Assembly (NCBI GenBank): GCA_965612795.1
Contig: CBFDTI010000001.1
Location: forward strand, 1-64,000
Direction of reading: 5' to 3'
Length of the DNA stretch: 64,000 nt
Origin: an uncultured bacterium
GTDB taxonomy: Bacteria; Hydrothermota; UBA3073; NMUJ01
Shown: piece after piece, positions 1 through 64,000 of the stretch
Position numbering within the stretch: the stretch's first letter is position 1
Layout: every line of letters begins with the position of its first letter
Notes under the pieces: generated by a model
What the model was told of the DNA's origin: nothing
Databases searched by the model: none
Seen by the model: only the letters and a program-made list of their open reading frames with translations
Position numbers and translations under genes: made by a program

Positions 1-3
1 TTT

Positions 4-69
4 CAAGCAGAAGACGGCATACGAGATCATGCCTAGTCTCGTGGGCTCGGAGATGTGTATAAGAGACAG
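4..69 (+). other. Illumina Nextera i7 adapter contamination (P7 + 8-nt index CATGCCTA + Read2 primer + Tn5 mosaic end)
   Basis: CAAGCAGAAGACGGCATACGAGAT (4-27), CATGCCTA (28-35), GTCTCGTGGGCTCGG (36-50), AGATGTGTATAAGAGACAG (51-69). Confidence 0.99.
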
Positions 70-81
70 CCTCCTATCTGT

Positions 82-1806
82 TTATTTAAATGTAGGATCT
101 CCTGCCATGTTCATACCTAATACAAATATAAAGTTCATCTCATCTTCTCCAATATCCCATTTATTTCCACTTTGAAGAAAATAGCATGCAATTGCTTTAC
201 GTATCTCTGGATAATCATATGCGTCATATTCCATAAACTTACCCTGTATCTTGGGCAATAGGCCTCTTAGGTCACTCGCCGATAACCTTAACCCTTTTAA
301 CTGTTTTCTGAAAGGTTTGCTTCCTCTGTTGCTCCATTGATAATTTAGTAATTTCTCTGTAAGCACCCCTAATAAGAAAATAGCTCTCCTTAATGGTGTA
401 TCAAAAAACTCTTTGTACTGATCGAAAAACTCAACATATGGTCCCTTTTGCATTGTACCTCCTTTTTTCTTTAAAAGTCCTAGTTTTTCGTAAAAAAGCG
501 CTGTTATAAATACACGCAATACTGCCCTATGTTCGCGTTCCTCTGTAAATAAAGGTCTTAGCACCTGCATCGCTAAATTGAATAAACATTCTCTACTAAG
601 TGGCTTACTTTTAAATGCCGATTCGACCAGTACAAAAAAGAAATTTCTCATTTTTGCTTGTTTGTCGCCAGGCAGTTTAAAAAATCCATTAAGAAAGTCA
701 AATTGTATATCTTCATTTAAAAATATTGGCATATGTTCGAGTTGTTGCTTTATTTCGAAAATTTTTGTTATTCGTGATGGAAGTATGTTTTCCATTAATA
801 ACAATATTCTTTCGACATTTTTTTGTGGCTTTTCATAGAACTCGAATATTAATCCTATTTGATCATTCAATTGTTCCGCTTTTGCTAATAATCTTTCTTC
901 ATCGCTTTTGATTATGCGTCCATCTTTTAAAGTCTGTAATGGCTTATGTTCACTTAATAAATCGAGTGTCTTTTTAAACAGACCCTCGTCATAAACACTT
1001 AACTTAGGCAATAAATAGTATCTATGGCCATAAAAACTGAAATCTAACTTTGTATCGCGAAATTTCTTACCTTCCTGTAATTTAAGTAAACATTGATGGC
1101 ATAAGGGGAAATCTTTAAACGCTAAATAAGGTACAGCCCCTCCGGCTACAAATCCAAATTTATCCACATTGTAGAATTTTAAAATTCCAGTTTCACCAAA
1201 TACTTCTGCAAATTTACCACACAATGCACATACTCCTTTGTTTGAATAACGACGATATTTTTCATATTTTTCATACAGAAGAAGTTTTTTGAACATTTCT
1301 ATATCACCAAGGTATAGTTCTCCATTTTCTTTCCAAAAGGTAAACGTTAAGATTTTTCCCTCTTTTATTCCCTGTGCTTTATCTTCTACGTCTTTTTTAA
1401 TTCTCTCACGATTTCTTAGAACTGCTGTTATTAACATCTGTAAAAAGTATTGCTCCTTCCCGTTGAGCATGCGAGGGATCCCCTTTTTTAAATAATTCGT
1501 ACACCATGTAACAATCCTATTCTCAAACACTTCACCCGCTTTCTTACCGCTCAGTAGACACGTAGGAGAGTAGTTAGGTCCCCTGCTACCTTTTCTCGCG
1601 TACAAATATTTTAAAATGTTATCTTTTTTATAATCTTCAATCGCTATTTCCTTATATTGTAAATTGTTTTTTCCCCATTCGAATATTATTTTTAAAACTT
1701 TTTGATACCCGCCCTTTTTATTGGGATCTTCTACTTCTATCTCTAATAACTCTTTTTTACTTTGTGACAGGATGAATTCCCCAATTTCTTCTAATACTTC
1801 TATCAT
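82..1806 (-). CDS. cas8b: CRISPR type I-B large subunit Cas8b (TM1802/Csh1-like)
   Basis: 574 aa downstream of cas6; CALCG...FPLCHQC zinc motifs, FYNVDKFGF, C-terminal FLLGVL..KLL..Q...RGSKPF segment; AGGAGG for a following gene at 70-75 (minus). Confidence 0.85.
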   Translation of the reverse strand: MIEVLEEIGEFILSQSKKELLEIEVEDPNKKGGYQKVLKIIFEWGKNNLQYKEIAIEDYKKDNILKYLYARKGSRGPNYSPTCLLSGKKAGEVFENRIVTWCTNYLKKGIPRMLNGKEQYFLQMLITAVLRNRERIKKDVEDKAQGIKEGKILTFTFWKENGELYLGDIEMFKKLLLYEKYEKYRRYSNKGVCALCGKFAEVFGETGILKFYNVDKFGFVAGGAVPYLAFKDFPLCHQCLLKLQEGKKFRDTKLDFSFYGHRYYLLPKLSVYDEGLFKKTLDLLSEHKPLQTLKDGRIIKSDEERLLAKAEQLNDQIGLIFEFYEKPQKNVERILLLMENILPSRITKIFEIKQQLEHMPIFLNEDIQFDFLNGFFKLPGDKQAKMRNFFFVLVESAFKSKPLSRECLFNLAMQVLRPLFTEEREHRAVLRVFITALFYEKLGLLKKKGGTMQKGPYVEFFDQYKEFFDTPLRRAIFLLGVLTEKLLNYQWSNRGSKPFRKQLKGLRLSASDLRGLLPKIQGKFMEYDAYDYPEIRKAIACYFLQSGNKWDIGEDEMNFIFVLGMNMAGDPTFK

Positions 1807-2549
1807 AAGTTGCTGCCCCTCCTCACAATCTCAAACATCCCAAACCCCTGTGCAGTTTTTGCTCCCAATCCCGCCTCGTATGCGAGCTTGATAAGCTCCT
1901 GTGCACCATCAACTTTATAGTCACCCATCCACCCCTTGATAACCGTACCTTTATATTTTATGATCTTCAACCATCCACTCTTGAACCCTATTGGTTCTAT
2001 ATGGAATGTCACATTTCCCGGCTTCTCACCATACAATGCACGATATTTCTTCACCAAATTTTCACCTATAAGTTTAGCAAACTCTTTCTCCACCGGCGAA
2101 TAGTAGTATGTCTTCCTCCTACCATCTGCCGTCTTTACTGTACTATACATTGTCATCGGTGATATCATCCGTATCCTCTCTTCCCCATGTATCTCAGGCA
2201 TAAACTCAACATTTATCGCCTCCACCACCACTTGGTTATCACCCAGCCTAAACTCTGGCTTCCTCGCCAGGTTACATGCAAGCTCCTCCATAAACTCCAC
2301 CATCGGTGAGCTTATCTTCAGTTCTATCGGATACTGAAACCTTATCTTATTATTCTCCAGCTTACATTTACCCATAAGCCTCGAAAACGTAAACGGTTTA
2401 AACCTACGCTTACCCAACACAAATCCCTCATCATGCCACCTCTCACGTAACCCACCCAGCGACTCGTAAATAAATGCCTGCACTATATGATTATAATGCA
2501 CTGGTAGCACACATTCTCCCTCCCCCCATAACTTAACAGTTATCCTCAT
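1803..2549 (-). CDS. cas6: CRISPR-associated endoribonuclease Cas6
   Basis: LPVHYNHIVQAFIY, HDEGF...FKPFTFS and C-terminal Gly-rich loop GLGAKTAQGFG. Confidence 0.95.
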   Translation of the reverse strand: MRITVKLWGEGECVLPVHYNHIVQAFIYESLGGLRERWHDEGFVLGKRRFKPFTFSRLMGKCKLENNKIRFQYPIELKISSPMVEFMEELACNLARKPEFRLGDNQVVVEAINVEFMPEIHGEERIRMISPMTMYSTVKTADGRRKTYYYSPVEKEFAKLIGENLVKKYRALYGEKPGNVTFHIEPIGFKSGWLKIIKYKGTVIKGWMGDYKVDGAQELIKLAYEAGLGAKTAQGFGMFEIVRRGSNL

Positions 2550-2623
2550 AACCTTGCACCTGTAATAATACCATCATAGCCTATCACACCAAAAGCCCAG
2601 CGCTCGCATGGTACAACGTGCAT
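2546..2623 (-). CDS. putative 25-aa leader ORF coupled to cas6
   Basis: GGGAG SD 6 nt before ATG; MHVVPCERWAFGVIGYDGIITGARL*; TGA overlaps the cas6 ATG (ATGA). Confidence 0.3.
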   Translation of the reverse strand: MHVVPCERWAFGVIGYDGIITGARL

Positions 2624-2702
2624 ACTATTCTCCCGCATGTAATCTTGAAAAAACCGAAAATAAAAATCCCCACTTTGTAGTTTAATGAGGATCTCAAAAT
2701 AT

Positions 2703-2729
2703 AATATACTCCAAATCGCCTTTTGTCAA
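2703..2729 (-). promoter_or_regulatory. sigma70-type promoter of cas operon
   Basis: TTGACA-N15-TATATT (alternatively N17-TATTAT). Confidence 0.7.
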
Positions 2730-2827
2730 GTGTTAAGAAAAGAGCTAAAGAGGTAAAGAATTCCTTGATATTCCACGCTGTCCTATTTGCAGGTTGCTTT
2801 ATCGCAGCCGATAAATTTCCAGTCACG

Positions 2828-4567
2828 TCACCGTATCAGTATCATCTTACGTGTCGCCACCGTACCGTTTACCTTAACCACACAGAAGTACACCCCCGCC
2901 TTCACTTTATTACCATCCTGATCACAGCCATCCCACTTCACACTATGTAACCCCCGCTGCTTACGTTCGTTCACCAACGTACGTATCTCCCTACCAATAG
3001 CATCGTACACCGCCAACCTCACATCAACCTCTTCCTCAAGGTAGTAGTATATAACAGTACCTCCCATACATGGACACGAGCTCACCCCACGTATCGTACC
3101 GGTATCTTTCAACTCCCCCACACCCGTCTCCTCACTCATACATATCGTACTATCACGTAGCGATACCGTTTTCCCCAAAATACCTGTCCATTCCAAAGGA
3201 TACTCTTCCTGCAGAAGCGACGAATCCATCTTCACCCCCGGCGTATCCACCGTAGGTTCAACCTCCCTCAGACACGAATCCCCCGTCTGCTGACATATTA
3301 TTATACCATCAGTATTCATCTTAGCTATCAAGAAGTTCGTCCCCCAATTACCCGGCCATCCCGTGTATCCCGCAACTATGTAGTGATTATATACATCTCG
3401 TATAATACATTGCCCATAATCATCGCTCGTCATCCACGTCAACGTCGTACATCCCACCAGCGTCCTCGTCCACATGGGGAACCCACTCGAGTGCAACTTC
3501 ATCACCAACATATCCATACTATTCGTAAGCCCCGGCGTCGTATACCCTGTCACCACATAAGTCGTATCATCCCTCACAATCGACCGTCCCCTCGCCGTAT
3601 CTCCCACACTATATATCTTACACGTACCACCCCATCCCACTGTCAGGTTACTGTTCAGCTTCATCACCACGATACTGGGAGATAACCCATAATAACTATC
3701 CGCATCACCCACAACCACAAACTGTGGCGGATCGTTCTTAATCTCATACGCACACGTATTCCATCCCGCCACTATGTAGTCATAAATCCTTCCCACCACA
3801 TATCCACTATCCTTATCAGCTCTAAACACCAACATATCCCATACATTTTCCCACTGCAAATACGACATACCTGCCACTACAAAGTTCTTCACCGGCAGGT
3901 AACTCGAATCATTTATTATCGTATACCCGTACTCATCCGAAAACCACGGCTCCTCATCTATCCACCACACTTTACCATAAATCCGCGACCATATCACCCC
4001 ACCATTTACTGCGTTCACCTTGAACACCAGCACATCAGACATCCCTCCCCACGGATCCGGCATCAGATTACCCGCAACCAAATAATCACTCCCATCCTTC
4101 ACAACAGCATACAGGTACTCATGCCCCGGTGTCTCCGGGTCAACCCATCCCCCATATACATTACCCCATACCAGGCTACCATCCGTCCGTATCTTAAACA
4201 CCAGCGCATCCGCTCCTATCAACGGCCCCGGCTGCGTATATCCAGCCACCACGTAATATACCGAATCAGTTTCCACCTCATAATCTATAGTTATCGCACG
4301 CGCATAATCGTTCGCCGTATCGATCCCCACTCCATACACCCACGCCCATACCAGCGCCCCTGTATTAGCGTTAATCTTCACAACCAACACATCTATCCCA
4401 CCAAATACCCCATCATCCGTATGTCCAGCCATCACATAGGTATTATCACACGAATCATACACCACCGCGTATGAACTATCATTGTATGTATAATCCAAAG
4501 ACGCATCGTACACATTAGCATACAACAAAAGCTGCCCTATTAAGAGCAAAAATACACTTATACTCAT
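2828..4567 (-). CDS. secreted beta-propeller repeat protein with C-terminal FlgD-Ig/T9SS-like sorting domain
   Basis: signal peptide; repeats of type YVVAG.T...D.LV.K....G.LVW...YG; C-terminus VYDAIGREIRTLV...VKWDG.DQDGNKVKAGVYF...RKMILIR. Confidence 0.8.
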   Translation of the reverse strand: MSISVFLLLIGQLLLYANVYDASLDYTYNDSSYAVVYDSCDNTYVMAGHTDDGVFGGIDVLVVKINANTGALVWAWVYGVGIDTANDYARAITIDYEVETDSVYYVVAGYTQPGPLIGADALVFKIRTDGSLVWGNVYGGWVDPETPGHEYLYAVVKDGSDYLVAGNLMPDPWGGMSDVLVFKVNAVNGGVIWSRIYGKVWWIDEEPWFSDEYGYTIINDSSYLPVKNFVVAGMSYLQWENVWDMLVFRADKDSGYVVGRIYDYIVAGWNTCAYEIKNDPPQFVVVGDADSYYGLSPSIVVMKLNSNLTVGWGGTCKIYSVGDTARGRSIVRDDTTYVVTGYTTPGLTNSMDMLVMKLHSSGFPMWTRTLVGCTTLTWMTSDDYGQCIIRDVYNHYIVAGYTGWPGNWGTNFLIAKMNTDGIIICQQTGDSCLREVEPTVDTPGVKMDSSLLQEEYPLEWTGILGKTVSLRDSTICMSEETGVGELKDTGTIRGVSSCPCMGGTVIYYYLEEEVDVRLAVYDAIGREIRTLVNERKQRGLHSVKWDGCDQDGNKVKAGVYFCVVKVNGTVATRKMILIR

Positions 4568-4615
4568 TTTTTACCCCCTATTACACTAATCACACTTTTT
4601 ACTTCAATCGTTAAT

Positions 4616-4642
4616 AATTTACCCCCAACCCCCGGATGTCAA
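4616..4642 (-). promoter_or_regulatory. sigma70-type promoter
   Basis: TTGACA-N15-TAAATT upstream of 4567. Confidence 0.65.
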
Positions 4643-4689
4643 TTCACAGCCACCACCTCCTACTCTTCTTTCCAATAAGATAAAAGTTA

Positions 4690-7600
4690 TTACCTGTTAA
4701 CCCCCACACGCAGCTCAAACTTCCTCACCTTATCGATTTCCACCTCATATGTTTTCACCTCCCGCATATCGATCACCTCACCCGTCTCACAGTCCTTCAA
4801 CTCCACCTCATACTCTTTTGGCACCCCCTTCATCCTCCAGCTCACCACACACGTATCCTTATCCTCTGTCTTCACACACACCGTCCACACCTTACACCTA
4901 CCGTCATCCGCCTTTATATCCCACGCATAATATCCTGCATTATGTCCCCATGTGGGCTCCACCATCCCCACATACACGTATCTACCCCATCCCGGTGCTG
5001 GCGGTTTCTCCACATCATACTCATCGTACCCATCCTCCGCCAGCTCACTCACCCCCACGTAGTTATCACAATCCCTCATCCCATCCCTCTCACATATCAT
5101 CTGTATCCACCACCTACATACTTCAGGCTCCATCTCACCCAGCTCACGCATCGGCTGTCTCCCCTTTATCCTCAACTGCGGATACCCATACGCCCGATAC
5201 CCTACCGCGGTTGCCTTCACCCAATACCCCCGCCACGGCTCCATCCTATCCACCATCCTATACACACCGTCTTTATACTGCCACAACCATGGCTTTATCC
5301 ATCCCCTTTGCACCGCCTCATCCAACCCCACCCGCTGTATCGGTTTACCCCAGCTAACCCATTCCACCTCCACACTATCCCACTCCACTTCCATATTGAA
5401 CGGCCCCCCTATAATATTCCATCCATCATCCAACCCCACCACATACGGTTGCCCCGTATCTATCAGTGTACCAATAACTCTTATCTCACCCCCAGTATCT
5501 GCCACCACCACATATCCCTTACCTGGTTCTATGTATTCCACCTCCATGTATCTATCACCACACCATCGCATCACCTTCATCCCCCCAAATATCGAATCCA
5601 CCTCACTCCATCTCGGTTGCATCGGTATAGATACCAACCCCACACCATCCACCCTATGTCTCATCTCATCACCCACCACCATCACAATGTTTGGCCACTT
5701 ATCATCCACCCTAACCTTCTGCTTAATGGTGTCACCCTCCACCACCGCCATCACTTCATACTCACCTGGCTCCACCTTATACTCAAACCGCCCCTTCTCA
5801 TCCGTCTCCGCCTCAAACTCACATCTACCATCACTCACGAACCTCACCTTCACCCCATGCTTACCATCACCCCACCAGCTACCCGTCACCCTACCTTTAG
5901 CTTCACAACTCCTTATCCCCACAAATGGGTTACCAAACAACGTCGCCCCCCACACCATACCCGTCGTATCCTCATACGGCCAACTCTTATACACCCTTCT
6001 TGTTGCCCACTTCTCCACCTTCTCCGCATAGTATGCTGCCCCCATATACGCACCGCTCGCCAACCCCTTGTATACATGTTCATGATCCGTACCTATCCCC
6101 CTCGTCACCGCCATCACCGTCGTACACATACTTCTACCCATTATATATGCCTCCGCTATTGTATAATCACTCTCTTTGTATATGAAATTACCCGCACTAC
6201 ATCCCCATATGAACGTTATCACCCCTCCCTGTCCCACCTGCCGTATCCACCACTCGTACACGTTACGTTTGGGCTCACGATCAAACTGCTGCAACATCGG
6301 CCCCGCATGCCCCCACACATCCACAACCTCATACGGTTGTTGCAACAACCTCAGATACGTTTCACCGTCACCAAACACCCACCTATTACCCACTGCTATC
6401 ACATTATCCCCATATATCGTACCTGCTATCTTCGCCATCTCCCACGCCGCACACCCATAATCATTATGCCCACAGTATATCAACACCCTATGTGGTACCA
6501 CCATCTCACCCTCATAGTAACGATGACACTTATCAAAGAAATACCGTATATTTTCCACATCACCATTCGTCCCCACGAAGCTCACCCACATCTGTGGCCG
6601 CCCTTCTTTACCCCAGTAATGCTTATCATACATACCATCACCATCCGTATCCTCAAACCTACCCTCCACATCCTCGTAATACAGTGCCATAGGGAACCTC
6701 CCATACGATGCCTCAAACATCGCCACCGGTATCCTACCCACCATTATCGCACCCGCTATCGTATCACATCGATACAACTCACGCAACATCTCTCGCACCT
6801 CCTCCGCCGTACACCATTCCCCATAATATACATCTAATTCCATCCCCCACCCACGCTGCACATCATCCACATACCGCTCTATATAGCTCTGCAGCTCATG
6901 CTTCAACCTCCGTTCAACCAACATCACCGCTTTCCCCCTATTCATCATCTCCTTCAATGCACCATCAAACCCATACCCCGCAGGTGGCACATACTTACGT
7001 GCTGGTAGCTCACCCACCACAGTCCTCACCCCCACTTCAACCTCACATTCATATGGTAACCTACATTTCTCACCCCCATGCACAAATCCAACCCTCACCC
7101 TGTACCTACCTGGCACCTCCGGCACCTTCAGCTTACCACACAACTCCACTGTATCACCCACCGCTACTGGCTGTCCCAGCTTCATCACCTCCTCCCCCCG
7201 TACCAACCCCCACCTATTTATCCACTCACAAACAAACCCATCACCCTCACTCCACGGTTTACCACCATCATTACACGCCTTAATCTTCACCTCTATCGTA
7301 TCACCTGCCCTCACCTTATTATCCATATTCACCTCAATATACTTCACACCCACCACCTTCTCTCTTGTAAACTCATATATGTAGTTACCTGCCCCCACAT
7401 ACAGCTTATCCCCCACCATAATGATCTCACCATCCACATACTCATCCAGCTCATACTCCCACACTATTTCACCATCACCCACATCTATCCCATACACCCG
7501 CTTATCCAACCCCCCTACATAGACAATATCGCCATCACCCCACGGCACCCCACGTGGTACATCACCTATCCTACAGCTCCACACCTCATCTCCCGTATTT

Positions 7601-8370
7601 TTGTCCACCGCATACACGTAACCATCGTCACACCCCACCACCACTTTATCATCCACCACTATCGGTTGTGTCTCCACCATACCACCCAGCTGCCTCGTCC
7701 ATATCAACTCACCCGTCTCACCCTCCACCGCATACAGTTTATCCGTCCCCACATACAGTACACCATCATCCACCGCCGGCGCCCTATCCACCTTATATCC
7801 AGTCTCCACCCTCCACATAATTCTACCATCTTCCAACCTCACCCCATACACACATCCATCAGTTCCTCCCACATACATCATATCGTCCCCCATAGCTGTT
7901 GCTTCATAGATCGATCCATCCACCTCCGTCCTCCATATCAACCCACCCTCATCTGCATCCAAACAGTACACCCCCATCTGTGCACCAAAATACAACCTAC
8001 CCTCCCTATACCATACCTTACCCGCTATCTCACCACACGTCTCATACACCCATAAAGGTTTACCCCTGTGTCTATCAAAACAGTATACATTACCATCGAA
8101 CCCCGCCACATACAGGTTATCACCCACCACCGTCGGTGTACCAGTGTAACTACTGTACCACCTATCCCCACATTTATATTCCCACATAAGCTCACCCGTC
8201 CTCACGTTGATAGCCTTAAGTTCACTCCCACCTGCATACATCACACTATCCACGATCGTCACCTTATTCGTCCCCACCTCATACCTATAGCCAAGATATA
8301 ACGGTGGCTCCATCGCCCCCACATCTATAATCAGCATCACACCACATATCACACATACTCTTTGCCACAT
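4690..8370 (-). CDS. large secreted multidomain protein: PQQ/BamB-like propeller + Ig-like + C25 (gingipain-like) peptidase + carboxypeptidase-regulatory-like domain
   Basis: repeats VYVG..DG.VYAVD..TG...W; C25-like YYEDVEG.FEDTDGDGMYD, His motif WGHAG, Cys motif WGCSAG, LFGNP; AAGGAGGTG SD. Confidence 0.75.
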   Translation of the reverse strand: MWQRVCVICGVMLIIDVGAMEPPLYLGYRYEVGTNKVTIVDSVMYAGGSELKAINVRTGELMWEYKCGDRWYSSYTGTPTVVGDNLYVAGFDGNVYCFDRHRGKPLWVYETCGEIAGKVWYREGRLYFGAQMGVYCLDADEGGLIWRTEVDGSIYEATAMGDDMMYVGGTDGCVYGVRLEDGRIMWRVETGYKVDRAPAVDDGVLYVGTDKLYAVEGETGELIWTRQLGGMVETQPIVVDDKVVVGCDDGYVYAVDKNTGDEVWSCRIGDVPRGVPWGDGDIVYVGGLDKRVYGIDVGDGEIVWEYELDEYVDGEIIMVGDKLYVGAGNYIYEFTREKVVGVKYIEVNMDNKVRAGDTIEVKIKACNDGGKPWSEGDGFVCEWINRWGLVRGEEVMKLGQPVAVGDTVELCGKLKVPEVPGRYRVRVGFVHGGEKCRLPYECEVEVGVRTVVGELPARKYVPPAGYGFDGALKEMMNRGKAVMLVERRLKHELQSYIERYVDDVQRGWGMELDVYYGEWCTAEEVREMLRELYRCDTIAGAIMVGRIPVAMFEASYGRFPMALYYEDVEGRFEDTDGDGMYDKHYWGKEGRPQMWVSFVGTNGDVENIRYFFDKCHRYYEGEMVVPHRVLIYCGHNDYGCAAWEMAKIAGTIYGDNVIAVGNRWVFGDGETYLRLLQQPYEVVDVWGHAGPMLQQFDREPKRNVYEWWIRQVGQGGVITFIWGCSAGNFIYKESDYTIAEAYIMGRSMCTTVMAVTRGIGTDHEHVYKGLASGAYMGAAYYAEKVEKWATRRVYKSWPYEDTTGMVWGATLFGNPFVGIRSCEAKGRVTGSWWGDGKHGVKVRFVSDGRCEFEAETDEKGRFEYKVEPGEYEVMAVVEGDTIKQKVRVDDKWPNIVMVVGDEMRHRVDGVGLVSIPMQPRWSEVDSIFGGMKVMRWCGDRYMEVEYIEPGKGYVVVADTGGEIRVIGTLIDTGQPYVVGLDDGWNIIGGPFNMEVEWDSVEVEWVSWGKPIQRVGLDEAVQRGWIKPWLWQYKDGVYRMVDRMEPWRGYWVKATAVGYRAYGYPQLRIKGRQPMRELGEMEPEVCRWWIQMICERDGMRDCDNYVGVSELAEDGYDEYDVEKPPAPGWGRYVYVGMVEPTWGHNAGYYAWDIKADDGRCKVWTVCVKTEDKDTCVVSWRMKGVPKEYEVELKDCETGEVIDMREVKTYEVEIDKVRKFELRVGVNR

Positions 8371-8387
8371 AACACCTCCTTTAATTT

Positions 8388-8414
8388 AATTTATCGAATC
8401 CCCCCACTTGTGAA
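8388..8414 (-). promoter_or_regulatory. sigma70-type promoter
   Basis: TTCACA-N15-TAAATT upstream of SD and ATG at 8370. Confidence 0.55.
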
Positions 8415-8549
8415 CCATTTACTATCGCTATCCACCACCTCGCTGAATATAACGCCATCCTTATAAACATAACCCACAAACCCACAAGTTACCCCAGGCG
8501 TACACAACTTGACATTTTTGAAGTCTAAATTATTGAATTATTAGACTAA

Positions 8550-8636
8550 GGAGGGTTAGCCTAATTGGTAAGGCGGCGGATTTGAAATCCGCTCCCCGCT
8601 GTAGCGGGGTTGGGGGTTCGAGTCCCTCACCCTCCG
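8550..8636 (+). tRNA. tRNA-Ser(TGA), no encoded CCA
   Basis: GGAGGGT/ACCCTCC acceptor stem, anticodon arm GCGGA-TTTGAAA-TCCGC, long variable arm, GGTTCGAGTCC. Confidence 0.95.
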
Positions 8637-8637
8637 T

Positions 8638-8726
8638 GGAGAGGTGGCCGAGCGGCTTAAGGCAGCCGATTGCTAATCGGCTGAGGGGGTAAAACCCCTC
8701 CGTGGGTTCGAATCCCACCCTCTCCG
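8638..8726 (+). tRNA. tRNA-Ser(GCT), no encoded CCA
   Basis: GGAGAGG/CCTCTCC acceptor stem, anticodon arm GCCGA-TTGCTAA-TCGGC, long variable arm, GGTTCGAATCC. Confidence 0.95.
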
Positions 8727-8733
8727 CTAATCG

Positions 8734-9663
8734 ATGTGGCTTTCTGTAATTTTTTTTATTCTCGGCCTCCTCCTGATAATCAAGGGCGCGGATTGGTTCA
8801 CCGACGCCAGCCTCTCCCTGGCCAAAAAGTTAAACATCCCCACCATCGTAATAGGGGCAACCCTCGTCAGTGTAGCCACCACCATGCCCGAATTCTTCAC
8901 CTCTTTAATAGCCACCATAAGAGGTCACACCCAGATAGCCATCGGCAACGTACTCGGTTCCTGTATCTGCAACATCGGCCTCATACTCGGGCTCGTCTGG
9001 CTCTGTTCCACCTATGTCCCCAACCACGACCGAACCGTACAGGTCAAATCCTTCCTCCTCATCGGTATGACCCTATCCGTATGGCTCCTCTCTTTCGGGT
9101 TCGGTTATACCACACGTTGGCTCAGCCTGTTACTGCTCGGCTTCACAATCCTATTCCTCAACTACAACCGTCAGCTTACCGTCACCCACCGTCGTACCAC
9201 CGTACCTATTGCATTCCCCGAGTTCTCACTCCCACGCACTTTATTATTTTTCTTCCTCGGGCTCGGCGCCCTACTCACCGGTAGCGACCTACTCGTACGT
9301 AACGGTGTCACCCTCGCACACACTCTTGGCATATCCGAGCTCGCCATCGGTATCTCACTCGTCGCCATCGGCACATCACTACCCGAGCTCGCCACCGCCA
9401 TCGCCTCCATCATCAAGCATCACCCCGAACTCTCCGTCGGCAACCTCTTAGGTGCTGACGTACTCAACCTCGGTCTCATCATCGGTGTCTGTGGCCTCGT
9501 CTCCCCCTTACCACTCTCCTACATCACACGCGTATTATCCTTACCTCTGCTGTTGATACTAACGCTTATCGTCTTCTCACCCCGCGGTAACATACGTCTA
9601 CGTGGCATTTCACTATTATGCATTTACATAGCATATCTCATACTACACCTATGGTATGGCTAA
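8734..9663 (+). CDS. calcium/sodium antiporter (CaCA, YrbG-like)
   Basis: two alpha repeats ATTMPE...GNVLGS and GTSLPE...GNLLGA; multi-TM. Confidence 0.9.
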   Translation: MWLSVIFFILGLLLIIKGADWFTDASLSLAKKLNIPTIVIGATLVSVATTMPEFFTSLIATIRGHTQIAIGNVLGSCICNIGLILGLVWLCSTYVPNHDRTVQVKSFLLIGMTLSVWLLSFGFGYTTRWLSLLLLGFTILFLNYNRQLTVTHRRTTVPIAFPEFSLPRTLLFFFLGLGALLTGSDLLVRNGVTLAHTLGISELAIGISLVAIGTSLPELATAIASIIKHHPELSVGNLLGADVLNLGLIIGVCGLVSPLPLSYITRVLSLPLLLILTLIVFSPRGNIRLRGISLLCIYIAYLILHLWYG

Positions 9664-10586
9664 TCCTTCTACCACTTATTTCACCTTCTGATACCGTCAC
9701 CATACTCATACCCCCCGGCACCACCATCTACACAATCTCACAAACCTTACATGATTCCGGCATCATCCAAAGCCCCTGGCTTTTCCGCATATGGGCACGC
9801 CTCACCGCCACCGATCGTCACCTCCAATCCGGCCTTTACCGTTTCCCTCGCCCCTATACCATTGAAGCCACACTACACAAACTACGTACAGGTAAGGGTG
9901 AGCTCATCAAACTCACCATCCCCGAAGGCCTCACCTTACATGAAATTGCCACACTTGTCGAATCCCATCTTTACGTACCACGTGACAGCTTCCTCCACTA
10001 TGCACACGATACCTCCTTCTTACACAGCTTAGGCATACCCGCCACCACCGCCGAAGGTTACCTATTCCCCACCACCTATTTCCTACCACCCTTCATCTCC
10101 GCCCGCCACGTACTAAAGGAGATGATACATCAGTTCTACCAACACATCACCCCCGACATGCTAAACCGTGCCTCACAGCTCGGCTTCTCCCTACACGAAA
10201 TCGTCACCCTCGCCTCCATCATCGAAAAAGAAGCCGTCCTCAAATCCGAGCTACCACTCATCTCATCCGTCTTCCACAACCGGCTCTCCCGTGGCATGAA
10301 ACTCGAAGCCAACCCCACCGTCGAGTATGCATTAGGTCATAAAAAGCGCTGGCTCACCAACAAAGATTTACAAACCCCTTCCCCCTATAATACCTATCTA
10401 TATCCCGGGTTACCACCCGGCCCCATCTGTAACCCCAGCCTCGACGCAATACTTGCTGCCTTATATCCCGCAGATACTGATTATCTTTACTTTGTCAGCC
10501 GTGGCGACGGCACCCATATCTTTTCCAAAACCTACACCGCACACAAGCGTGCCGTCCGCCGTCTACGTAAGTTCTGGCTCCGTTAG
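9651..10586 (+). CDS. mltG: endolytic transglycosylase MltG
   Basis: TIPEG, EGYLFPTTY, LASIIEKE, SVFHNRL, SPYNTY.YPGLPPGPICNP; start moved to ATG 9651. Confidence 0.93.
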   Translation: MVWLILLPLISPSDTVTILIPPGTTIYTISQTLHDSGIIQSPWLFRIWARLTATDRHLQSGLYRFPRPYTIEATLHKLRTGKGELIKLTIPEGLTLHEIATLVESHLYVPRDSFLHYAHDTSFLHSLGIPATTAEGYLFPTTYFLPPFISARHVLKEMIHQFYQHITPDMLNRASQLGFSLHEIVTLASIIEKEAVLKSELPLISSVFHNRLSRGMKLEANPTVEYALGHKKRWLTNKDLQTPSPYNTYLYPGLPPGPICNPSLDAILAALYPADTDYLYFVSRGDGTHIFSKTYTAHKRAVRRLRKFWLR

Positions 10587-13500
10587 AACTTAAACTCCGT
10601 CCAGACCCTCACCCCCAATATCTGCGTATCCGTACCACGTGTCCTCTCCTTACTACGGCTGTAGTTTATGCTTGCACCCCCCACAATAACCGACGAAAAC
10701 CTATACGAACCCTCCAACCTCACACTTATACTATAGCTATCACGTGTCTTATGTCCCGTCGTGATATTCTTCCTCTCATCCACTGTACGACTAACTTTAA
10801 GGTTGAAGTTCACCGACCTCCCACCTTTCAACCACCCCAGTATCGGTGTCCCTCCCTGTGTTGTCACACTAAACGATGTACTGAAATTCACATTCTGTCG
10901 CCTATTACTCCATACGTTGCGGTTCCAATCCTCCTCTTTACTGCGGGTTTCACTTATACTGAAGCTTATCGGCATATTGGGTTTCTTAAGGTTAGCCCCA
11001 CTGATCTGCAAATTCCATTCCTCCTGCACACTCTGAATCGTATCCCCACGTTCACACCTCACCGTACGTGACTTCTTATAATTCAAAGATGGGCTCACCC
11101 CAGTTATAAGTTTAGCCATCCCCGGTATGTACCTCTCTACCCCCGTAATCCTAACCATCGCATCCGGGAACCTCACCACCTCCTGTACTGAAAAGTTACC
11201 CAACTTACCACCACTCGTCCTACTCTCCTGATAGTTGATGCTAACACTCAGAATATCTTTCAGGTTGAACCCCGACCCTACCTTCAGGTTGAACCCATCC
11301 TGCTTCATATCATCCGTATACGGTAACTTAGGTAGGTTCTCAAAATCCACCCTCCTACCGTATCGGAACTCACTCGGCGGCCGTTCCTTCAGGTAATAAA
11401 ACCTAAACGTCCTATTATTTGATACACTCACCTGCACCGGATTCACCCACCCAAGTAGTGGTAACTCCTTCGTCGGCAATGTAATATTAAACTCATTCCT
11501 TATGTCGAGCCCCACATTCCTCAAATCCATCGTATCACTTATGAGCTCCCTACCATGATATTCGTTATACCCCACACTGTAAGTCCATCTCGGTTGTAAC
11601 TTCCATACGCTCGGCGTAAGGTTTATCGAAACGTTCTCCCTCCAATTCGTCTGTGCCTCTATAACCATATCCTGTACCACCTCCAACCCATACCTCACCG
11701 ATATCATCTTCATCGGACTATACCCCACATTCGCCGAATATGTGATATTCCTCTGCCACGGTGTCCTCCTGCTCAACGTATAGGTTTCACCCATCCTCCT
11801 GTACCTCACCGCATGTTGTGCCCCATAACTTGCACCCAACCTTATACTCTGTGGCAACATCTGCCATTCCCATTTCCATATAGAAATAGGTTTGATAGAT
11901 GGCCTCACCTCATACGTCGCATTCAACGTCGCATTATACGATGAATCTATACTTTCATACGATTCGTTCCACCCCTGCCTGTAACTACCCGTAACATTCA
12001 AATTATCAAATATCACATGCGTAAGCCAGAACTTCGACGCCTTACTCTTACGCCAGCTCACCGTCACACTACGGTTTTCTGCCAAACTCGCATAATCCTT
12101 ACGCACATCCTCCTTCAGCTCAACATCCTTACCCGCCAGATATCTGGGTAAACTGCGACTCCTGCTCATCGTCACCCGCACCGGTATCACCACACCCCAA
12201 TCCTTCGGCAAGAACTTATGTAAGCTCACACTTCCGTTCACCGTATACGCGTACCTCTCACCTCCCCCAAACCTATACGCTTCACCCATCTGTTTAAAAT
12301 ACGGATCCCTATGCGTAAACGCAACATCCACATCCGCCACATCCGCCAGCTTCACCTTACCTCTTAACTCGCTCGCAAACCCCACCTCTGCCCGCACCTC
12401 ACTCAAAAACAGATCATCCACCCATATAACCCCAGACACAGTCTGTTCACCTTCATTCGCTATCACAAGCTCTATCCTCCTGATATTTGTAAGCGATGGC
12501 CTCCCCTTTATCCCGTATATCCCCTGCCTGAATATACCCTCAACCGTATCCGGACGTATCATCTTCAGGTTTGTCAACTCCTTAAATGGTACCCTAATCT
12601 CACGCCACTCGTACCCATCAAGCTCCACTTTATACTCATAGAAATTGGACGTATCACCCCCAAACCTCACATATAACGTAACCGGGTCACCCTCATACAG
12701 CCTCACATAGAACACCAGACTCTTATACATCAAGAAATCCATCCCATTCGGCTCGGTAAAATACACTCTTACACTGCTGTCAGGTGCCACCTCCCGATAC
12801 GTCAACACCATCGACCCTTCTGGTTTCAACCTACCCAGTTCGTCACGCTCCACCTTCACCTCCGGTGGCGGCGTATATTCCTCCGCCCCTATCGTCGATA
12901 TATACGATATTTCGACTTTCGGTTCACCTTCCGCTGGTTTAACCACCCTCCACTTCGTACCTACCACATTAAACTCCACTATATCCACAGTATCGGGTTC
13001 ACCCACCTCCACCCATATACGTGCCATCCTTATGCGATCCCATGAGGGTACCCCCACCACCTTGTACACTTGCTTAAGCGGCACCTGATACAATCGCCAC
13101 CCATTGTACTCATCCACCAAGAACACCGTATCTTCCAGATCCACCCTATACTCGTAGTAGTTTTCCTCCAGATCGAGCACCCCATTACCGTTAAGATCCT
13201 CAGTATTCAACCGCCCATCACCCTCCGTCCCATTAATATGCGAGTAATCATACGGCCTACTCGGATCGTACCTGTAGTCATCATTACCATCGTCACCTGG
13301 TACATTATCCTCATCATCTCCCCTAACACCGTCCAACCCCACATCATCCACATCCTGCGACCACTCCCTCGTTACAGGGTCACCCTCTGCATCCAACTCA
13401 CCGTTATACCCCTGTATTGAACCATCCGCCACCCTTCTCGGTGCATCCTCCGGTATATTAGTACCCAGATCCACATACAACACACCCTTACCACGTACAC

Positions 13501-15862
13501 GTATCTCTATATAATCCTTATCCGTAAAATCTTCACCCACCCTCGATATCAACTTTTGCAACGAAATCCAATCCCCCTCCTCGCTCGCCGGTATCACCAA
13601 CCTCAGATACGATATCCTCTCCTTCTTGTAATACTCTGGTAGGTTAGGATACACATCACCTTTCTCAACCATCTGCTCACCTACTGGGTTGTACCACAAC
13701 ACCTGCACAAAATCTGCCGTATCTTTACCATTTGGCACACTACCATACGACCATTCCAACCTATCCGTACCCAACCTCGTCCGTGCAAGCGTATTCTCAA
13801 AATCATCCAGATACACCCTACCATATGTGTTCGGGTTAGGTGCCGAAACCGCCCCATGGAATGACACCTCCACCTGTGTCGGTACCTCCGTCGTCACTAT
13901 CGGTAACCTATCTATCAACTTCGATATCGCCCATATCTCCTTATTCAAATGTACTGACATCTCACCAAATATCCCACGTCGTGGCTCCTCACCTATCTTC
14001 GGTTTACCCCTAGCAGCTGCCGGTGTCTGCACCGAATTGTATATAAGTGTAAAGTACGATGCCCCCAACCCAAACTCATAATCCGCATGCAAGCCCAACA
14101 GGTTCCTTGTCGCCAGCGACAGAAACGGTGCCACCTCGTAATCTATCGATATATGTGCATCTGGTGCCATACCACCTTCCGGATGTAATGTCAACATACC
14201 TGTCTCATAATTTATCGTGTAATCCTTATCCCTCTGCAGCACCCTACCATCCAGCTTCACAACTTCCGACCCTTCTATCACATTGAACCCCAGATTATAG
14301 TAAGTCTTCACCCCCAGGTATATTACCTTTATGTAGTAGTTACCCACAAAATCTGGCGGATATCGTGCTATATGATATATAGAATCTGGTGGCGATAACC
14401 TCAAAAACGGAAACGGCTCCGGAAATATTATAATCCCCTTCGCTGCATGTATCCTCGACAGATCCAACTCCCCATTCGGTTTCTGTAACCCCAACAGCTC
14501 CACATATGGCTTACCTGTAGCAGTATCCACATCCTGATCCTCTCCCTCACCCGTACTCCTCCTGTATACGGATATCTCCAACCTACTCACATCTATATCC
14601 TTCGCCGGTAAACTATACACATTTTTCCATTCACGCCACCACGATAGATACGCCGGGTTAGGTGTACCCAACTTCAACGCCACCAACCTCAACGTATCAC
14701 CTGTATCATCACCCACCTGTATCGTATCACCTGCTGGTGTCACATACTTATATGTCACACCCAACTTCTCACCCTCACGTAGACCTCGATTCAACTCGAT
14801 AAACTTAAGCACCTCATCAAACGTATAAAAATCGTACCCTACAGCATCAAAGAACCCAACCTCCTTAACCTCCTGTCCACTCGTATCCATGTCATATATA
14901 ACACCGACCTTAGCTGGATAGTTATTCGTCAACACATTATCATCGTAGTAAACCTTCAGGTCGATTATCTCACCCGCCGTATCCGGTACTATCGTCAACC
15001 TACCGTAAGCATCCCTAACCGTATCCACCAACACCCAGAAAAATCTTCCCCTCACAAAATCTATATCCCGTATTATCGCGCTATCACGTGCAGCCCTACC
15101 TTCGAAATGCTTCGTCTGCGTCTCACCCTGCTGTTTCGATGCTATTATTGTGAAATTCACCGGCCCCAGCATCCCATACGATTTGAGTCCAAACAACCCA
15201 CGATGGCTCACCCTCGCCCCTATGAGTGACACCCCCGGCAACGTCAACGCTACGTTACCCGCCTCTATCCCCTGTATTACATCATCCTCACCACCCTCAT
15301 ACTTCAACCTAATCGTATTTTTGATATCAAGTTCACGCTCCGAATCGTGGTCAATAAATGCATGTAAACGCTCACCAATCGTCCCCTGAAGTTTAACCCT
15401 CAACCGCTGTTTCATCATCAACTCAGGTAACCTCAACCTCGACTCACCTTCCTTGTACACACGGTTAGCCACAAACCGTTGCTGGCCACCCAGCTCTATC
15501 CTCTGTGACCCATTTATCTTTATGCTACCACCTTCACCTAATATGTTACTCATAGGACCTGGCAACGTTATCGGTATATGTATGGTAGGTATAAGTCCAG
15601 CCTCTTCTTCCTCCCTCCTCTGGGTGGCTTCACCTTCCTCCAATTGTATCGATTGCCACTTATCGTGAAATACTTTCAGATACAGGTTGTTCAGATACTC
15701 ATCGTACCCATGTGCCTCAAAATGTATGATATAATTGTTCGCATAAAACTTACTCAACACAAACAACCCATCGTACAAATAAACCTGCTCATTTATACTA
15801 TACGCACTTGCTAACCCTACCCACAACCCTATTATGTAGACACAAAGTTTTTTGCTGCTCAC
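10583..15862 (-). CDS. sprA: SprA/Sov-like very large outer-membrane beta-barrel (T9SS translocon family)
   Basis: 1759 aa; IRLKYEGGEDDVIQGIEAGNV, GLFGLK, EGSEVVKLDGRVLQRDKDYTINYETG, YLDDFE, LNTEDLNGNG motifs; amphipathic strands ending in aromatic-X-K-F. Confidence 0.8.
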   Translation of the reverse strand: MSSKKLCVYIIGLWVGLASAYSINEQVYLYDGLFVLSKFYANNYIIHFEAHGYDEYLNNLYLKVFHDKWQSIQLEEGEATQRREEEEAGLIPTIHIPITLPGPMSNILGEGGSIKINGSQRIELGGQQRFVANRVYKEGESRLRLPELMMKQRLRVKLQGTIGERLHAFIDHDSERELDIKNTIRLKYEGGEDDVIQGIEAGNVALTLPGVSLIGARVSHRGLFGLKSYGMLGPVNFTIIASKQQGETQTKHFEGRAARDSAIIRDIDFVRGRFFWVLVDTVRDAYGRLTIVPDTAGEIIDLKVYYDDNVLTNNYPAKVGVIYDMDTSGQEVKEVGFFDAVGYDFYTFDEVLKFIELNRGLREGEKLGVTYKYVTPAGDTIQVGDDTGDTLRLVALKLGTPNPAYLSWWREWKNVYSLPAKDIDVSRLEISVYRRSTGEGEDQDVDTATGKPYVELLGLQKPNGELDLSRIHAAKGIIIFPEPFPFLRLSPPDSIYHIARYPPDFVGNYYIKVIYLGVKTYYNLGFNVIEGSEVVKLDGRVLQRDKDYTINYETGMLTLHPEGGMAPDAHISIDYEVAPFLSLATRNLLGLHADYEFGLGASYFTLIYNSVQTPAAARGKPKIGEEPRRGIFGEMSVHLNKEIWAISKLIDRLPIVTTEVPTQVEVSFHGAVSAPNPNTYGRVYLDDFENTLARTRLGTDRLEWSYGSVPNGKDTADFVQVLWYNPVGEQMVEKGDVYPNLPEYYKKERISYLRLVIPASEEGDWISLQKLISRVGEDFTDKDYIEIRVRGKGVLYVDLGTNIPEDAPRRVADGSIQGYNGELDAEGDPVTREWSQDVDDVGLDGVRGDDEDNVPGDDGNDDYRYDPSRPYDYSHINGTEGDGRLNTEDLNGNGVLDLEENYYEYRVDLEDTVFLVDEYNGWRLYQVPLKQVYKVVGVPSWDRIRMARIWVEVGEPDTVDIVEFNVVGTKWRVVKPAEGEPKVEISYISTIGAEEYTPPPEVKVERDELGRLKPEGSMVLTYREVAPDSSVRVYFTEPNGMDFLMYKSLVFYVRLYEGDPVTLYVRFGGDTSNFYEYKVELDGYEWREIRVPFKELTNLKMIRPDTVEGIFRQGIYGIKGRPSLTNIRRIELVIANEGEQTVSGVIWVDDLFLSEVRAEVGFASELRGKVKLADVADVDVAFTHRDPYFKQMGEAYRFGGGERYAYTVNGSVSLHKFLPKDWGVVIPVRVTMSRSRSLPRYLAGKDVELKEDVRKDYASLAENRSVTVSWRKSKASKFWLTHVIFDNLNVTGSYRQGWNESYESIDSSYNATLNATYEVRPSIKPISIWKWEWQMLPQSIRLGASYGAQHAVRYRRMGETYTLSRRTPWQRNITYSANVGYSPMKMISVRYGLEVVQDMVIEAQTNWRENVSINLTPSVWKLQPRWTYSVGYNEYHGRELISDTMDLRNVGLDIRNEFNITLPTKELPLLGWVNPVQVSVSNNRTFRFYYLKERPPSEFRYGRRVDFENLPKLPYTDDMKQDGFNLKVGSGFNLKDILSVSINYQESRTSGGKLGNFSVQEVVRFPDAMVRITGVERYIPGMAKLITGVSPSLNYKKSRTVRCERGDTIQSVQEEWNLQISGANLKKPNMPISFSISETRSKEEDWNRNVWSNRRQNVNFSTSFSVTTQGGTPILGWLKGGRSVNFNLKVSRTVDERKNITTGHKTRDSYSISVRLEGSYRFSSVIVGGASINYSRSKERTRGTDTQILGVRVWTEFKF

Positions 15863-15895
15863 AAACCTTCTCCTTCGCTACCCCTCCTTTTAGAG

Positions 15896-15922
15896 AATAT
15901 ACCTATTACCTACGGGTGTCAA
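15896..15922 (-). promoter_or_regulatory. promoter of sprA-like gene
   Basis: TTGACA-N15-TATATT. Confidence 0.7.
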
Positions 15923-15979
15923 TCCACCCCTTACAGATGTTTTCACTTTACTTTCCGCTCACATCGATATTTTATTTAA

Positions 15980-16930
15980 ATGCGCAACCTATTACCGTTG
16001 GTGATTTTACTCATAATCTGTTGCAAACGCACTCCCATAGGTATAGACGAGATCTCCTCCCGCATGGGTGCTGTCCTATACGTAAAAACTCACCCTCAAG
16101 TGGATTCACTCATCCTCTCACATCGTAGCACCGGTTACGCATCCCACCTCTACGTAGGTACGTCGTACAATTTCGAATCCAAAACCCTACTTCGGTTCGG
16201 CTACCCCGACACCATTGCCGCTACTGCCGATTCTGCTTTCCTCTATCTGTACAACGTAGAAGGTGACACAATCCCCATCATCATCGCATACTTTCAAGAC
16301 ACCTGGTCAGAATCCGACACCCTACCCTGGAGTTTCCCCCATAGTTATGAACCCATAGACACATCTTATATCACCCCCGACACCACCAAACTCCCCTTAC
16401 GTATACCACTACAGACCAACATCCTACTATATGCACCCACCTCAGACACCGTTGTACGCTGGCCCTCACACGAAACTTCCATCTCTACCGAGGTCGCAAT
16501 CTATCATGCCGATAGTGTCACCCACTATGTAGTTCTCGAGGATACCTATCTCGACACTTTCTATACCACCGGATTCTTCATCCAATCCGGCACCTACCCC
16601 CAACGTCTATGTGTTTCGATAGATACAACTCTACCACCTGATGCCCAATTCCACAGAGCAACCCTCCACCTCTATATGGATTCCAGTCACAACTATCAAG
16701 GTATAGTAGCCAACTACAGTGGTGTCACCACATTTCCATCCGTACGTCACACCGATACACTTTTAATCGACCTACTACCCATCATGTCCAAACTCATCAC
16801 CGACACCTCCTACAGTTTTGTACTACAGGCACACGATGAAGGTAGCTACCTCTCACGCATCTGGTTACGTGACACCTTACTACTTGAACTCATATATTCG
16901 TTACCACCCACCGGCCCGGAGGTACCATGA
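15980..16930 (+). CDS. putative lipoprotein, function unknown
   Basis: hydrophobic signal ending IICC followed by KRTP; divergent from sprA. Confidence 0.6.
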   Translation: MRNLLPLVILLIICCKRTPIGIDEISSRMGAVLYVKTHPQVDSLILSHRSTGYASHLYVGTSYNFESKTLLRFGYPDTIAATADSAFLYLYNVEGDTIPIIIAYFQDTWSESDTLPWSFPHSYEPIDTSYITPDTTKLPLRIPLQTNILLYAPTSDTVVRWPSHETSISTEVAIYHADSVTHYVVLEDTYLDTFYTTGFFIQSGTYPQRLCVSIDTTLPPDAQFHRATLHLYMDSSHNYQGIVANYSGVTTFPSVRHTDTLLIDLLPIMSKLITDTSYSFVLQAHDEGSYLSRIWLRDTLLLELIYSLPPTGPEVP

Positions 16931-17823
16931 TCCGCATTCCACGTTTATCAATCCTCCTACCGCTATTATTACCTATCTGCCTTTACACCACTTCCTTCCA
17001 CAGCATTTACGGTGATTACGAATGGCTACCCTCTCCACCACCTTCTATCTCCTTAAGGCGTACCTTACATTCACACGTAGGGTTCGACATCACCCTGGTG
17101 ACTGCAAAACAATCCCGTTACTCCGCAAACGATATCTCCGCTCGCATGACCTCACTTAGCTTACTCTTACCCATCCGCTATTCGTTATCCCTCTGGGGTG
17201 ACCTCACCATGTTACAAGATGCCACCTACTACGCACTCAGTGAACCCCACGAAATAGCTGGCGAACCCTACCATTACGAGCTCACCGGTAGTGGGTCCAC
17301 CTATCGTGCCACACTTACACCTGTATTCCACTTATCTAAGCTCTCGTTCGGGTTAGGGCTCGTCCATTACTTTGGTAGGCTCGAAGAGCGCTGGTTACTG
17401 GATTTCGACAACCTCACCGATCGTGTCGATACCTTCTCCACGTATGTTTCATCCTGGTCACCTGTATTGCTACTAAACGAGTCATATACTCCACTAAACC
17501 TACGTACTCTTATCACCAACACCGAACTAATTCTATCCATAACCTTTCCACGGCTACCATTCGTTCCACGTATTCAGTTCAACTGGTATTCACCCTACTA
17601 CTCCATATCGGCCGGCTTTACCTCTCACAACTCTGCCATTGACCTCATTTACACCCATTACGGTACAGTAACCTCAACCACCCTAAAGCTTGCCCATCCT
17701 TTTGGCTTTAAGGAGTTCACCCTAACCCCTAACCTTTCCGTCGTGTATCGTACCAGCCCTAACATACAAGAGTGGGGTTGCATAATTTCAGTAACCTTCG
17801 ATGGCACCGAGCGTATCGATTAA
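16927..17823 (+). CDS. hypothetical exported protein, possibly outer-membrane beta-barrel
   Basis: signal-like N-terminus, alternating beta-strand pattern (LSFGLGLVHYFG); ATGA-coupled to upstream gene. Confidence 0.5.
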   Translation: MIRIPRLSILLPLLLPICLYTTSFHSIYGDYEWLPSPPPSISLRRTLHSHVGFDITLVTAKQSRYSANDISARMTSLSLLLPIRYSLSLWGDLTMLQDATYYALSEPHEIAGEPYHYELTGSGSTYRATLTPVFHLSKLSFGLGLVHYFGRLEERWLLDFDNLTDRVDTFSTYVSSWSPVLLLNESYTPLNLRTLITNTELILSITFPRLPFVPRIQFNWYSPYYSISAGFTSHNSAIDLIYTHYGTVTSTTLKLAHPFGFKEFTLTPNLSVVYRTSPNIQEWGCIISVTFDGTERID

Positions 17824-18727
17824 CCGTATCGCCGGCATCGACGTAGGTGGTACCTTCATCAAATCAGGCCTCATTTCCGGCAACCAAATCATCACCACCC
17901 GCCGTGACCCTACCCCATCCTCACCTGTAGAAATTATCGATACCCTAACATTTATAATACAGACGCTTTCACCCCAACTCGTAGGTATCGGCATGCCAGG
18001 TCTTGTCCAACATGGCGTGGTGAGCCATCCCCCCAACATACCCGGTTGGTCGGTGATCGACCTACAAACTGAACTCCGCAAAAGGGTCAACCTCCCCGTC
18101 TTTGTAGACAACGATGCAAATATGGTCACCTACGGCGAATTCCGTATGGGTGCAGCCCAAGGTCTACGCAACGTCATCCTCTTAACCTTAGGCACCGGTG
18201 TAGGGGCTGGCTTAATCATCGACGGTCAACTCTACCATGGCAAGGGGTATGCCGGTGAGATCGGTCACATAACGGTAGAACCTCACGGCTATCGCTGCCA
18301 CTGTGGTAACCGTGGCTGCCTCGAAGCCTATGTCGGCACCTCATACGTTGTACCTCGTGTAAAAGCGATCCTACCCTATCGCGATTCATTGCTTAATAAA
18401 TATCCTGAAATCACCATGGAAACCATTGCCACCGCCGCTAAACAAGGTGACCCCTTAGCTACTGAGATCATCGACGAAATCGCATACTACTTAGGTATAG
18501 GTGTAGCGACACTCTATTCCATCTTCGATCCCGACGCTATCATCTTAGGTGGCGGTGTCGCCAACATTGGCGACCCTTTCTTTACCAAGGTCAAATCCTA
18601 CGCCATCCAACGTCTCTACGGTGACCGCGATATTATCCTTTTACCTTCTAAACTCAAGGATACAGCCGGCGTATGGGGGGCTGCCCTCTGGGCGCTCGAC
18701 CAATACACTCACTCCTTGGGTGAATAG
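17801..18727 (+). CDS. ROK family sugar kinase (glucokinase-like)
   Basis: GIDVGGT, NDAN, TLGTGVG, GEIGH, CHCGNRGCLE. Confidence 0.92.
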   Translation: MAPSVSINRIAGIDVGGTFIKSGLISGNQIITTRRDPTPSSPVEIIDTLTFIIQTLSPQLVGIGMPGLVQHGVVSHPPNIPGWSVIDLQTELRKRVNLPVFVDNDANMVTYGEFRMGAAQGLRNVILLTLGTGVGAGLIIDGQLYHGKGYAGEIGHITVEPHGYRCHCGNRGCLEAYVGTSYVVPRVKAILPYRDSLLNKYPEITMETIATAAKQGDPLATEIIDEIAYYLGIGVATLYSIFDPDAIILGGGVANIGDPFFTKVKSYAIQRLYGDRDIILLPSKLKDTAGVWGAALWALDQYTHSLGE

Positions 18728-21129
18728 GTTTCAACCTTCTCCTTTTGTTTGACCCGTTTACGCATCAACAGCGCCTCTTTGATCGCATCTATTGCACGGT
18801 CGACAAACTTAAACTCTATCCCCTGTTTTATATAGTCCGGTATTTTTTCAAGGTCGTTCTTATTCCACTTCGGTAGTATCACTTTCTTTATCCCACTATT
18901 CTTAGCTGCTAATATCTTCTCACGTATACCACCGACTGGTAACACCTTACCTCGTAACGTAATCTCACCCGTCATCGCCACCTCAGGATTTACCGGTACC
19001 TCCGTAAACAGTGACGCAAGTGCTGTCGCTATCGCCACACCCGCCGATGGTCCATCCTTCGGTATAGCACCACCCGGTATATGTATGTGCACATCGTATT
19101 TTTCCAACTCTTCCGGGTTCACCCCCAGTTCCGCCAGTATCGACCTCACGTAAGAGTATGCTGCTTTCGCCGATTCCTGTAGCACCTCACCCAACCTACC
19201 CGTAAGTATAAGGTTTTTCTTACCCGGTAGCTTCACCGCCTCTATGAACATAATCTCACCCCCCGTAGGGGTCCAGCTCAGCCCCGTCACCACACCGATT
19301 TCGGGCTTCTTACCTTTGACTTCAGCAAAGTATTTTGGTGGCCCCAAAAACTTCACCAGATTCGTCTTCGTTATCTTCGTCACCCCTTTCTTACCCGCAG
19401 CCACCTCCTTGGCCACCTTCCTACAACAAGCGGCAATCGCACGCTCAAGGTCACGCACCCCCGCCTCACGCGTATACTCCGTAATTATCCTCATAATCGC
19501 ATCCTTCGTAAACTGTATATGCTTTTCGGTTAACCCATGTTCCTTCATCTGCTTCGGTATAATATGGCGGCTCGCTATTTCAAGCTTCTCCTGTGGCACA
19601 TACCCCGGTATATGTATGATCTCCATGCGGTCGAGCAACGCCGGTGGTATCGTATACGTGACGTTAGCTGTGGTGATAAACATCACCTTTGACAGATCAA
19701 ACGGCACCTCCAGGTAGTGATCACTAAAGCTATCGTTCTGCTCCGGATCGAGTGCCTCCAGCAACGCAGCTGCTGGATCACCCCTGAAATCCGCCCCTAT
19801 CTTATCGATTTCGTCCAACATAAATACTGGGTTCTTAACCCCCGCTTTCCTGATACCCTGTATTATCCTACCGGGTAACGCCCCTATATACGTACGTCTA
19901 TGTCCACGTATCTCAGCTTCATCCCTTATACCACCCAGCGAGAACCTGACAAACTTCCTACCCAACGCACGTGCTATGGATTTACCCAATGACGTCTTAC
20001 CTACGCCTGGCGGGCCCACGAAACATAGTATTGGCCCCTTCATGTCCTGTTTGACCTTCCTAACCGCAAGGAACTCGAGTATCCTTTCTTTAACCTCATC
20101 CAGATCGTAATGATCCTCATCCAATATCTTCTTAGCGCGCTCAATATCGAGGTTATCCTCAGTTTCCTTATCCCATGGCAACGCTATCAACCAATCTATA
20201 TACGTACGCGATACCTCATACCCCGGCATACCTGGTTGTAGACGTTCGAGCTTCTCCAGCTCCATAAATGCCACCTTTTTCGCCTCCTCCGGCATACCTG
20301 ACGCTTCTATCTTTTTGCGTAGCTCTTCGACTTCCGATACTCCTGCCTCACCCAGCTCCTTCTTTATCGCCTGCAACTGTTGACGTAACAGGTACTCACG
20401 TTGCGTCTTACCCAGCTCAGTCTGCACCTGATCCCTTATCTTTTCCGCCAACTGTATGATGTTAAGCTCTTGACTCAATATCGGTAATAACCTACCTATA
20501 CGTTCCTTGGGGTCTATTGCATTCAATATCTCCAGCCGTGCCTGATACTTCAACGAAGGCAAGTTTGACGCTATGAAATCGGCCAACTTACCCGGATCTT
20601 CTATCTTCTCCACCACTATTGCCAGTTCATCCGGTATCTCATCCGTATGCTGTACGATCTCCCTCACAAACTTATGCACATTCTTGATGGTAGCCTGCAC
20701 CTGTAGGTCCTGCATATCTACCGGTGGTTCGTGTATCACCTCAATCTTCACCTTGTGGAACGGCTTCGTCTGTGTCACTTTCACCACCTTAGCCCTTACG
20801 ATACCCTGCAGTAACAACCTTATCTCACCCATCGGCCCCGTAGCCATCTTCATGATACCTGACACCACACCTATCGGGTTGTACAGCTCGGTTATCGGTA
20901 CATCTTCTTTCTTCTCCTTGATTGGTACCACCAAAACCAACCTATGTGCACCCAACACCGAACGTATACCTTCTTTTTCAGCCTCATCCACCACCACATG
21001 TGGCATCACCGTGTAGGGGAACGGCACCTTATCACTTACCACCAATACCGGTAGTTCATCCGGTATCTCTATTTTTGTATCTTTGGGTTCCATCTCTTCA
21101 GGTTTTGGTTGCTTTTTGCCAAACATCAT
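18709..21129 (-). CDS. lon: ATP-dependent protease La
   Basis: GPPGVGKTS, RGHRRTYIGALPG, PKDGPSAG catalytic Ser. Confidence 0.97.
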   Translation of the reverse strand: MMFGKKQPKPEEMEPKDTKIEIPDELPVLVVSDKVPFPYTVMPHVVVDEAEKEGIRSVLGAHRLVLVVPIKEKKEDVPITELYNPIGVVSGIMKMATGPMGEIRLLLQGIVRAKVVKVTQTKPFHKVKIEVIHEPPVDMQDLQVQATIKNVHKFVREIVQHTDEIPDELAIVVEKIEDPGKLADFIASNLPSLKYQARLEILNAIDPKERIGRLLPILSQELNIIQLAEKIRDQVQTELGKTQREYLLRQQLQAIKKELGEAGVSEVEELRKKIEASGMPEEAKKVAFMELEKLERLQPGMPGYEVSRTYIDWLIALPWDKETEDNLDIERAKKILDEDHYDLDEVKERILEFLAVRKVKQDMKGPILCFVGPPGVGKTSLGKSIARALGRKFVRFSLGGIRDEAEIRGHRRTYIGALPGRIIQGIRKAGVKNPVFMLDEIDKIGADFRGDPAAALLEALDPEQNDSFSDHYLEVPFDLSKVMFITTANVTYTIPPALLDRMEIIHIPGYVPQEKLEIASRHIIPKQMKEHGLTEKHIQFTKDAIMRIITEYTREAGVRDLERAIAACCRKVAKEVAAGKKGVTKITKTNLVKFLGPPKYFAEVKGKKPEIGVVTGLSWTPTGGEIMFIEAVKLPGKKNLILTGRLGEVLQESAKAAYSYVRSILAELGVNPEELEKYDVHIHIPGGAIPKDGPSAGVAIATALASLFTEVPVNPEVAMTGEITLRGKVLPVGGIREKILAAKNSGIKKVILPKWNKNDLEKIPDYIKQGIEFKFVDRAIDAIKEALLMRKRVKQKEKVETYSPKE

Positions 21130-21539
21130 TCAATCACCAAAATACGTTTTTCTTTCTCTTTTCTATGGAGTTTAAGTGAGAACAACCCATGATAGTTATC
21201 CACCTCAATACGCTTCTCATCCACCGCAAACGGTAGCTTTATTTTCCTTTCGAACGGCCCAAAATTTATCTCCTCCGCCAAACATTCAGCCCCCTTGATG
21301 CTTTCAGGTGGGAACGTCTCCCCTTTTATTATAAGTGTATCCCTATCTTCATCCAGATAGAAATGTACATCTTCCGTACGTACACCACCAAGGTTCACCA
21401 GCACTGTCACCACATCACCCTTCACGTACATGCATACTGGTGGGAACACCTCCACAAACATCGAATCTGGTGTACTCAACATAGGCATCCTTCTTGCCCA
21501 CCATACTGCCATAAATTTACGATATTCAATATCGGCCAT
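21126..21539 (-). CDS. Hsp20/alpha-crystallin family protein
   Basis: EINFGPFERKIKLP...VD...YHGL; directly upstream of lon. Confidence 0.8.
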   Translation of the reverse strand: MADIEYRKFMAVWWARRMPMLSTPDSMFVEVFPPVCMYVKGDVVTVLVNLGGVRTEDVHFYLDEDRDTLIIKGETFPPESIKGAECLAEEINFGPFERKIKLPFAVDEKRIEVDNYHGLFSLKLHRKEKEKRILVIE

Positions 21540-21545
21540 CTTTTA

Positions 21546-21572
21546 AAGATATATGTCACCTTCTACGGTCAA
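21546..21572 (-). promoter_or_regulatory. promoter of hsp20-lon, probably leaderless
   Basis: TTGACC-N15-TATCTT, ATG 6 nt downstream. Confidence 0.65.
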
Positions 21573-21681
21573 CCATATTGTGTATAAAAACGCCATACTC
21601 GATACTTTAAATACTGCTAAATAACTATCACGTGAGTGATGCCTCTCACCACAATCGTGAAATTTACCTACAAATTTTTAA

Positions 21682-21848
21682 ACAAATAAGGAAATAAAGG
21701 TTTATTCTTTTAATAGGCATTCAGAGATATTGGCAACCGATGTTGTGAGGGATACCTTTAATGAAGGAGGTGCATGGTATGGAGTGTATCTTTACAAAAG
21801 TTGTATGTGGCAAATTATGGGAGCAATCAAATCGTAGTCTTGCAATAG
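21682..21848 (+). pseudogene. remnant of a YVTN/YncE-type beta-propeller gene (3' end)
   Basis: LATDVVRDTFNEGGA in one frame, then MVWSVSLQKLYVANYGSNQIVVLQ* in a shifted frame. Confidence 0.45.
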
Positions 21849-21884
21849 AAGGGAGATGCAAAATTTTAGTAAAAAGGAGGTGTT

Positions 21885-22490
21885 ATGTTTAAATTGAGGG
21901 TATTATTGGTGATAACTCTATACGTTGTGGCTATTACGATACCCACGTGTATGAATGGCCATAAGATGATATTGAATGAAGTAACCACTCCACATAATTT
22001 ATGGCAACAGTATCACTCTTTCAGATTAAACCCCTATGCACAAGTGACAGAGACGAGAATGTTTACTACTTGTATGAGCACGACAGAGACGGGAAGAAGT
22101 AAAAAGAATAACTTTATCAAAACCGCTGCCATATATGGGTTAGAATGGCTTGGTACCACAGTTGTTACAGGAGTGTGGTCGTTTATAGCGATGATGGGAT
22201 ACTGGCCCCCTGGTGCTGATATCTCGGATCTCCCTCCGCCAGAAATTATGTTTCGTACTTTCTGTTATTTATATGTAGGAGGTAACACTCTACTAGGGGG
22301 CTTCTCTACATGGGGTATCGGTAAACTCCTGAAGCAACGTGGGTCCTTATGGGGGGCGTGTCTTGGAGCATGCATAGGTAGTGTGACAGGTCTATTTGCA
22401 GGGCGTTATATTATGGGCATGGGTGGGGTATGTCTTTATTTTTTGGCCCCTTCAATAGGGGCAGTAATAGGGTACAATTGGGGGAGGTAG
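21885..22490 (+). CDS. hypothetical membrane protein with Gly-rich helices
   Basis: AGGAGGTG SD; signal-like N-terminus; GACLGACIGSVTG-type helices. Confidence 0.7.
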   Translation: MFKLRVLLVITLYVVAITIPTCMNGHKMILNEVTTPHNLWQQYHSFRLNPYAQVTETRMFTTCMSTTETGRSKKNNFIKTAAIYGLEWLGTTVVTGVWSFIAMMGYWPPGADISDLPPPEIMFRTFCYLYVGGNTLLGGFSTWGIGKLLKQRGSLWGACLGACIGSVTGLFAGRYIMGMGGVCLYFLAPSIGAVIGYNWGR

Positions 22491-22710
22491 AGATGATCAG
22501 CTCGAAAATGAACTTCATAGTAGCAATCCACGATATAACCGATGGCATAAAAAGATATGCAAATGGTACTTCATCACCATGGAGACACCCAACTACCGTG
22601 CAACGAAGAAGTTCAGCGTGATTCGATAATACATTATCACAAGATACGTCACGGTGCGATAGTTACTTGTCAACCCCATCCATAGCTTTACTTTTACACC
22701 TCATACCAAC

Positions 22711-24102
22711 ATGCAGATACTTAAGGTTAAACTCCAGAATGTCTCATCCTACCATGCACAGAATGATACACGCATACGTTATGTGTTGGAATTCATTTCC
22801 ACCTTCTACGGTATAAGGGTAGAACCTTCACCCGAAGGCATTACCCTACCTACACCGCAATTTGATAGCTGGACACCCAATAACATACGTATCACTTACA
22901 TCGATACTATACCCGTACTTTACACTGATCAACAACCCACCCACATAATCTCCACCACCGGCCATGTAGGGTTCGACCTCATAGGTGCAACGTTTTTCTT
23001 GTTATCACTATCTGAGGAGCTGAAATTCCACACCCCACGGTTCCGCTCATCACTCTCTTTACTACACAAGTTTGACCTACTCCATACACCTCTTATCAAC
23101 TTATGGCTCATACAGATAGAGCATCACCTACGTACCAAAGGTTACCACCTACCACCCCGCTGGCCTACCGGCAAATTCGCAATCGTACTAACCCATGACA
23201 TCGATCGTCTCGGTACGGTTGAGTTCACCCTTCACGGTAAACTACGTCGCATCATGTTACTCAACACCATGAAGCATCTCACCCTCCGCACATTATTACG
23301 TAGTGTAGGCGCACCCCTCCATTACCTACTGTGTAAGGGGCTCAGAATGTACTCACCCACCATCGTAAACCCTGACATCGGGGATTGGATTACTTGCGAA
23401 TCCCAATACGGGTGGCGGTCGACTTTCTTCATTTTCCCCGATAAAGTCTACCCACGAGATCCATCCGACCCCATCTACACCTATCACGATAAAACGCTAT
23501 TCCATGGCAAACCCATAAAGCTTATCGATTTATTGCGAGAACTCAAACCCACCCACGATATAGGTTTACACGCCAGCCGCCACAGTTATAATAACTTCAA
23601 CACCTTACGCATGGAAAGACGACGCCTTTCGCAACTCATAGGCAATATAGATGCCGTTCGTCACCACTACATAAGCTTCGACGCGTATCAATCACCCGCC
23701 ACACTTGAAGCTGCTGGTTTCACCATAGATTCGAGCCTCGGTTGGCCTGATAATGTTGGCTTCCGTGCCGCTGTAGCATATCCGTTCAAGCTATGGGATC
23801 ACACCCGTATGCGTTCCACAAACGTATGGGAGGTACCACTCACATTACAGGAATCCATAGCCATCGTACATTTAGGGCTTGACACACCCGCTAAATTATG
23901 GTCGCTAATCGATAAACTCATACATGAAGCCTCCCGTAGCACCGGTATGCTTACATTGTTGTTCCATCCCGCCGCTATCGATATGCCGTTCGATACCTTC
24001 AAATTCTATCGCGAGTTACTTACCCGCTTATCGCACGAAGATGCATGGATCACCACCATCTCAGGTATTAAAGATTGGCTATCACAGCGTACACCACAAT
24101 GA
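22711..24102 (+). CDS. polysaccharide deacetylase family protein
   Basis: LTHDID, IGLH, RHHY, DSSLG...GFR...YPF, LLFHP. Confidence 0.85.
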   Translation: MQILKVKLQNVSSYHAQNDTRIRYVLEFISTFYGIRVEPSPEGITLPTPQFDSWTPNNIRITYIDTIPVLYTDQQPTHIISTTGHVGFDLIGATFFLLSLSEELKFHTPRFRSSLSLLHKFDLLHTPLINLWLIQIEHHLRTKGYHLPPRWPTGKFAIVLTHDIDRLGTVEFTLHGKLRRIMLLNTMKHLTLRTLLRSVGAPLHYLLCKGLRMYSPTIVNPDIGDWITCESQYGWRSTFFIFPDKVYPRDPSDPIYTYHDKTLFHGKPIKLIDLLRELKPTHDIGLHASRHSYNNFNTLRMERRRLSQLIGNIDAVRHHYISFDAYQSPATLEAAGFTIDSSLGWPDNVGFRAAVAYPFKLWDHTRMRSTNVWEVPLTLQESIAIVHLGLDTPAKLWSLIDKLIHEASRSTGMLTLLFHPAAIDMPFDTFKFYRELLTRLSHEDAWITTISGIKDWLSQRTPQ

Positions 24103-25259
24103 CACACGTGGTAATGTTCGTATTTAACCCAGTCCTCCACGATAGCCGCGTACTACGTGAGGCACGCTCACTTGTACGGTTTGGCTACAAAGTGAAACTC
24201 ATTGGCACCACAGAAGCTACCCGACCCGAAACCATCCCACTTGATGGTATCGAAATACTCAGGTTACCATTGCTCAGATTACCCATAATTTCAGCCTCCG
24301 ACATCAAATTCCTACGTGTCCTCCTGTACGGGCTAAGAATATTATGGTACAGCATACAGGTACGCAACACAAAAGCTGACATCTACCACATACACGATTT
24401 CGAACCCCTACTAATCGGATATCTGTTAGCCAAGAAATATCACTCCAAGCTTGTGTATGATTCACACGAACTCTATTGGGGACGCTTCCGGTTACCTTGG
24501 TGGGGCGAACCCCTCCGTAAGTTACTTACGAAACTGGAATCCTTTCTTGCACATCGTACAGATTATGTTATCACCGTAAGTCATGGCCTGTCACAGGAAC
24601 TATCGACCCGCTTCAAAACAAAAAGTATAGCCGTGGTACGCAACATATCTGAGGTATCCCATACCCACTGTACACGTAACTTACGTAGGGATGCAAACAT
24701 ACCAGATGACGCCAAAATCATCGTCCATACTGGTAACCTGCTACCGATGGAGAGGTGCTTCGACGAAATCATAACCTCCATGCAGCTACTACCAGCCAAC
24801 ATATACCTTGTATTCGTTGGCACAGGTAAACTGCTACCACATCTATTACAACTATCCAAACAGCTCAACCTAAGCTCAAGGGTTAAATTCCTCCCCCCCG
24901 TGCACCCACACGAGGTCGTCCCTTATATTAAGGAATGTGATATAGGGATCGTCAGCACACGCCCGGATACGCCATCATCCTATCATGCGTTACCTCATAA
25001 GCTGTTCGAATACATAGCTGCTACCCTACCAGTAGTAGCTGGTAACCTACCCGAAGTTCAAACCATTGTCAAAAGTTACGATATAGGGGTTATCTTCCAC
25101 TCTTACGATCCTCACTCCATAGCAGCTGCTATTAAAAAGGCTTTAGAGCCTACCAACTACATCAGGTTTAAACATAACATAAGGAAAGCACACAAGGAAT
25201 TGAACTGGCAGGTTGAACAACACAAGCTCCTATCAGTTTATGAAAATCTAACACGTTAG
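24099..25259 (+). CDS. glycosyltransferase family 4
   Basis: DSRVLREA, YDSHE, LPHKLFEYIAA.LPVV; ATGA overlap with upstream gene. Confidence 0.9.
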   Translation: MTHVVMFVFNPVLHDSRVLREARSLVRFGYKVKLIGTTEATRPETIPLDGIEILRLPLLRLPIISASDIKFLRVLLYGLRILWYSIQVRNTKADIYHIHDFEPLLIGYLLAKKYHSKLVYDSHELYWGRFRLPWWGEPLRKLLTKLESFLAHRTDYVITVSHGLSQELSTRFKTKSIAVVRNISEVSHTHCTRNLRRDANIPDDAKIIVHTGNLLPMERCFDEIITSMQLLPANIYLVFVGTGKLLPHLLQLSKQLNLSSRVKFLPPVHPHEVVPYIKECDIGIVSTRPDTPSSYHALPHKLFEYIAATLPVVAGNLPEVQTIVKSYDIGVIFHSYDPHSIAAAIKKALEPTNYIRFKHNIRKAHKELNWQVEQHKLLSVYENLTR

Positions 25260-25595
25260 GTGTAACGCTGCCACCGTCCGCTTACTTTCCGCTATTTTGT
25301 TATAGGTTTTGACCGCCTCCGCTGTTATCTGTATATGAAGTTCGATACCACGTTTATTGCATACATCCACCACTTCCTTCGCTACATCCATCACCCCATA
25401 CGCACCCGTACCTATAATCAACACCTCAGGCCGTTCATCCAGTATATGCTCGATATCACACATCTGCAGGTAATGCCCCTGCTCACGCCACCACGATGAT
25501 TGTACACGATCGGGAAATATAATTATATCACGTGTGTAAACCTCACCATCAACAATTATTCTACCAAACTCGTAGTGCTCCACCTTGGGTGCCAT
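25248..25595 (-). CDS. Mth938-like domain protein
   Basis: YEFGRI..DG..Y..D, WWR.QGH.L, IIGTG..G.M, AV..YN, AALHLTC. Confidence 0.9.
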   Translation of the reverse strand: MAPKVEHYEFGRIIVDGEVYTRDIIIFPDRVQSSWWREQGHYLQMCDIEHILDERPEVLIIGTGAYGVMDVAKEVVDVCNKRGIELHIQITAEAVKTYNKIAESKRTVAALHLTC

Positions 25596-25605
25596 AGGAT
25601 ATATA

Positions 25606-25660
25606 AGCCCAGGACCGGACTCGAACCGGCGACCTTCCCGCCAAGGCGGGATGCTCTACC
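25606..25660 (-). repeat. tRNA-Thr-derived copy (3' part) with anticodon arm replaced by a palindrome
   Basis: GGTAGAGCA-TCCCGCCTTGGCGGGA-AGGTCGCCGGTTCGAGTCCGGTCCTGGGCT; last 30 nt identical to tRNA-Thr 3' end. Confidence 0.95.
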
Positions 25661-25907
25661 GTTTTTGATGGCATATTAGCTCCTTGAATGCTCTACCTCC
25701 CTTGTAACGTTTCAATAAAGTCTCACGACGTCGAGCCTCCCTTAACGTATCGTACTTTTCATAATAAATCAACCTCAACGGGCGCCTTGCTTTCAGTGAT
25801 TTGGTCTTACCGCTGTTGTGCTCTTTTATCCGACGGTTCAAGTTCTTGGTAACCCCAATGTAATATCCATTATCCTTGAGGCTTTGCAGTACATATACAT
25901 AGTACAT
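25656..25907 (-). CDS. small GIY-YIG nuclease (UPF0213/SLX1-like), 83 aa
   Basis: MYYVYVLQS...YYIGVTKNLNRRIKEHNSG...EARRRE..LK; true start at ATG 25907. Confidence 0.92.
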   Translation of the reverse strand: MYYVYVLQSLKDNGYYIGVTKNLNRRIKEHNSGKTKSLKARRPLRLIYYEKYDTLREARRRETLLKRYKGGRAFKELICHQKR

Positions 25908-25916
25908 AAAACATAA

Positions 25917-25989
<73 letters not shown>

Positions 25990-25997
25990 ATTTACTA

Positions 25998-26024
25998 AAT
26001 TTACATCAGCTTGTTTTATGTCAA
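25998..26024 (-). promoter_or_regulatory. promoter of tRNA-Thr/GIY-YIG
   Basis: TTGACA-N15-TAAATT, 8 nt before the tRNA. Confidence 0.75.
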
Positions 26025-26054
26025 CAATTTAAATCCACAAGTATTTATTTAATG

Positions 26055-26115
26055 GGACTCGAATCGGCGACCTTCCCGCCAAGGCGGGATGCTCTACCCG
26101 CTGAGCTACCTGGGC
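26055..26115 (-). repeat. tRNA-Thr-derived copy (5' part) with the same palindromic replacement, lacking the 3' acceptor strand
   Basis: first 26 nt identical to tRNA-Thr, then TCCCGCCTTGGCGGGA-AGGTCGCCGATTCGAGTCC. Confidence 0.95.
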
Positions 26116-26123
26116 ATCTACTA

Positions 26124-26150
26124 AATTTACATCGGTCTATTTCATGTCAA
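26124..26150 (-). promoter_or_regulatory. duplicated promoter in front of tRNA-like copy
   Basis: TTGACA-N15-TAAATT-TAGTAGAT, same layout as 25998-26024. Confidence 0.7.
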
Positions 26151-26186
26151 TAATTCACGACTTTCACAGTCTAAAGGACTTTTAAA

Positions 26187-26228
26187 GGGACTCGCACCGG
26201 CGCCCTCTTCCCACTGAGCTACTTGGGT
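26187..26228 (-). pseudogene. degenerate, internally deleted tRNA-Thr copy
   Basis: ACCCAAGTAGCTCAGTGG-GAAGAGGGCGCCGGTGCGAGTCC, preceded by decayed promoter TCGACA-N14-TAAATT. Confidence 0.8.
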
Positions 26229-26320
26229 ATAACCAAATTTACATCGACCCCTATATGTCGATATAAGTTACAAAACAAATTGACCATCCCCTAACCGCTT
26301 TATCTTTAATTTGTGCGTTA

Positions 26321-26917
26321 ATGACGATATGTTCGGTTAACGAAGGTATCACACGTGCAATAGATTTGATCCATACTCTACAGACAACCCCTGTAATCAT
26401 AGGTATCGCTGGCGGCTCATGTGCCGGTAAGACACTAATCGCCCAGCAGATAGCCACCAGAGTAGATGGTGTCATCCTTCCGCTCGACGATTATTATGTA
26501 GGTATCGATCACATACCTGATAATAATTTTGACCACCCCTCAGCTATGGAATTAACCTTACTCAAACACCACCTACATCTATTAAAACAGGGTAAACCCA
26601 TCCACAAACCCATCTATGATTTTGTCACCCACAAGCGGGTAGGTTACCACCCATTTACACCTTCGCACGTAATCATCACCGAAGGCCTCTACGCATTACA
26701 CCAAATATTTCGCAGCATACTCGACGTAAAGATCTACGTTGAAGCTCGTGACGCCACCCGTTTAGCACGTCGGTTAGTACGTGACATGTCAGAACGTGGC
26801 CGCACCCGTGAAAGCGTCCTCCGTCAGTGGTATACCACCGTTTTACCCATGCACAGAACTTACGTTGTACCTCAAAAATCCTACGCCGACATTATCATTG
26901 TAAACGATGGAGATTGA
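26321..26917 (+). CDS. udk: uridine kinase
   Basis: IIGIAGGSCAGKT, DDYY, NFDHP, P.YDF..H.R, RRLVRD..ERGR. Confidence 0.9.
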   Translation: MTICSVNEGITRAIDLIHTLQTTPVIIGIAGGSCAGKTLIAQQIATRVDGVILPLDDYYVGIDHIPDNNFDHPSAMELTLLKHHLHLLKQGKPIHKPIYDFVTHKRVGYHPFTPSHVIITEGLYALHQIFRSILDVKIYVEARDATRLARRLVRDMSERGRTRESVLRQWYTTVLPMHRTYVVPQKSYADIIIVNDGD

Positions 26918-27479
26918 CAAAATCTACCTGCTCAAAAATTTGCGTGGCATCATACATTTCGATCCCCACCTCAACGTAACCACCGAATGGACCTGGCTAC
27001 GTAAAAAATTCAGATACAGGAAGCTTGGCATCTCACAACATCTGTTGGAGCTCAGCGGGTTACCCACACTTTCGATGCTGGAGATACTCACCCCCACACT
27101 AAAGTTATCGGATCTACCTTCACCAGCCAGCGATTCACTTGCACTTGCCACGGAGTACGTAACGCCTCTTATAATCCTAAAGTCGGCAAGCCTCAAACCC
27201 TACGAACCTCTTGTACTCCATAAGGTGACAACTGTAGAGAGACTACCCGATATCGAGTTACGTCGCAATATACGGTTGGTAAACTATTCCATCATAGACT
27301 ATTGTCGTGATATCATCCACGCGGATGCTGCCACCCGCCTTAAGATCGTACAGGATGATGCGAAACGCTTCTGGCGTGTCCAACCCGGCACCATCCCCCT
27401 TATAGTATGGCTCGATTTAGCCAAACTCAAATCCCCACCCTTAAAGTTGGTCATCCCCTCGGTAATAATCGACCTCTAA
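26907..27479 (+). CDS. hypothetical protein
   Basis: 190-aa ORF overlapping the udk stop, fills the gap; no motif recognised. Confidence 0.6.
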   Translation: MEIDKIYLLKNLRGIIHFDPHLNVTTEWTWLRKKFRYRKLGISQHLLELSGLPTLSMLEILTPTLKLSDLPSPASDSLALATEYVTPLIILKSASLKPYEPLVLHKVTTVERLPDIELRRNIRLVNYSIIDYCRDIIHADAATRLKIVQDDAKRFWRVQPGTIPLIVWLDLAKLKSPPLKLVIPSVIIDL

Positions 27480-27494
27480 CACCAGAAATACGGG

Positions 27495-29555
27495 TCAATT
27501 ACCCAGCATCCCCAGTTGCCACATTATGAATAACAGATTGTCAGCATAAGATTCTACCACCTTACGTAATGGCTTACCCGCCCCATGTCCAGATTTCGGC
27601 TCTATGTATAACAATACAGGTCTATCGGGGGTTGCCAGCTCCTGCATCTTAGCTGCCATCTTCATTGCATGCATAGGGTGTACCCTCGTATCAGATTCGG
27701 CTGTCTTAAACAACACCGCTGGATAGATTCTACCTTTCTCCACATGATGGTACGGCGAATACGCATACAGCCACTTAAATGCGTTCGGATCCTCAGGATC
27801 ACCATACTCCGGTATCCACAGGTGTGCTACCAAGAACTTGTGATACCTCAACATATCAAGTAACGGTACACTACAGATCACCACCCTAAACAGCTCCGGT
27901 CGCTGTGTCATCGCCGCCCCCACCAGCAACCCACCATTACTTCCACCCATAATTGCCAACTTATCAGGTTTAGTATACCCCACATCTATCAAGTATTCAG
28001 CAGCTGCTATGAAATCATCGAACACATTCTGCTTTTTATCCAACATACCCGCCCTGTGCCACTCCTCACCATACTCGTCACCCCCACGTATACCCGCATG
28101 TGCATATACACCGCCACGTGATAACCATGGTAACAACGTTCTCACAAAATATGGGCTCATACCCAACCCGAACCCACCATACCCCGTGAGTATGGTAGGG
28201 TTGTTACCATCGAGCACGATCCCTTTCTTGTGGATCACGTACATTGGTACCTTCGTACCGTCCTTCGATTCGTAGAAGATGAGATCTTGCTCATACTCCA
28301 AGGGATCGAACTCCACCTCTTGTTGGAACACCCGTTCAGCTTCAAACGTTTTAAGGTTCAGCCTGTATATCGTGGGTGGATAGAAGAACGACATAAATCG
28401 ATAGTATAGCTCATCGCTATCCCATCGCCCGCTGAAACTCACACTCCCATACGTAGGTAGCTGCACCTCATGTACCAACTTACCTTCCGTTGTGTACACA
28501 AGTAACCTATAATACGTATCTTGCTTTACAGTGATCACTAATTTACCTCCCACTATACCGAACTGCTTTATAACTCCCTTACCTTCAGGTATAATTTCTT
28601 GCCACTCTCCGATATCCGGCTTATCTACTGTTGTACGCAATATCCGATACCTTGGTGCCTTATAGTTAGTCTTTATGAAAATCGTATCCCCTATAACATC
28701 CGCAGAGAATATTGCTTCCATACCGATTGCGATCGGGATTAATCTTTCACTCGATGGCTCCATAACATAGAGATCGTTTTGCGTCCACCCCTTATGTACA
28801 GTGATGATCACCCAGTTACCATCCGACGATAGCCTTACACCCGGTATCTCCTTTTCGGATAATGTTTCACCAAACACCAACCTATCATTCTCCCACGGTT
28901 CGCCCATCTTGTGCATAAATATCATTGGCCGAAACTTTTCACTCTCCGTATTCCTCGTGTAGTAAAACCTGTCACCCTCTTTCATCCATGCAATACTTGC
29001 CCATTTCGCATCCGGTATAGTATCAGCAATAGGTTCACCTCTCTCCACATCCATAATGTAGAGTGTACTGTTTTCACTACCACTCTTCGATTTACCATAT
29101 GCCACATATCTACCATCCACCGATGGATAATACCAATCCATCGCCACCGTCCCATCCTCACTGAATTTGTTCGGATCAATAACCACCCTACCGCTATCAG
29201 GTACAAATCTACTCTCTACCACGTAAAGTATGGGATGGTTCTCCTTCCCTTTACGCTTCGTATAGAAGAAACGTTCACCATATATTGCAGGTAATGATAC
29301 CACCTCCGCCTCAAATATCTTCATCAGCTCATCGATTAACTCTCTCCTCCCAGGTAGTGAATCCAATATCCCACGTGTAAGCGCATTCTGTTGCTCTATC
29401 CACTCTCTTACTCTACTGTCATCAAGGTTTTCCAACCACCTATATGGATCCACTATCTCAACCCCAAACATCGTATCCACGACGTTAACTTTAGGTGTCT
29501 TCGGATACTGTATCATGATACCCCCTACAATTACTGATAATATCCATCCACACAT
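27495..29555 (-). CDS. prolyl oligopeptidase (S9A)
   Basis: DPYRWLE, GYGGF, GGSNGG nucleophile, DTRVHP, GHGAG; start chosen at MCGW... Confidence 0.95.
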   Translation of the reverse strand: MCGWILSVIVGGIMIQYPKTPKVNVVDTMFGVEIVDPYRWLENLDDSRVREWIEQQNALTRGILDSLPGRRELIDELMKIFEAEVVSLPAIYGERFFYTKRKGKENHPILYVVESRFVPDSGRVVIDPNKFSEDGTVAMDWYYPSVDGRYVAYGKSKSGSENSTLYIMDVERGEPIADTIPDAKWASIAWMKEGDRFYYTRNTESEKFRPMIFMHKMGEPWENDRLVFGETLSEKEIPGVRLSSDGNWVIITVHKGWTQNDLYVMEPSSERLIPIAIGMEAIFSADVIGDTIFIKTNYKAPRYRILRTTVDKPDIGEWQEIIPEGKGVIKQFGIVGGKLVITVKQDTYYRLLVYTTEGKLVHEVQLPTYGSVSFSGRWDSDELYYRFMSFFYPPTIYRLNLKTFEAERVFQQEVEFDPLEYEQDLIFYESKDGTKVPMYVIHKKGIVLDGNNPTILTGYGGFGLGMSPYFVRTLLPWLSRGGVYAHAGIRGGDEYGEEWHRAGMLDKKQNVFDDFIAAAEYLIDVGYTKPDKLAIMGGSNGGLLVGAAMTQRPELFRVVICSVPLLDMLRYHKFLVAHLWIPEYGDPEDPNAFKWLYAYSPYHHVEKGRIYPAVLFKTAESDTRVHPMHAMKMAAKMQELATPDRPVLLYIEPKSGHGAGKPLRKVVESYADNLLFIMWQLGMLGN

Positions 29556-29636
29556 CTCATCCAAATTTACTCTAAGTCTTCCCGACATCAAGTTGACATC
29601 ACTTCTTGTATGATTACTTTGTTATCACACATAACG

Positions 29637-30572
29637 ATGGGCAATCCACTCAAACTATCAATCGTCATCCCCGCCTACAATGAAGAGGATAACATTGAGC
29701 CACTCCTCGAAAAACTCTCCTCCGTAGTGACAACTGTCGATTTCCCTATCGAGGTAGTAATTGTTGACGATGGTAGCACGGACAACACGCTCGCAGTTGC
29801 CCAACGTTGTGCCACCCGCTACAATTTTGTCAAAGTCATCTCACAACCCCATATGGGGTTAACACCTGCCCTCATACGTGGGTTTGAAGCCTCCACTGGT
29901 GATGTATTTATGTTCTTACCTGCCGACCTACAAGTTATGCCGGATGAGATACCGAAATTCATGTCACTCATCAACTCAGGTTATGACATCGTCTGCGCTT
30001 GGTACCACCCCATAAAGCCACCTCCGTTCACAAAATCCCTTGCCTCCAAAATCTACAACGCATTATCACGCAAAATGTTCGGCATAACAGTACATCACAT
30101 GAACTCCGCCAAAGCCATCCGCCGTACCGTGATGGAGAACATCCCCTTACGGCCCGACTGGCATCGCTACATCGTAGCAATAGCACACACTTACGGTTAT
30201 AAAGTGGGTGAGGTCAAGGTCAACCTCTACCCCCGTCACTCCGGTAAGAGCAAGTTCGGCTTCTGGCGTATACCCATTGGGATGTTAGATCTCATAGCTG
30301 TTAAGCTACAGCTCAAATTCCTACGTAAACCTCTACTTTTTTTCGGCCTGTGGGGTGGCATATCACTCCTAATCGGTATCATCATAGGTATCGTCGCCCT
30401 GTACATGAGGTTCATCTTACACCATGGCCTGCGTGTACTCGCATACCCTACTATACTCTTTACACTTGCTGGCCTTATACTTATCACCATCGGCATATTC
30501 GGTGAGCTAACCGCCGGCCTAAGGGATGAACTCCGCGTATTGATGCGCAAACTCGACCGCCTAACTAAGTGA
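29637..30572 (+). CDS. glycosyltransferase family 2 (ArnC/GtrB-like)
   Basis: SIVIPAYNE, DDGSTD, ADLQ, R.SGKSKF, two C-terminal TM helices. Confidence 0.9.
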   Translation: MGNPLKLSIVIPAYNEEDNIEPLLEKLSSVVTTVDFPIEVVIVDDGSTDNTLAVAQRCATRYNFVKVISQPHMGLTPALIRGFEASTGDVFMFLPADLQVMPDEIPKFMSLINSGYDIVCAWYHPIKPPPFTKSLASKIYNALSRKMFGITVHHMNSAKAIRRTVMENIPLRPDWHRYIVAIAHTYGYKVGEVKVNLYPRHSGKSKFGFWRIPIGMLDLIAVKLQLKFLRKPLLFFGLWGGISLLIGIIIGIVALYMRFILHHGLRVLAYPTILFTLAGLILITIGIFGELTAGLRDELRVLMRKLDRLTK

Positions 30573-31496
30573 CCGTTTCCTCATAATATATGCATGTTCA
30601 CCATCAGGATAGTAGTTTAAACATGTTCTCTCAATTTCGAACCCCAACTTCTTATACAACCTCTGTGCGATACGGTTAGAGACTCTAACTTCAAGATAAA
30701 CCTCATATCCTTCATATTTGTTAAGCAATTTCCTCATCAACCTCTCACCCACCCCCATCCCCCTATAATCAGGATGTACCGCTATATTTGCTATGTGAAT
30801 TTTGTACCCATCTTCAACTTCAAACACCACATATCCAATGACTTGCCCCTCTTTTGTTGCCACCCATACGTATCTACCGTCACTACGGATGAAATATGCA
30901 AACGCCGCCATCGGCCATGGCATCTTAAATGACACCTTCTCTATCGCATGTATACGAGTAACATCCTCTATTGTTGCCTCCCTGATCTCAAACCCTATGA
31001 TCCTGTATAGTTTCGACTCACATATCGGACAGAACGTATCCATTTTACGGTCGGTATCGTAGATAGAGTTAGAAAAACACATCACACATTTTGTATCCCG
31101 ACAATGTTCCATCATGTGTAAATGTCCCACTTCATGCACCACTTCCTTACGTACACGTGCCAAAAATATCTGCGGTTCATCGTGTACTAACCTTGCCAAC
31201 GCCACCATCGCACGTCTACCCGCTACATCTGCTAACCCGAACACAAAGTTTAACCCCTCCACATACGCATCATATGGTAAAATACACAATTTATAATCCC
31301 CGTTTGCAGGTGGTGCTACCATCCCAAGCAATGCTTCCGCATTGTATTGCCCTCTATCCATATTGTAAATACTGTTAGGGATTTGAATCGGCTCCATCAC
31401 CTCCGTCACGGTGATGAAACGTTTCCTCAAGATTTTCTCAACCTCATCAATGGTGGTACGTTCGAAATATCTATCTACGGGGATGACAAATATCAT
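30561..31496 (-). CDS. fusion of archaemetzincin (M54) zinc protease and RimI-like N-acetyltransferase
   Basis: NFVFGLA, HEVGH....HC...CVM.FS...FCPIC; then NIAVHPDYRGMGVG, LEVRVSN..A..LY.KLGF, YYPDGE. Confidence 0.88.
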   Translation of the reverse strand: MIFVIPVDRYFERTTIDEVEKILRKRFITVTEVMEPIQIPNSIYNMDRGQYNAEALLGMVAPPANGDYKLCILPYDAYVEGLNFVFGLADVAGRRAMVALARLVHDEPQIFLARVRKEVVHEVGHLHMMEHCRDTKCVMCFSNSIYDTDRKMDTFCPICESKLYRIIGFEIREATIEDVTRIHAIEKVSFKMPWPMAAFAYFIRSDGRYVWVATKEGQVIGYVVFEVEDGYKIHIANIAVHPDYRGMGVGERLMRKLLNKYEGYEVYLEVRVSNRIAQRLYKKLGFEIERTCLNYYPDGEHAYIMRKRSLS

Positions 31497-32182
31497 CTAA
31501 CGATGACACTTTCCACATATTGCTTTAAGATTGGGACAAATGCTTCCACCTCATGTGGCAAGTATATTTTCCCCTCCTTGATACGTTCATCTAATGTCTT
31601 CACAGTATGCACTATCTGTAACACATAGCGTTTAGCACCCTTAATCCACTCACCTATCTTCTTTGCCTCCTCTGTGTTGAAAAACATCGGCAACACTGAA
31701 GTCCTAAACTCATAATCAATACCACTCTCCATTATCATTTTAATACTTTTGTCGATTTTTTCTATATCTACCGGCACACCTGCCACCTCTGCATACCTAT
31801 CTTTCGCCCCTTTTATGTCCATTGCAATAAAGTCTATCAACTTATCATTTATGAGCTGTGCCAACACCTCCGGGAACGCACCATTCGTATCAATCTTTAC
31901 AGGATACCCCTTAGACTTTGCTCTACGGATAAAATCTATTATCTCCTGATGTAGTAGCGGTTCACCTCCAGTTATTGCAATCCCATCTATGAGCCCCTTG
32001 CGACGTTCAAGGTACCTGAATACTTCCTCTTCATCGATATCAGGCAATTTCTCCCACCCTATGACAAGCTCCGGGTTATGACAGTATGGACACCTAAAGT
32101 TACACCCCCCTGTAAACACGATCGTCGCTATCCTGCCAGGAAAGTCTATCAAGCTCACTTTCTGCCATCCTTTAAATTTCAT
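31493..32182 (-). CDS. anaerobic ribonucleoside-triphosphate reductase activating protein (radical SAM)
   Basis: SLIDFPG, GCNFRCPYCHN, TGGEP, DTNG, MDIK, YEFRT. Confidence 0.88.
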   Translation of the reverse strand: MKFKGWQKVSLIDFPGRIATIVFTGGCNFRCPYCHNPELVIGWEKLPDIDEEEVFRYLERRKGLIDGIAITGGEPLLHQEIIDFIRRAKSKGYPVKIDTNGAFPEVLAQLINDKLIDFIAMDIKGAKDRYAEVAGVPVDIEKIDKSIKMIMESGIDYEFRTSVLPMFFNTEEAKKIGEWIKGAKRYVLQIVHTVKTLDERIKEGKIYLPHEVEAFVPILKQYVESVIVR

Positions 32183-32257
32183 CGTTTTAAAATATCCATC
32201 CCCTTCATTAGTCAATTAACTTCTTGTCATTTCATCATAACTGCTATCTTTAAACAT

Positions 32258-33763
32258 ATGGAACACTTACATCCGCTCGAGGTTAAAGTCTTACGCGTAT
32301 TTAAACAACATCAACAAATAGTTGAATCAAAAATCCCCGAACTCTCAGGTATCGATCCAAAACAACTACCAAAGGTCATCAGCTGGTTACTCACAAAAAA
32401 CTTACTCGAAGTTACCGCCGAAAACATCACCCGCAAAGTACGGTTAACTGAACTCGGTAAACAGTTTCGTGACACTGGTATACCCGAGCTACGTATCTTA
32501 GATGCTGTTAAAAAGGGTGCACGTCCATTATCCGAGCTACGTAAACTTGTAAGTGACGCCCTATTTGGTAAAGCCATCGGTAGGCTTAAGCAACTAGGTG
32601 CGATAACTATTACTGACGATAAAGCCTCATTTGTAAAACTACCGGATGAACTCACCAGCCTACAGAATATCTTAACCAAAATAGGTGATACAAGTTACCC
32701 ATGGGATAAACTATCACCCATGGAACAGGCTCTCATCACCCAATACTCACGTAAGCGTGGCAAACAACGTGGCATCTTCCGTGTCGACGAATACCGTGAC
32801 CGCATATTTTCACTCACTCCAACCGGCAAACAACTACTTACCCAGTTACCGGAAGAGATATCCGAAGAGATCTCACAGCTCACCCCCGACCTCCTACGTG
32901 ACGGTAGCTGGCGTACCTATAAGCTCAGGCCATATAATTTAATGCTACCCCCCAAACCCATCGTGGTAGGGCATCGTCACCCCTACTCACTATTTCTGTC
33001 CAAAGTACGTCAAAAGCTACTTGCGATGGGGTTTGAAGAGATGAAGGGCCCGCTCGTTGAGTACGAGTTCTGGAACATGGACGCCCTCTATATGCCACAG
33101 TTCCATCCCGCCCGTCAGATACACGACGTATATTTTGTAAAATCACCCAAATACGGCAAACCACTATCCCTACACATACTCGAAAGAGTAGCCGCCGTCC
33201 ATCGCAACGGCGCTGATACCGGGTCAAAGGGTTGGCGTTACGAATTCGATTACCAACGTGCACACAGGTTAATCCTCAGGAGCCAGGGTACTGCATTATC
33301 AGCACGTACACTTGCAAGCAACCCACACATCCCCGGTAAGTACTTCGCTATAGCCCGATGTTTCCGTTACGATAAAATTGACGCTTCACATTTACCTGAC
33401 TTCTATCAAATCGAAGGCATCGTCATCAGCCCACACGTAAACCTACGCACACTGTTGGGGTTGCTCAAACTATTTGCTGAGGAGTTCGCACGCACCACGG
33501 AGGTGGAGTTCCGTCCCGGCTATTTCCCATTTACTGAACCATCGGTTGAGCTACACGCCAAAATCGACAACAAATGGGTAGAACTCGGTGGTGCCGGCAT
33601 CTTCCGTAAAGAGGTAACCTATCCACTTGGGGTAGAGCTTCCCGTCCTCGCATGGGGGTTGGGCCTCGACCGTATGGCTATGTCTGCACTCGAAATAAAG
33701 GATATAAGATTGTTGTTTTCACGTGACCTTAGTTTCTTAAGACAAAGAGTTAAAAGACTATAA
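32258..33763 (+). CDS. pheS: phenylalanine--tRNA ligase alpha subunit, archaeal/eukaryotic-type long form
   Basis: 501 aa, N-terminal winged-helix-like region, FWNMDALYMPQFHPAR, GYFPFTEPS, AWGLGLDR. Confidence 0.95.
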   Translation: MEHLHPLEVKVLRVFKQHQQIVESKIPELSGIDPKQLPKVISWLLTKNLLEVTAENITRKVRLTELGKQFRDTGIPELRILDAVKKGARPLSELRKLVSDALFGKAIGRLKQLGAITITDDKASFVKLPDELTSLQNILTKIGDTSYPWDKLSPMEQALITQYSRKRGKQRGIFRVDEYRDRIFSLTPTGKQLLTQLPEEISEEISQLTPDLLRDGSWRTYKLRPYNLMLPPKPIVVGHRHPYSLFLSKVRQKLLAMGFEEMKGPLVEYEFWNMDALYMPQFHPARQIHDVYFVKSPKYGKPLSLHILERVAAVHRNGADTGSKGWRYEFDYQRAHRLILRSQGTALSARTLASNPHIPGKYFAIARCFRYDKIDASHLPDFYQIEGIVISPHVNLRTLLGLLKLFAEEFARTTEVEFRPGYFPFTEPSVELHAKIDNKWVELGGAGIFRKEVTYPLGVELPVLAWGLGLDRMAMSALEIKDIRLLFSRDLSFLRQRVKRL

Positions 33764-35382
33764 TGCCTACAATAGTTGTACACAAAGAAGATTTCCTTAC
33801 TCTGTTAGGTCACGTACCAGATACCGACGAGCTAGCACGTGCCAAATCCCAATTAGTCGACATATTAGATGACGAACTCAAGATAGAGATAGCAGATACC
33901 AACCGCCCCGATCTATGGAGTGCCGAAGGTATCGCACGTGAGCTATCAGGCCCCAAGGAGTACAGCTTCTTCGACACCTCCCCTCAATACGAGGTTATCG
34001 TCTCACCTGAAGTACTCGAAGTACGCCCCTACATAGGTGCGTTCCTCGTCAAAGACATAAAATTAACCGACATTTCGCTACGTAGTATTATACAAAGTCA
34101 AGAAAAGCTCAGCGACCTATACGGTAGAGGTAGACGTGACATAGCCATCGGCATATACGATGCATCAAAGATTGTCTTCCCCATACATTACCGTGGTGTA
34201 CACCCATCAGAGGTACGGTTCACGCCACTCGATATGACCGAGGAGCTATCACTCGATGAGATATTAGATAAACATCCAAAAGGCATCGAATACGGCCACC
34301 TAATCAAGTCGTGTAAATTCTATCCGTTACTTGTAGACAACGATAACAAGGTGCTATCGTTCCCCCCCATAATAAACAGCCGTTACATTGGTGAAGTCAA
34401 ACCCGCTCACACATATTTATTCTGCGAAACCACAGGCACTAACCTCGAAATGGTGCTACTCGTAACCAATATCCTTGCAACCAACTTCGCCGATCGTGGT
34501 GCCCAGATATTACCTATTTTGATAGTCTACCCCAACGGCAAGAAGGTCAAAACTCCCCAGGATATCAGCGAACCTTGGGAATTATCACCCCATGAGGTAC
34601 AGGAGCTGCTCGGCATCTCTTTAGATATGGACGAAATCCACTCCACTCTACGGGCTGCTAATTACAGGATTAAAGATGGCAAACTCTATCCTCCCCCTTG
34701 GCGTGCTGATATCATGAGTGTAGCCGATATAATCGAAGACATAGCAATACACCGTGGTTATAATACGTTTACACCAGTGGGATTGACGGATTTCACGGTA
34801 GGTCACTCCGCCCCTATTGAGGAGCTCATCGAAGATATCCGCAACATCATGGTAGGAATAGGGTTTGAAGAGATACTCTCACATGTACTCACATCAAAAG
34901 ATAACCTCATATACCGTATGAACCTACCCGAACGTAAAATCATAGAAATCGATAACGTCATGAGCTTATCCTATTCTGTTCTACGTGATACAATAATACC
35001 GTCACTGTTGGAGGTTGAATCCCTAAGCAGCAAATCACTATACCCACATAAGTTGTTCGAAGTAGGTGAAGTCGTAATTTACGATCCAGACTCACCTGAA
35101 TACTCCCGTACAGTGAACCATCTCGCTGCAATAGTAGCACATCCGCAAGCAAATTTCTCCGAAACACATAGCTATCTAAATGCACTATTTCATCAACTTA
35201 ACCTCACTTACAAAATAGAGCCAACCTCACACCCTTCTTACATATCCGGTAGGGTGGCCAAAATTCTCGTCAATAATAACGAAATCGGCATCATCGGCGA
35301 ACTACACCCGGAAGTACTTACCCGCTGGAACATTAAAATACCTGTAAGTGCATTTGAGATAGAAATAGATGCTATCGGTTAA
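33763..35382 (+). CDS. pheT: phenylalanine--tRNA ligase beta subunit, archaeal-type short form
   Basis: 539 aa, MPTI start, DTNRPDLWSAEGIAR, LSFPPIINS, GELHP; no OB-fold insertion or C-terminal FDX-ACB. Confidence 0.93.
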   Translation: MPTIVVHKEDFLTLLGHVPDTDELARAKSQLVDILDDELKIEIADTNRPDLWSAEGIARELSGPKEYSFFDTSPQYEVIVSPEVLEVRPYIGAFLVKDIKLTDISLRSIIQSQEKLSDLYGRGRRDIAIGIYDASKIVFPIHYRGVHPSEVRFTPLDMTEELSLDEILDKHPKGIEYGHLIKSCKFYPLLVDNDNKVLSFPPIINSRYIGEVKPAHTYLFCETTGTNLEMVLLVTNILATNFADRGAQILPILIVYPNGKKVKTPQDISEPWELSPHEVQELLGISLDMDEIHSTLRAANYRIKDGKLYPPPWRADIMSVADIIEDIAIHRGYNTFTPVGLTDFTVGHSAPIEELIEDIRNIMVGIGFEEILSHVLTSKDNLIYRMNLPERKIIEIDNVMSLSYSVLRDTIIPSLLEVESLSSKSLYPHKLFEVGEVVIYDPDSPEYSRTVNHLAAIVAHPQANFSETHSYLNALFHQLNLTYKIEPTSHPSYISGRVAKILVNNNEIGIIGELHPEVLTRWNIKIPVSAFEIEIDAIG

Positions 35383-36514
35383 CCACTTTATCAAAGATTG
35401 ATGCCAACTTACCCACAACATGTGCTGCCTGGAACCCCTCAATCGTACCTCTCCATGGGTAATTATCAGAGTAGAACGCATTGTAATACTTTAGTATCAA
35501 ACGTTTTATCCCATCAATATCGTCTGGATCCACTCCCTCACCCATACCATACTTTTCAACCAACTCACGTGCCCTCACCCCTCTGGGTGCTATCGCTATA
35601 ACTGGATGCGGCATACCCATATACTCGAACAACTTACATGTTATCATAAAGTGTGGCTCATACTTACCCACAAGCAACAGTAGCAACACACTGTTTTCGT
35701 AGAACCCCTTAATCCTATGATATGGCACATACGCGTAGTGTTTAATATACGGTCGTCGAGGCAGCGGTACCTCCAAATGCCCTACAAAGTTAACCTCTAT
35801 TTTATCGCTATCTATTTTACCTTCATCTATCAACTCATCGATCCCTTTAATAAATGTGTAGGGAGGTGCTAATTTACGTATCACCCCCGGATAGAGTATG
35901 GAGAATATCTCCATTTTAGGTACCTCTATAGTCATATCATATGGTGTAGGTATTATCTCAACCTTATCGTATCCATTGACATATTTGCGAAAAGTCTCAT
36001 CCAACACCACAATACGGTCGCTCACCCCATACACCCAGCGTTTAATCCAGTTATTGCTTACCCATGGGTCACGCAAGTCTATCACCAACGGCACCCCTGT
36101 TAACGTTTTCAAGATCGCCCCTATTATGAGGTCAGTCACTGGTGGTGAGGTTGCAAATATCAGCTCTATTCTTTTGCGTTTGATCATATCGTAACCTTTG
36201 TAGATTGCAAACGGTATCCACCCCATCTCCTTTTCTATCCATCGCAATAATTTAGGTCGTGCCTTACCACCGGTAAGTTGCGTAACACCCAAAAGTCTCA
36301 GTATCCGCAGCAGGTCGAGCGACTCAGTAAAACACACATCTTTAACAATGAGCAACGAACCATCATACGCATAGTAAGCACCAGGTTTGGGTGTCAAAAC
36401 AACCGGTTCGTATCCATATTCAGGAAGGTATTTCTCAAACCTCACCACCCTATGTACACCTGATAACCCCAATGGCGGGTGATAGTAAGCGATCAACAAC
36501 ACCCTACGCATCAT
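35372..36514 (-). CDS. glycosyltransferase (GT-B, family 4-like)
   Basis: AYYHPP...GVHR...F.KYL, ATSPP, DLRDPW, KLFEY. Confidence 0.85.
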   Translation of the reverse strand: MMRRVLLIAYYHPPLGLSGVHRVVRFEKYLPEYGYEPVVLTPKPGAYYAYDGSLLIVKDVCFTESLDLLRILRLLGVTQLTGGKARPKLLRWIEKEMGWIPFAIYKGYDMIKRKRIELIFATSPPVTDLIIGAILKTLTGVPLVIDLRDPWVSNNWIKRWVYGVSDRIVVLDETFRKYVNGYDKVEIIPTPYDMTIEVPKMEIFSILYPGVIRKLAPPYTFIKGIDELIDEGKIDSDKIEVNFVGHLEVPLPRRPYIKHYAYVPYHRIKGFYENSVLLLLLVGKYEPHFMITCKLFEYMGMPHPVIAIAPRGVRARELVEKYGMGEGVDPDDIDGIKRLILKYYNAFYSDNYPWRGTIEGFQAAHVVGKLASIFDKVVNR

Positions 36515-38577
36515 TTTGTAACAGCGAGCTTACCCCGTACCCAACGTCCATCAGCCAACTTAACAATAACTTGATAGACTCCCACCGGTATAGCATCCAA
36601 TTCCTTCACATGTATTATGGGGGAATCACCCTGTCCCGCAATAGAATATATTAACCTCCCACTCAACGTGTATAGATACATGGTTTGCCACACATAAGGG
36701 GTGACGATTGTCAACGTACTATGTTTACCCACAACAAAAGGATTAGGATATATTTCAACTTTCGTAATCTCCCAACTTGGTGACAACGTAACCTTTGATA
36801 TACCCCCACGTGTGGGTATCCACATTGAAAACCTCTCATTATCCCATACAATATCACGTGTAAAGTCCACATATTCCGAAGCCACCAACCCATCACCTAT
36901 TGTGTAATTAATGAGTTCACCTGAACTTGGGTTAAGTACACTCACACCCTGCATATTCACCAGCATCCAGATTCTACCTTCCCAATCCTCTTCCAACGCC
37001 AGTATGTCATTGCTTGGCAGGTCACTATTGGTTGAGGTGTACTCACCGATCACCTTACCATCTCTTATCCGGAATACACCCGCACGTGTAGCCACCCATA
37101 TATCACCAGCCCTATCACATATGAGGTCCGTAACCCATGTAGTGGGTAGCAGGTTGCTCAGTATTTCAAACCCTCCATCCTTATGTATACATGCAATACC
37201 ATACATGTGGCTACCTACCCACATATTTCCGTGACGATCCTCGGCAAACGCACCAGGTGTAACAAATTGCCACGTGTTGATAACCGAATCGTCCACAATC
37301 TCAAAGATATATCCACCATTTGTACCTACCCACAGGTGATCGTTTGCATCTACGTACATACCCCAAACTATATTTGAGCCACTACCTGGTAAATGGAACC
37401 TTTTTAAAGAATCACTTTCCGGGATATACTTTGCTAACCCTACATCATCACCCCAAAAGCTTATCCATAGGTTACCCTTACTATCACTCACGATATATCT
37501 TGCACGCTTAATTTCATCTTCCCCAGCAAGATAATGCGCATAATACCATTTACCTTCTACCTCATATATTCGGGTGATGGCAGGCTCCCATGCCGTAAAA
37601 TGTACCGCCCATATGTCACCGTTGGGGCTCAACGCTATACTGCTTGTGATATTGCTTACCATCGATGTAGGAAAACTATCCTTCAACAACGTATCCGTTG
37701 TCCAAGCTACCAACCCACATTTGAAACTACCCACCCATACTACACTATCTAAAATCACTAAATGGCCTTGCCCCCTTGGTGCATAAAGTAACGGCGTAAG
37801 TGATGGCCACCATGTACCGTTCCACTTTTTAACACCCCACCTCGTAGAAGCCAACAGCAAAGTATCACCCTTACAGAAATCGAACACCTCCGGATACGCA
37901 TTCACAAGTTGCGAACTTCCCCTTACATACATCACTATCCCAGAGTCTGTACCCACCCATAAAGTGTCATTACACCACTCCAATGCCGTAATCCTAGCTT
38001 CCCTAACTTCAACCGGTAGATCCGTCTTTGGTATCACATGCCAGCCGTTACCTTCAACATCCGTTACACCGATACCGTCTTCTGTACAGAACCACAACGA
38101 ATCGTTATGATAATAAACACGCAATACTTTATTATCCAACGGTACAGGTAGGTTCCAATAGCTTATTCTCTCAATATCGGATAAGTTAGCAGCAAGTTCC
38201 AATACCGTGACAGGTGCATCATCCTCAGTAGCTATCCATACTCTTCTACCTGCTACTGCCATTGAAGAGAACCTGTCACTTTGTGGTAACCCCTGTGCGT
38301 TCGTGTAACTGTACGATATACCATGCGTGAAGATTACCAACCCCTTACTACGTGTAAGACACCACACCCCAGACGAGTCTACAAATATATCCTGTACGTT
38401 ATTTTCGGTAAGCCCATCCACATTTGTTAAATGTTGTAACTCATCCGTATCAGGGTTATAAATTACCACACCACCCTCGGTTGCTGCATAAATACAAGTT
38501 TCGTAATGAAAAATATCATTCACTTTATAAGTAGAGAGAAAGCTCTCCCATACGATCCCCAATACAAACAATATCAT
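36511..38577 (-). CDS. two-component-regulator-type beta-propeller protein with C-terminal sorting domain (PorZ-like)
   Basis: AATEGG, DGL..N, D..GN.W repeats; C-terminus IYPNPF...YTLSGRLI...GVY.V....GKLAV. Confidence 0.7.
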   Translation of the reverse strand: MILFVLGIVWESFLSTYKVNDIFHYETCIYAATEGGVVIYNPDTDELQHLTNVDGLTENNVQDIFVDSSGVWCLTRSKGLVIFTHGISYSYTNAQGLPQSDRFSSMAVAGRRVWIATEDDAPVTVLELAANLSDIERISYWNLPVPLDNKVLRVYYHNDSLWFCTEDGIGVTDVEGNGWHVIPKTDLPVEVREARITALEWCNDTLWVGTDSGIVMYVRGSSQLVNAYPEVFDFCKGDTLLLASTRWGVKKWNGTWWPSLTPLLYAPRGQGHLVILDSVVWVGSFKCGLVAWTTDTLLKDSFPTSMVSNITSSIALSPNGDIWAVHFTAWEPAITRIYEVEGKWYYAHYLAGEDEIKRARYIVSDSKGNLWISFWGDDVGLAKYIPESDSLKRFHLPGSGSNIVWGMYVDANDHLWVGTNGGYIFEIVDDSVINTWQFVTPGAFAEDRHGNMWVGSHMYGIACIHKDGGFEILSNLLPTTWVTDLICDRAGDIWVATRAGVFRIRDGKVIGEYTSTNSDLPSNDILALEEDWEGRIWMLVNMQGVSVLNPSSGELINYTIGDGLVASEYVDFTRDIVWDNERFSMWIPTRGGISKVTLSPSWEITKVEIYPNPFVVGKHSTLTIVTPYVWQTMYLYTLSGRLIYSIAGQGDSPIIHVKELDAIPVGVYQVIVKLADGRWVRGKLAVTK

Positions 38578-38966
38578 TTACCCAGCTTATTACGTATGAA
38601 TTCTATCACCTGCTCTTTGTTGCCCCTAAACCTCACGTACATACCACGAAAGTTTTCCAACCTGTTGGGTTTATCAAACGGGCTAAGCAATACACCATAT
38701 TTATCGACATAGTAGCTTTTGATCGACTCCCAGCGCCTGAATTGTGTCACAAAGAACCCCTTTTTATAGACACCCCTGTCGTTCATTACATAGGTGGTTG
38801 GCAAAAAATACGACAATATATTTACAACAAGCAAAAACGTACCAAATAATGTCCACCACACTCCCCACGTATAGTAAAGACCAATCGCCAAAAACACAAT
38901 AAAAGCTATCAAATACGCTGTTTTACGTGGCTCCTCTTTAGCGGGTAACGACCGCCATTCTATCAT
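38574..38966 (-). CDS. hypothetical membrane protein
   Basis: two TM helices then FLPT.Y...GVLLSPF..P.RLENFRG; ATGA-coupled on both sides. Confidence 0.75.
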   Translation of the reverse strand: MIEWRSLPAKEEPRKTAYLIAFIVFLAIGLYYTWGVWWTLFGTFLLVVNILSYFLPTTYVMNDRGVYKKGFFVTQFRRWESIKSYYVDKYGVLLSPFDKPNRLENFRGMYVRFRGNKEQVIEFIRNKLGK

Positions 38967-40069
38967 AACTTAAGTTTATCAAACTCAGGTTTCAACATCT
39001 CATAGATTTTATCGAGTGCTGCTGATATCACCTTTGTATCACCAATTACTGGCATAAAGTTGGTATCCCCCAACCACCTTGGTACAATATGTACATGTAT
39101 ATGGTCGACCACACCCGCACCCGCCACTTTACCCACATTTATACCGATGTTGAACCCATGGGGATGCATCACCTTACGCAATATCTCCACAGAGGCTTGT
39201 ACTAAACGCCCAACCTCCACAAGCTCTTCCGGAGTCAACTCTGTCAGTTCACCAGTGTGACGTGTGGGTGCTACCATCAAATGTCCGTTATTATAAGGGA
39301 AGATATTCATGACAACAAAAGCCCGTTCACTACGATACAATACATAGCTCTTGGCCATATTTTTGAGCGCATCACAAAATATGCATCCCCCCTTGCGTGG
39401 CCCCGTTATGTACTCTATACGCCAAGGTGCCCACAACCTATGCGGTACTGTTGTCAACAGCTTTTCAGTTGTCTTAAAATGTAACTTCGCAACCTTACCT
39501 AATGCGTGTTCACCTTTTGTTAAGACAAATTCCTTACCTATCAGCTCCACTTCTGTAGACGCGCCCTTGGGTAACACCATACCTTCGCTCTCCGATAATT
39601 TATTTAATTGCTCCAAAAATGTAGCACGTGCCAAAAGTGACGCCAGCATCACCGCAAGATCCTCCTCCCCATGTGGATGTATCACCAACGGTACTCCTTT
39701 CGGGAAATACGATTTTATAAAATCCGGATCCGCAAACTGATCTATCACTATACGGTCGCAACTACCCACACTGTTAAGTAGCTTCATCACAACCCTACTA
39801 TGTAGCCATGCCAAGATATGGTTGAGGTTAGGTGTCCTACTATAGAGCTTATTGTATTCTGTAGGCGCCAGATAGCATATCTCATGTACACACAATTTTT
39901 TAATTTCCTGGCTCAGATATATAGCTTGTGCATCGGTTACCTTTTTGCTCTCCCTTATTGGTAGTTTCTTCAGTTCTGGTAGCTTCTCGTCATCCAAAAA
40001 TACTGCCGCAACTGCCAATCCACCAAAATAATCCCCCTTACCAGCTTCGTCACTACCTATCCATCTCAT
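38963..40069 (-). CDS. rnhC: fusion of ribonuclease HIII and HIT-family nucleotide hydrolase
   Basis: IGSDEAGKGDYFG, DQF, LPKGAS, AKLHFKT; then LWAPWR, CIFC, PYNNGH, HIHVHIVPRW.GDTNFM. Confidence 0.88.
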   Translation of the reverse strand: MRWIGSDEAGKGDYFGGLAVAAVFLDDEKLPELKKLPIRESKKVTDAQAIYLSQEIKKLCVHEICYLAPTEYNKLYSRTPNLNHILAWLHSRVVMKLLNSVGSCDRIVIDQFADPDFIKSYFPKGVPLVIHPHGEEDLAVMLASLLARATFLEQLNKLSESEGMVLPKGASTEVELIGKEFVLTKGEHALGKVAKLHFKTTEKLLTTVPHRLWAPWRIEYITGPRKGGCIFCDALKNMAKSYVLYRSERAFVVMNIFPYNNGHLMVAPTRHTGELTELTPEELVEVGRLVQASVEILRKVMHPHGFNIGINVGKVAGAGVVDHIHVHIVPRWLGDTNFMPVIGDTKVISAALDKIYEMLKPEFDKLKL

Positions 40070-42486
40070 TTTGTAACTATATTGATGAGCTTTTTAGGTA
40101 CCACGATGATACGTTTCACCTGCTTACCCATAATATGTTGCCGTATTTTGGGATGTTCCAGTGCCATCTTACGTATATCGTCTTCTGTCACATCAAACGG
40201 TACCTGCAGACGTACCCTAAGCTTACCATCAACCTGCACCGGTATCTCAATCTCCGGTAGGTATACTTTCCCTGGATCATACTGAGGCCAACTTGCGTGG
40301 AAAATAGATCCCTCACCTCCGATCCTATGCCATAATTCTTCCGCTAGATATGGTGCAAATGGTGCAATCAGCTTCACTAACGTATAAAGCCCATAACCGA
40401 GCGTCTCGTCCTTTCCAGACTTGTAGAATTCATTGACAAGCTCCATCAACGCCGCTATCGCAGTATTATAGTGGAAATCTTCAATATCCTCCGTAACCTT
40501 CTTGATCGTGTAGTTAATCCTACGCAATAATATACTGTCATTAGCCGGTACATTCTCCGTGATTATATCGGTGTTCTCCGTCACAATCCTATAGACTCGA
40601 TCAAGGAACCGCCGTGCACCTTCAACTACACGTTCGCTCCATATACCTTCTTTTTCCGGTGGCCCCAGAAACAGCACCCCCACACGTGCAACGTCTGCAC
40701 CTACCCGCTGCACGAGAGGTCTCACCGGTACAGCTGTACCCCTTGAAGATGACATCACCTTTCCGTCTTCGTTCAATATCATACCCTGTGTGAACAACCG
40801 TAATGCCGGTTCATTCACCGGCGATATACCTGCATCGTATAACACTTTCGTGATAAATCTGAAGTATATCAGGTGACCGGTTGCATGCTCGATACCACCA
40901 ATATATTGATCGATAGGCATCCATCTCTTCGCTATCTTAGGGTCAAATATTTCGTTATCGTTATGTGGGTCGGTGTATCGCAGTTGATACCAAGATGAAT
41001 CCACGAACGTATCCATAGTATCAGGGTCACGCTTTGCATCCCCTCCACACCGTGGACACTTTGTATTTATAAATTCAGGTACCGACTCAAGTGGCGATTT
41101 ACCTTTAGGAGCGTAATCCACCACTTCAGGTAATTTCACCGGTAACTCTTCTTCCGGCACAGGTACCACACCACAACGTGGACAATGTATCATAGGGATT
41201 GGTGCACCCCAATAACGTTGCCGTGATACAAGCCAATCCCTAAGATGGAATTGCACCTCTCTACCACCCAATCCCATGGCCTTGAGCTCATCCGCCACTG
41301 CTGAAATCCCCTCTTCAGAGGTAAGTCCCGTAAATTTACCAGATTCTATCATCACCCCGTACTCTTCATAAGCTTTATCGAGCGGTTCGCTTAATTCACT
41401 ATCCACGGGTTTAATTACTACCTTTATCGGTAAGCCATACTTTTTAGCAAACTCAAAATCACGCTGATCGTGTGCAGGTACACCCATTACGATACCTGTC
41501 CCATATGTAGCAAGTACATAATCACACACATAGATCGGAATACGTTCACCCGTAAAGGGATGCACCGCATATAGGCCTGTGAATACCCCAGTCTTTTCGC
41601 GTTCACGTGATGTACGCTCTATCTCCGAAATCCTAAGCGACCTCTCGATATATTGGTGAACCTCCTCACTTAAGGGTAAGCCTTCCAATATCTCATGTTC
41701 TGGTGCTATCGCAATAAATGTCACCCCAAATACAGTATCAGCACGTGTTGTAAACACTGGTAACTGCTTATCGAACTCTGGTAGCTTAAACACGATACGT
41801 ACACCCTCGCTCTTGCCGATCCAATTTCGTTGCAGGTTTATCACCTCATCAGGCCATTTACCTTCGAGATATTTCAGATCATCCAGTAACCTCTCCGCAT
41901 ATGCAGTAATTTTGAAGAACCATTGGGTTAACTTACGTTTAATTACAAGGCTGCTACAACGCCAACATTTGCCATCACTCACTTGTTCGTTAGCTAACAC
42001 TGTCTGACAGTTTGGGCACCAGTTCACATATGCAGGTTTACGGTAGGCCAGCCCTCTCTTGTAAAGTAGAAGGAATATCCATTGCGTCCATTTGTAGTAC
42101 TCCGGTTCGCACGTCAGTATCTCACGTGTCCAATCATAACTTATACCCATGAGTCGGTAGCTTTCACGTGATATCTCGATATTCTTCATTGTCCAATCTC
42201 TTGGGTGTATACCATGCCGTATTGCTGCATTCTCTGCGGGTAGGCCAAACGCATCCCAGCCCACCGGATGCAACACCTGATACCCCTGCATCATTTTGTA
42301 CCGGGTTAATACATCACCCAACACATAGTTACGTAGATGCCCTATGTGTAAGTCACCTGATGGATACGCGAACATCTCCAGTACGTAGAATTTTCTGGCC
42401 GGATCCGGTCTATCCGTAGTTCTATAAATACCCTGGGTCTCCCACCACTTACGCCATCTATCCTCTATTTCATGAATCGGGTACAT
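40066..42486 (-). CDS. leuS: leucine--tRNA ligase
   Basis: EMFAYPSG.LHIGH, GWDAFGLPAENAAI, editing-domain TTR/GVPAHDQRD, SRQRYWG; KMSKS motif reads VMSSS. Confidence 0.97.
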   Translation of the reverse strand: MYPIHEIEDRWRKWWETQGIYRTTDRPDPARKFYVLEMFAYPSGDLHIGHLRNYVLGDVLTRYKMMQGYQVLHPVGWDAFGLPAENAAIRHGIHPRDWTMKNIEISRESYRLMGISYDWTREILTCEPEYYKWTQWIFLLLYKRGLAYRKPAYVNWCPNCQTVLANEQVSDGKCWRCSSLVIKRKLTQWFFKITAYAERLLDDLKYLEGKWPDEVINLQRNWIGKSEGVRIVFKLPEFDKQLPVFTTRADTVFGVTFIAIAPEHEILEGLPLSEEVHQYIERSLRISEIERTSREREKTGVFTGLYAVHPFTGERIPIYVCDYVLATYGTGIVMGVPAHDQRDFEFAKKYGLPIKVVIKPVDSELSEPLDKAYEEYGVMIESGKFTGLTSEEGISAVADELKAMGLGGREVQFHLRDWLVSRQRYWGAPIPMIHCPRCGVVPVPEEELPVKLPEVVDYAPKGKSPLESVPEFINTKCPRCGGDAKRDPDTMDTFVDSSWYQLRYTDPHNDNEIFDPKIAKRWMPIDQYIGGIEHATGHLIYFRFITKVLYDAGISPVNEPALRLFTQGMILNEDGKVMSSSRGTAVPVRPLVQRVGADVARVGVLFLGPPEKEGIWSERVVEGARRFLDRVYRIVTENTDIITENVPANDSILLRRINYTIKKVTEDIEDFHYNTAIAALMELVNEFYKSGKDETLGYGLYTLVKLIAPFAPYLAEELWHRIGGEGSIFHASWPQYDPGKVYLPEIEIPVQVDGKLRVRLQVPFDVTEDDIRKMALEHPKIRQHIMGKQVKRIIVVPKKLINIVTK

Positions 42487-42510
42487 CGAATTTATAACTA
42501 AAACTACAGA

Positions 42511-43122
42511 TTAAGGGTTGAAGTCAACCCACCATTTCTTGCCTTTTGTGAGTTCACACAGTTTTACCACATTCTTACCGACCAATGTTGCATAATGTAC
42601 CGCTTCACGATCTTTTGTAACATCCTCAAACCCTATCGAGTATGTAAACCCATACGGTGGGAATAACAGACCCATATCGTTAAGTGTACCCATCAACCCC
42701 AATATAGTTTGCATCGCACCATCCTCCGTACCGGTTACGACTATGCCACCAACTTTACCATCGAGTAACTTACCTTCGTTCTCAAGCGCTGTTAGCCTAT
42801 CTATGAGGTTCTTCATCATCCCTGACATCGCGTACCAGTACACTGGGGTGACGAAAATCAAGATATCCGCCTCCAGTATCTTTTCAAATATCCAAACCAT
42901 ATCATCACGCAGATCGTCCGATGTACATGTGCGGCGGGTACATTTTTTCGGATCTTCCGACCCACACCCCTTACATGGACGGATATCGCAATCTACAAGA
43001 TGTAAGATTTCCACTTCATAACCACTTTCTTCTATTGTTTCAATCACCACACGAGCTAATTCCATGGTTATACCATCTTTACGAGGTGACCCATTTATAA
43101 CAAGCGCTTTACCCATTGTCAC
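42511..43122 (-). CDS. iron-sulfur flavoprotein / flavodoxin family
   Basis: INGSPRKDG.T, PCKGC...C...C...DDM, TPVYW. Confidence 0.88.
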   Translation of the reverse strand: MTMGKALVINGSPRKDGITMELARVVIETIEESGYEVEILHLVDCDIRPCKGCGSEDPKKCTRRTCTSDDLRDDMVWIFEKILEADILIFVTPVYWYAMSGMMKNLIDRLTALENEGKLLDGKVGGIVVTGTEDGAMQTILGLMGTLNDMGLLFPPYGFTYSIGFEDVTKDREAVHYATLVGKNVVKLCELTKGKKWWVDFNP

Positions 43123-43972
43123 CTCCCACTTTCACGGTAATATTATCAATAAGCCTTGCCTTACCGAGATATGCAGCAATAGCTATAAGAGCTTCACCCT
43201 TTTCCAACCTCTCTATCGGGTTGAGTTCCTCTTTATCCACGATCTCGATATATTCCACCCTTATGCGATCGTACTTAGATAGGAACTCGTGCATAGCGGC
43301 TATAATTTTACTTGCATCACGTTCACCCTGTTCCACAAGGTTTTTGGCCAACAATAGCGATTGATAAATAGCAGGTGCTACCTTACGTTCTTCCTCAGTA
43401 AGATATTCGTTTCTTGAGCTCATCGCCAGTCCATCTGGTTCACGTACGGTGGGCCCCACGATTATTTTGACGGGAAAGTTAAGGTCACGCACCATCCGTT
43501 TTATTATTATTGCCTGTTGTGCATCTTTCTCACCAAATACTGCAATATCTGGCATAACGATATTGAAGAGCTTCGCCACCACCGTAGTGACACCACGAAA
43601 ATGTCCTGGCCTGTATCTACCACATAGCTTATCGGAGAGCCCCTTCACCTCGACATATGTGGTAAACCCCTTAGGATACAGGTCATCAACCGATGGGTAA
43701 AACATTATATCTACCCCCATCTTCTCAAGTATCTCTTTGTCACGCTCAATATCCCTGGGATATCTATCGTAATCTTCACTCGGTCCAAACTGAATGGGGT
43801 TGACAAATATACTCACAACCACAATATCAGCATGCTTGCGTGCTATATTTATAAGAGAAGTATGTCCCTCATGCAGATACCCCATAGTGGGTACGAACCC
43901 CACTGTCTTACCCCGTCTTTTATATTCAAGCGATAGTCGCTGCATATCTTTTGACCGTGTCACGATCCTCAT
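43109..43972 (-). CDS. panC: pantoate--beta-alanine ligase
   Basis: VPTMGYLHEGH, FVNP.QF, RPGHF, GEKD, SSRN, RLIDN. Confidence 0.97.
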   Translation of the reverse strand: MRIVTRSKDMQRLSLEYKRRGKTVGFVPTMGYLHEGHTSLINIARKHADIVVVSIFVNPIQFGPSEDYDRYPRDIERDKEILEKMGVDIMFYPSVDDLYPKGFTTYVEVKGLSDKLCGRYRPGHFRGVTTVVAKLFNIVMPDIAVFGEKDAQQAIIIKRMVRDLNFPVKIIVGPTVREPDGLAMSSRNEYLTEEERKVAPAIYQSLLLAKNLVEQGERDASKIIAAMHEFLSKYDRIRVEYIEIVDKEELNPIERLEKGEALIAIAAYLGKARLIDNITVKVGGDNG

Positions 43973-44423
43973 CGCTGAGCTCCTTCACTAACTCATACAC
44001 TGTTTTCTTAAGAACGGGATGCACCAAATTAGGTGCTATATCAGCCAGCGGTATCAACACAAACGGCCGTACATGTAAATATGGGTGTGGTATCTTAAGT
44101 TCAGGTGTATCGAGTATCAATTCATCGTAAAATAAGATGTCAATATCTATCTCACGTGGCCCCCAACGTGGTGACGGTTGACGTCCTACCCGTTGTTCTA
44201 TCGCTTTTATCTCACGAAGAAGTAACAATGGTGCAAGCTCCGTCACCATCCTTATCACAGCGTTTAAAAATCGTGGCTGTACCATCTGACCCCATGCTTC
44301 TGTCTCATAAACTGGCGATATTGTGATTAGTTTTCCTACTTTGTGAAGCTCACCTATTGCACGTTTAAGATAGATTAACCTTTCCCCTTTGTTCGATCCT
44401 AACCCCAGATATACTTCATTCAC
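43926..44423 (-). CDS. folK: 2-amino-4-hydroxy-6-hydroxymethyldihydropteridine diphosphokinase
   Basis: LGLGSN, FLN, WGPREIDIDIL, PHP...R.FVL.PL. Confidence 0.96.
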   Translation of the reverse strand: MNEVYLGLGSNKGERLIYLKRAIGELHKVGKLITISPVYETEAWGQMVQPRFLNAVIRMVTELAPLLLLREIKAIEQRVGRQPSPRWGPREIDIDILFYDELILDTPELKIPHPYLHVRPFVLIPLADIAPNLVHPVLKKTVYELVKELSDEDRDTVKRYAATIA

Positions 44424-45438
44424 TACCCAATTCTTTAGCTTTGTTCATATCCTGGATAGATGCATCCTTATTACCTAACTTCCAATGTATACCCGATCGT
44501 ATAGTATAATACTCTGCTTTGTTGGGGTTTATCTCGATTGCTTTCGAAATCGCATCGAGCGCCTTCTCGTAATTCTCCGCCTGTATACACATCACTGCCA
44601 GCAGATACCAAGCCTCTTCATCGTCGGGGTTAAGCTCTGTAGCTTTCGCAAACTCTTCTATAGCCTTATCGTATTGTTTAAGCTGTGCGTAAAGGTTACC
44701 CAAGTTGTAATAGGTATCGCTATTGTTAGGGTTAAGCCTGAGCGACTCCTCAAAATACACTATGGCACTATCAGCATACTCTTTATCTTGTGTATCATTG
44801 TATTTATTTGCATAGATAACACCCATGAAGTAATGTGCATCCCCACTGGTGTCGATTGCTATCCACTTCCTAAGTATAGAGAGAGCTTCGTCCCATTTCT
44901 TCTCTTTTGTGTAGCGATTAACCAGTATTTCTGCAGACTTCGATATCCATTCCGCTCGTGGGGAGTGTTCAATTATCCCTATGAGAGTGGATTCAGCAAG
45001 CGCCTCTTCACCACCCTGCAGGTATGCTTGTGCTAGGTAAAAATGTGCTGAGAACGAGTCAGGTTCTAACTCTATAGCGCGTTTAAACCGCTCTATCGCC
45101 TTATCCCACTCCTTTTCGTTGAAACACAGAGCACCAGCGTTGAAATACACACCCCAATAGAAGCCAATATCTTTCTCCATATCCTTAAATGCATATGCTG
45201 AATCGAGCTCTATAGCGTGCTCCCATGCATCACTTGCATTCAGATAGTCTTTCTTCATAGCATACGCACGACCCAACCACATGTAAGCGTCAGCGTTCGG
45301 GTTCTCGCTAATCTCAAGTTGAAACTGTTCGATCGCCTTATCCCAGTTCTGTTGTTGCATGTAAACCTTACCACCGGTCATATGTTCAGATGCACACCCT
45401 ACAACCAACAGGCCAACAAGAATAAGCCAGTGCTTCAT
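44416..45438 (-). CDS. TPR-repeat lipoprotein
   Basis: lipobox VVGC, multiple TPR motifs. Confidence 0.88.
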   Translation of the reverse strand: MKHWLILVGLLVVGCASEHMTGGKVYMQQQNWDKAIEQFQLEISENPNADAYMWLGRAYAMKKDYLNASDAWEHAIELDSAYAFKDMEKDIGFYWGVYFNAGALCFNEKEWDKAIERFKRAIELEPDSFSAHFYLAQAYLQGGEEALAESTLIGIIEHSPRAEWISKSAEILVNRYTKEKKWDEALSILRKWIAIDTSGDAHYFMGVIYANKYNDTQDKEYADSAIVYFEESLRLNPNNSDTYYNLGNLYAQLKQYDKAIEEFAKATELNPDDEEAWYLLAVMCIQAENYEKALDAISKAIEINPNKAEYYTIRSGIHWKLGNKDASIQDMNKAKELGSE

Positions 45439-45457
45439 TCTACCCCCTTCTGGATTT

Positions 45458-45484
45458 AAAATACTTGTAAATCTTAGGTGTCAA
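45458..45484 (-). promoter_or_regulatory. promoter of TPR-folK-panC operon
   Basis: TTGACA-N15-TATTTT. Confidence 0.65.
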
Positions 45485-45761
45485 CATATCTCACAATGTA
45501 TGGGACCGAATTCATCTGGTACATAGCTTCAATCCATAGCTTGATGGTTACCATTTTCACATAGTTTTAGTACATGAAAGGTCAGATGCCCAGGATTTTA
45601 CAAGTAATACTTTTAGAGATATATGTTACTGTTGTGGTAAACTTATTGGTAGTGACAATTTCTGAGGTATTGTGTGTACATTCCCAAAATCTATCCCTGC
45701 AGCCGTAACAGCTGCTGTAGCTGCCGCATTTGCCGTCTCAAAGAAAATACGGTAACCACGG

Positions 45762-47135
45762 TTAAGCTCCACACTTTCTGCAAACAAGTTGTATCATTAT
45801 CACGAGCAATGACACCATAACCCCAGGTATGAACCCATGTATCCCATATGGATTTCTTAGTATAAGCCATACCAATGAGGTGACAAACCCACCCAACATC
45901 GAATATATCACACGTATACGGTAGGGTTCCCTCATATATATACCAAAAATTAATGGAAACAATGTGATAGATGCAACTACTGCCCACGCGAATGCACACA
46001 GTGTAAGCACAAGAGCGGGCGGCTTAAGCGCGATACCTAATGAGATTAACCCTATTACTATACTCCATAACCTACCATATAGGACACCCATTTCTTTGTA
46101 ACGTACAAGATCCTTTACGATGCTGCTGGATAGTATTATCAAGATCGCAGAGAAAGTTGACATCCCTGCAGCTATAACACCCACAAGAAATATGGCCTCA
46201 CCAAGCGGGTTAAGGACCAGTTTAACCAAACTTGGAATCGCCAAATCCGGTGACTTTAAGTGTGGAAACAATATACGAGCTATCGCACCGTTAAAATATG
46301 GAAGCACTGCCATACTGCAGCCCAAAGTTGCTAATATAGCACCTACACGTATGAGTTCCTTGCGTTTGATTGAATAAAATCGTACGATAAGTTGTGGCAT
46401 ACCCCACACACCGAGACTCACCACTAATGCGAACGAAAACAACCCCTTAGCCCCCCATATCCCAGGGGTAGTAACTAATCCCTCATTTATAAGGCGCAAC
46501 TTCTCATGTACAATGGTGAACCCACCTGTATATCGTAGTGCCATCCCCGTAATCATAACGAGTGCCACCATCATTATAATAGCTTGTACGAAGCCAGTCC
46601 ATACCACCGCAAAGTAACCACCTAGTACCACATAAATAAGGATTATCAAACCCGATAATACTACACCCACCCAGTACGGCATATCCATAAGCACTTCAAA
46701 TGAATGTCCCATACCTTTGAGGATGCTCACGTTGTAGACTATCATAAACAGCACGATGACAATAGCGGAGAATATCTTTGCCACCTCACTGTTGTATAAT
46801 TTACCGAGGAAATCCGGCAGCGTAATACTATTGTAACGATGTGTCAACTCACGTATACGTTCACCAAGCAATATCCAACATAACGTGCCACCAAACAGCA
46901 CGTTGAATGCACCTATCCATATGGTGGCCATCCCGTATTTATAGCCATAACCCGCACCTCCCACAATTACGACTGATGAAAAATAAGCTGCTACATATGA
47001 GAGTGCAGTCACCCACACCCCTATACGACGACCACCAAGATAATAATCTTCGTCACCCTTTGTACGTTTCTGCCATAATAATCCGATTACCAATAACAAT
47101 CCAAGGTATAAGCAAAGCACAACCACATATATCAT
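45762..47135 (-). CDS. sodium:solute symporter (PanF/PutP-like)
   Basis: DYYLGGR, A.YFSS...G..G..Y..G, GGYFAVVWT, PQ...RFY, AAGMST. Confidence 0.92.
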   Translation of the reverse strand: MIYVVVLCLYLGLLLVIGLLWQKRTKGDEDYYLGGRRIGVWVTALSYVAAYFSSVVIVGGAGYGYKYGMATIWIGAFNVLFGGTLCWILLGERIRELTHRYNSITLPDFLGKLYNSEVAKIFSAIVIVLFMIVYNVSILKGMGHSFEVLMDMPYWVGVVLSGLIILIYVVLGGYFAVVWTGFVQAIIMMVALVMITGMALRYTGGFTIVHEKLRLINEGLVTTPGIWGAKGLFSFALVVSLGVWGMPQLIVRFYSIKRKELIRVGAILATLGCSMAVLPYFNGAIARILFPHLKSPDLAIPSLVKLVLNPLGEAIFLVGVIAAGMSTFSAILIILSSSIVKDLVRYKEMGVLYGRLWSIVIGLISLGIALKPPALVLTLCAFAWAVVASITLFPLIFGIYMREPYRIRVIYSMLGGFVTSLVWLILRNPYGIHGFIPGVMVSLLVIMIQLVCRKCGA

Positions 47136-47221
47136 CGATGGCGTATGTACCAGATTACACTATATATAATACATGCCAGGATCAAAACATACGCACCAAA
47201 TGTAGATGGTGGGCAGCCCAT
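47132..47221 (-). CDS. small single-TM symporter accessory protein (29 aa, not in ORF track)
   Basis: MGCPPSTFGAYVLILACIIYSVIWYIRHR*; TGA overlaps symporter ATG. Confidence 0.65.
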   Translation of the reverse strand: MGCPPSTFGAYVLILACIIYSVIWYIRHR

Positions 47222-47300
47222 CGTAACTAAGATGAAGTCCTATCATAGAAGGTCAACTCCTCAAGGCTTGTCTAACATTGAAAATGCTGTATATTATTAG

Positions 47301-47646
47301 ATGACCGGGTGGATCGGGTGGTCGCCCCGATGTTGGGGAGGAAAGTCCGGGCACCACAGGGCAGGGTACCCCGCGATAAGCGGGGGCTCTAGGAGCGATA
47401 TCTCCTAGAGACGGAAAGTGCCACAGAAAACAGACCGCCAGCGGTCCCGTTCTATGGGATGCGGGCAAGGGTGAAAAGGTGGGGTAAGAGCCCACCGCTC
47501 TGGTGGCGACACCAGAGGCACGGCAAACCCTACCCGGTGCAAGGCCAAATAGGGGGAGAGGTGGCCCGCCTCGTCATCACCCCGGGTAGGCCGCTAAGAT
47601 AGATGACCACCCTCGACAGAACCCGGCTTACAGATCCACCCGGTCA
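47301..47646 (+). ncRNA. rnpB: RNase P RNA, bacterial type A
   Basis: GAGGAAAGTCCGGGC, GGAAAGTGCCACAGAAA, GGGTAAGAGCCCACC, GGCAAACCC, ACAGAACCCGGCTTA; P1 ATGACCGGGTGGATC / GATCCACCCGGTCAT. Confidence 0.97.
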
Positions 47647-48726
47647 TAACTTGTAGTATGGAGGATATACCAGTATATAATCACCGAACCCGTGTTCGTC
47701 CACAAATATGAACACCATGTTACGTGAATAGTAATACCATATCTCATAGGGCTTATATTCGAGTTCGAATGGATGTGATTCCACCTCATCCGGTGGCCCC
47801 AATAGTATATAAACCCTACCTCTATCGGTACGCCATCCTTCCTGAGTTTCACGAAAATGTGTATTCGCATACTCTACACGTTCCAGGTATGTCTCCTTAT
47901 ATTCATTATGTGGGGTACCGGGAGTAGGGTCACGTTTTTCCCAGAACTTCTTCCATAACTGTTCACGCTCGGAGCGAGTTTTGGCCTTCCTGAACGCATC
48001 CATTTCGTCGCCTGTCGCTATGTAAGATAATACCTCGTAGTTATCGATGTACTTCCAATCAAGATATGGGCCAAACAGTAACGTATCTTCATAGACTTTA
48101 TCACCAAGCCTTAACTGATATATACCCTGCTTTTCGTCAGCTCTCACATATAACGTGCATGGGTAAGTGATTCTATCTCCACTCAAAATTATGCTGTCAG
48201 TTCTATCCCCTATTTTGTAATAAACTGTGAAAGGCGCTTTCTTCTCACGAAAATCATATACATTGAAAATCAAGTATCCCAAAAGCACACTATCTTCTGT
48301 TGCTATAAAAATAGGCGATGAGAACGTTAACACATTTTCTGGTTTATCTGGTATCCTGATAGTCTCTCGCTGCCTGGACACAGTTTGTGTCTGTAGATCA
48401 CGTAGCTCCACTTCCAACGTATATTCGCCGGGTTCAAACGGCCCCATTTTCAGCTCACTTGTAAGCTCATAATACGACACGGTGGTTTCATATTCTGGGA
48501 ACACTTTACGGTCTATATGGATGTCGCCGATCTCAATTTCACCATGCCTCATGTATGCCGAGATTGCAAAATTGGTCACAAACTCCGTATCTTGACGTAT
48601 GAAAGTGAGCTCGTTTGCCGGTATCGAAACATATACAAGCAGATATGGGCGCCCATCTTCCCATATAAGGGTTTTTTGGTAACTAAACCCTACCATAAAA
48701 AGGAGTAATAAACACCACATACTCAC
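47644..48726 (-). CDS. GWxTD domain protein
   Basis: FW..RDPTPGT..NE...Y..RV.YAN..F...GWRTDRGRVYI.LGPPD. Confidence 0.92.
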   Translation of the reverse strand: MSMWCLLLLFMVGFSYQKTLIWEDGRPYLLVYVSIPANELTFIRQDTEFVTNFAISAYMRHGEIEIGDIHIDRKVFPEYETTVSYYELTSELKMGPFEPGEYTLEVELRDLQTQTVSRQRETIRIPDKPENVLTFSSPIFIATEDSVLLGYLIFNVYDFREKKAPFTVYYKIGDRTDSIILSGDRITYPCTLYVRADEKQGIYQLRLGDKVYEDTLLFGPYLDWKYIDNYEVLSYIATGDEMDAFRKAKTRSEREQLWKKFWEKRDPTPGTPHNEYKETYLERVEYANTHFRETQEGWRTDRGRVYILLGPPDEVESHPFELEYKPYEIWYYYSRNMVFIFVDEHGFGDYILVYPPYYKL

Positions 48727-48760
48727 TTATAAGTTACTGGACAAATCCATTTATGCAATA

Positions 48761-48895
48761 TCATTCGTGTGTCCCGAACATCTGTAAGAATTTCACAATA
48801 ACATTGATATTACGCCAGAGAAATATCAATCCTATAAGCAGAAATATTAGCACGATTATAGGAGTCCATGCAGGTCTTATCCTCCTATACTGCAC
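48761..48895 (-). CDS. small single-TM protein (44 aa, not in ORF track)
   Basis: GTG start; MQYRRIRPAWTPIIVLIFLLIGLIFLWRNINVIVKFLQMFGTHE*; fills the trmI-GWxTD gap. Confidence 0.6.
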   Translation of the reverse strand: MQYRRIRPAWTPIIVLIFLLIGLIFLWRNINVIVKFLQMFGTHE

Positions 48896-48905
48896 AAATT
48901 TATAG

Positions 48906-49679
48906 TTAGGCCATTTCATTCACAATTTTATTCCCAAATGTAATATAACCCGTATGACATATCATAAACTCCCTTGGCCGTGTTTTACCCTCACGCACCA
49001 ATATCTCACGTTCTATAACCTCCACTGTACGTAACCGCACAAAGTAACTCTTCAACGCCTCATATGTTTTCTGTACCTGTTCAATGTTAGGTGAAAGTGA
49101 TACCCAAAATCCACCGGGTTCTAGCACCTCATACACTGGACGGACGAATTCCCATGGTTCAGGTACATCCACAAAAGCCACCTCCACTGCAGGGATATTG
49201 AACCCTTCCTTTGTAGGGTCACACAGTAAGAATTCCACTCTATCTGCTAAGCTTGCCCTCCTCACATTGTTTATTGCATTATCCAGAAACTCCTTACGAC
49301 GCTCAAATGAGTATACTTTACCTGTTGTCCCCACGATAGTGGCAAGCACTATGGTGAATGCACCCGATCCTGTACCCACTTCGAGAACACGGCTACCACA
49401 TCCTATAGACGTATATAACAACATAAGGCCAGCATCTTTTGGATATATGATAGTTGTCAATCTACGTACCTTAAGCATTAGATCGCCGGTGGCTGGCTTT
49501 ATCACATAAAATGTCGTCCCAGATGAGGAAACAATCTTCTCACCCCATTTCAAATCCTCAGGTAGGATAATCTCCCCCTTATGTGTGGAAAATTTAACCC
49601 CTGGTTTATAAACAAGTAGAAACTGTGCCTTCGGTCCACTATACAATAGAATTTGGTCACCTTCGTGCACTGATTGCAT
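48906..49679 (-). CDS. trmI: tRNA (adenine-58-N1)-methyltransferase
   Basis: THKG, IIYPKD, VLEVGTGSG, D.PEPW, SPNIEQV, HTGY. Confidence 0.93.
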   Translation of the reverse strand: MQSVHEGDQILLYSGPKAQFLLVYKPGVKFSTHKGEIILPEDLKWGEKIVSSSGTTFYVIKPATGDLMLKVRRLTTIIYPKDAGLMLLYTSIGCGSRVLEVGTGSGAFTIVLATIVGTTGKVYSFERRKEFLDNAINNVRRASLADRVEFLLCDPTKEGFNIPAVEVAFVDVPEPWEFVRPVYEVLEPGGFWVSLSPNIEQVQKTYEALKSYFVRLRTVEVIEREILVREGKTRPREFMICHTGYITFGNKIVNEMA

Positions 49680-50812
49680 TACTTGAAAAATTCAATAATC
49701 GTATCTATAACATAATCAACCTCATCTTCCGATAAATACTGGAAAATAGGCAAAGATAGCACCTCCTTACTAGCTTTTTCAGAAACTGGCAGATCACCCT
49801 CCCTATAACCAAGGTATGATAACGCCGGCTGTAAGTGACACGGTATGGGATAATGTATTGCAGTTTCTATCCCTCTCTCCTGGAGGAACTTCCGCAGATT
49901 ATCACGTTCTGGCGTCCTTATAGTGTACTGGTGATAGATATGGGTTCTATCAGGCTTTTTAGTTGGTATTTCAACAACCCCCTGGAGCTTCATATTGTAT
50001 TTGGCTGCAATAGCTCTTCGACGTTCGTTCCACTCTTCAAGACGTTTAAAATTCACGCTAAGTATAGCAGCCTGTATCGCATCGAGCCGCGAGTTATACC
50101 CCCAATCCGGATAGTAATACTTCCTTGTGGCCCCATGTATTCTATATGTCTTGACTTTCTCATAAAGTGCAGGATCATCTGTAAATATCATGCCTGCATC
50201 ACCAAATGCAGGTAGATTTTTTGTAGGGAAGAAGCTCACCCCTCCTAACAAGCCGAACGAGCCCACCTTTTTACCTTTGTATTCAGCACCTAATGCTTGT
50301 GCAAGATCCTCTACCACGGGTATCTCATACTTTGTAGCAATATCCATGATTTCATCCATATCCGCACTCTGGCCATAAAGATGTACAGGCATGATCGCCT
50401 TTAACCGTGAACGTACAGATGGCGGCAGATGTTTAATCACAATAGCAAGGTGTGCGGGATCCATATTGTAGGTTTGGGGTTCGATATCCACAAAGATAGG
50501 TGTAGCACCCAACCGTATTATAACCTCAGGTGTTGCAAAAAACGTAAATGTAGTAGTTATGACGAAATCACCCTGTCCCACACCTATCGCACGTAGTGCC
50601 AGCAGTAATGCATCTGTGCCACTCGCTACTCCCAACGCATATGAGGTACCTACATAATGTGCTAATGTTTGTTCAAGCTGTGCTACAACATCACCCAGAA
50701 TAAACCTACCGGTATTAAGTACTGAGCCGATTGCTGCATCTATATCGGGTTTCAAGTCTTCATACAATCGTCGAAGATTAATCAACGGTACATGCATCTC
50801 ATATCTCTTCAT
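49679..50812 (-). CDS. DegT/DnrJ/EryC1/StrS aminotransferase
   Basis: SGTDAL, PVHLYGQ, SFFPTKNL, NSRLD, LSLP. Confidence 0.95.
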   Translation of the reverse strand: MKRYEMHVPLINLRRLYEDLKPDIDAAIGSVLNTGRFILGDVVAQLEQTLAHYVGTSYALGVASGTDALLLALRAIGVGQGDFVITTTFTFFATPEVIIRLGATPIFVDIEPQTYNMDPAHLAIVIKHLPPSVRSRLKAIMPVHLYGQSADMDEIMDIATKYEIPVVEDLAQALGAEYKGKKVGSFGLLGGVSFFPTKNLPAFGDAGMIFTDDPALYEKVKTYRIHGATRKYYYPDWGYNSRLDAIQAAILSVNFKRLEEWNERRRAIAAKYNMKLQGVVEIPTKKPDRTHIYHQYTIRTPERDNLRKFLQERGIETAIHYPIPCHLQPALSYLGYREGDLPVSEKASKEVLSLPIFQYLSEDEVDYVIDTIIEFFK

Positions 50813-51369
50813 TTTACGCGTTCAATATATTCGCCAGTACGTGTATCAACTTTGATGATATCGCCTTCCTCGATAAATAGTGGTACCGTAATGGTGAGTC
50901 CCGTCTCCAGTTTAGCAGGTTTACTACCGCCGGTCGCAGTATCACCACGTACACCAGGGGGTGTCTCAACTACTTTAAGTTCGACAAAATTTGGCAATTT
51001 CACACCTACAGGTTCGCCATCTGCATAAACTATATTCACGTTCATGTTCTCTGTAAGGTAATTACGTGCTTCACCCACAACTTCAACAGATAGCGGAAGC
51101 TGATCGTATGTTTCCATATCCATGAAATAGAACGTATCGCCTTCACGATATATGTACTGAAAGTTCTTTTCCTCCAGATGTACGATGTCTATCTTATCGC
51201 CCGCTTTGAAGGTACGTTCCAGCACCACACCAGTTTTAAGGTTTTTGAGCCGTGTTCGCACAAAAGCACCACCTCTACCCATTTTCACATGTTGAAAATC
51301 CACAACTGTATAGAGGGCATCCTCCAACTTTATTGTTACACCTTTTCTTAGGTCGGATGTTGTGGCCAT
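50809..51369 (-). CDS. efp: elongation factor P
   Basis: HVKMGRGGAFVR, PGVRGDTA, VPLFI..GD.IKVDTR. Confidence 0.97.
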   Translation of the reverse strand: MATTSDLRKGVTIKLEDALYTVVDFQHVKMGRGGAFVRTRLKNLKTGVVLERTFKAGDKIDIVHLEEKNFQYIYREGDTFYFMDMETYDQLPLSVEVVGEARNYLTENMNVNIVYADGEPVGVKLPNFVELKVVETPPGVRGDTATGGSKPAKLETGLTITVPLFIEEGDIIKVDTRTGEYIERVK

Positions 51370-51370
51370 A

Positions 51371-52108
51371 TCACCCCCTTGTTATACTAAAAGTCGCCAA
51401 ATACTGTTTAATAAGTGGTATGTTGGAGGTTTTGAACTCCTCAATATCGCCCTCGAAGATTATCTTACCTTCCGCCAACATCGCTATTTTATCCGCTACG
51501 GTAAATGTACACTGTAGATCATGTGTCACAATTATTGCTGTAAGTCCAAGTGTTTTCTGTAGTTCCTTTATTAACTCGTTTATCTTTTGTGCAGTGAGTG
51601 GATCCAATCCCGTCGTAGGTTCATCAAATAGTAGATATTTGGGTTCCATTGCCAACGCACGTGCAATAGCTACACGTTTTTTCATACCACCCGAGAGCTC
51701 CGATGGCATAAGTTCTTCGCTACCCGCCATCTCAACGAGTGTGAGTTTATCACGTGCTATACGACGTAGATTCTCCTCCGGCAAATGGTCGTGCACCCTC
51801 AATGCAAGTGTAACATTTTCCCATACAGGTGACGAGTCGAGTAACGCCGAGCCCTGAAACACCATAGCCATTTTCCTACGTATGTTCCAAAGCTGTTTGC
51901 TGGATGCTCTCGTTATATCTATACCATCTATAAATATATTACCGCTGTCAGGTTTAAGTAACCCTATGATGTGTTTCAATAACACACTTTTGCCCACCCC
52001 CGAACGCCCCAATATTACAGTGATCTTCTTCTCTGGAATTATGAGGTTTACACCCCTTAACACATGGTTATCACCAAAGGATTTATGTAAATCTTTAACC
52101 TCTATCAT
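51371..52108 (-). CDS. mlaF: MlaF-like ABC transporter ATPase
   Basis: GRSGVGKS, LSGGMKKRVAIARA, DEPTTGLDP; adjacent to MlaE. Confidence 0.88.
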   Translation of the reverse strand: MIEVKDLHKSFGDNHVLRGVNLIIPEKKITVILGRSGVGKSVLLKHIIGLLKPDSGNIFIDGIDITRASSKQLWNIRRKMAMVFQGSALLDSSPVWENVTLALRVHDHLPEENLRRIARDKLTLVEMAGSEELMPSELSGGMKKRVAIARALAMEPKYLLFDEPTTGLDPLTAQKINELIKELQKTLGLTAIIVTHDLQCTFTVADKIAMLAEGKIIFEGDIEEFKTSNIPLIKQYLATFSITRG

Positions 52109-52848
52109 AAGTAATTAAACATCAGCACACCAACAACGTTGTCAAACAACAACACAAGTACTGAAGCAGCTACTACACTTTGAGTAGCACATTTACCTAC
52201 ACTTTCGGCACCTCCCATAGCTTTCATCCCATAGAAGGTACCAATAATACCTATTATTACACCGAATACTGCACTCTTGACAAGGCTACCCGCAAACTCT
52301 ATCGGCAGAAAATTAAACCTTAATCCCTCTATGTAGTTGATCAATTTTATATGAAGTAAAGTAGCTGCACATACCCCACCACCTATCATAGCAGAGACCT
52401 CACCCACCATCGTCAATATCGGGGTAGCAATCAACGTCGCCATTATCCTTGGCAATATTATGTAATGATAAGGATCTATAGCAAGTGTCTCAAGAGCATC
52501 TATCTGCTCGGTGACCTTCATGCTACCTATCTCTGCTGCTAAAGCTGACGTCACCTTACCTGCGAGTAGCAACCCCGTTAATAATGGACCTAACATTATA
52601 AGGAACGCTTTTGCTACTGCCATACCTATGTACACTTCAGGGAAATACCCCCTCCCCTGAAAGGCGGCTTGATACGCGGTGGCAAATCCACCAAAGAAGA
52701 GCGTTATCAATATGATGGATAACGAACCTACACCAAGCTTCCAAACTTCACTGATAATAGATGGTATCACACTGAAAACCCTCGGTAAACGCTTGAGCAC
52801 TTCCCATATAAATAGTGTAAGCTCCCCTACATAACTAAGTGCCTTCAT
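52105..52848 (-). CDS. mlaE: MlaE family ABC permease
   Basis: LGPLLT, AEIGSMKVTEQIDALE, GAESVG..AT..VV. Confidence 0.92.
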   Translation of the reverse strand: MKALSYVGELTLFIWEVLKRLPRVFSVIPSIISEVWKLGVGSLSIILITLFFGGFATAYQAAFQGRGYFPEVYIGMAVAKAFLIMLGPLLTGLLLAGKVTSALAAEIGSMKVTEQIDALETLAIDPYHYIILPRIMATLIATPILTMVGEVSAMIGGGVCAATLLHIKLINYIEGLRFNFLPIEFAGSLVKSAVFGVIIGIIGTFYGMKAMGGAESVGKCATQSVVAASVLVLLFDNVVGVLMFNYL

Positions 52849-54175
52849 ATTGCCTCTCAAGTTCCACAAAACGGGTATAATCTTCTTGAAAATATAGTTG
52901 TGTTATACCCACAGGACCATTACGATTTTTACCAATAATTACTTGGAAAATATTTTGTTCAGTTTCGGTCTCCGGTTTGTGTAAAAATATCACAATATCT
53001 GCATCCTGCTCTATAGCACCAGATTCACGTAAATCCGATAATTTTGGTGGCCTCTTCTCCCTCGCAGCAGCCCTCGATAGCTGCGATACTGCAATAACCG
53101 GTAAGTCTAACTCTTTGGCTAAATCTTTCAACGATCTGGATATAAAGCTTATCTCCTGCTGACGATTCTCCATTCTACGGTGTGACGTAATAAGCTGTAG
53201 ATAATCGACTATTATGAGCTTGACATCTTCTCGTGATTTAAGTCTCCGTGCCTTTGCACGTAATTCCAGTATAGATATTGCCGGTGTATCATCAATAAAG
53301 ATAGGAGATTCGGAGAGATTACCCGACGCAGTGTATAATCGGGAGAGATCCTCTTGTGTTATATTACCGGTCCGTACTTTATGGATACCCACCTGTGCAT
53401 GCATACACAGTAGACGTTGTACAACATGCTCTTTTGACATTTCTAAACTAAAAAACGCAACCGGCACAGGTGGATCCGAACGTACCGCGAGATGTTCTAT
53501 AATATTAAGTGCAAATGCTGTTTTACCCATACCAGGGCGCGCTGCTAGGACAATAAATTCACTGTTATGAAAACCTGCAGTATATTTATCAAGATCATTG
53601 AACCCAGAAGGTATACCAGTGATGAACCTTCGTTCCCTATAAGCCTTTTCTATCATCTCGAACACATCCGTAAGCACCGCACGTACAGGTATAAACCCCC
53701 TCTTTATTCTCTTCTCTTTAATAGAGAATATGAGTCTCTCCGCCTCATCCAACGTCTCATCCACGTCCTCCGGCATAGCATACGCTGCCTCGATGATCTT
53801 TTTACCAGCTCGTATCATCTCACGCAAAACAGCCTTGTCTGCAACTATGCGCGCATAATGCTCGATATTTGCCAGAGAGGCGACGCTTTCTAACAAATTG
53901 GCTAAGAACTCTTTTCCGCCAATTTCTTCTAACATTCCTTTGTCTTTCAGTTTTTCGGCCAATGTCACAACATCAACAACTTCGTTTGATTCATACATTT
54001 CGACTATTGTTTCAAAGATTTGGCGATGCGATTTGAGGTAGAATGTGTTAGGTGTAAGCATAGTTATGACCTTCTCTATAGCATCTTTACTCATTATCAT
54101 AGCACCCAGCAGGCTACGTTCTGCGTCTACTGAGTGTGGTTCGTATGCCTCAATTTGTTCTTTCTTCTCTTTCAT
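52835..54175 (-). CDS. dnaB: replicative DNA helicase
   Basis: PHS.DAE, AARPGMGKT, SLEM, DYLQL, SQLSR, LRESGAIEQDAD, KNRNGP. Confidence 0.97.
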   Translation of the reverse strand: MKEKKEQIEAYEPHSVDAERSLLGAMIMSKDAIEKVITMLTPNTFYLKSHRQIFETIVEMYESNEVVDVVTLAEKLKDKGMLEEIGGKEFLANLLESVASLANIEHYARIVADKAVLREMIRAGKKIIEAAYAMPEDVDETLDEAERLIFSIKEKRIKRGFIPVRAVLTDVFEMIEKAYRERRFITGIPSGFNDLDKYTAGFHNSEFIVLAARPGMGKTAFALNIIEHLAVRSDPPVPVAFFSLEMSKEHVVQRLLCMHAQVGIHKVRTGNITQEDLSRLYTASGNLSESPIFIDDTPAISILELRAKARRLKSREDVKLIIVDYLQLITSHRRMENRQQEISFISRSLKDLAKELDLPVIAVSQLSRAAAREKRPPKLSDLRESGAIEQDADIVIFLHKPETETEQNIFQVIIGKNRNGPVGITQLYFQEDYTRFVELERQYEGT

Positions 54176-54839
54176 CGTAAAGTCTCCTTAGTAATTTAAG
54201 ATGTTCCCAGGCCTCTTTTTTCCAACCTCCGTGTCTAAGCAGTGCTGCTGGGTGAAATGTTGGTAACACTTTAATTCCCTTCCAGTCGCATATTTTACCT
54301 CGTAGTCTACTGAATTCATACCTACTTTTCTCCAATATTACCGATGTAGCAAATTTACCCAATGTCAATATTATGCTGGGCTTTATAATTTCGATCTGAC
54401 GTATTAGATAATCTTTACATGCTCTTATCTCTTCCGGTAGAGGATCTCGGTTCCCTGGTGGCCTGCATTTCAATACATTCGCTATATAGACGTCCTCCCT
54501 ACTAAATCCAATAGCTTCTAACATCTTATCCAGCAGTTTACCTGCTTCACCCACGAACGGTCTGCCTTGCAGATCTTCTTCCCTACCTGGTGCCTCACCT
54601 ACCAACATGATGACACAATTTGGATTACCTTCCCCAAACACCACCTTGTTCCTGGTCTTGTGTAATCCACACTTTTTGCACTCCAAAACCTTCCTCTTAA
54701 GTTCATCCAAAACTTTAACCTTACCCTCTTTTATCGCCTTACCTGTTACCCTTATTACACTATTTTCAAGCCAATAGATACCCCTACCCAACAACTCTTC
54801 ACTCTTAAAGTATTGCTTTAATTTATCAATTTTCATCAA
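54150..54839 (-). CDS. uracil-DNA glycosylase family 4
   Basis: CKKC.L, GEAPG.EED..G.PFVG, KCRPP.NR, HPAALLR. Confidence 0.95.
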
Positions 54840-55461
54840 AAATAAAAAAATTTTCTACCTTATCTACAATTATTTTGCTCAATTTTCTTTTCGATACCCT
54901 ACCGATATCCCAAATTTTAAGCTCTCTATCCACAATTATTGCCTCAATATTATCGCTACCAAATGTCGTTGGTTTATTAACAACTATCATATCGAGTCCT
55001 TTTTTCCTCAGCTTCTCTACCCCATTCCATACCATAAATTCTGTCTCCAATGCGAATCCGACTAGGGTCTTACCTGGGTATCGTTTTCTTGTGATTTCCA
55101 GCACATCTGGTGTGGGTTCGAACTTAGGCTCAAATTTTACATCTTTTTTAAGCTTCTTGTTGTATCTCTTGACCGGCTTAAAATCTGTGGGTGCTGCACA
55201 CATTATTAATGCCGCCCCCCTCTTTAAGTTTTCGACGACTGCATTGAGCATCTCTTCTGTTGACTCCACTCGCACAAATTCTACTCCTACCGGTTTTTCC
55301 AACCCTGTGGGTCCAGACACCAGTATAACATGTCCTCCCCTATCTCTAATCTCTTCCGCTATAGCGTATCCCATTTTACCCGAAGCTGGGTTTGAGATAA
55401 ATCTCACCGCATCTATATACTCTCTAGTAGGTCCCGCTGTCACCACTATAGTTCTACCCAC
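54826..55461 (-). CDS. coaB: phosphopantothenate--cysteine ligase domain (CoaB), possibly frameshifted half of coaBC
   Basis: VTAGPTRE.ID.VRFISN.ASGKMG, GFALET, K..D.IVVN. Confidence 0.9.
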   Translation of the reverse strand: MGRTIVVTAGPTREYIDAVRFISNPASGKMGYAIAEEIRDRGGHVILVSGPTGLEKPVGVEFVRVESTEEMLNAVVENLKRGAALIMCAAPTDFKPVKRYNKKLKKDVKFEPKFEPTPDVLEITRKRYPGKTLVGFALETEFMVWNGVEKLRKKGLDMIVVNKPTTFGSDNIEAIIVDRELKIWDIGRVSKRKLSKIIVDKVENFFIFDEN

Positions 55462-56015
55462 TAAACTTTTTTTTTATCCAGAATTTCTTCCACAAATTTC
55501 ACTATCTTCTCGGGGTTACGCATCCTACCCTTACCGATCTTACCGGACGCCAGCTCACCCTCCTCCGGCTCTATTATCTTATATCCCATAACTTCCGACA
55601 ACTTTCTGATATTTTCCTGCAACACTTTATTTTCCCATAACCTTTCTTCCATGGCAGGTGCCAACACCACCGGTGCCCTTGTTGTTGCAACTGTTGCCAA
55701 CAACACATTATCTGCAATACCAGCCGCTACTTTGTTAATAAAATCGTAACTAGCGGGTGCCACTAACACCAAGTCAGCATCTGCCAACTCCACATGTACT
55801 GGTACAGTTTGTGATATAAAAAACTCGCTATAAACCTTATTCTGGCTCAACACCTCCGCTGCAAGTGGCGAAACAAACTGTTTAGCATCCGGTGTCAACA
55901 CAACCTTCACCTCGTATCCTTCTTTCCTGAGCAACCTCACAATTTCCAACCCTTTATATGCAGCAATACTCGCAGTAATACCGAGTATCACCTCTCCTTT
56001 TCTTCCTCTTTCCAT
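55461..56015 (-). CDS. coaC: phosphopantothenoylcysteine decarboxylase domain (CoaC)
   Basis: GITASIAAYK, HVELA, APA, A.GIAD, APAM, G.LA.G..GKGR. Confidence 0.9.
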   Translation of the reverse strand: MERGRKGEVILGITASIAAYKGLEIVRLLRKEGYEVKVVLTPDAKQFVSPLAAEVLSQNKVYSEFFISQTVPVHVELADADLVLVAPASYDFINKVAAGIADNVLLATVATTRAPVVLAPAMEERLWENKVLQENIRKLSEVMGYKIIEPEEGELASGKIGKGRMRNPEKIVKFVEEILDKKKV

Positions 56016-56218
56016 ACCACCTTCTTCTCTATGAGCCTCCTTAAGCTTTCCAGGCTAAAGTTTCGCAACTCACCCCCCATTATCTCGCCACCTAACATCT
56101 TAAAATCACGAAATATCCTATGCGCCTCTTTAGCCGCTATCACTATCGCCTTATATTTGTTATCCACAACCTTCTCCAAATCCTCAACTGCTACAAATGG
56201 TCTCTTTTTTTCTGCCAT
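55988..56218 (-). CDS. rpoZ: RNA polymerase omega subunit
   Basis: NKY.A..IAAK.A motif; typical position upstream of coaBC. Confidence 0.7.
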   Translation of the reverse strand: MAEKKRPFVAVEDLEKVVDNKYKAIVIAAKEAHRIFRDFKMLGGEIMGGELRNFSLESLRRLIEKKVVWKEEEKER

Positions 56219-56234
56219 TTTTATCCTGTTAAGT

Positions 56235-57320
56235 CTAACTTCCTCTATAAAAGGGTAGTTTCACTATCTCCGCATTTACTCGTTTCCCTCTTATATCCAC
56301 CTCCACTTTGGTTCCCACCCCATACGTTATATTGACGTATCCCATACCAATCCCGCATCCCAGTGTAGGCGAATATCCCCCACTCGTAATGTATCCTATC
56401 TCCTCATCCCCGAAATATAAGAGCTGACCCTTCCTCGGTACGGCCTTAGCTTCTCTCACTATTATCCCTACTCTATGTCTTGTCATCTTCTCCTTCTTCA
56501 ACCTCAAACTTTCCTTACCTATAAATTCACCTTTGTTGAGTTTCACAACCCATCCTAACTTTGCTTCCCAAGGTGTAGTGGTCTCATCAATATCATTCCC
56601 ATACAGTGGTAACCCAGCTTCTAACCTCAACATATCCCGTGCAATCAACCCACATACTGCCATATTGTACTTTTTACCCCTTTCTATCAACCTATCCCAT
56701 ACCTTCACACTATCTTCCGATGATATGTAAATCTCCACCCCATCCTCTCCGGTATACCCTGTACGAGATACCATCACCCTCACATTGTCAATCTTACTTC
56801 TCGTCATTTCGAATCTACGAATCTGTGACACCTTCCCTTCCGTAAGCTCGTCCACCATTTCTATCGCTTTTGGCCCCTGTACCGCTATAAGTACCGTTCT
56901 ATCACTTATATCCTCCACCTGTACCTTAAATTTTCTGCTATTCTCCCTCACCCATTCATAATCTTTACTTATGTTTGCAGCATTGACCACCAACATAAAC
57001 TCATCCCCTTCCAACCTGTATACGATTAGATCGTCTACAATACCACCTTCCGTATTACACATCATCGAATACTGTGCTGAAAATGGTTTCAGTTTACCCA
57101 CGTCATTTACTGTGATATAGTTAACGAACTCAAACGCCCCCTTCCCTCTTATACTGAACTCACCCATGTGGGAAACATCAAACATTCCCACTTTCTCCCT
57201 AACTGATCGTACCTCTTCTATCACCCCACGATAATACATAGGCATGTAGAAGCCCGCAAACTCACCCATCTTCGCACCCAGCTCCACGTGCCTCTCATGG
57301 AGAGGCAACTGCTTCAGCAT
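56235..57320 (-). CDS. gcvT: glycine cleavage system aminomethyltransferase T
   Basis: FDVSHMGE, VNAAN, SRTGYTGEDG.E, RD.LRLEAG..LYG, TSG..SP. Confidence 0.96.
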   Translation of the reverse strand: MLKQLPLHERHVELGAKMGEFAGFYMPMYYRGVIEEVRSVREKVGMFDVSHMGEFSIRGKGAFEFVNYITVNDVGKLKPFSAQYSMMCNTEGGIVDDLIVYRLEGDEFMLVVNAANISKDYEWVRENSRKFKVQVEDISDRTVLIAVQGPKAIEMVDELTEGKVSQIRRFEMTRSKIDNVRVMVSRTGYTGEDGVEIYISSEDSVKVWDRLIERGKKYNMAVCGLIARDMLRLEAGLPLYGNDIDETTTPWEAKLGWVVKLNKGEFIGKESLRLKKEKMTRHRVGIIVREAKAVPRKGQLLYFGDEEIGYITSGGYSPTLGCGIGMGYVNITYGVGTKVEVDIRGKRVNAEIVKLPFYRGS

Positions 57321-58420
57321 TACTCTTCTGGTACGAATCTATCTTTGAGCTTCTCCATAACCTGCGGCAACGTTGTATACTCCATTTCGGCAAGCCCTAA
57401 CCTATGTGGTTCAAACGGTCCATGTGCCCTCATATAGTTTGCGATAACGTTCGCCATACCGCGTGCCTCATCGAAACTCGGGTCATCAAACATATCACGT
57501 GGCCCCACAAGCATCCCATCCTGCGTTATCTGTAAACCTGCTGCTATAACTCGTGGCGGGCCATCAAACCTTGATGGATTGGCTTGCTCAAATCCCACAG
57601 GCATAAGCGGTCCATGATGAGACCCTCTCATCCATCCTGCCACCAGGTGTGGATTCGTAAACGGCTCCAACACCTCACCCACTGCTGGGAAGCCACTCTG
57701 TGTCCTCACTATAAGTACCGGATCATCTTTCCCCACATATCTACCAGCCATCATCGATAGCTTCTGAGTCGATGACACAGCTGCTATCTCGCCATCCTTT
57801 CTGAAGACTCGCTTAATTATGTAATGCTCCATTGCCCCTATTAAAACAAGCATATCATATATCTCTTCAGGTGTATCAAACACTATTTTCTTGTGCTCAT
57901 ACACATCCAAGACTTCAAACTTAAACCCATTATGAAGTTTAGGATCTATCACCAATCCTGCCGTGTTGAACGGATCTGCAAAAATCTTATATAGGATGAA
58001 ATTCCATGCCCCCGGTGATGTTTTATCCGCCATGAAAACAATCACAGGTTCGCTGGGTCTCACCTCAATTTCCATCTCCGCCACACCCGGTCCCATACCT
58101 TTCACATTGCCTGAGAATGCTTCACTAAGTATATCCTGGCCTGCTCCGTATAAGCCCATCTTCTTCGCAATCTCCGTACATGCGGTAAATATATCCCACG
58201 CTGTTTTGTGGATATCCGGGTTATCTTCACCCTTCGTATGTGTCATTATGAGTTCCAGATCATCTCCACAATGCAATACCCTATAATCTTTGATGATTCC
58301 TCTCTCTTTTGCCTTACCTAATTCCTCCTTCGCCTCATCCATGAGTGCTGGATGCATAGAAGAGTGGCCAACATATCCACCGATATCCGCTTTTATCACT
58401 GATAATGTAACCTTACCCAT
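57320..58420 (-). CDS. fbp: bifunctional fructose-1,6-bisphosphate aldolase/phosphatase (class V)
   Basis: IKADIGG.VGH, GDD, LYGAGQD, DPFNTAGLVID, YVGKDDP, GWMRGSH, FDGPP, MEYT. Confidence 0.96.
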   Translation of the reverse strand: MGKVTLSVIKADIGGYVGHSSMHPALMDEAKEELGKAKERGIIKDYRVLHCGDDLELIMTHTKGEDNPDIHKTAWDIFTACTEIAKKMGLYGAGQDILSEAFSGNVKGMGPGVAEMEIEVRPSEPVIVFMADKTSPGAWNFILYKIFADPFNTAGLVIDPKLHNGFKFEVLDVYEHKKIVFDTPEEIYDMLVLIGAMEHYIIKRVFRKDGEIAAVSSTQKLSMMAGRYVGKDDPVLIVRTQSGFPAVGEVLEPFTNPHLVAGWMRGSHHGPLMPVGFEQANPSRFDGPPRVIAAGLQITQDGMLVGPRDMFDDPSFDEARGMANVIANYMRAHGPFEPHRLGLAEMEYTTLPQVMEKLKDRFVPEE

Positions 58421-58431
58421 TTTTTCCTCCT

Positions 58432-58725
58432 TTATTTAATCTCTGACACCATACTTATGGCGTCAAACGGGCACTCCACTGCACATATGCCACATCCCTT
58501 GCAATACTCATAATCTATCACAAAACGCTCATTTTCTATCACAATAGCAGGTTCGGGACAGTACTTCCAACATATTCCACAGTTTTTACATTTTCCATAG
58601 TCGATCACGGGTCGCATCTGACGCCATGTCCCAGTTTTGTTAACTCGCATACTACTTAATGATACAGCCAACGGTGGCATATCTTCAACACCTGCCCATT
58701 CTATCTTCTTAGCTTCCTTTTTCAT
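58432..58725 (-). CDS. porD: 2-oxoacid:ferredoxin oxidoreductase delta subunit (2x4Fe-4S)
   Basis: KTGTWR..RP, CKNCGICWKYCP, YCKGCGICAVECP. Confidence 0.92.
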   Translation of the reverse strand: MKKEAKKIEWAGVEDMPPLAVSLSSMRVNKTGTWRQMRPVIDYGKCKNCGICWKYCPEPAIVIENERFVIDYEYCKGCGICAVECPFDAISMVSEIK

Positions 58726-59282
58726 CTTAACCTCTTCTTCATAATTTCATAAGCCTCTTCAGCTGCTTTCACATTTTCCTCTTTTTTGACGGGTGCAAGC
58801 TTATAGACTGCCTTAAGTATTGCCTCTTTCGACACTATACCCGACCACGCAGCGAATGCACCCACCATTGGTGTATTCACAATAGGTGCAGTTTTTGACC
58901 CCAACCCATACTTAACGGCTATACTTGTAGCGTCAATAGTTGCTATACTGTAGTTCACGTTTAGATTAAGTTCATCCGGTTCCCGTGGTGTATTGATAAG
59001 CACCTTACCACCATCTTTTAACCCTTCAAACACATTAACGCCACCTCCAATAAGTGTAGGATCAAGTACCACCACCATATCTGGGTGATATATTTTGCAT
59101 CTTAAAAATATCTTACAGTCGTTCACCCTCAAAAACGTAGCCACCGGTCTACCTCTTCTTTCAACCCCATACTCCGGAAACGCCTGTGCAAACTTACCTT
59201 CGCTCACCAATGCATCCGCAAGTATCTTAGACGCTACCACTGTACCCTGACCACCCCTACCGTGCATCCTTATTTCTATCAT
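58722..59282 (-). CDS. porC: 2-oxoacid:ferredoxin oxidoreductase gamma subunit
   Basis: EIR.HGRGGQG.V, FP.YG.ERRG.P, PIVNT. Confidence 0.93.
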   Translation of the reverse strand: MIEIRMHGRGGQGTVVASKILADALVSEGKFAQAFPEYGVERRGRPVATFLRVNDCKIFLRCKIYHPDMVVVLDPTLIGGGVNVFEGLKDGGKVLINTPREPDELNLNVNYSIATIDATSIAVKYGLGSKTAPIVNTPMVGAFAAWSGIVSKEAILKAVYKLAPVKKEENVKAAEEAYEIMKKRLR

Positions 59283-60415
59283 TTCGCCCTCTCCGCTAGT
59301 TCTATCGCCTTCATTGCACCCTCTTTCATAGATCGTACCGTGATAAGGTTTGCACTTTCGAGTATTTTCAATGCCTCATCCTCATTCGTCCCGGTCAACC
59401 TAACCACAATAGGCACATCCACACGCATCTTACCTAGTGTTTCCACTATCCCTTTTGCTACGTCATCGCATCGTGTTATTCCGCCAAAGATGTTAAACCA
59501 TATCGCCTTAACATTTCTATCCTCGAGTAACAATTCCATAGCCTTCATCACCTTCTCAGGGCTCGAACTTCCACCAATATCCAAGAAATTAGCAGGTTTC
59601 CCCCCATATCGCTTTATTATATCCATAGTAGCCATAGCGAGCCCAGCCCCATTCACCACACACCCTATGTTGCCGTTCAATTTTATATAGCTCAGTCCAT
59701 ACTTTTTGGCTTCCCATTCCTTGACCTCATCTTCCTCTGGCTCACGCATAAGTTCCTGCCTCCTATACAGCCCATTGTCGTCAATTATAACTTTAGCATC
59801 ACACGCATATATTTTACCCGTTGTATCAACTGCTAATGGGTTGATTTCCACAAGCGTAGCATCGTTCTCCTTGAATGCCCTGAATAAGTTCAAATATATC
59901 CTTGTGGCTTGCTTTCTAAGTTCAGCTTCCTCAAATACCTTAAACGCCAGCTGCCTTGCCTGATATGGCATGAATTCGAACAGCCCCATATCGATTGTCG
60001 TCCTATATATCTTGTCAGGTTTTTCTCTCGCTATCTCTTCGATATCTACACCACCTTCATCACTCGCCATAACTGTTATACTTTGACGTGCACGGTCCAA
60101 CACCACCCCTATATAAGTCTCCTTTGCTATGTCGATTGCTCTTGCCACCAGTATCTTTTTGACTGTTATACCCTTGATCGACATCCCCAGTATAGCGTCA
60201 GCTTTCTCCCTAACTTCATCTATCGAATACGCAAGCTTCACCCCACCCGCCTTACCTCTACCACCTACTAACACCTGTGCTTTGATCACTACGGGTAACC
60301 CCACCTCTTTCGCTATCTCTACTGCTTCCTCTTTGGAAGTCACCACTTTACCTTCACCGAACGGTATCCCATATTTTTTTAGTAACTCTCTACTCAAATA
60401 TTCCGGTAGTTTCAT
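59279..60415 (-). CDS. sucC: succinate--CoA ligase (ADP-forming) beta subunit
   Basis: KAQVLVGGRGKAGG, GGVDIEE, EINPL, NGAGLAMATMD, NIFGGITRCD. Confidence 0.96.
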   Translation of the reverse strand: MKLPEYLSRELLKKYGIPFGEGKVVTSKEEAVEIAKEVGLPVVIKAQVLVGGRGKAGGVKLAYSIDEVREKADAILGMSIKGITVKKILVARAIDIAKETYIGVVLDRARQSITVMASDEGGVDIEEIAREKPDKIYRTTIDMGLFEFMPYQARQLAFKVFEEAELRKQATRIYLNLFRAFKENDATLVEINPLAVDTTGKIYACDAKVIIDDNGLYRRQELMREPEEDEVKEWEAKKYGLSYIKLNGNIGCVVNGAGLAMATMDIIKRYGGKPANFLDIGGSSSPEKVMKAMELLLEDRNVKAIWFNIFGGITRCDDVAKGIVETLGKMRVDVPIVVRLTGTNEDEALKILESANLITVRSMKEGAMKAIELAERAK

Positions 60416-60423
60416 TTCTCATT

Positions 60424-60450
60424 AAAATACGTTTAACTTACGCCTGTCAA
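60424..60450 (-). promoter_or_regulatory. internal promoter for sucC operon
   Basis: TTGACA-N15-TATTTT, 8 nt before ATG. Confidence 0.65.
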
Positions 60451-60858
60451 CGGAACTACTTTCATCTCAATCACACGTTCGGCCTCACCAACTATCTTCA
60501 GAAATATATCGATTCGTCCACCTGGCAAATATTCAGCCACCCTATCCGCCCATTCTATAACCACCACACCCGGTACTCTTAGGTAATCCCACAACAGTGG
60601 GAAATCTACTTCTCCTCTATATAGATCTACGTGGAACACTTTAAACCTACATTCGTATTCTACCACCCATATGAATGATGGGCTCTTAACCTCTACATCT
60701 GGACAGCCCGCACCTTTAATTATACCCCTTGCAAGCACAGTTTTACCTGATCCCAATTCCCCATACAGTGCTATGAGTTCGTCCCCTCTAAGTTTAAGTC
60801 CTACCTTCCTACCAAACTCCTCTGTCTCCTCTGGACTATGGGTTACGATCTTCATCAA
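60433..60858 (-). CDS. tsaE: tRNA t6A biosynthesis ATPase TsaE
   Basis: G.LGSGKT, VKSPSF, HVDLYR, IEWA. Confidence 0.93.
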   Translation of the reverse strand: MMKIVTHSPEETEEFGRKVGLKLRGDELIALYGELGSGKTVLARGIIKGAGCPDVEVKSPSFIWVVEYECRFKVFHVDLYRGEVDFPLLWDYLRVPGVVVIEWADRVAEYLPGGRIDIFLKIVGEAERVIEMKVVPLTGVS

Positions 60859-61925
60859 TCATATTCGTGTGCGTCGATCTCACCCCGCAACACCCTCAGT
60901 ACACCAGAAGCGAGTGCTTCCATTTCACGTTCACCAGGGTATACTTTAACTGGTGCGAGAAAGCCCACCCTTTCCCTGATTAAGTCAACAAAATCCTGTT
61001 CATTTGCTAACCCTCCCGTAAGTATTATAGCGTCTATTTTACCTTTCAAAACGGCTGCACCCGCCGCTATCTCCTTAGCTATCTGATACGCCATAGCTTC
61101 GTAGATAAGTTTCGCTTCATTATCACCAGCTTCTATTCTGCGTTTCACTTCTCTCAAATCATTTGTACCAAGGTATGCAACCATCCCCCCCTGCCCTACT
61201 ATTCTCTTCCAAAGCTGTTCCCTGGTGTACTTGCCGGATAGAACAAGTTCGATCAACTGCCACACGGGTAGTGTACCCGTCCTTTCAGGCGTAAATGGTC
61301 CCTCACCGTTCAGTGCATTATTAACATCCACAACCCTACCATCTTTGTGTATACCTACTGATATTCCACCTCCCATATGTGCCACTATGAATGCACACTC
61401 TTCGTAATGTTTACCCAGCTCCTCTGCCGCAATACGTGCAACGTATTTCTGGTTTAGTGCATGAAATATACTTTTACGCTCGATCTCGGGCAATCCTGAC
61501 ACCTTTGCGATAGGTTCCATTTCATCTACCACTACCGGATCTACAATATAGACGGGTATGTCATATGGTTGTCCTATCTCAACCCCTAAGATCGCACCCA
61601 GGTTAGATGCATGTGCACCATACTTCATGCTGCTGAGGTCATCCAACATCCGTCTGTTCACCCTGTATACGCCACTTGCGAGTGGCTTCAACAACCCACC
61701 CCTTGCTGCTATTGCCGAAAGTTCTGCCTCACGTAATCCATGCCGATGCATGCTCTCAATTATGATCTCCTTACGCATAGGTAATTGTTCGATAAGGTTC
61801 GAATATTTACGTAACTCTTCGATGGGGTGATGTAACTTCTCTTCCCATACTTTACGTTCATCCTCAAAATACGCTATTTTCGTGGATACAGAACCCGGAT
61901 TTATCACCAATATCCCAAATCCCAT
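60855..61925 (-). CDS. buk: butyrate kinase
   Basis: INPGS.STK, RGGLL, HASNLG, DPVVVDE, HALNQK, HMGGG, PGE.EMEALA. Confidence 0.96.
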   Translation of the reverse strand: MGFGILVINPGSVSTKIAYFEDERKVWEEKLHHPIEELRKYSNLIEQLPMRKEIIIESMHRHGLREAELSAIAARGGLLKPLASGVYRVNRRMLDDLSSMKYGAHASNLGAILGVEIGQPYDIPVYIVDPVVVDEMEPIAKVSGLPEIERKSIFHALNQKYVARIAAEELGKHYEECAFIVAHMGGGISVGIHKDGRVVDVNNALNGEGPFTPERTGTLPVWQLIELVLSGKYTREQLWKRIVGQGGMVAYLGTNDLREVKRRIEAGDNEAKLIYEAMAYQIAKEIAAGAAVLKGKIDAIILTGGLANEQDFVDLIRERVGFLAPVKVYPGEREMEALASGVLRVLRGEIDAHEYD

Positions 61926-61934
61926 ATCATCTCC

Positions 61935-62432
61935 TTAAAACTTATACCCTATCTTACGTAGAAATTGCTTACGCTTAGCTATTTCCGTATCATCTTCCAC
62001 ACCTATTGGAGTAAATCCATCCACCACACCTAGCACTCCCCTACCTTGTCCTGTCCTCACCACAATAACTTCGAGCGGGTTGGCGGTTGCTGCAAAAATA
62101 TGGCATATCTCCGGTACGCGCTTCAGGTGTGGCATTATATTTATTGGGTACGCATCTCTTATGATAAGCACAAAGGTATGACCTGCCCCTATCTTCCTGG
62201 CATTTTCCTTAGCAGCCTCTATCAATTCATCATCATTACCCGCATATCTTATAAGGCGTGCACCCGATGCTTCGTTAAATGCAAGCCCCCATTTTACACC
62301 AGGTACCGCGCCTACGACTGCCTCACCGATGTCCTCCACACTTTTGATAAAATGTGTTTGCCCCACGATTATATTGGCATCTTTTGGTATGTTCAACTTC
62401 ACAACTTCGAGTTCCATCTTTTCCTCCTTCAT
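61935..62432 (-). CDS. adenosine-specific kinase family (DUF355)
   Basis: GQTHFIKSVED, F.EASG..L.R, GAGH.F, ATANP, GRG.LGVVDG. Confidence 0.9.
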   Translation of the reverse strand: MKEEKMELEVVKLNIPKDANIIVGQTHFIKSVEDIGEAVVGAVPGVKWGLAFNEASGARLIRYAGNDDELIEAAKENARKIGAGHTFVLIIRDAYPINIMPHLKRVPEICHIFAATANPLEVIVVRTGQGRGVLGVVDGFTPIGVEDDTEIAKRKQFLRKIGYKF

Positions 62433-62503
62433 CTATTTAATTTCTTATAGATATCGATACCGTCAACATTTACCAAACTCAACCTCACCTTATATTAATC
62501 ACC

Positions 62504-63373
62504 ATGGCCATGGTGAAGATAAGGTTAGCATACCCTCATGATGCGGAACACATTACGCAGATACATCTGTCGGATGCACCTTCACAGGTTGTTGCAGCCA
62601 CCGACCCATACACTCGTTGGTATCACGGGGGCCCTTGGATGCATCCACTTACTGCACGTAAGTATATCAAACGTGTCACCCATCGTGGTGGTAGAATCTT
62701 TCTTGCCGTTGATAAATACCCCATAGGGGAAGCGGACGTATGGGAGAGCCATGAATGGCACACCCGTATATTACATATCTCATTGTTATGGGTACACTTA
62801 AAATATCGAAAGAGAGGAATTGGTAGCAGTTTGATGAATCACATAGTACAGTATGCAAGTCGAATAGGTGTAACTTACATAACTACCTGGCCAGAAGAGG
62901 CTGCACTAAGCTTTTACGACAAATGGGGGTTCAGATTACATTTACCTCAAACCTATGTAAAACTGCATGCCAAGAACTGGCACCTAAATTACGAGAGGAT
63001 ACCCTTCACCCCACGTAAATTACCCACCACGTTCACCCTGTTGCTAGGTAAAACCCAATGTTCACGTGAGCATTGGGAAATAGTACCCTGGGAGGCAAAG
63101 TTGCTCAATCGCTACAAAGCAACGCGTTTCTTCGCATTACGTGGAATCGTACATGGCCTTCCGTATTATCTCTACCTCATGAAATGGCCATGGGACGACT
63201 ACTATAGGGCTTATCTTTGGGTGAAAGAGAAAGATCCAATCTTTATACCTTTCATCCAACAACTCGCGCATGATAATGGATGGCACTACATCACAACGGT
63301 GGTACCGAATGAGTTACTACCCCGCAATAACTATATAAAAATAAAACCCATTAACCTGTGGTATAGGGGATAA
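62504..63373 (+). CDS. GNAT family N-acetyltransferase
   Basis: [29 protein letters not shown] motif. Confidence 0.8.
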
Positions 63374-63444
63374 TCTTTAACCTACATATCATTGACACCC
63401 TACATTCTTTAGTAACTTATAAAGATAGAAAGATAGGAGGTGAC

Positions 63445-64000
63445 ATGAACTATAGACCCATACATGCACCTCGTGGTACTCAATTAAGTTGCAAATCGTG
63501 GCCACTCGAAGCCCCCCTACGTATGTTGATGAATAACGTTGATCCCGACGTAGCAGAGATACCTGAGGAGCTCATCGTTTATGGAGGTGCCGGCAAAGCC
63601 GCCCGTAACTGGGAGTGTTTCTGGGCAATCGTTGAGAGTCTCAAGAATATGGACGAAGACGAAACCTTACTCGTACAATCCGGTAAACCGGTCGCCATAT
63701 TCCGTACATCCACATGGGCACCAAGGGTGTTGATCGCTAACTCATTACTTGTACCTAACTGGGCAAATTGGGATCACTTTCGTAAACTTGAAGCTATGGG
63801 ATTAATAATGTACGGTCAGATGACTGCCGGTAGCTGGATCTACATCGGTACCCAGGGCATAATACAAGGTACTTACGAGACGTTTGCTGCCGCTGCCAGC
63901 AAACACTTTGACGGTACACTTCGTGGCAAATTTGTACTCACCGCAGGTATGGGCGGTATGAGTGGTGCACAACCTCTTGCTATCACCATGAACGGCGGTG
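63445..64000 (+). CDS. hutU: urocanate hydratase (runs off window end)
   Basis: [19 protein letters not shown]...[20 protein letters not shown]...QSGKPV...[25 protein letters not shown]; promoter TTGACA-N15-TAACTT at 63392-63418. Confidence 0.97.

Follow-up and report, generated by a model that had tools for sequence, protein, structure and literature searches.

A single gene joins a predicted RNase HIII core without its N-terminal domain to an Rv2613c-like HIT domain in a class of candidate phylum WOR-3

Aprataxin (APTX/Hnt3) is a HIT deadenylase that acts on RNA-DNA junctions arising from abortive ligation or generated by RNase H2, and it has a C-terminal DNA-end-binding zinc finger next to its HIT domain. 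Ribonuclease HIII, as outlined in excerpts of PMC3597702, derived from RNase HII by gaining a TBP-like N-domain, and in the canonical enzyme this hallmark domain of ~80 aa (excerpts of PMC9719913 and PMC3597702) contributes to substrate binding (PMC9719913). The same excerpts of PMC9719913 describe a DEDE set, with Glu as the fourth residue where RNase HII has Asp, as the mark of RNase HIII, together with a G(R/K)G substrate-recognition motif. Our literature search found no report pairing RNase HIII with a HIT domain. Here, we describe a gene from an uncultured hot-vent bacterium in which these two enzyme types are joined.

In the window, the whole stretch of 64,000 nucleotides that was analysed, one uninterrupted frame without an internal stop spans the fusion ORF, and the positions of its parts and of its two neighbours are listed in Table 1. 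The first-pass annotation had claimed an in-frame join to a HIT hydrolase, and this holds, with PF01351 and PF01230 both present in a single 368-aa ORF and the HIT domain complete. The stop-to-stop frame amounts to 376 aa, which limits any upstream extension to at most 8 codons, so an N-terminal domain of ~85 aa cannot be concealed 5′ of the ATG. This ATG overlaps the stop of leuS by 4 nt (ATGA, 40066..40069). Met codons occur at aa 95, 141, 164, 238, 254 and elsewhere in the ORF, and none lies at aa 165-237, the zone around the junction.

Table 1 Positions of the fusion gene, its parts and its immediate neighbours in the window.
Feature	Positions	Strand	Basis or remark
Whole fusion ORF	38963..40069	minus	368 aa (P0001), TGA stop included; architecture kept in P0002-P0021
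Catalytic core of RNase HIII type (type 2 RNase H fold), aa 4-201	39467..40060	minus	PF01351, TIGR00716, Foldseek
Predicted catalytic Asp7-Glu8, in IGSDEAGKGD	40046..40051	minus	align with D97/E98 of Bst RNase HIII
Predicted catalytic Asp110	39740..39742	minus	aligns with D202 of Bst RNase HIII; invariant
Predicted catalytic Glu135, fourth DEDE residue	39665..39667	minus	aligns with E232 of Bst RNase HIII; invariant
Short linker, ~aa 202-209	39443..39466	minus	alignment A1 columns 250-330
Rv2613c-type HIT domain, aa 210-365	38975..39442	minus	PF01230, NF052622, 6af2/3ano, Foldseek 3wo5/3ano/6af2
Histidine triad H323-I-H325-V-H327	39089..39103	minus	read from sequence; HIHVHIV = aa 323-329, HφHφHφφ motif
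leuS, 806 aa, upstream of fusion	40066..42486	minus	name read from translation
130-aa membrane protein, downstream of fusion	38574..38966	minus	ATG / fusion stop overlap 4 nt

Two neighbouring genes might have been merged here through an assembly or sequencing error or a mis-called frame, and such an artefact could appeal to the relative G022 (=L070/L054), whose halves sit in different frames, and to the X1 contigs, which end at 39494-39501 (the 11 kb X1 contig covers 38500-39494). However, the X1 break lies ~50 nt within the RNase half, away from the junction, and is bridged by short contigs. The junction itself is crossed with 0 gaps by the X2 contig (937 nt, 38923-39859) and by the X18 contig (2761 nt, covering 38500-40500 with 172 substitutions), the latter assembled from another study's RNA library; this X18 contig may stem from DNA and is not taken as proof of transcription. 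No insertions or deletions across the junction are listed in the contigs of other runs. In addition, three genomes of the genus and 20 protein clusters, drawn from four data sources, show the same unbroken frame. The artefact therefore has a negligible probability, and the fusion is a genuine single gene.

Judging from profile and fold comparisons, the N-terminal half is an RNase HIII catalytic core minus the TBP-like domain. Pfam placed RNase_HII PF01351 on aa 4-201 (E 9.4e-30), and the NCBIfam rnhC model TIGR00716 scored 175.6 bits, above its cut-off of 161.2, while no RNase HII model exceeded 48.9 bits. The TIGR00716 match covers profile positions 84-284 of 284, leaving out the first 83 (the N-domain), and the RNase HIII N-domain model DUF3378 (PF11858) was found neither in the fusion protein (Pfam, E<=0.1) nor anywhere in the 99.5%-complete genome, which agrees with the earlier description of an RNase HIII without its N-terminal domain. 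The core aligns with residues 94-303 of Bst RNase HIII (2d0a/3asm), in which D97/E98 are presumably catalytic residues. D7, E8, D110 and E135 are invariant in 21/21 fusion proteins, giving a complete DEDE tetrad, and the GKG motif (G10-K11-G12) is likewise invariant among the fusions. In a Foldseek search, the top four matches were all RNase HIII structures (3asm, E 3.2e-19). The catalytic domain is shared with the RNase HIII of Geobacillus stearothermophilus (2D0A/3ASM), Thermovibrio ammonificans (4PY5) and Aquifex aeolicus (3VN5), at 31% identity, Foldseek E 3e-19 to 1e-13 and rmsd 2.1-2.9 Å, whereas the N-terminal domain of the canonical enzymes is missing from the fusion and the C-terminal HIT enzyme is found in the fusion only.

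The C-terminal half appears, by its sequence and predicted fold, to be homologous to the Rv2613c-type Ap4A phosphorylase, yet it is no equivalog. Pfam assigned HIT PF01230 to aa 239-331 (E 2.6e-17), with further matches to DcpS_C (E 1.8e-9) and, weakly, CwfJ_C_1, and the actinobacterial Rv2613c-type equivalog model NF052622 (EC 2.7.7.53) matched at profile positions 13-173 of 176 with 142.2 bits, below its cut-off of 290. The best solved relatives of aa 210-365 are the M. avium (6af2, E 1.8e-35) and M. tuberculosis (3ano, E 1.1e-32) proteins, and Foldseek alignments with the Ap4A phosphorylases 3wo5/3ano/6af2 gave 36-44% identity, so that the first-pass impression of an Ap4A phosphorylase type was supported by both sequence and fold searches, the half resembling an Ap4A phosphorylase or hydrolase. 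The domain opens with an invariant WAPWR motif (aa 213-217) and a CxxC pair (C229/C232); C229/C232 and the triad histidines H323/H325/H327 are invariant in 21/21 fusion proteins, and among 55 stand-alone homologues the triad shows >=90% conservation.

Compared with Rv2613c/MtApa and its M. avium homologue (3ANO, 3WO5, 6AF2), the fusion HIT has in common the N-terminal WxPxR and C-terminal PRWxGDxNF segments, while the CxxC pair is absent from the mycobacterial proteins, which are not fused to a nuclease in this way. Asn139, Gly146 and Ser147 of Rv2613c were reportedly found to be important in the active site in the 2011 structure paper. The first corresponds to N311 and is kept in the fusion, and the other two correspond to Ala318 and Gly319; N311, A318 and G319 are invariant in the fusions and the 55 stand-alone homologues. 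Given that the NF052622 score falls well below its cut-off and two of these three residues are changed, Ap4A should be named as the substrate with caution. The HφHφHφφ motif is present in the fusion and, according to an excerpt of PMC7705103, in the mycobacterial Ap4A phosphorylase.

Further comparison with the 55 stand-alone homologues, which come from many phyla, showed that all 35 positions conserved at >=90% among them are likewise conserved at >=90% in the fusions, and the sole systematic difference is S349 in the fusions versus P. The HIT half shares 54-60% identity with the stand-alone HITs of sister family f4 and about as much, 53-62%, with other fused copies. With active-site and family-wide residues that match those of the stand-alone homologues, the HIT half has not been remodelled.

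The linker varies from a few residues up to ~100 among the relatives (alignment A1). The AF2 model contains confidently predicted domains (pTM 0.58), with pLDDT mostly >90 in the RNase core and <50 at aa 209-239. Given the variable linkers and this confidence pattern, the two halves look structurally independent in the model.

PF01351 and PF01230 were found in one chain in 20 further protein clusters (45-93% identity). The first-pass annotation had warned that the fusion might be a singleton or a read error, which is answered by a clean junction and by a fused layout in 13/22 genomes of one WOR-3 class (5/7 families), though the fusion is not general in the class, the other 9/22 genomes having separate genes. 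Among the 13 fused copies, two seem to be damaged, G022 by a pair of frameshifts and G090 by the lack of its first ~39 residues, the Asp-Glu pair included. In a 63-row tree, built with a random draw of 14/29 short, 16/101 canonical and 5/34 long forms, 22/26 fused RNase domains and the frameshifted copy formed one group (SH-aLRT 87), and constraining all 27 to one clade cost 1.04 lnL (p-AU 0.49). These results are compatible with a single origin of the fusion. A FastTree of 197 rows, thinned beforehand by removing three in four of the collected short forms, addressed whether the short form is ancestral or derived; with 90/192 branches unresolved and a branch of 3.66 leading to the lone RNase HII outgroup, it gave no usable root. 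In genome G001, 4.3 kb separate the HIT gene from the RNase HIII gene, both on the same strand.

The bare core is not confined to the fusion. Stand-alone N-domain-less RNase HIII proteins of 204-237 aa occur in the sister families f4 and f2, and elsewhere they make up 11 of the best 150 representatives. These 'mini' RNase HIII proteins (~200-240 aa; Nitrospirota, WOR-3, others), which the NCBI and JGI pipelines label 'ribonuclease HIII', share the same core at 36-50% identity and have no HIT domain. No experimental study of this short form was found in a literature search not aimed solely at it. These proteins bear on the idea that the HIT domain replaces the lost substrate-binding domain, by gripping the hybrid or by providing multivalency, with its own catalysis being secondary. 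HIT proteins oligomerise, which would suit such a role. Moreover, the TBP-like domain binds substrate in the canonical enzyme (PMC9719913, in part), and the fusion has no such domain. However, the stand-alone cores in f4, f2 and among the best 150 indicate that no substitute is needed, and the invariance of the triad and all family-wide residues implies selection on HIT catalysis, so that we consider a replacement very unlikely.

We also surveyed the genome complement and the neighbourhood of the fusion. Two PF01351 loci are present in the 99.5%-complete genome, the fusion and an RNase HII on contig 6, whereas RNase HI, a second RNase HIII, ApaH and YqeK were absent from it; the three other PF01230 loci are of a different type by score and frame length. 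The pairing of RNase HII with RNase HIII is the usual combination according to PMC9719913. Given this complement, the fusion probably carries out both housekeeping jobs. The neighbours within ~12 kb include leuS, FMN reductase, panC, folK, a TPR protein, a transporter, pheS/pheT, glycosyltransferases and a beta-propeller protein, and no DNA-repair genes were found in this range. The downstream 130-aa protein has two predicted TM helices and a conserved C-terminal domain (alignment A2); it has no Pfam family, and its atlas cluster is named 'putative PH domain-containing protein'. Its family follows the HIT gene in 12/63 loci and is thus a recurrent neighbour. When the HIT half (aa 205-368, A1) and this protein (A2) were modelled as a complex in two runs without controls, the ipSAE was 0.00, a result that speaks neither for nor against an interaction.

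The explanation that we favour, and hold to be reasonably probable, is a lineage-specific bifunctional enzyme in which each half keeps its ancestral housekeeping job. The gene would go back to a single fusion event in an ancestor of one class within candidate phylum WOR-3. Of the two parts of the protein, the N-terminal one would work as a minimal RNase HIII without the TBP-like substrate-binding domain, and the C-terminal one as an Rv2613c-type HIT nucleotidyl-transfer enzyme, in which H325 would attack the alpha-phosphate of a dinucleoside polyphosphate, e.g. Ap4A, and the resulting covalent NMP-enzyme would then be resolved by phosphate or water. The chief effect of the fusion would be fixed co-expression and stoichiometry. 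Given that HIT enzymes are obligate dimers or tetramers (four chains in the PDB entry 6af2, two in 3ano), the HIT oligomer may bring at least two flexibly tethered RNase cores into one complex. The analysis shows the domain architecture and how well it is conserved, that the active sites are intact and which related enzymes the genome encodes; that both halves are active, that the protein forms oligomers and that no substrate passes directly between the halves is inferred. The retention of the fusion over five families at ~50% identity may mean that the linkage itself is selected, which pure co-expression does not require.

A closer cooperation was also considered, in which the HIT half strips a 5′ nucleotidyl group from the RNA of a hybrid and the RNase half cuts the same RNA, so that one enzyme frees DNA of blocked RNA. 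The group removed would be AMP from abortive ligation at an RNA-DNA junction, or an Np4 or cofactor cap carried by a primer or by a transcript in an R-loop. Several branches of the HIT enzymes have substrates with ends of this kind, A5′pp5′DNA in the case of aprataxin (PMC4499129), and the DcpS_C match of the HIT half points the same way. Primase can initiate primers with NADH or FAD, with altered primer processing in vitro (an excerpt of PMC7367122), and Ap4A-primed synthesis is posed as an open question in part of the review PMC7705103. Retention in five families would also fit, as would other fusions in which the same HIT clade forms the C-terminal part, one with a CYTH triphosphate-tunnel domain and one with the endoribonuclease YbeY, a pattern that hints at a role at the 5′ ends of RNA or polyphosphate. 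Three long HIT frames in G058, G041 and G167 (469, 332 and 302 aa) are long only from stop to stop, with a start just before WAPWR, and a 'CorA+HIT' protein (P0048) matched only 42 CorA residues and was not counted as an architecture.

Several observations weigh against such coupling. The HIT active-site residues are those of the stand-alone homologues, the nearest solved relatives are Ap4A phosphorylases that act on free nucleotides, and some members have long disordered linkers. In other lineages, RNase HIII did not adjoin the stand-alone HIT gene in any of 57 loci (tblastn, flanks <=6 kb on each side), and 9/22 genomes of the class get by with separate genes. The absence of nearby repair genes, and of any zinc finger or other nucleic-acid-binding module, speaks against it as well. 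Overall, we regard the coupled activity as possible but rather unlikely.

The first-pass annotation had suggested a more specific, aprataxin-like coupling to ribonucleotide repair. Aprataxin and the fusion share the HIT superfamily and, as predicted for the fusion, covalent His-AMP chemistry, and conceptually a HIT enzyme is teamed with a type 2 RNase H in both cases. HIT chemistry would allow this reading. However, no aprataxin chain was found among 41 PDB sequence matches or among the Foldseek rows listed to rank 50; of the HIT branches, Ap4A phosphorylases, Hint-like proteins and FHIT rank first. Pfam revealed no zinc finger or other DNA-binding module after the HIT domain, and the protein stops ~40 residues past the triad. 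The partner nuclease is also a different one: the fusion contains RNase HIII, a class that targets RNA stretches and not single embedded ribonucleotides (PMC9719913, in part), while the RNase HII of this genome is a separate gene. Together with the lack of repair neighbours and the unaltered HIT residues, these results do not support the repair coupling.

Read as a Rosetta stone, the fusion would imply that the widespread Rv2613c-type HIT family targets nucleotidyl-blocked RNA 5′ ends, not free Ap4A, and that the WOR-3 HIT unblocks RNA that the attached RNase HIII excises from DNA, a proposal that we consider unlikely. If true, bacteria would have their own version of the eukaryotic RNase H2-aprataxin axis, and the CYTH-HIT and YbeY-HIT proteins would be variants on an RNA-end theme.

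The fusion, together with the many stand-alone short relatives, indicates that uncultured lineages commonly have an RNase HIII-type DEDE core that lacks the TBP-like domain, and it ties an RNase HIII core to a HIT family known only as mycobacterial Ap4A phosphorylase. If the two halves do not cooperate, the gene would be a neat case of two unrelated housekeeping enzymes fused in small genomes; if they do, it would provide the first bacterial functional context joining dinucleoside-polyphosphate or adenylate chemistry to the removal of RNA/DNA hybrids.

An uninterrupted ORF (P0001) of the WOR-3 bacterium encodes an RNase HIII core followed by a HIT domain. The first-pass annotation had described this fusion, with the N-terminal TBP-like substrate-binding domain of canonical RNase HIII (N-domain; Pfam DUF3378) missing, and Pfam, NCBIfam and the open frame confirmed it. 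The RNase HIII equivalog TIGR00716 (NCBIfam) scored 175.6 bits against a cut-off of 161.2. Within this 284-position profile the match begins at position 84 and runs to 284, the protein having no counterpart of the first 83 positions, and the stop-to-stop frame is only 376 aa, which leaves no N-terminal domain hidden upstream. The protein therefore differs from canonical RNase HIII in lacking this domain, with the rnhC score, DEDE tetrad and GKG motif all present. The HIT half carries the features of the HIT superfamily, and the actinobacterial ATP adenylyltransferase model NF052622 (NCBIfam) gave 142 bits over aa 210-362, short of the Ap4A-phosphorylase equivalog cut-off of 290. The earlier wording had to be corrected on one point: internal Met codons are present in the ORF, with none between aa 165 and 237.

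Features of the fusion and of the 130-aa protein gene (L numbers, loci of genome_contigs)
Feature	Position	Strand	Basis or note
Fusion ORF, 368 aa, uninterrupted	window 38963..40069	minus	translation
RNase_HII PF01351	aa 4-201		Pfam, E 9.4e-30
HIT PF01230	aa 239-331		Pfam, E 2.6e-17
130-aa protein gene, predicted membrane	window 38574..38966	minus	two predicted TM helices
130-aa protein gene elsewhere	L018:2043-2429		
130-aa protein gene elsewhere	L020:6489-6872		
130-aa protein gene elsewhere	L030:6480-6869		
130-aa protein gene elsewhere	L038:5234-5623		
130-aa protein gene elsewhere	L039:3821-4210		
130-aa protein gene elsewhere	L065:504-887		

Contigs from public sequencing runs were aligned to window 38500-40500. 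One contig of 2761 nt, which comes from another study's RNA library, covers the whole range with 172 substitutions and zero gaps. Run X2 contributes a gap-free 937-nt contig over 38923-39859, and an 11-kb contig of run X1 covers 38500-39494; no indels are listed in these contigs over the range. PF01351 and PF01230 also share one chain in 20 further protein clusters (45-93% identity, four data sources). Given these gap-free contigs over the junction and the independent clusters with the same architecture, we regard an artefact as extremely improbable, and the fusion is neither a singleton nor a read error, two of the outcomes that would have undone the initial proposal. At 39494-39501, within the RNase half, the X1 assembly is interrupted in a stretch where strain variants accumulate, and short contigs bridge the break. 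X1 contigs end on either side, several short variant ones overlap this point and 39495-39551 is rich in substitutions, which indicates co-existing strains of the organism in the X1 sample.

The records closest to the fusion, at 94% and 93% identity, belong to MAGs labelled candidate division WOR-3. A match was present in 193 of 201 sampled genomes of the phylum, nearly all being a stand-alone HIT gene of ~160-180 aa. Of the 22 genomes in the window's class, 12 encode both halves in a single frame, and a thirteenth, G022, has the fused layout with two frameshifts; together these 13 represent five of the seven families. RNase HIII and HIT genes are on different contigs in the sister family f4 (eight genomes) and 4.3 kb apart in G001, of family f2. 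For the 179 genomes of other classes, no listed row showed a match spanning both halves; 136 rows of the phylum-wide search fell outside the listing. Three suspiciously long HIT frames there were rejected as fusions, being stop-to-stop frames only. Six of the 63 loci in genome_contigs are fusions, all from the window's class by their genome counterparts, and a tblastn search around the HIT genes of the remaining 57 found no RNase HIII. Two fused copies are damaged: in L070 (G022:C144, 2811-3995) the frameshifts split the HIT half over two frames, and in L077 (G090:C43, 1678-2754) the reading frame opens only at residue ~40 of the RNase half and lacks the first ~39 residues, including the Asp-Glu pair. 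Either MAG errors or gene decay lie behind the two copies.

In a maximum-likelihood phylogeny built on a subsample of 63 RNase domains, 22 of 26 fused copies and the frameshifted copy formed one group (SH-aLRT 87), with the window's own genus on a long branch outside it. Constraining all 27 copies to one clade cost 1.04 log-likelihood units (p-AU 0.49), so a single fusion event is not rejected; it would be compatible with this tree, short of proof.

Searching the RNase half against 1.84 billion representatives gave 2782 relatives. Among the best 150, canonical proteins of ~285-330 aa predominate, carrying the N-domain (DUF3378 in those scanned). Another 11 are short, at 198-239 aa, many others are long and end in the RNase HIII core, and P0003 alone is a HIT fusion. 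Where scanned (42/150), the regions preceding a C-terminal core included Lon_C/ChlI protease-like, RnlA-toxin-like, protein-kinase, caspase and TPR regions. Many of the long proteins (P0127-P0271) have 200-400 unannotated N-terminal residues, and they look like effector modules of putative, possibly defence, systems. Every RNase HIII of the window's class is the short form (frames 204-237 aa). Since this form occurs throughout the class and elsewhere, the bare core is a normal, self-sufficient variant. Stand-alone proteins of ~200-240 aa without the TBP-like domain are common (P0124, P0130, P0140, P0150 and others); in the class they occur in G001, G015, G028, G055, G060, G080, G085 and G095, and some lie on contigs >100 kb and are thus not truncated gene calls. 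The same HIT clade also contains CYTH-HIT fusions (at least 10 clusters among 120 listed; P0029, 342 aa, checked) and a YbeY-HIT fusion (P0090, 308 aa, 26 member sequences). In these, as in the RNase HIII fusions, HIT without exception forms the C-terminal part.

Residues D7, E8, D110 and E135 align with D97, E98, D202 and E232 of Bst RNase HIII (2D0A/3ASM), which we take to be its catalytic residues. The DEDE set is an RNase HIII signature according to PMC9719913. These four residues are invariant in 21/21 fusion proteins, as are the GKG motif, the histidine triad (H323/H325/H327) and the CxxC pair (C229, C232), and the linker ranges from a few residues in the window protein to ~100 in the fusions P0018 and P0019. 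All 35 positions ≥90% conserved in 55 stand-alone HIT homologues from many phyla are kept in the HIT half, which differs systematically at one position only; the alignment gives no sign that fusion altered the action of this domain. That HIT acts only as a replacement for substrate binding, or only as a scaffold, seems to us quite improbable.

An AlphaFold model built on the 21-row alignment (mean pLDDT 80.9, pTM 0.58; RNase core mostly >90, residues 209-239 and two HIT-half loops <50) predicts each of the two domains with confidence, their placement relative to each other without it. The top Foldseek matches were structures of RNase HIII (3ASM, E 3.2e-19; 2D0A, 4PY5, 3VN5), followed by the Ap4A phosphorylases 3WO5/3ANO (Rv2613c) and 6AF2 (M. 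avium), which upholds the first-pass remark that the HIT domain looks like the Ap4A phosphorylase type. An aprataxin-like role in repair had also been proposed. The protein does not qualify as an aprataxin on the features that could be tested, and no aprataxin was among the Foldseek matches listed. True coupling of the halves at blocked RNA 5' ends, including this idea and a decapping variant, is in our judgement unlikely.

The fusion ATG overlaps by four bases the stop of an upstream 806-aa gene, probably leuS from its translation, and the fusion TGA likewise overlaps the ATG of the 130-aa gene. Four consecutive genes (leuS, the fusion, the small membrane protein and a 688-aa beta-propeller protein; window 36511..42486, minus strand) are chained by such 4-nt ATGA-type overlaps (40066-40069, 38963-38966, 38574-38577), which suggests translational coupling. 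No repair genes were seen within ~12 kb, the neighbours being ordinary housekeeping genes. The 130-aa protein matched no Pfam family, is named 'putative PH domain-containing protein' in an Atlas cluster and has a highly conserved C-terminal motif, DKxGVxLSPFxKPxRLENFRGxYxRF. Its gene lies directly or closely downstream of an Rv2613c-type HIT gene, fused or not, in 12 of 63 loci, from WOR-3, Stahlbacteria and Cloacimonadota.

The host genome (1.42 Mb, 99.5% complete) holds one other PF01351 locus, an RNase HII, and neither RNase HI nor any DUF3378 domain was found in it, leaving the fusion as the only RNase HI/HIII-type enzyme found. ApaH and YqeK were not found either, so that within the three Ap4A-degrading families searched no recognisable enzyme other than the fusion turned up. 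We found no paper naming both RNase HIII and a HIT domain. The domain architecture is real and conserved and the pairing modestly surprising; a functional link is testable and unproven.

Given that a single gene carries two active sites, both intact and under constraint, that the HIT site is not remodelled, that the flexible linkers vary in length and that the genome has a unique complement of these enzymes, we lean towards two housekeeping enzymes on one chain. In its working the fusion may resemble RNase HIII plus an Rv2613c-type HIT enzyme. The N-terminal half would use two-metal catalysis to cut RNA in RNA/DNA hybrids, like RNase HIII, whose roles include primer and R-loop removal (PMC9719913). 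The C-terminal half, by analogy with mycobacterial relatives that turn over dinucleoside polyphosphates (PMC7705103), would do the same via a His325-NMP intermediate, and HIT oligomerisation may bring several RNase cores together.
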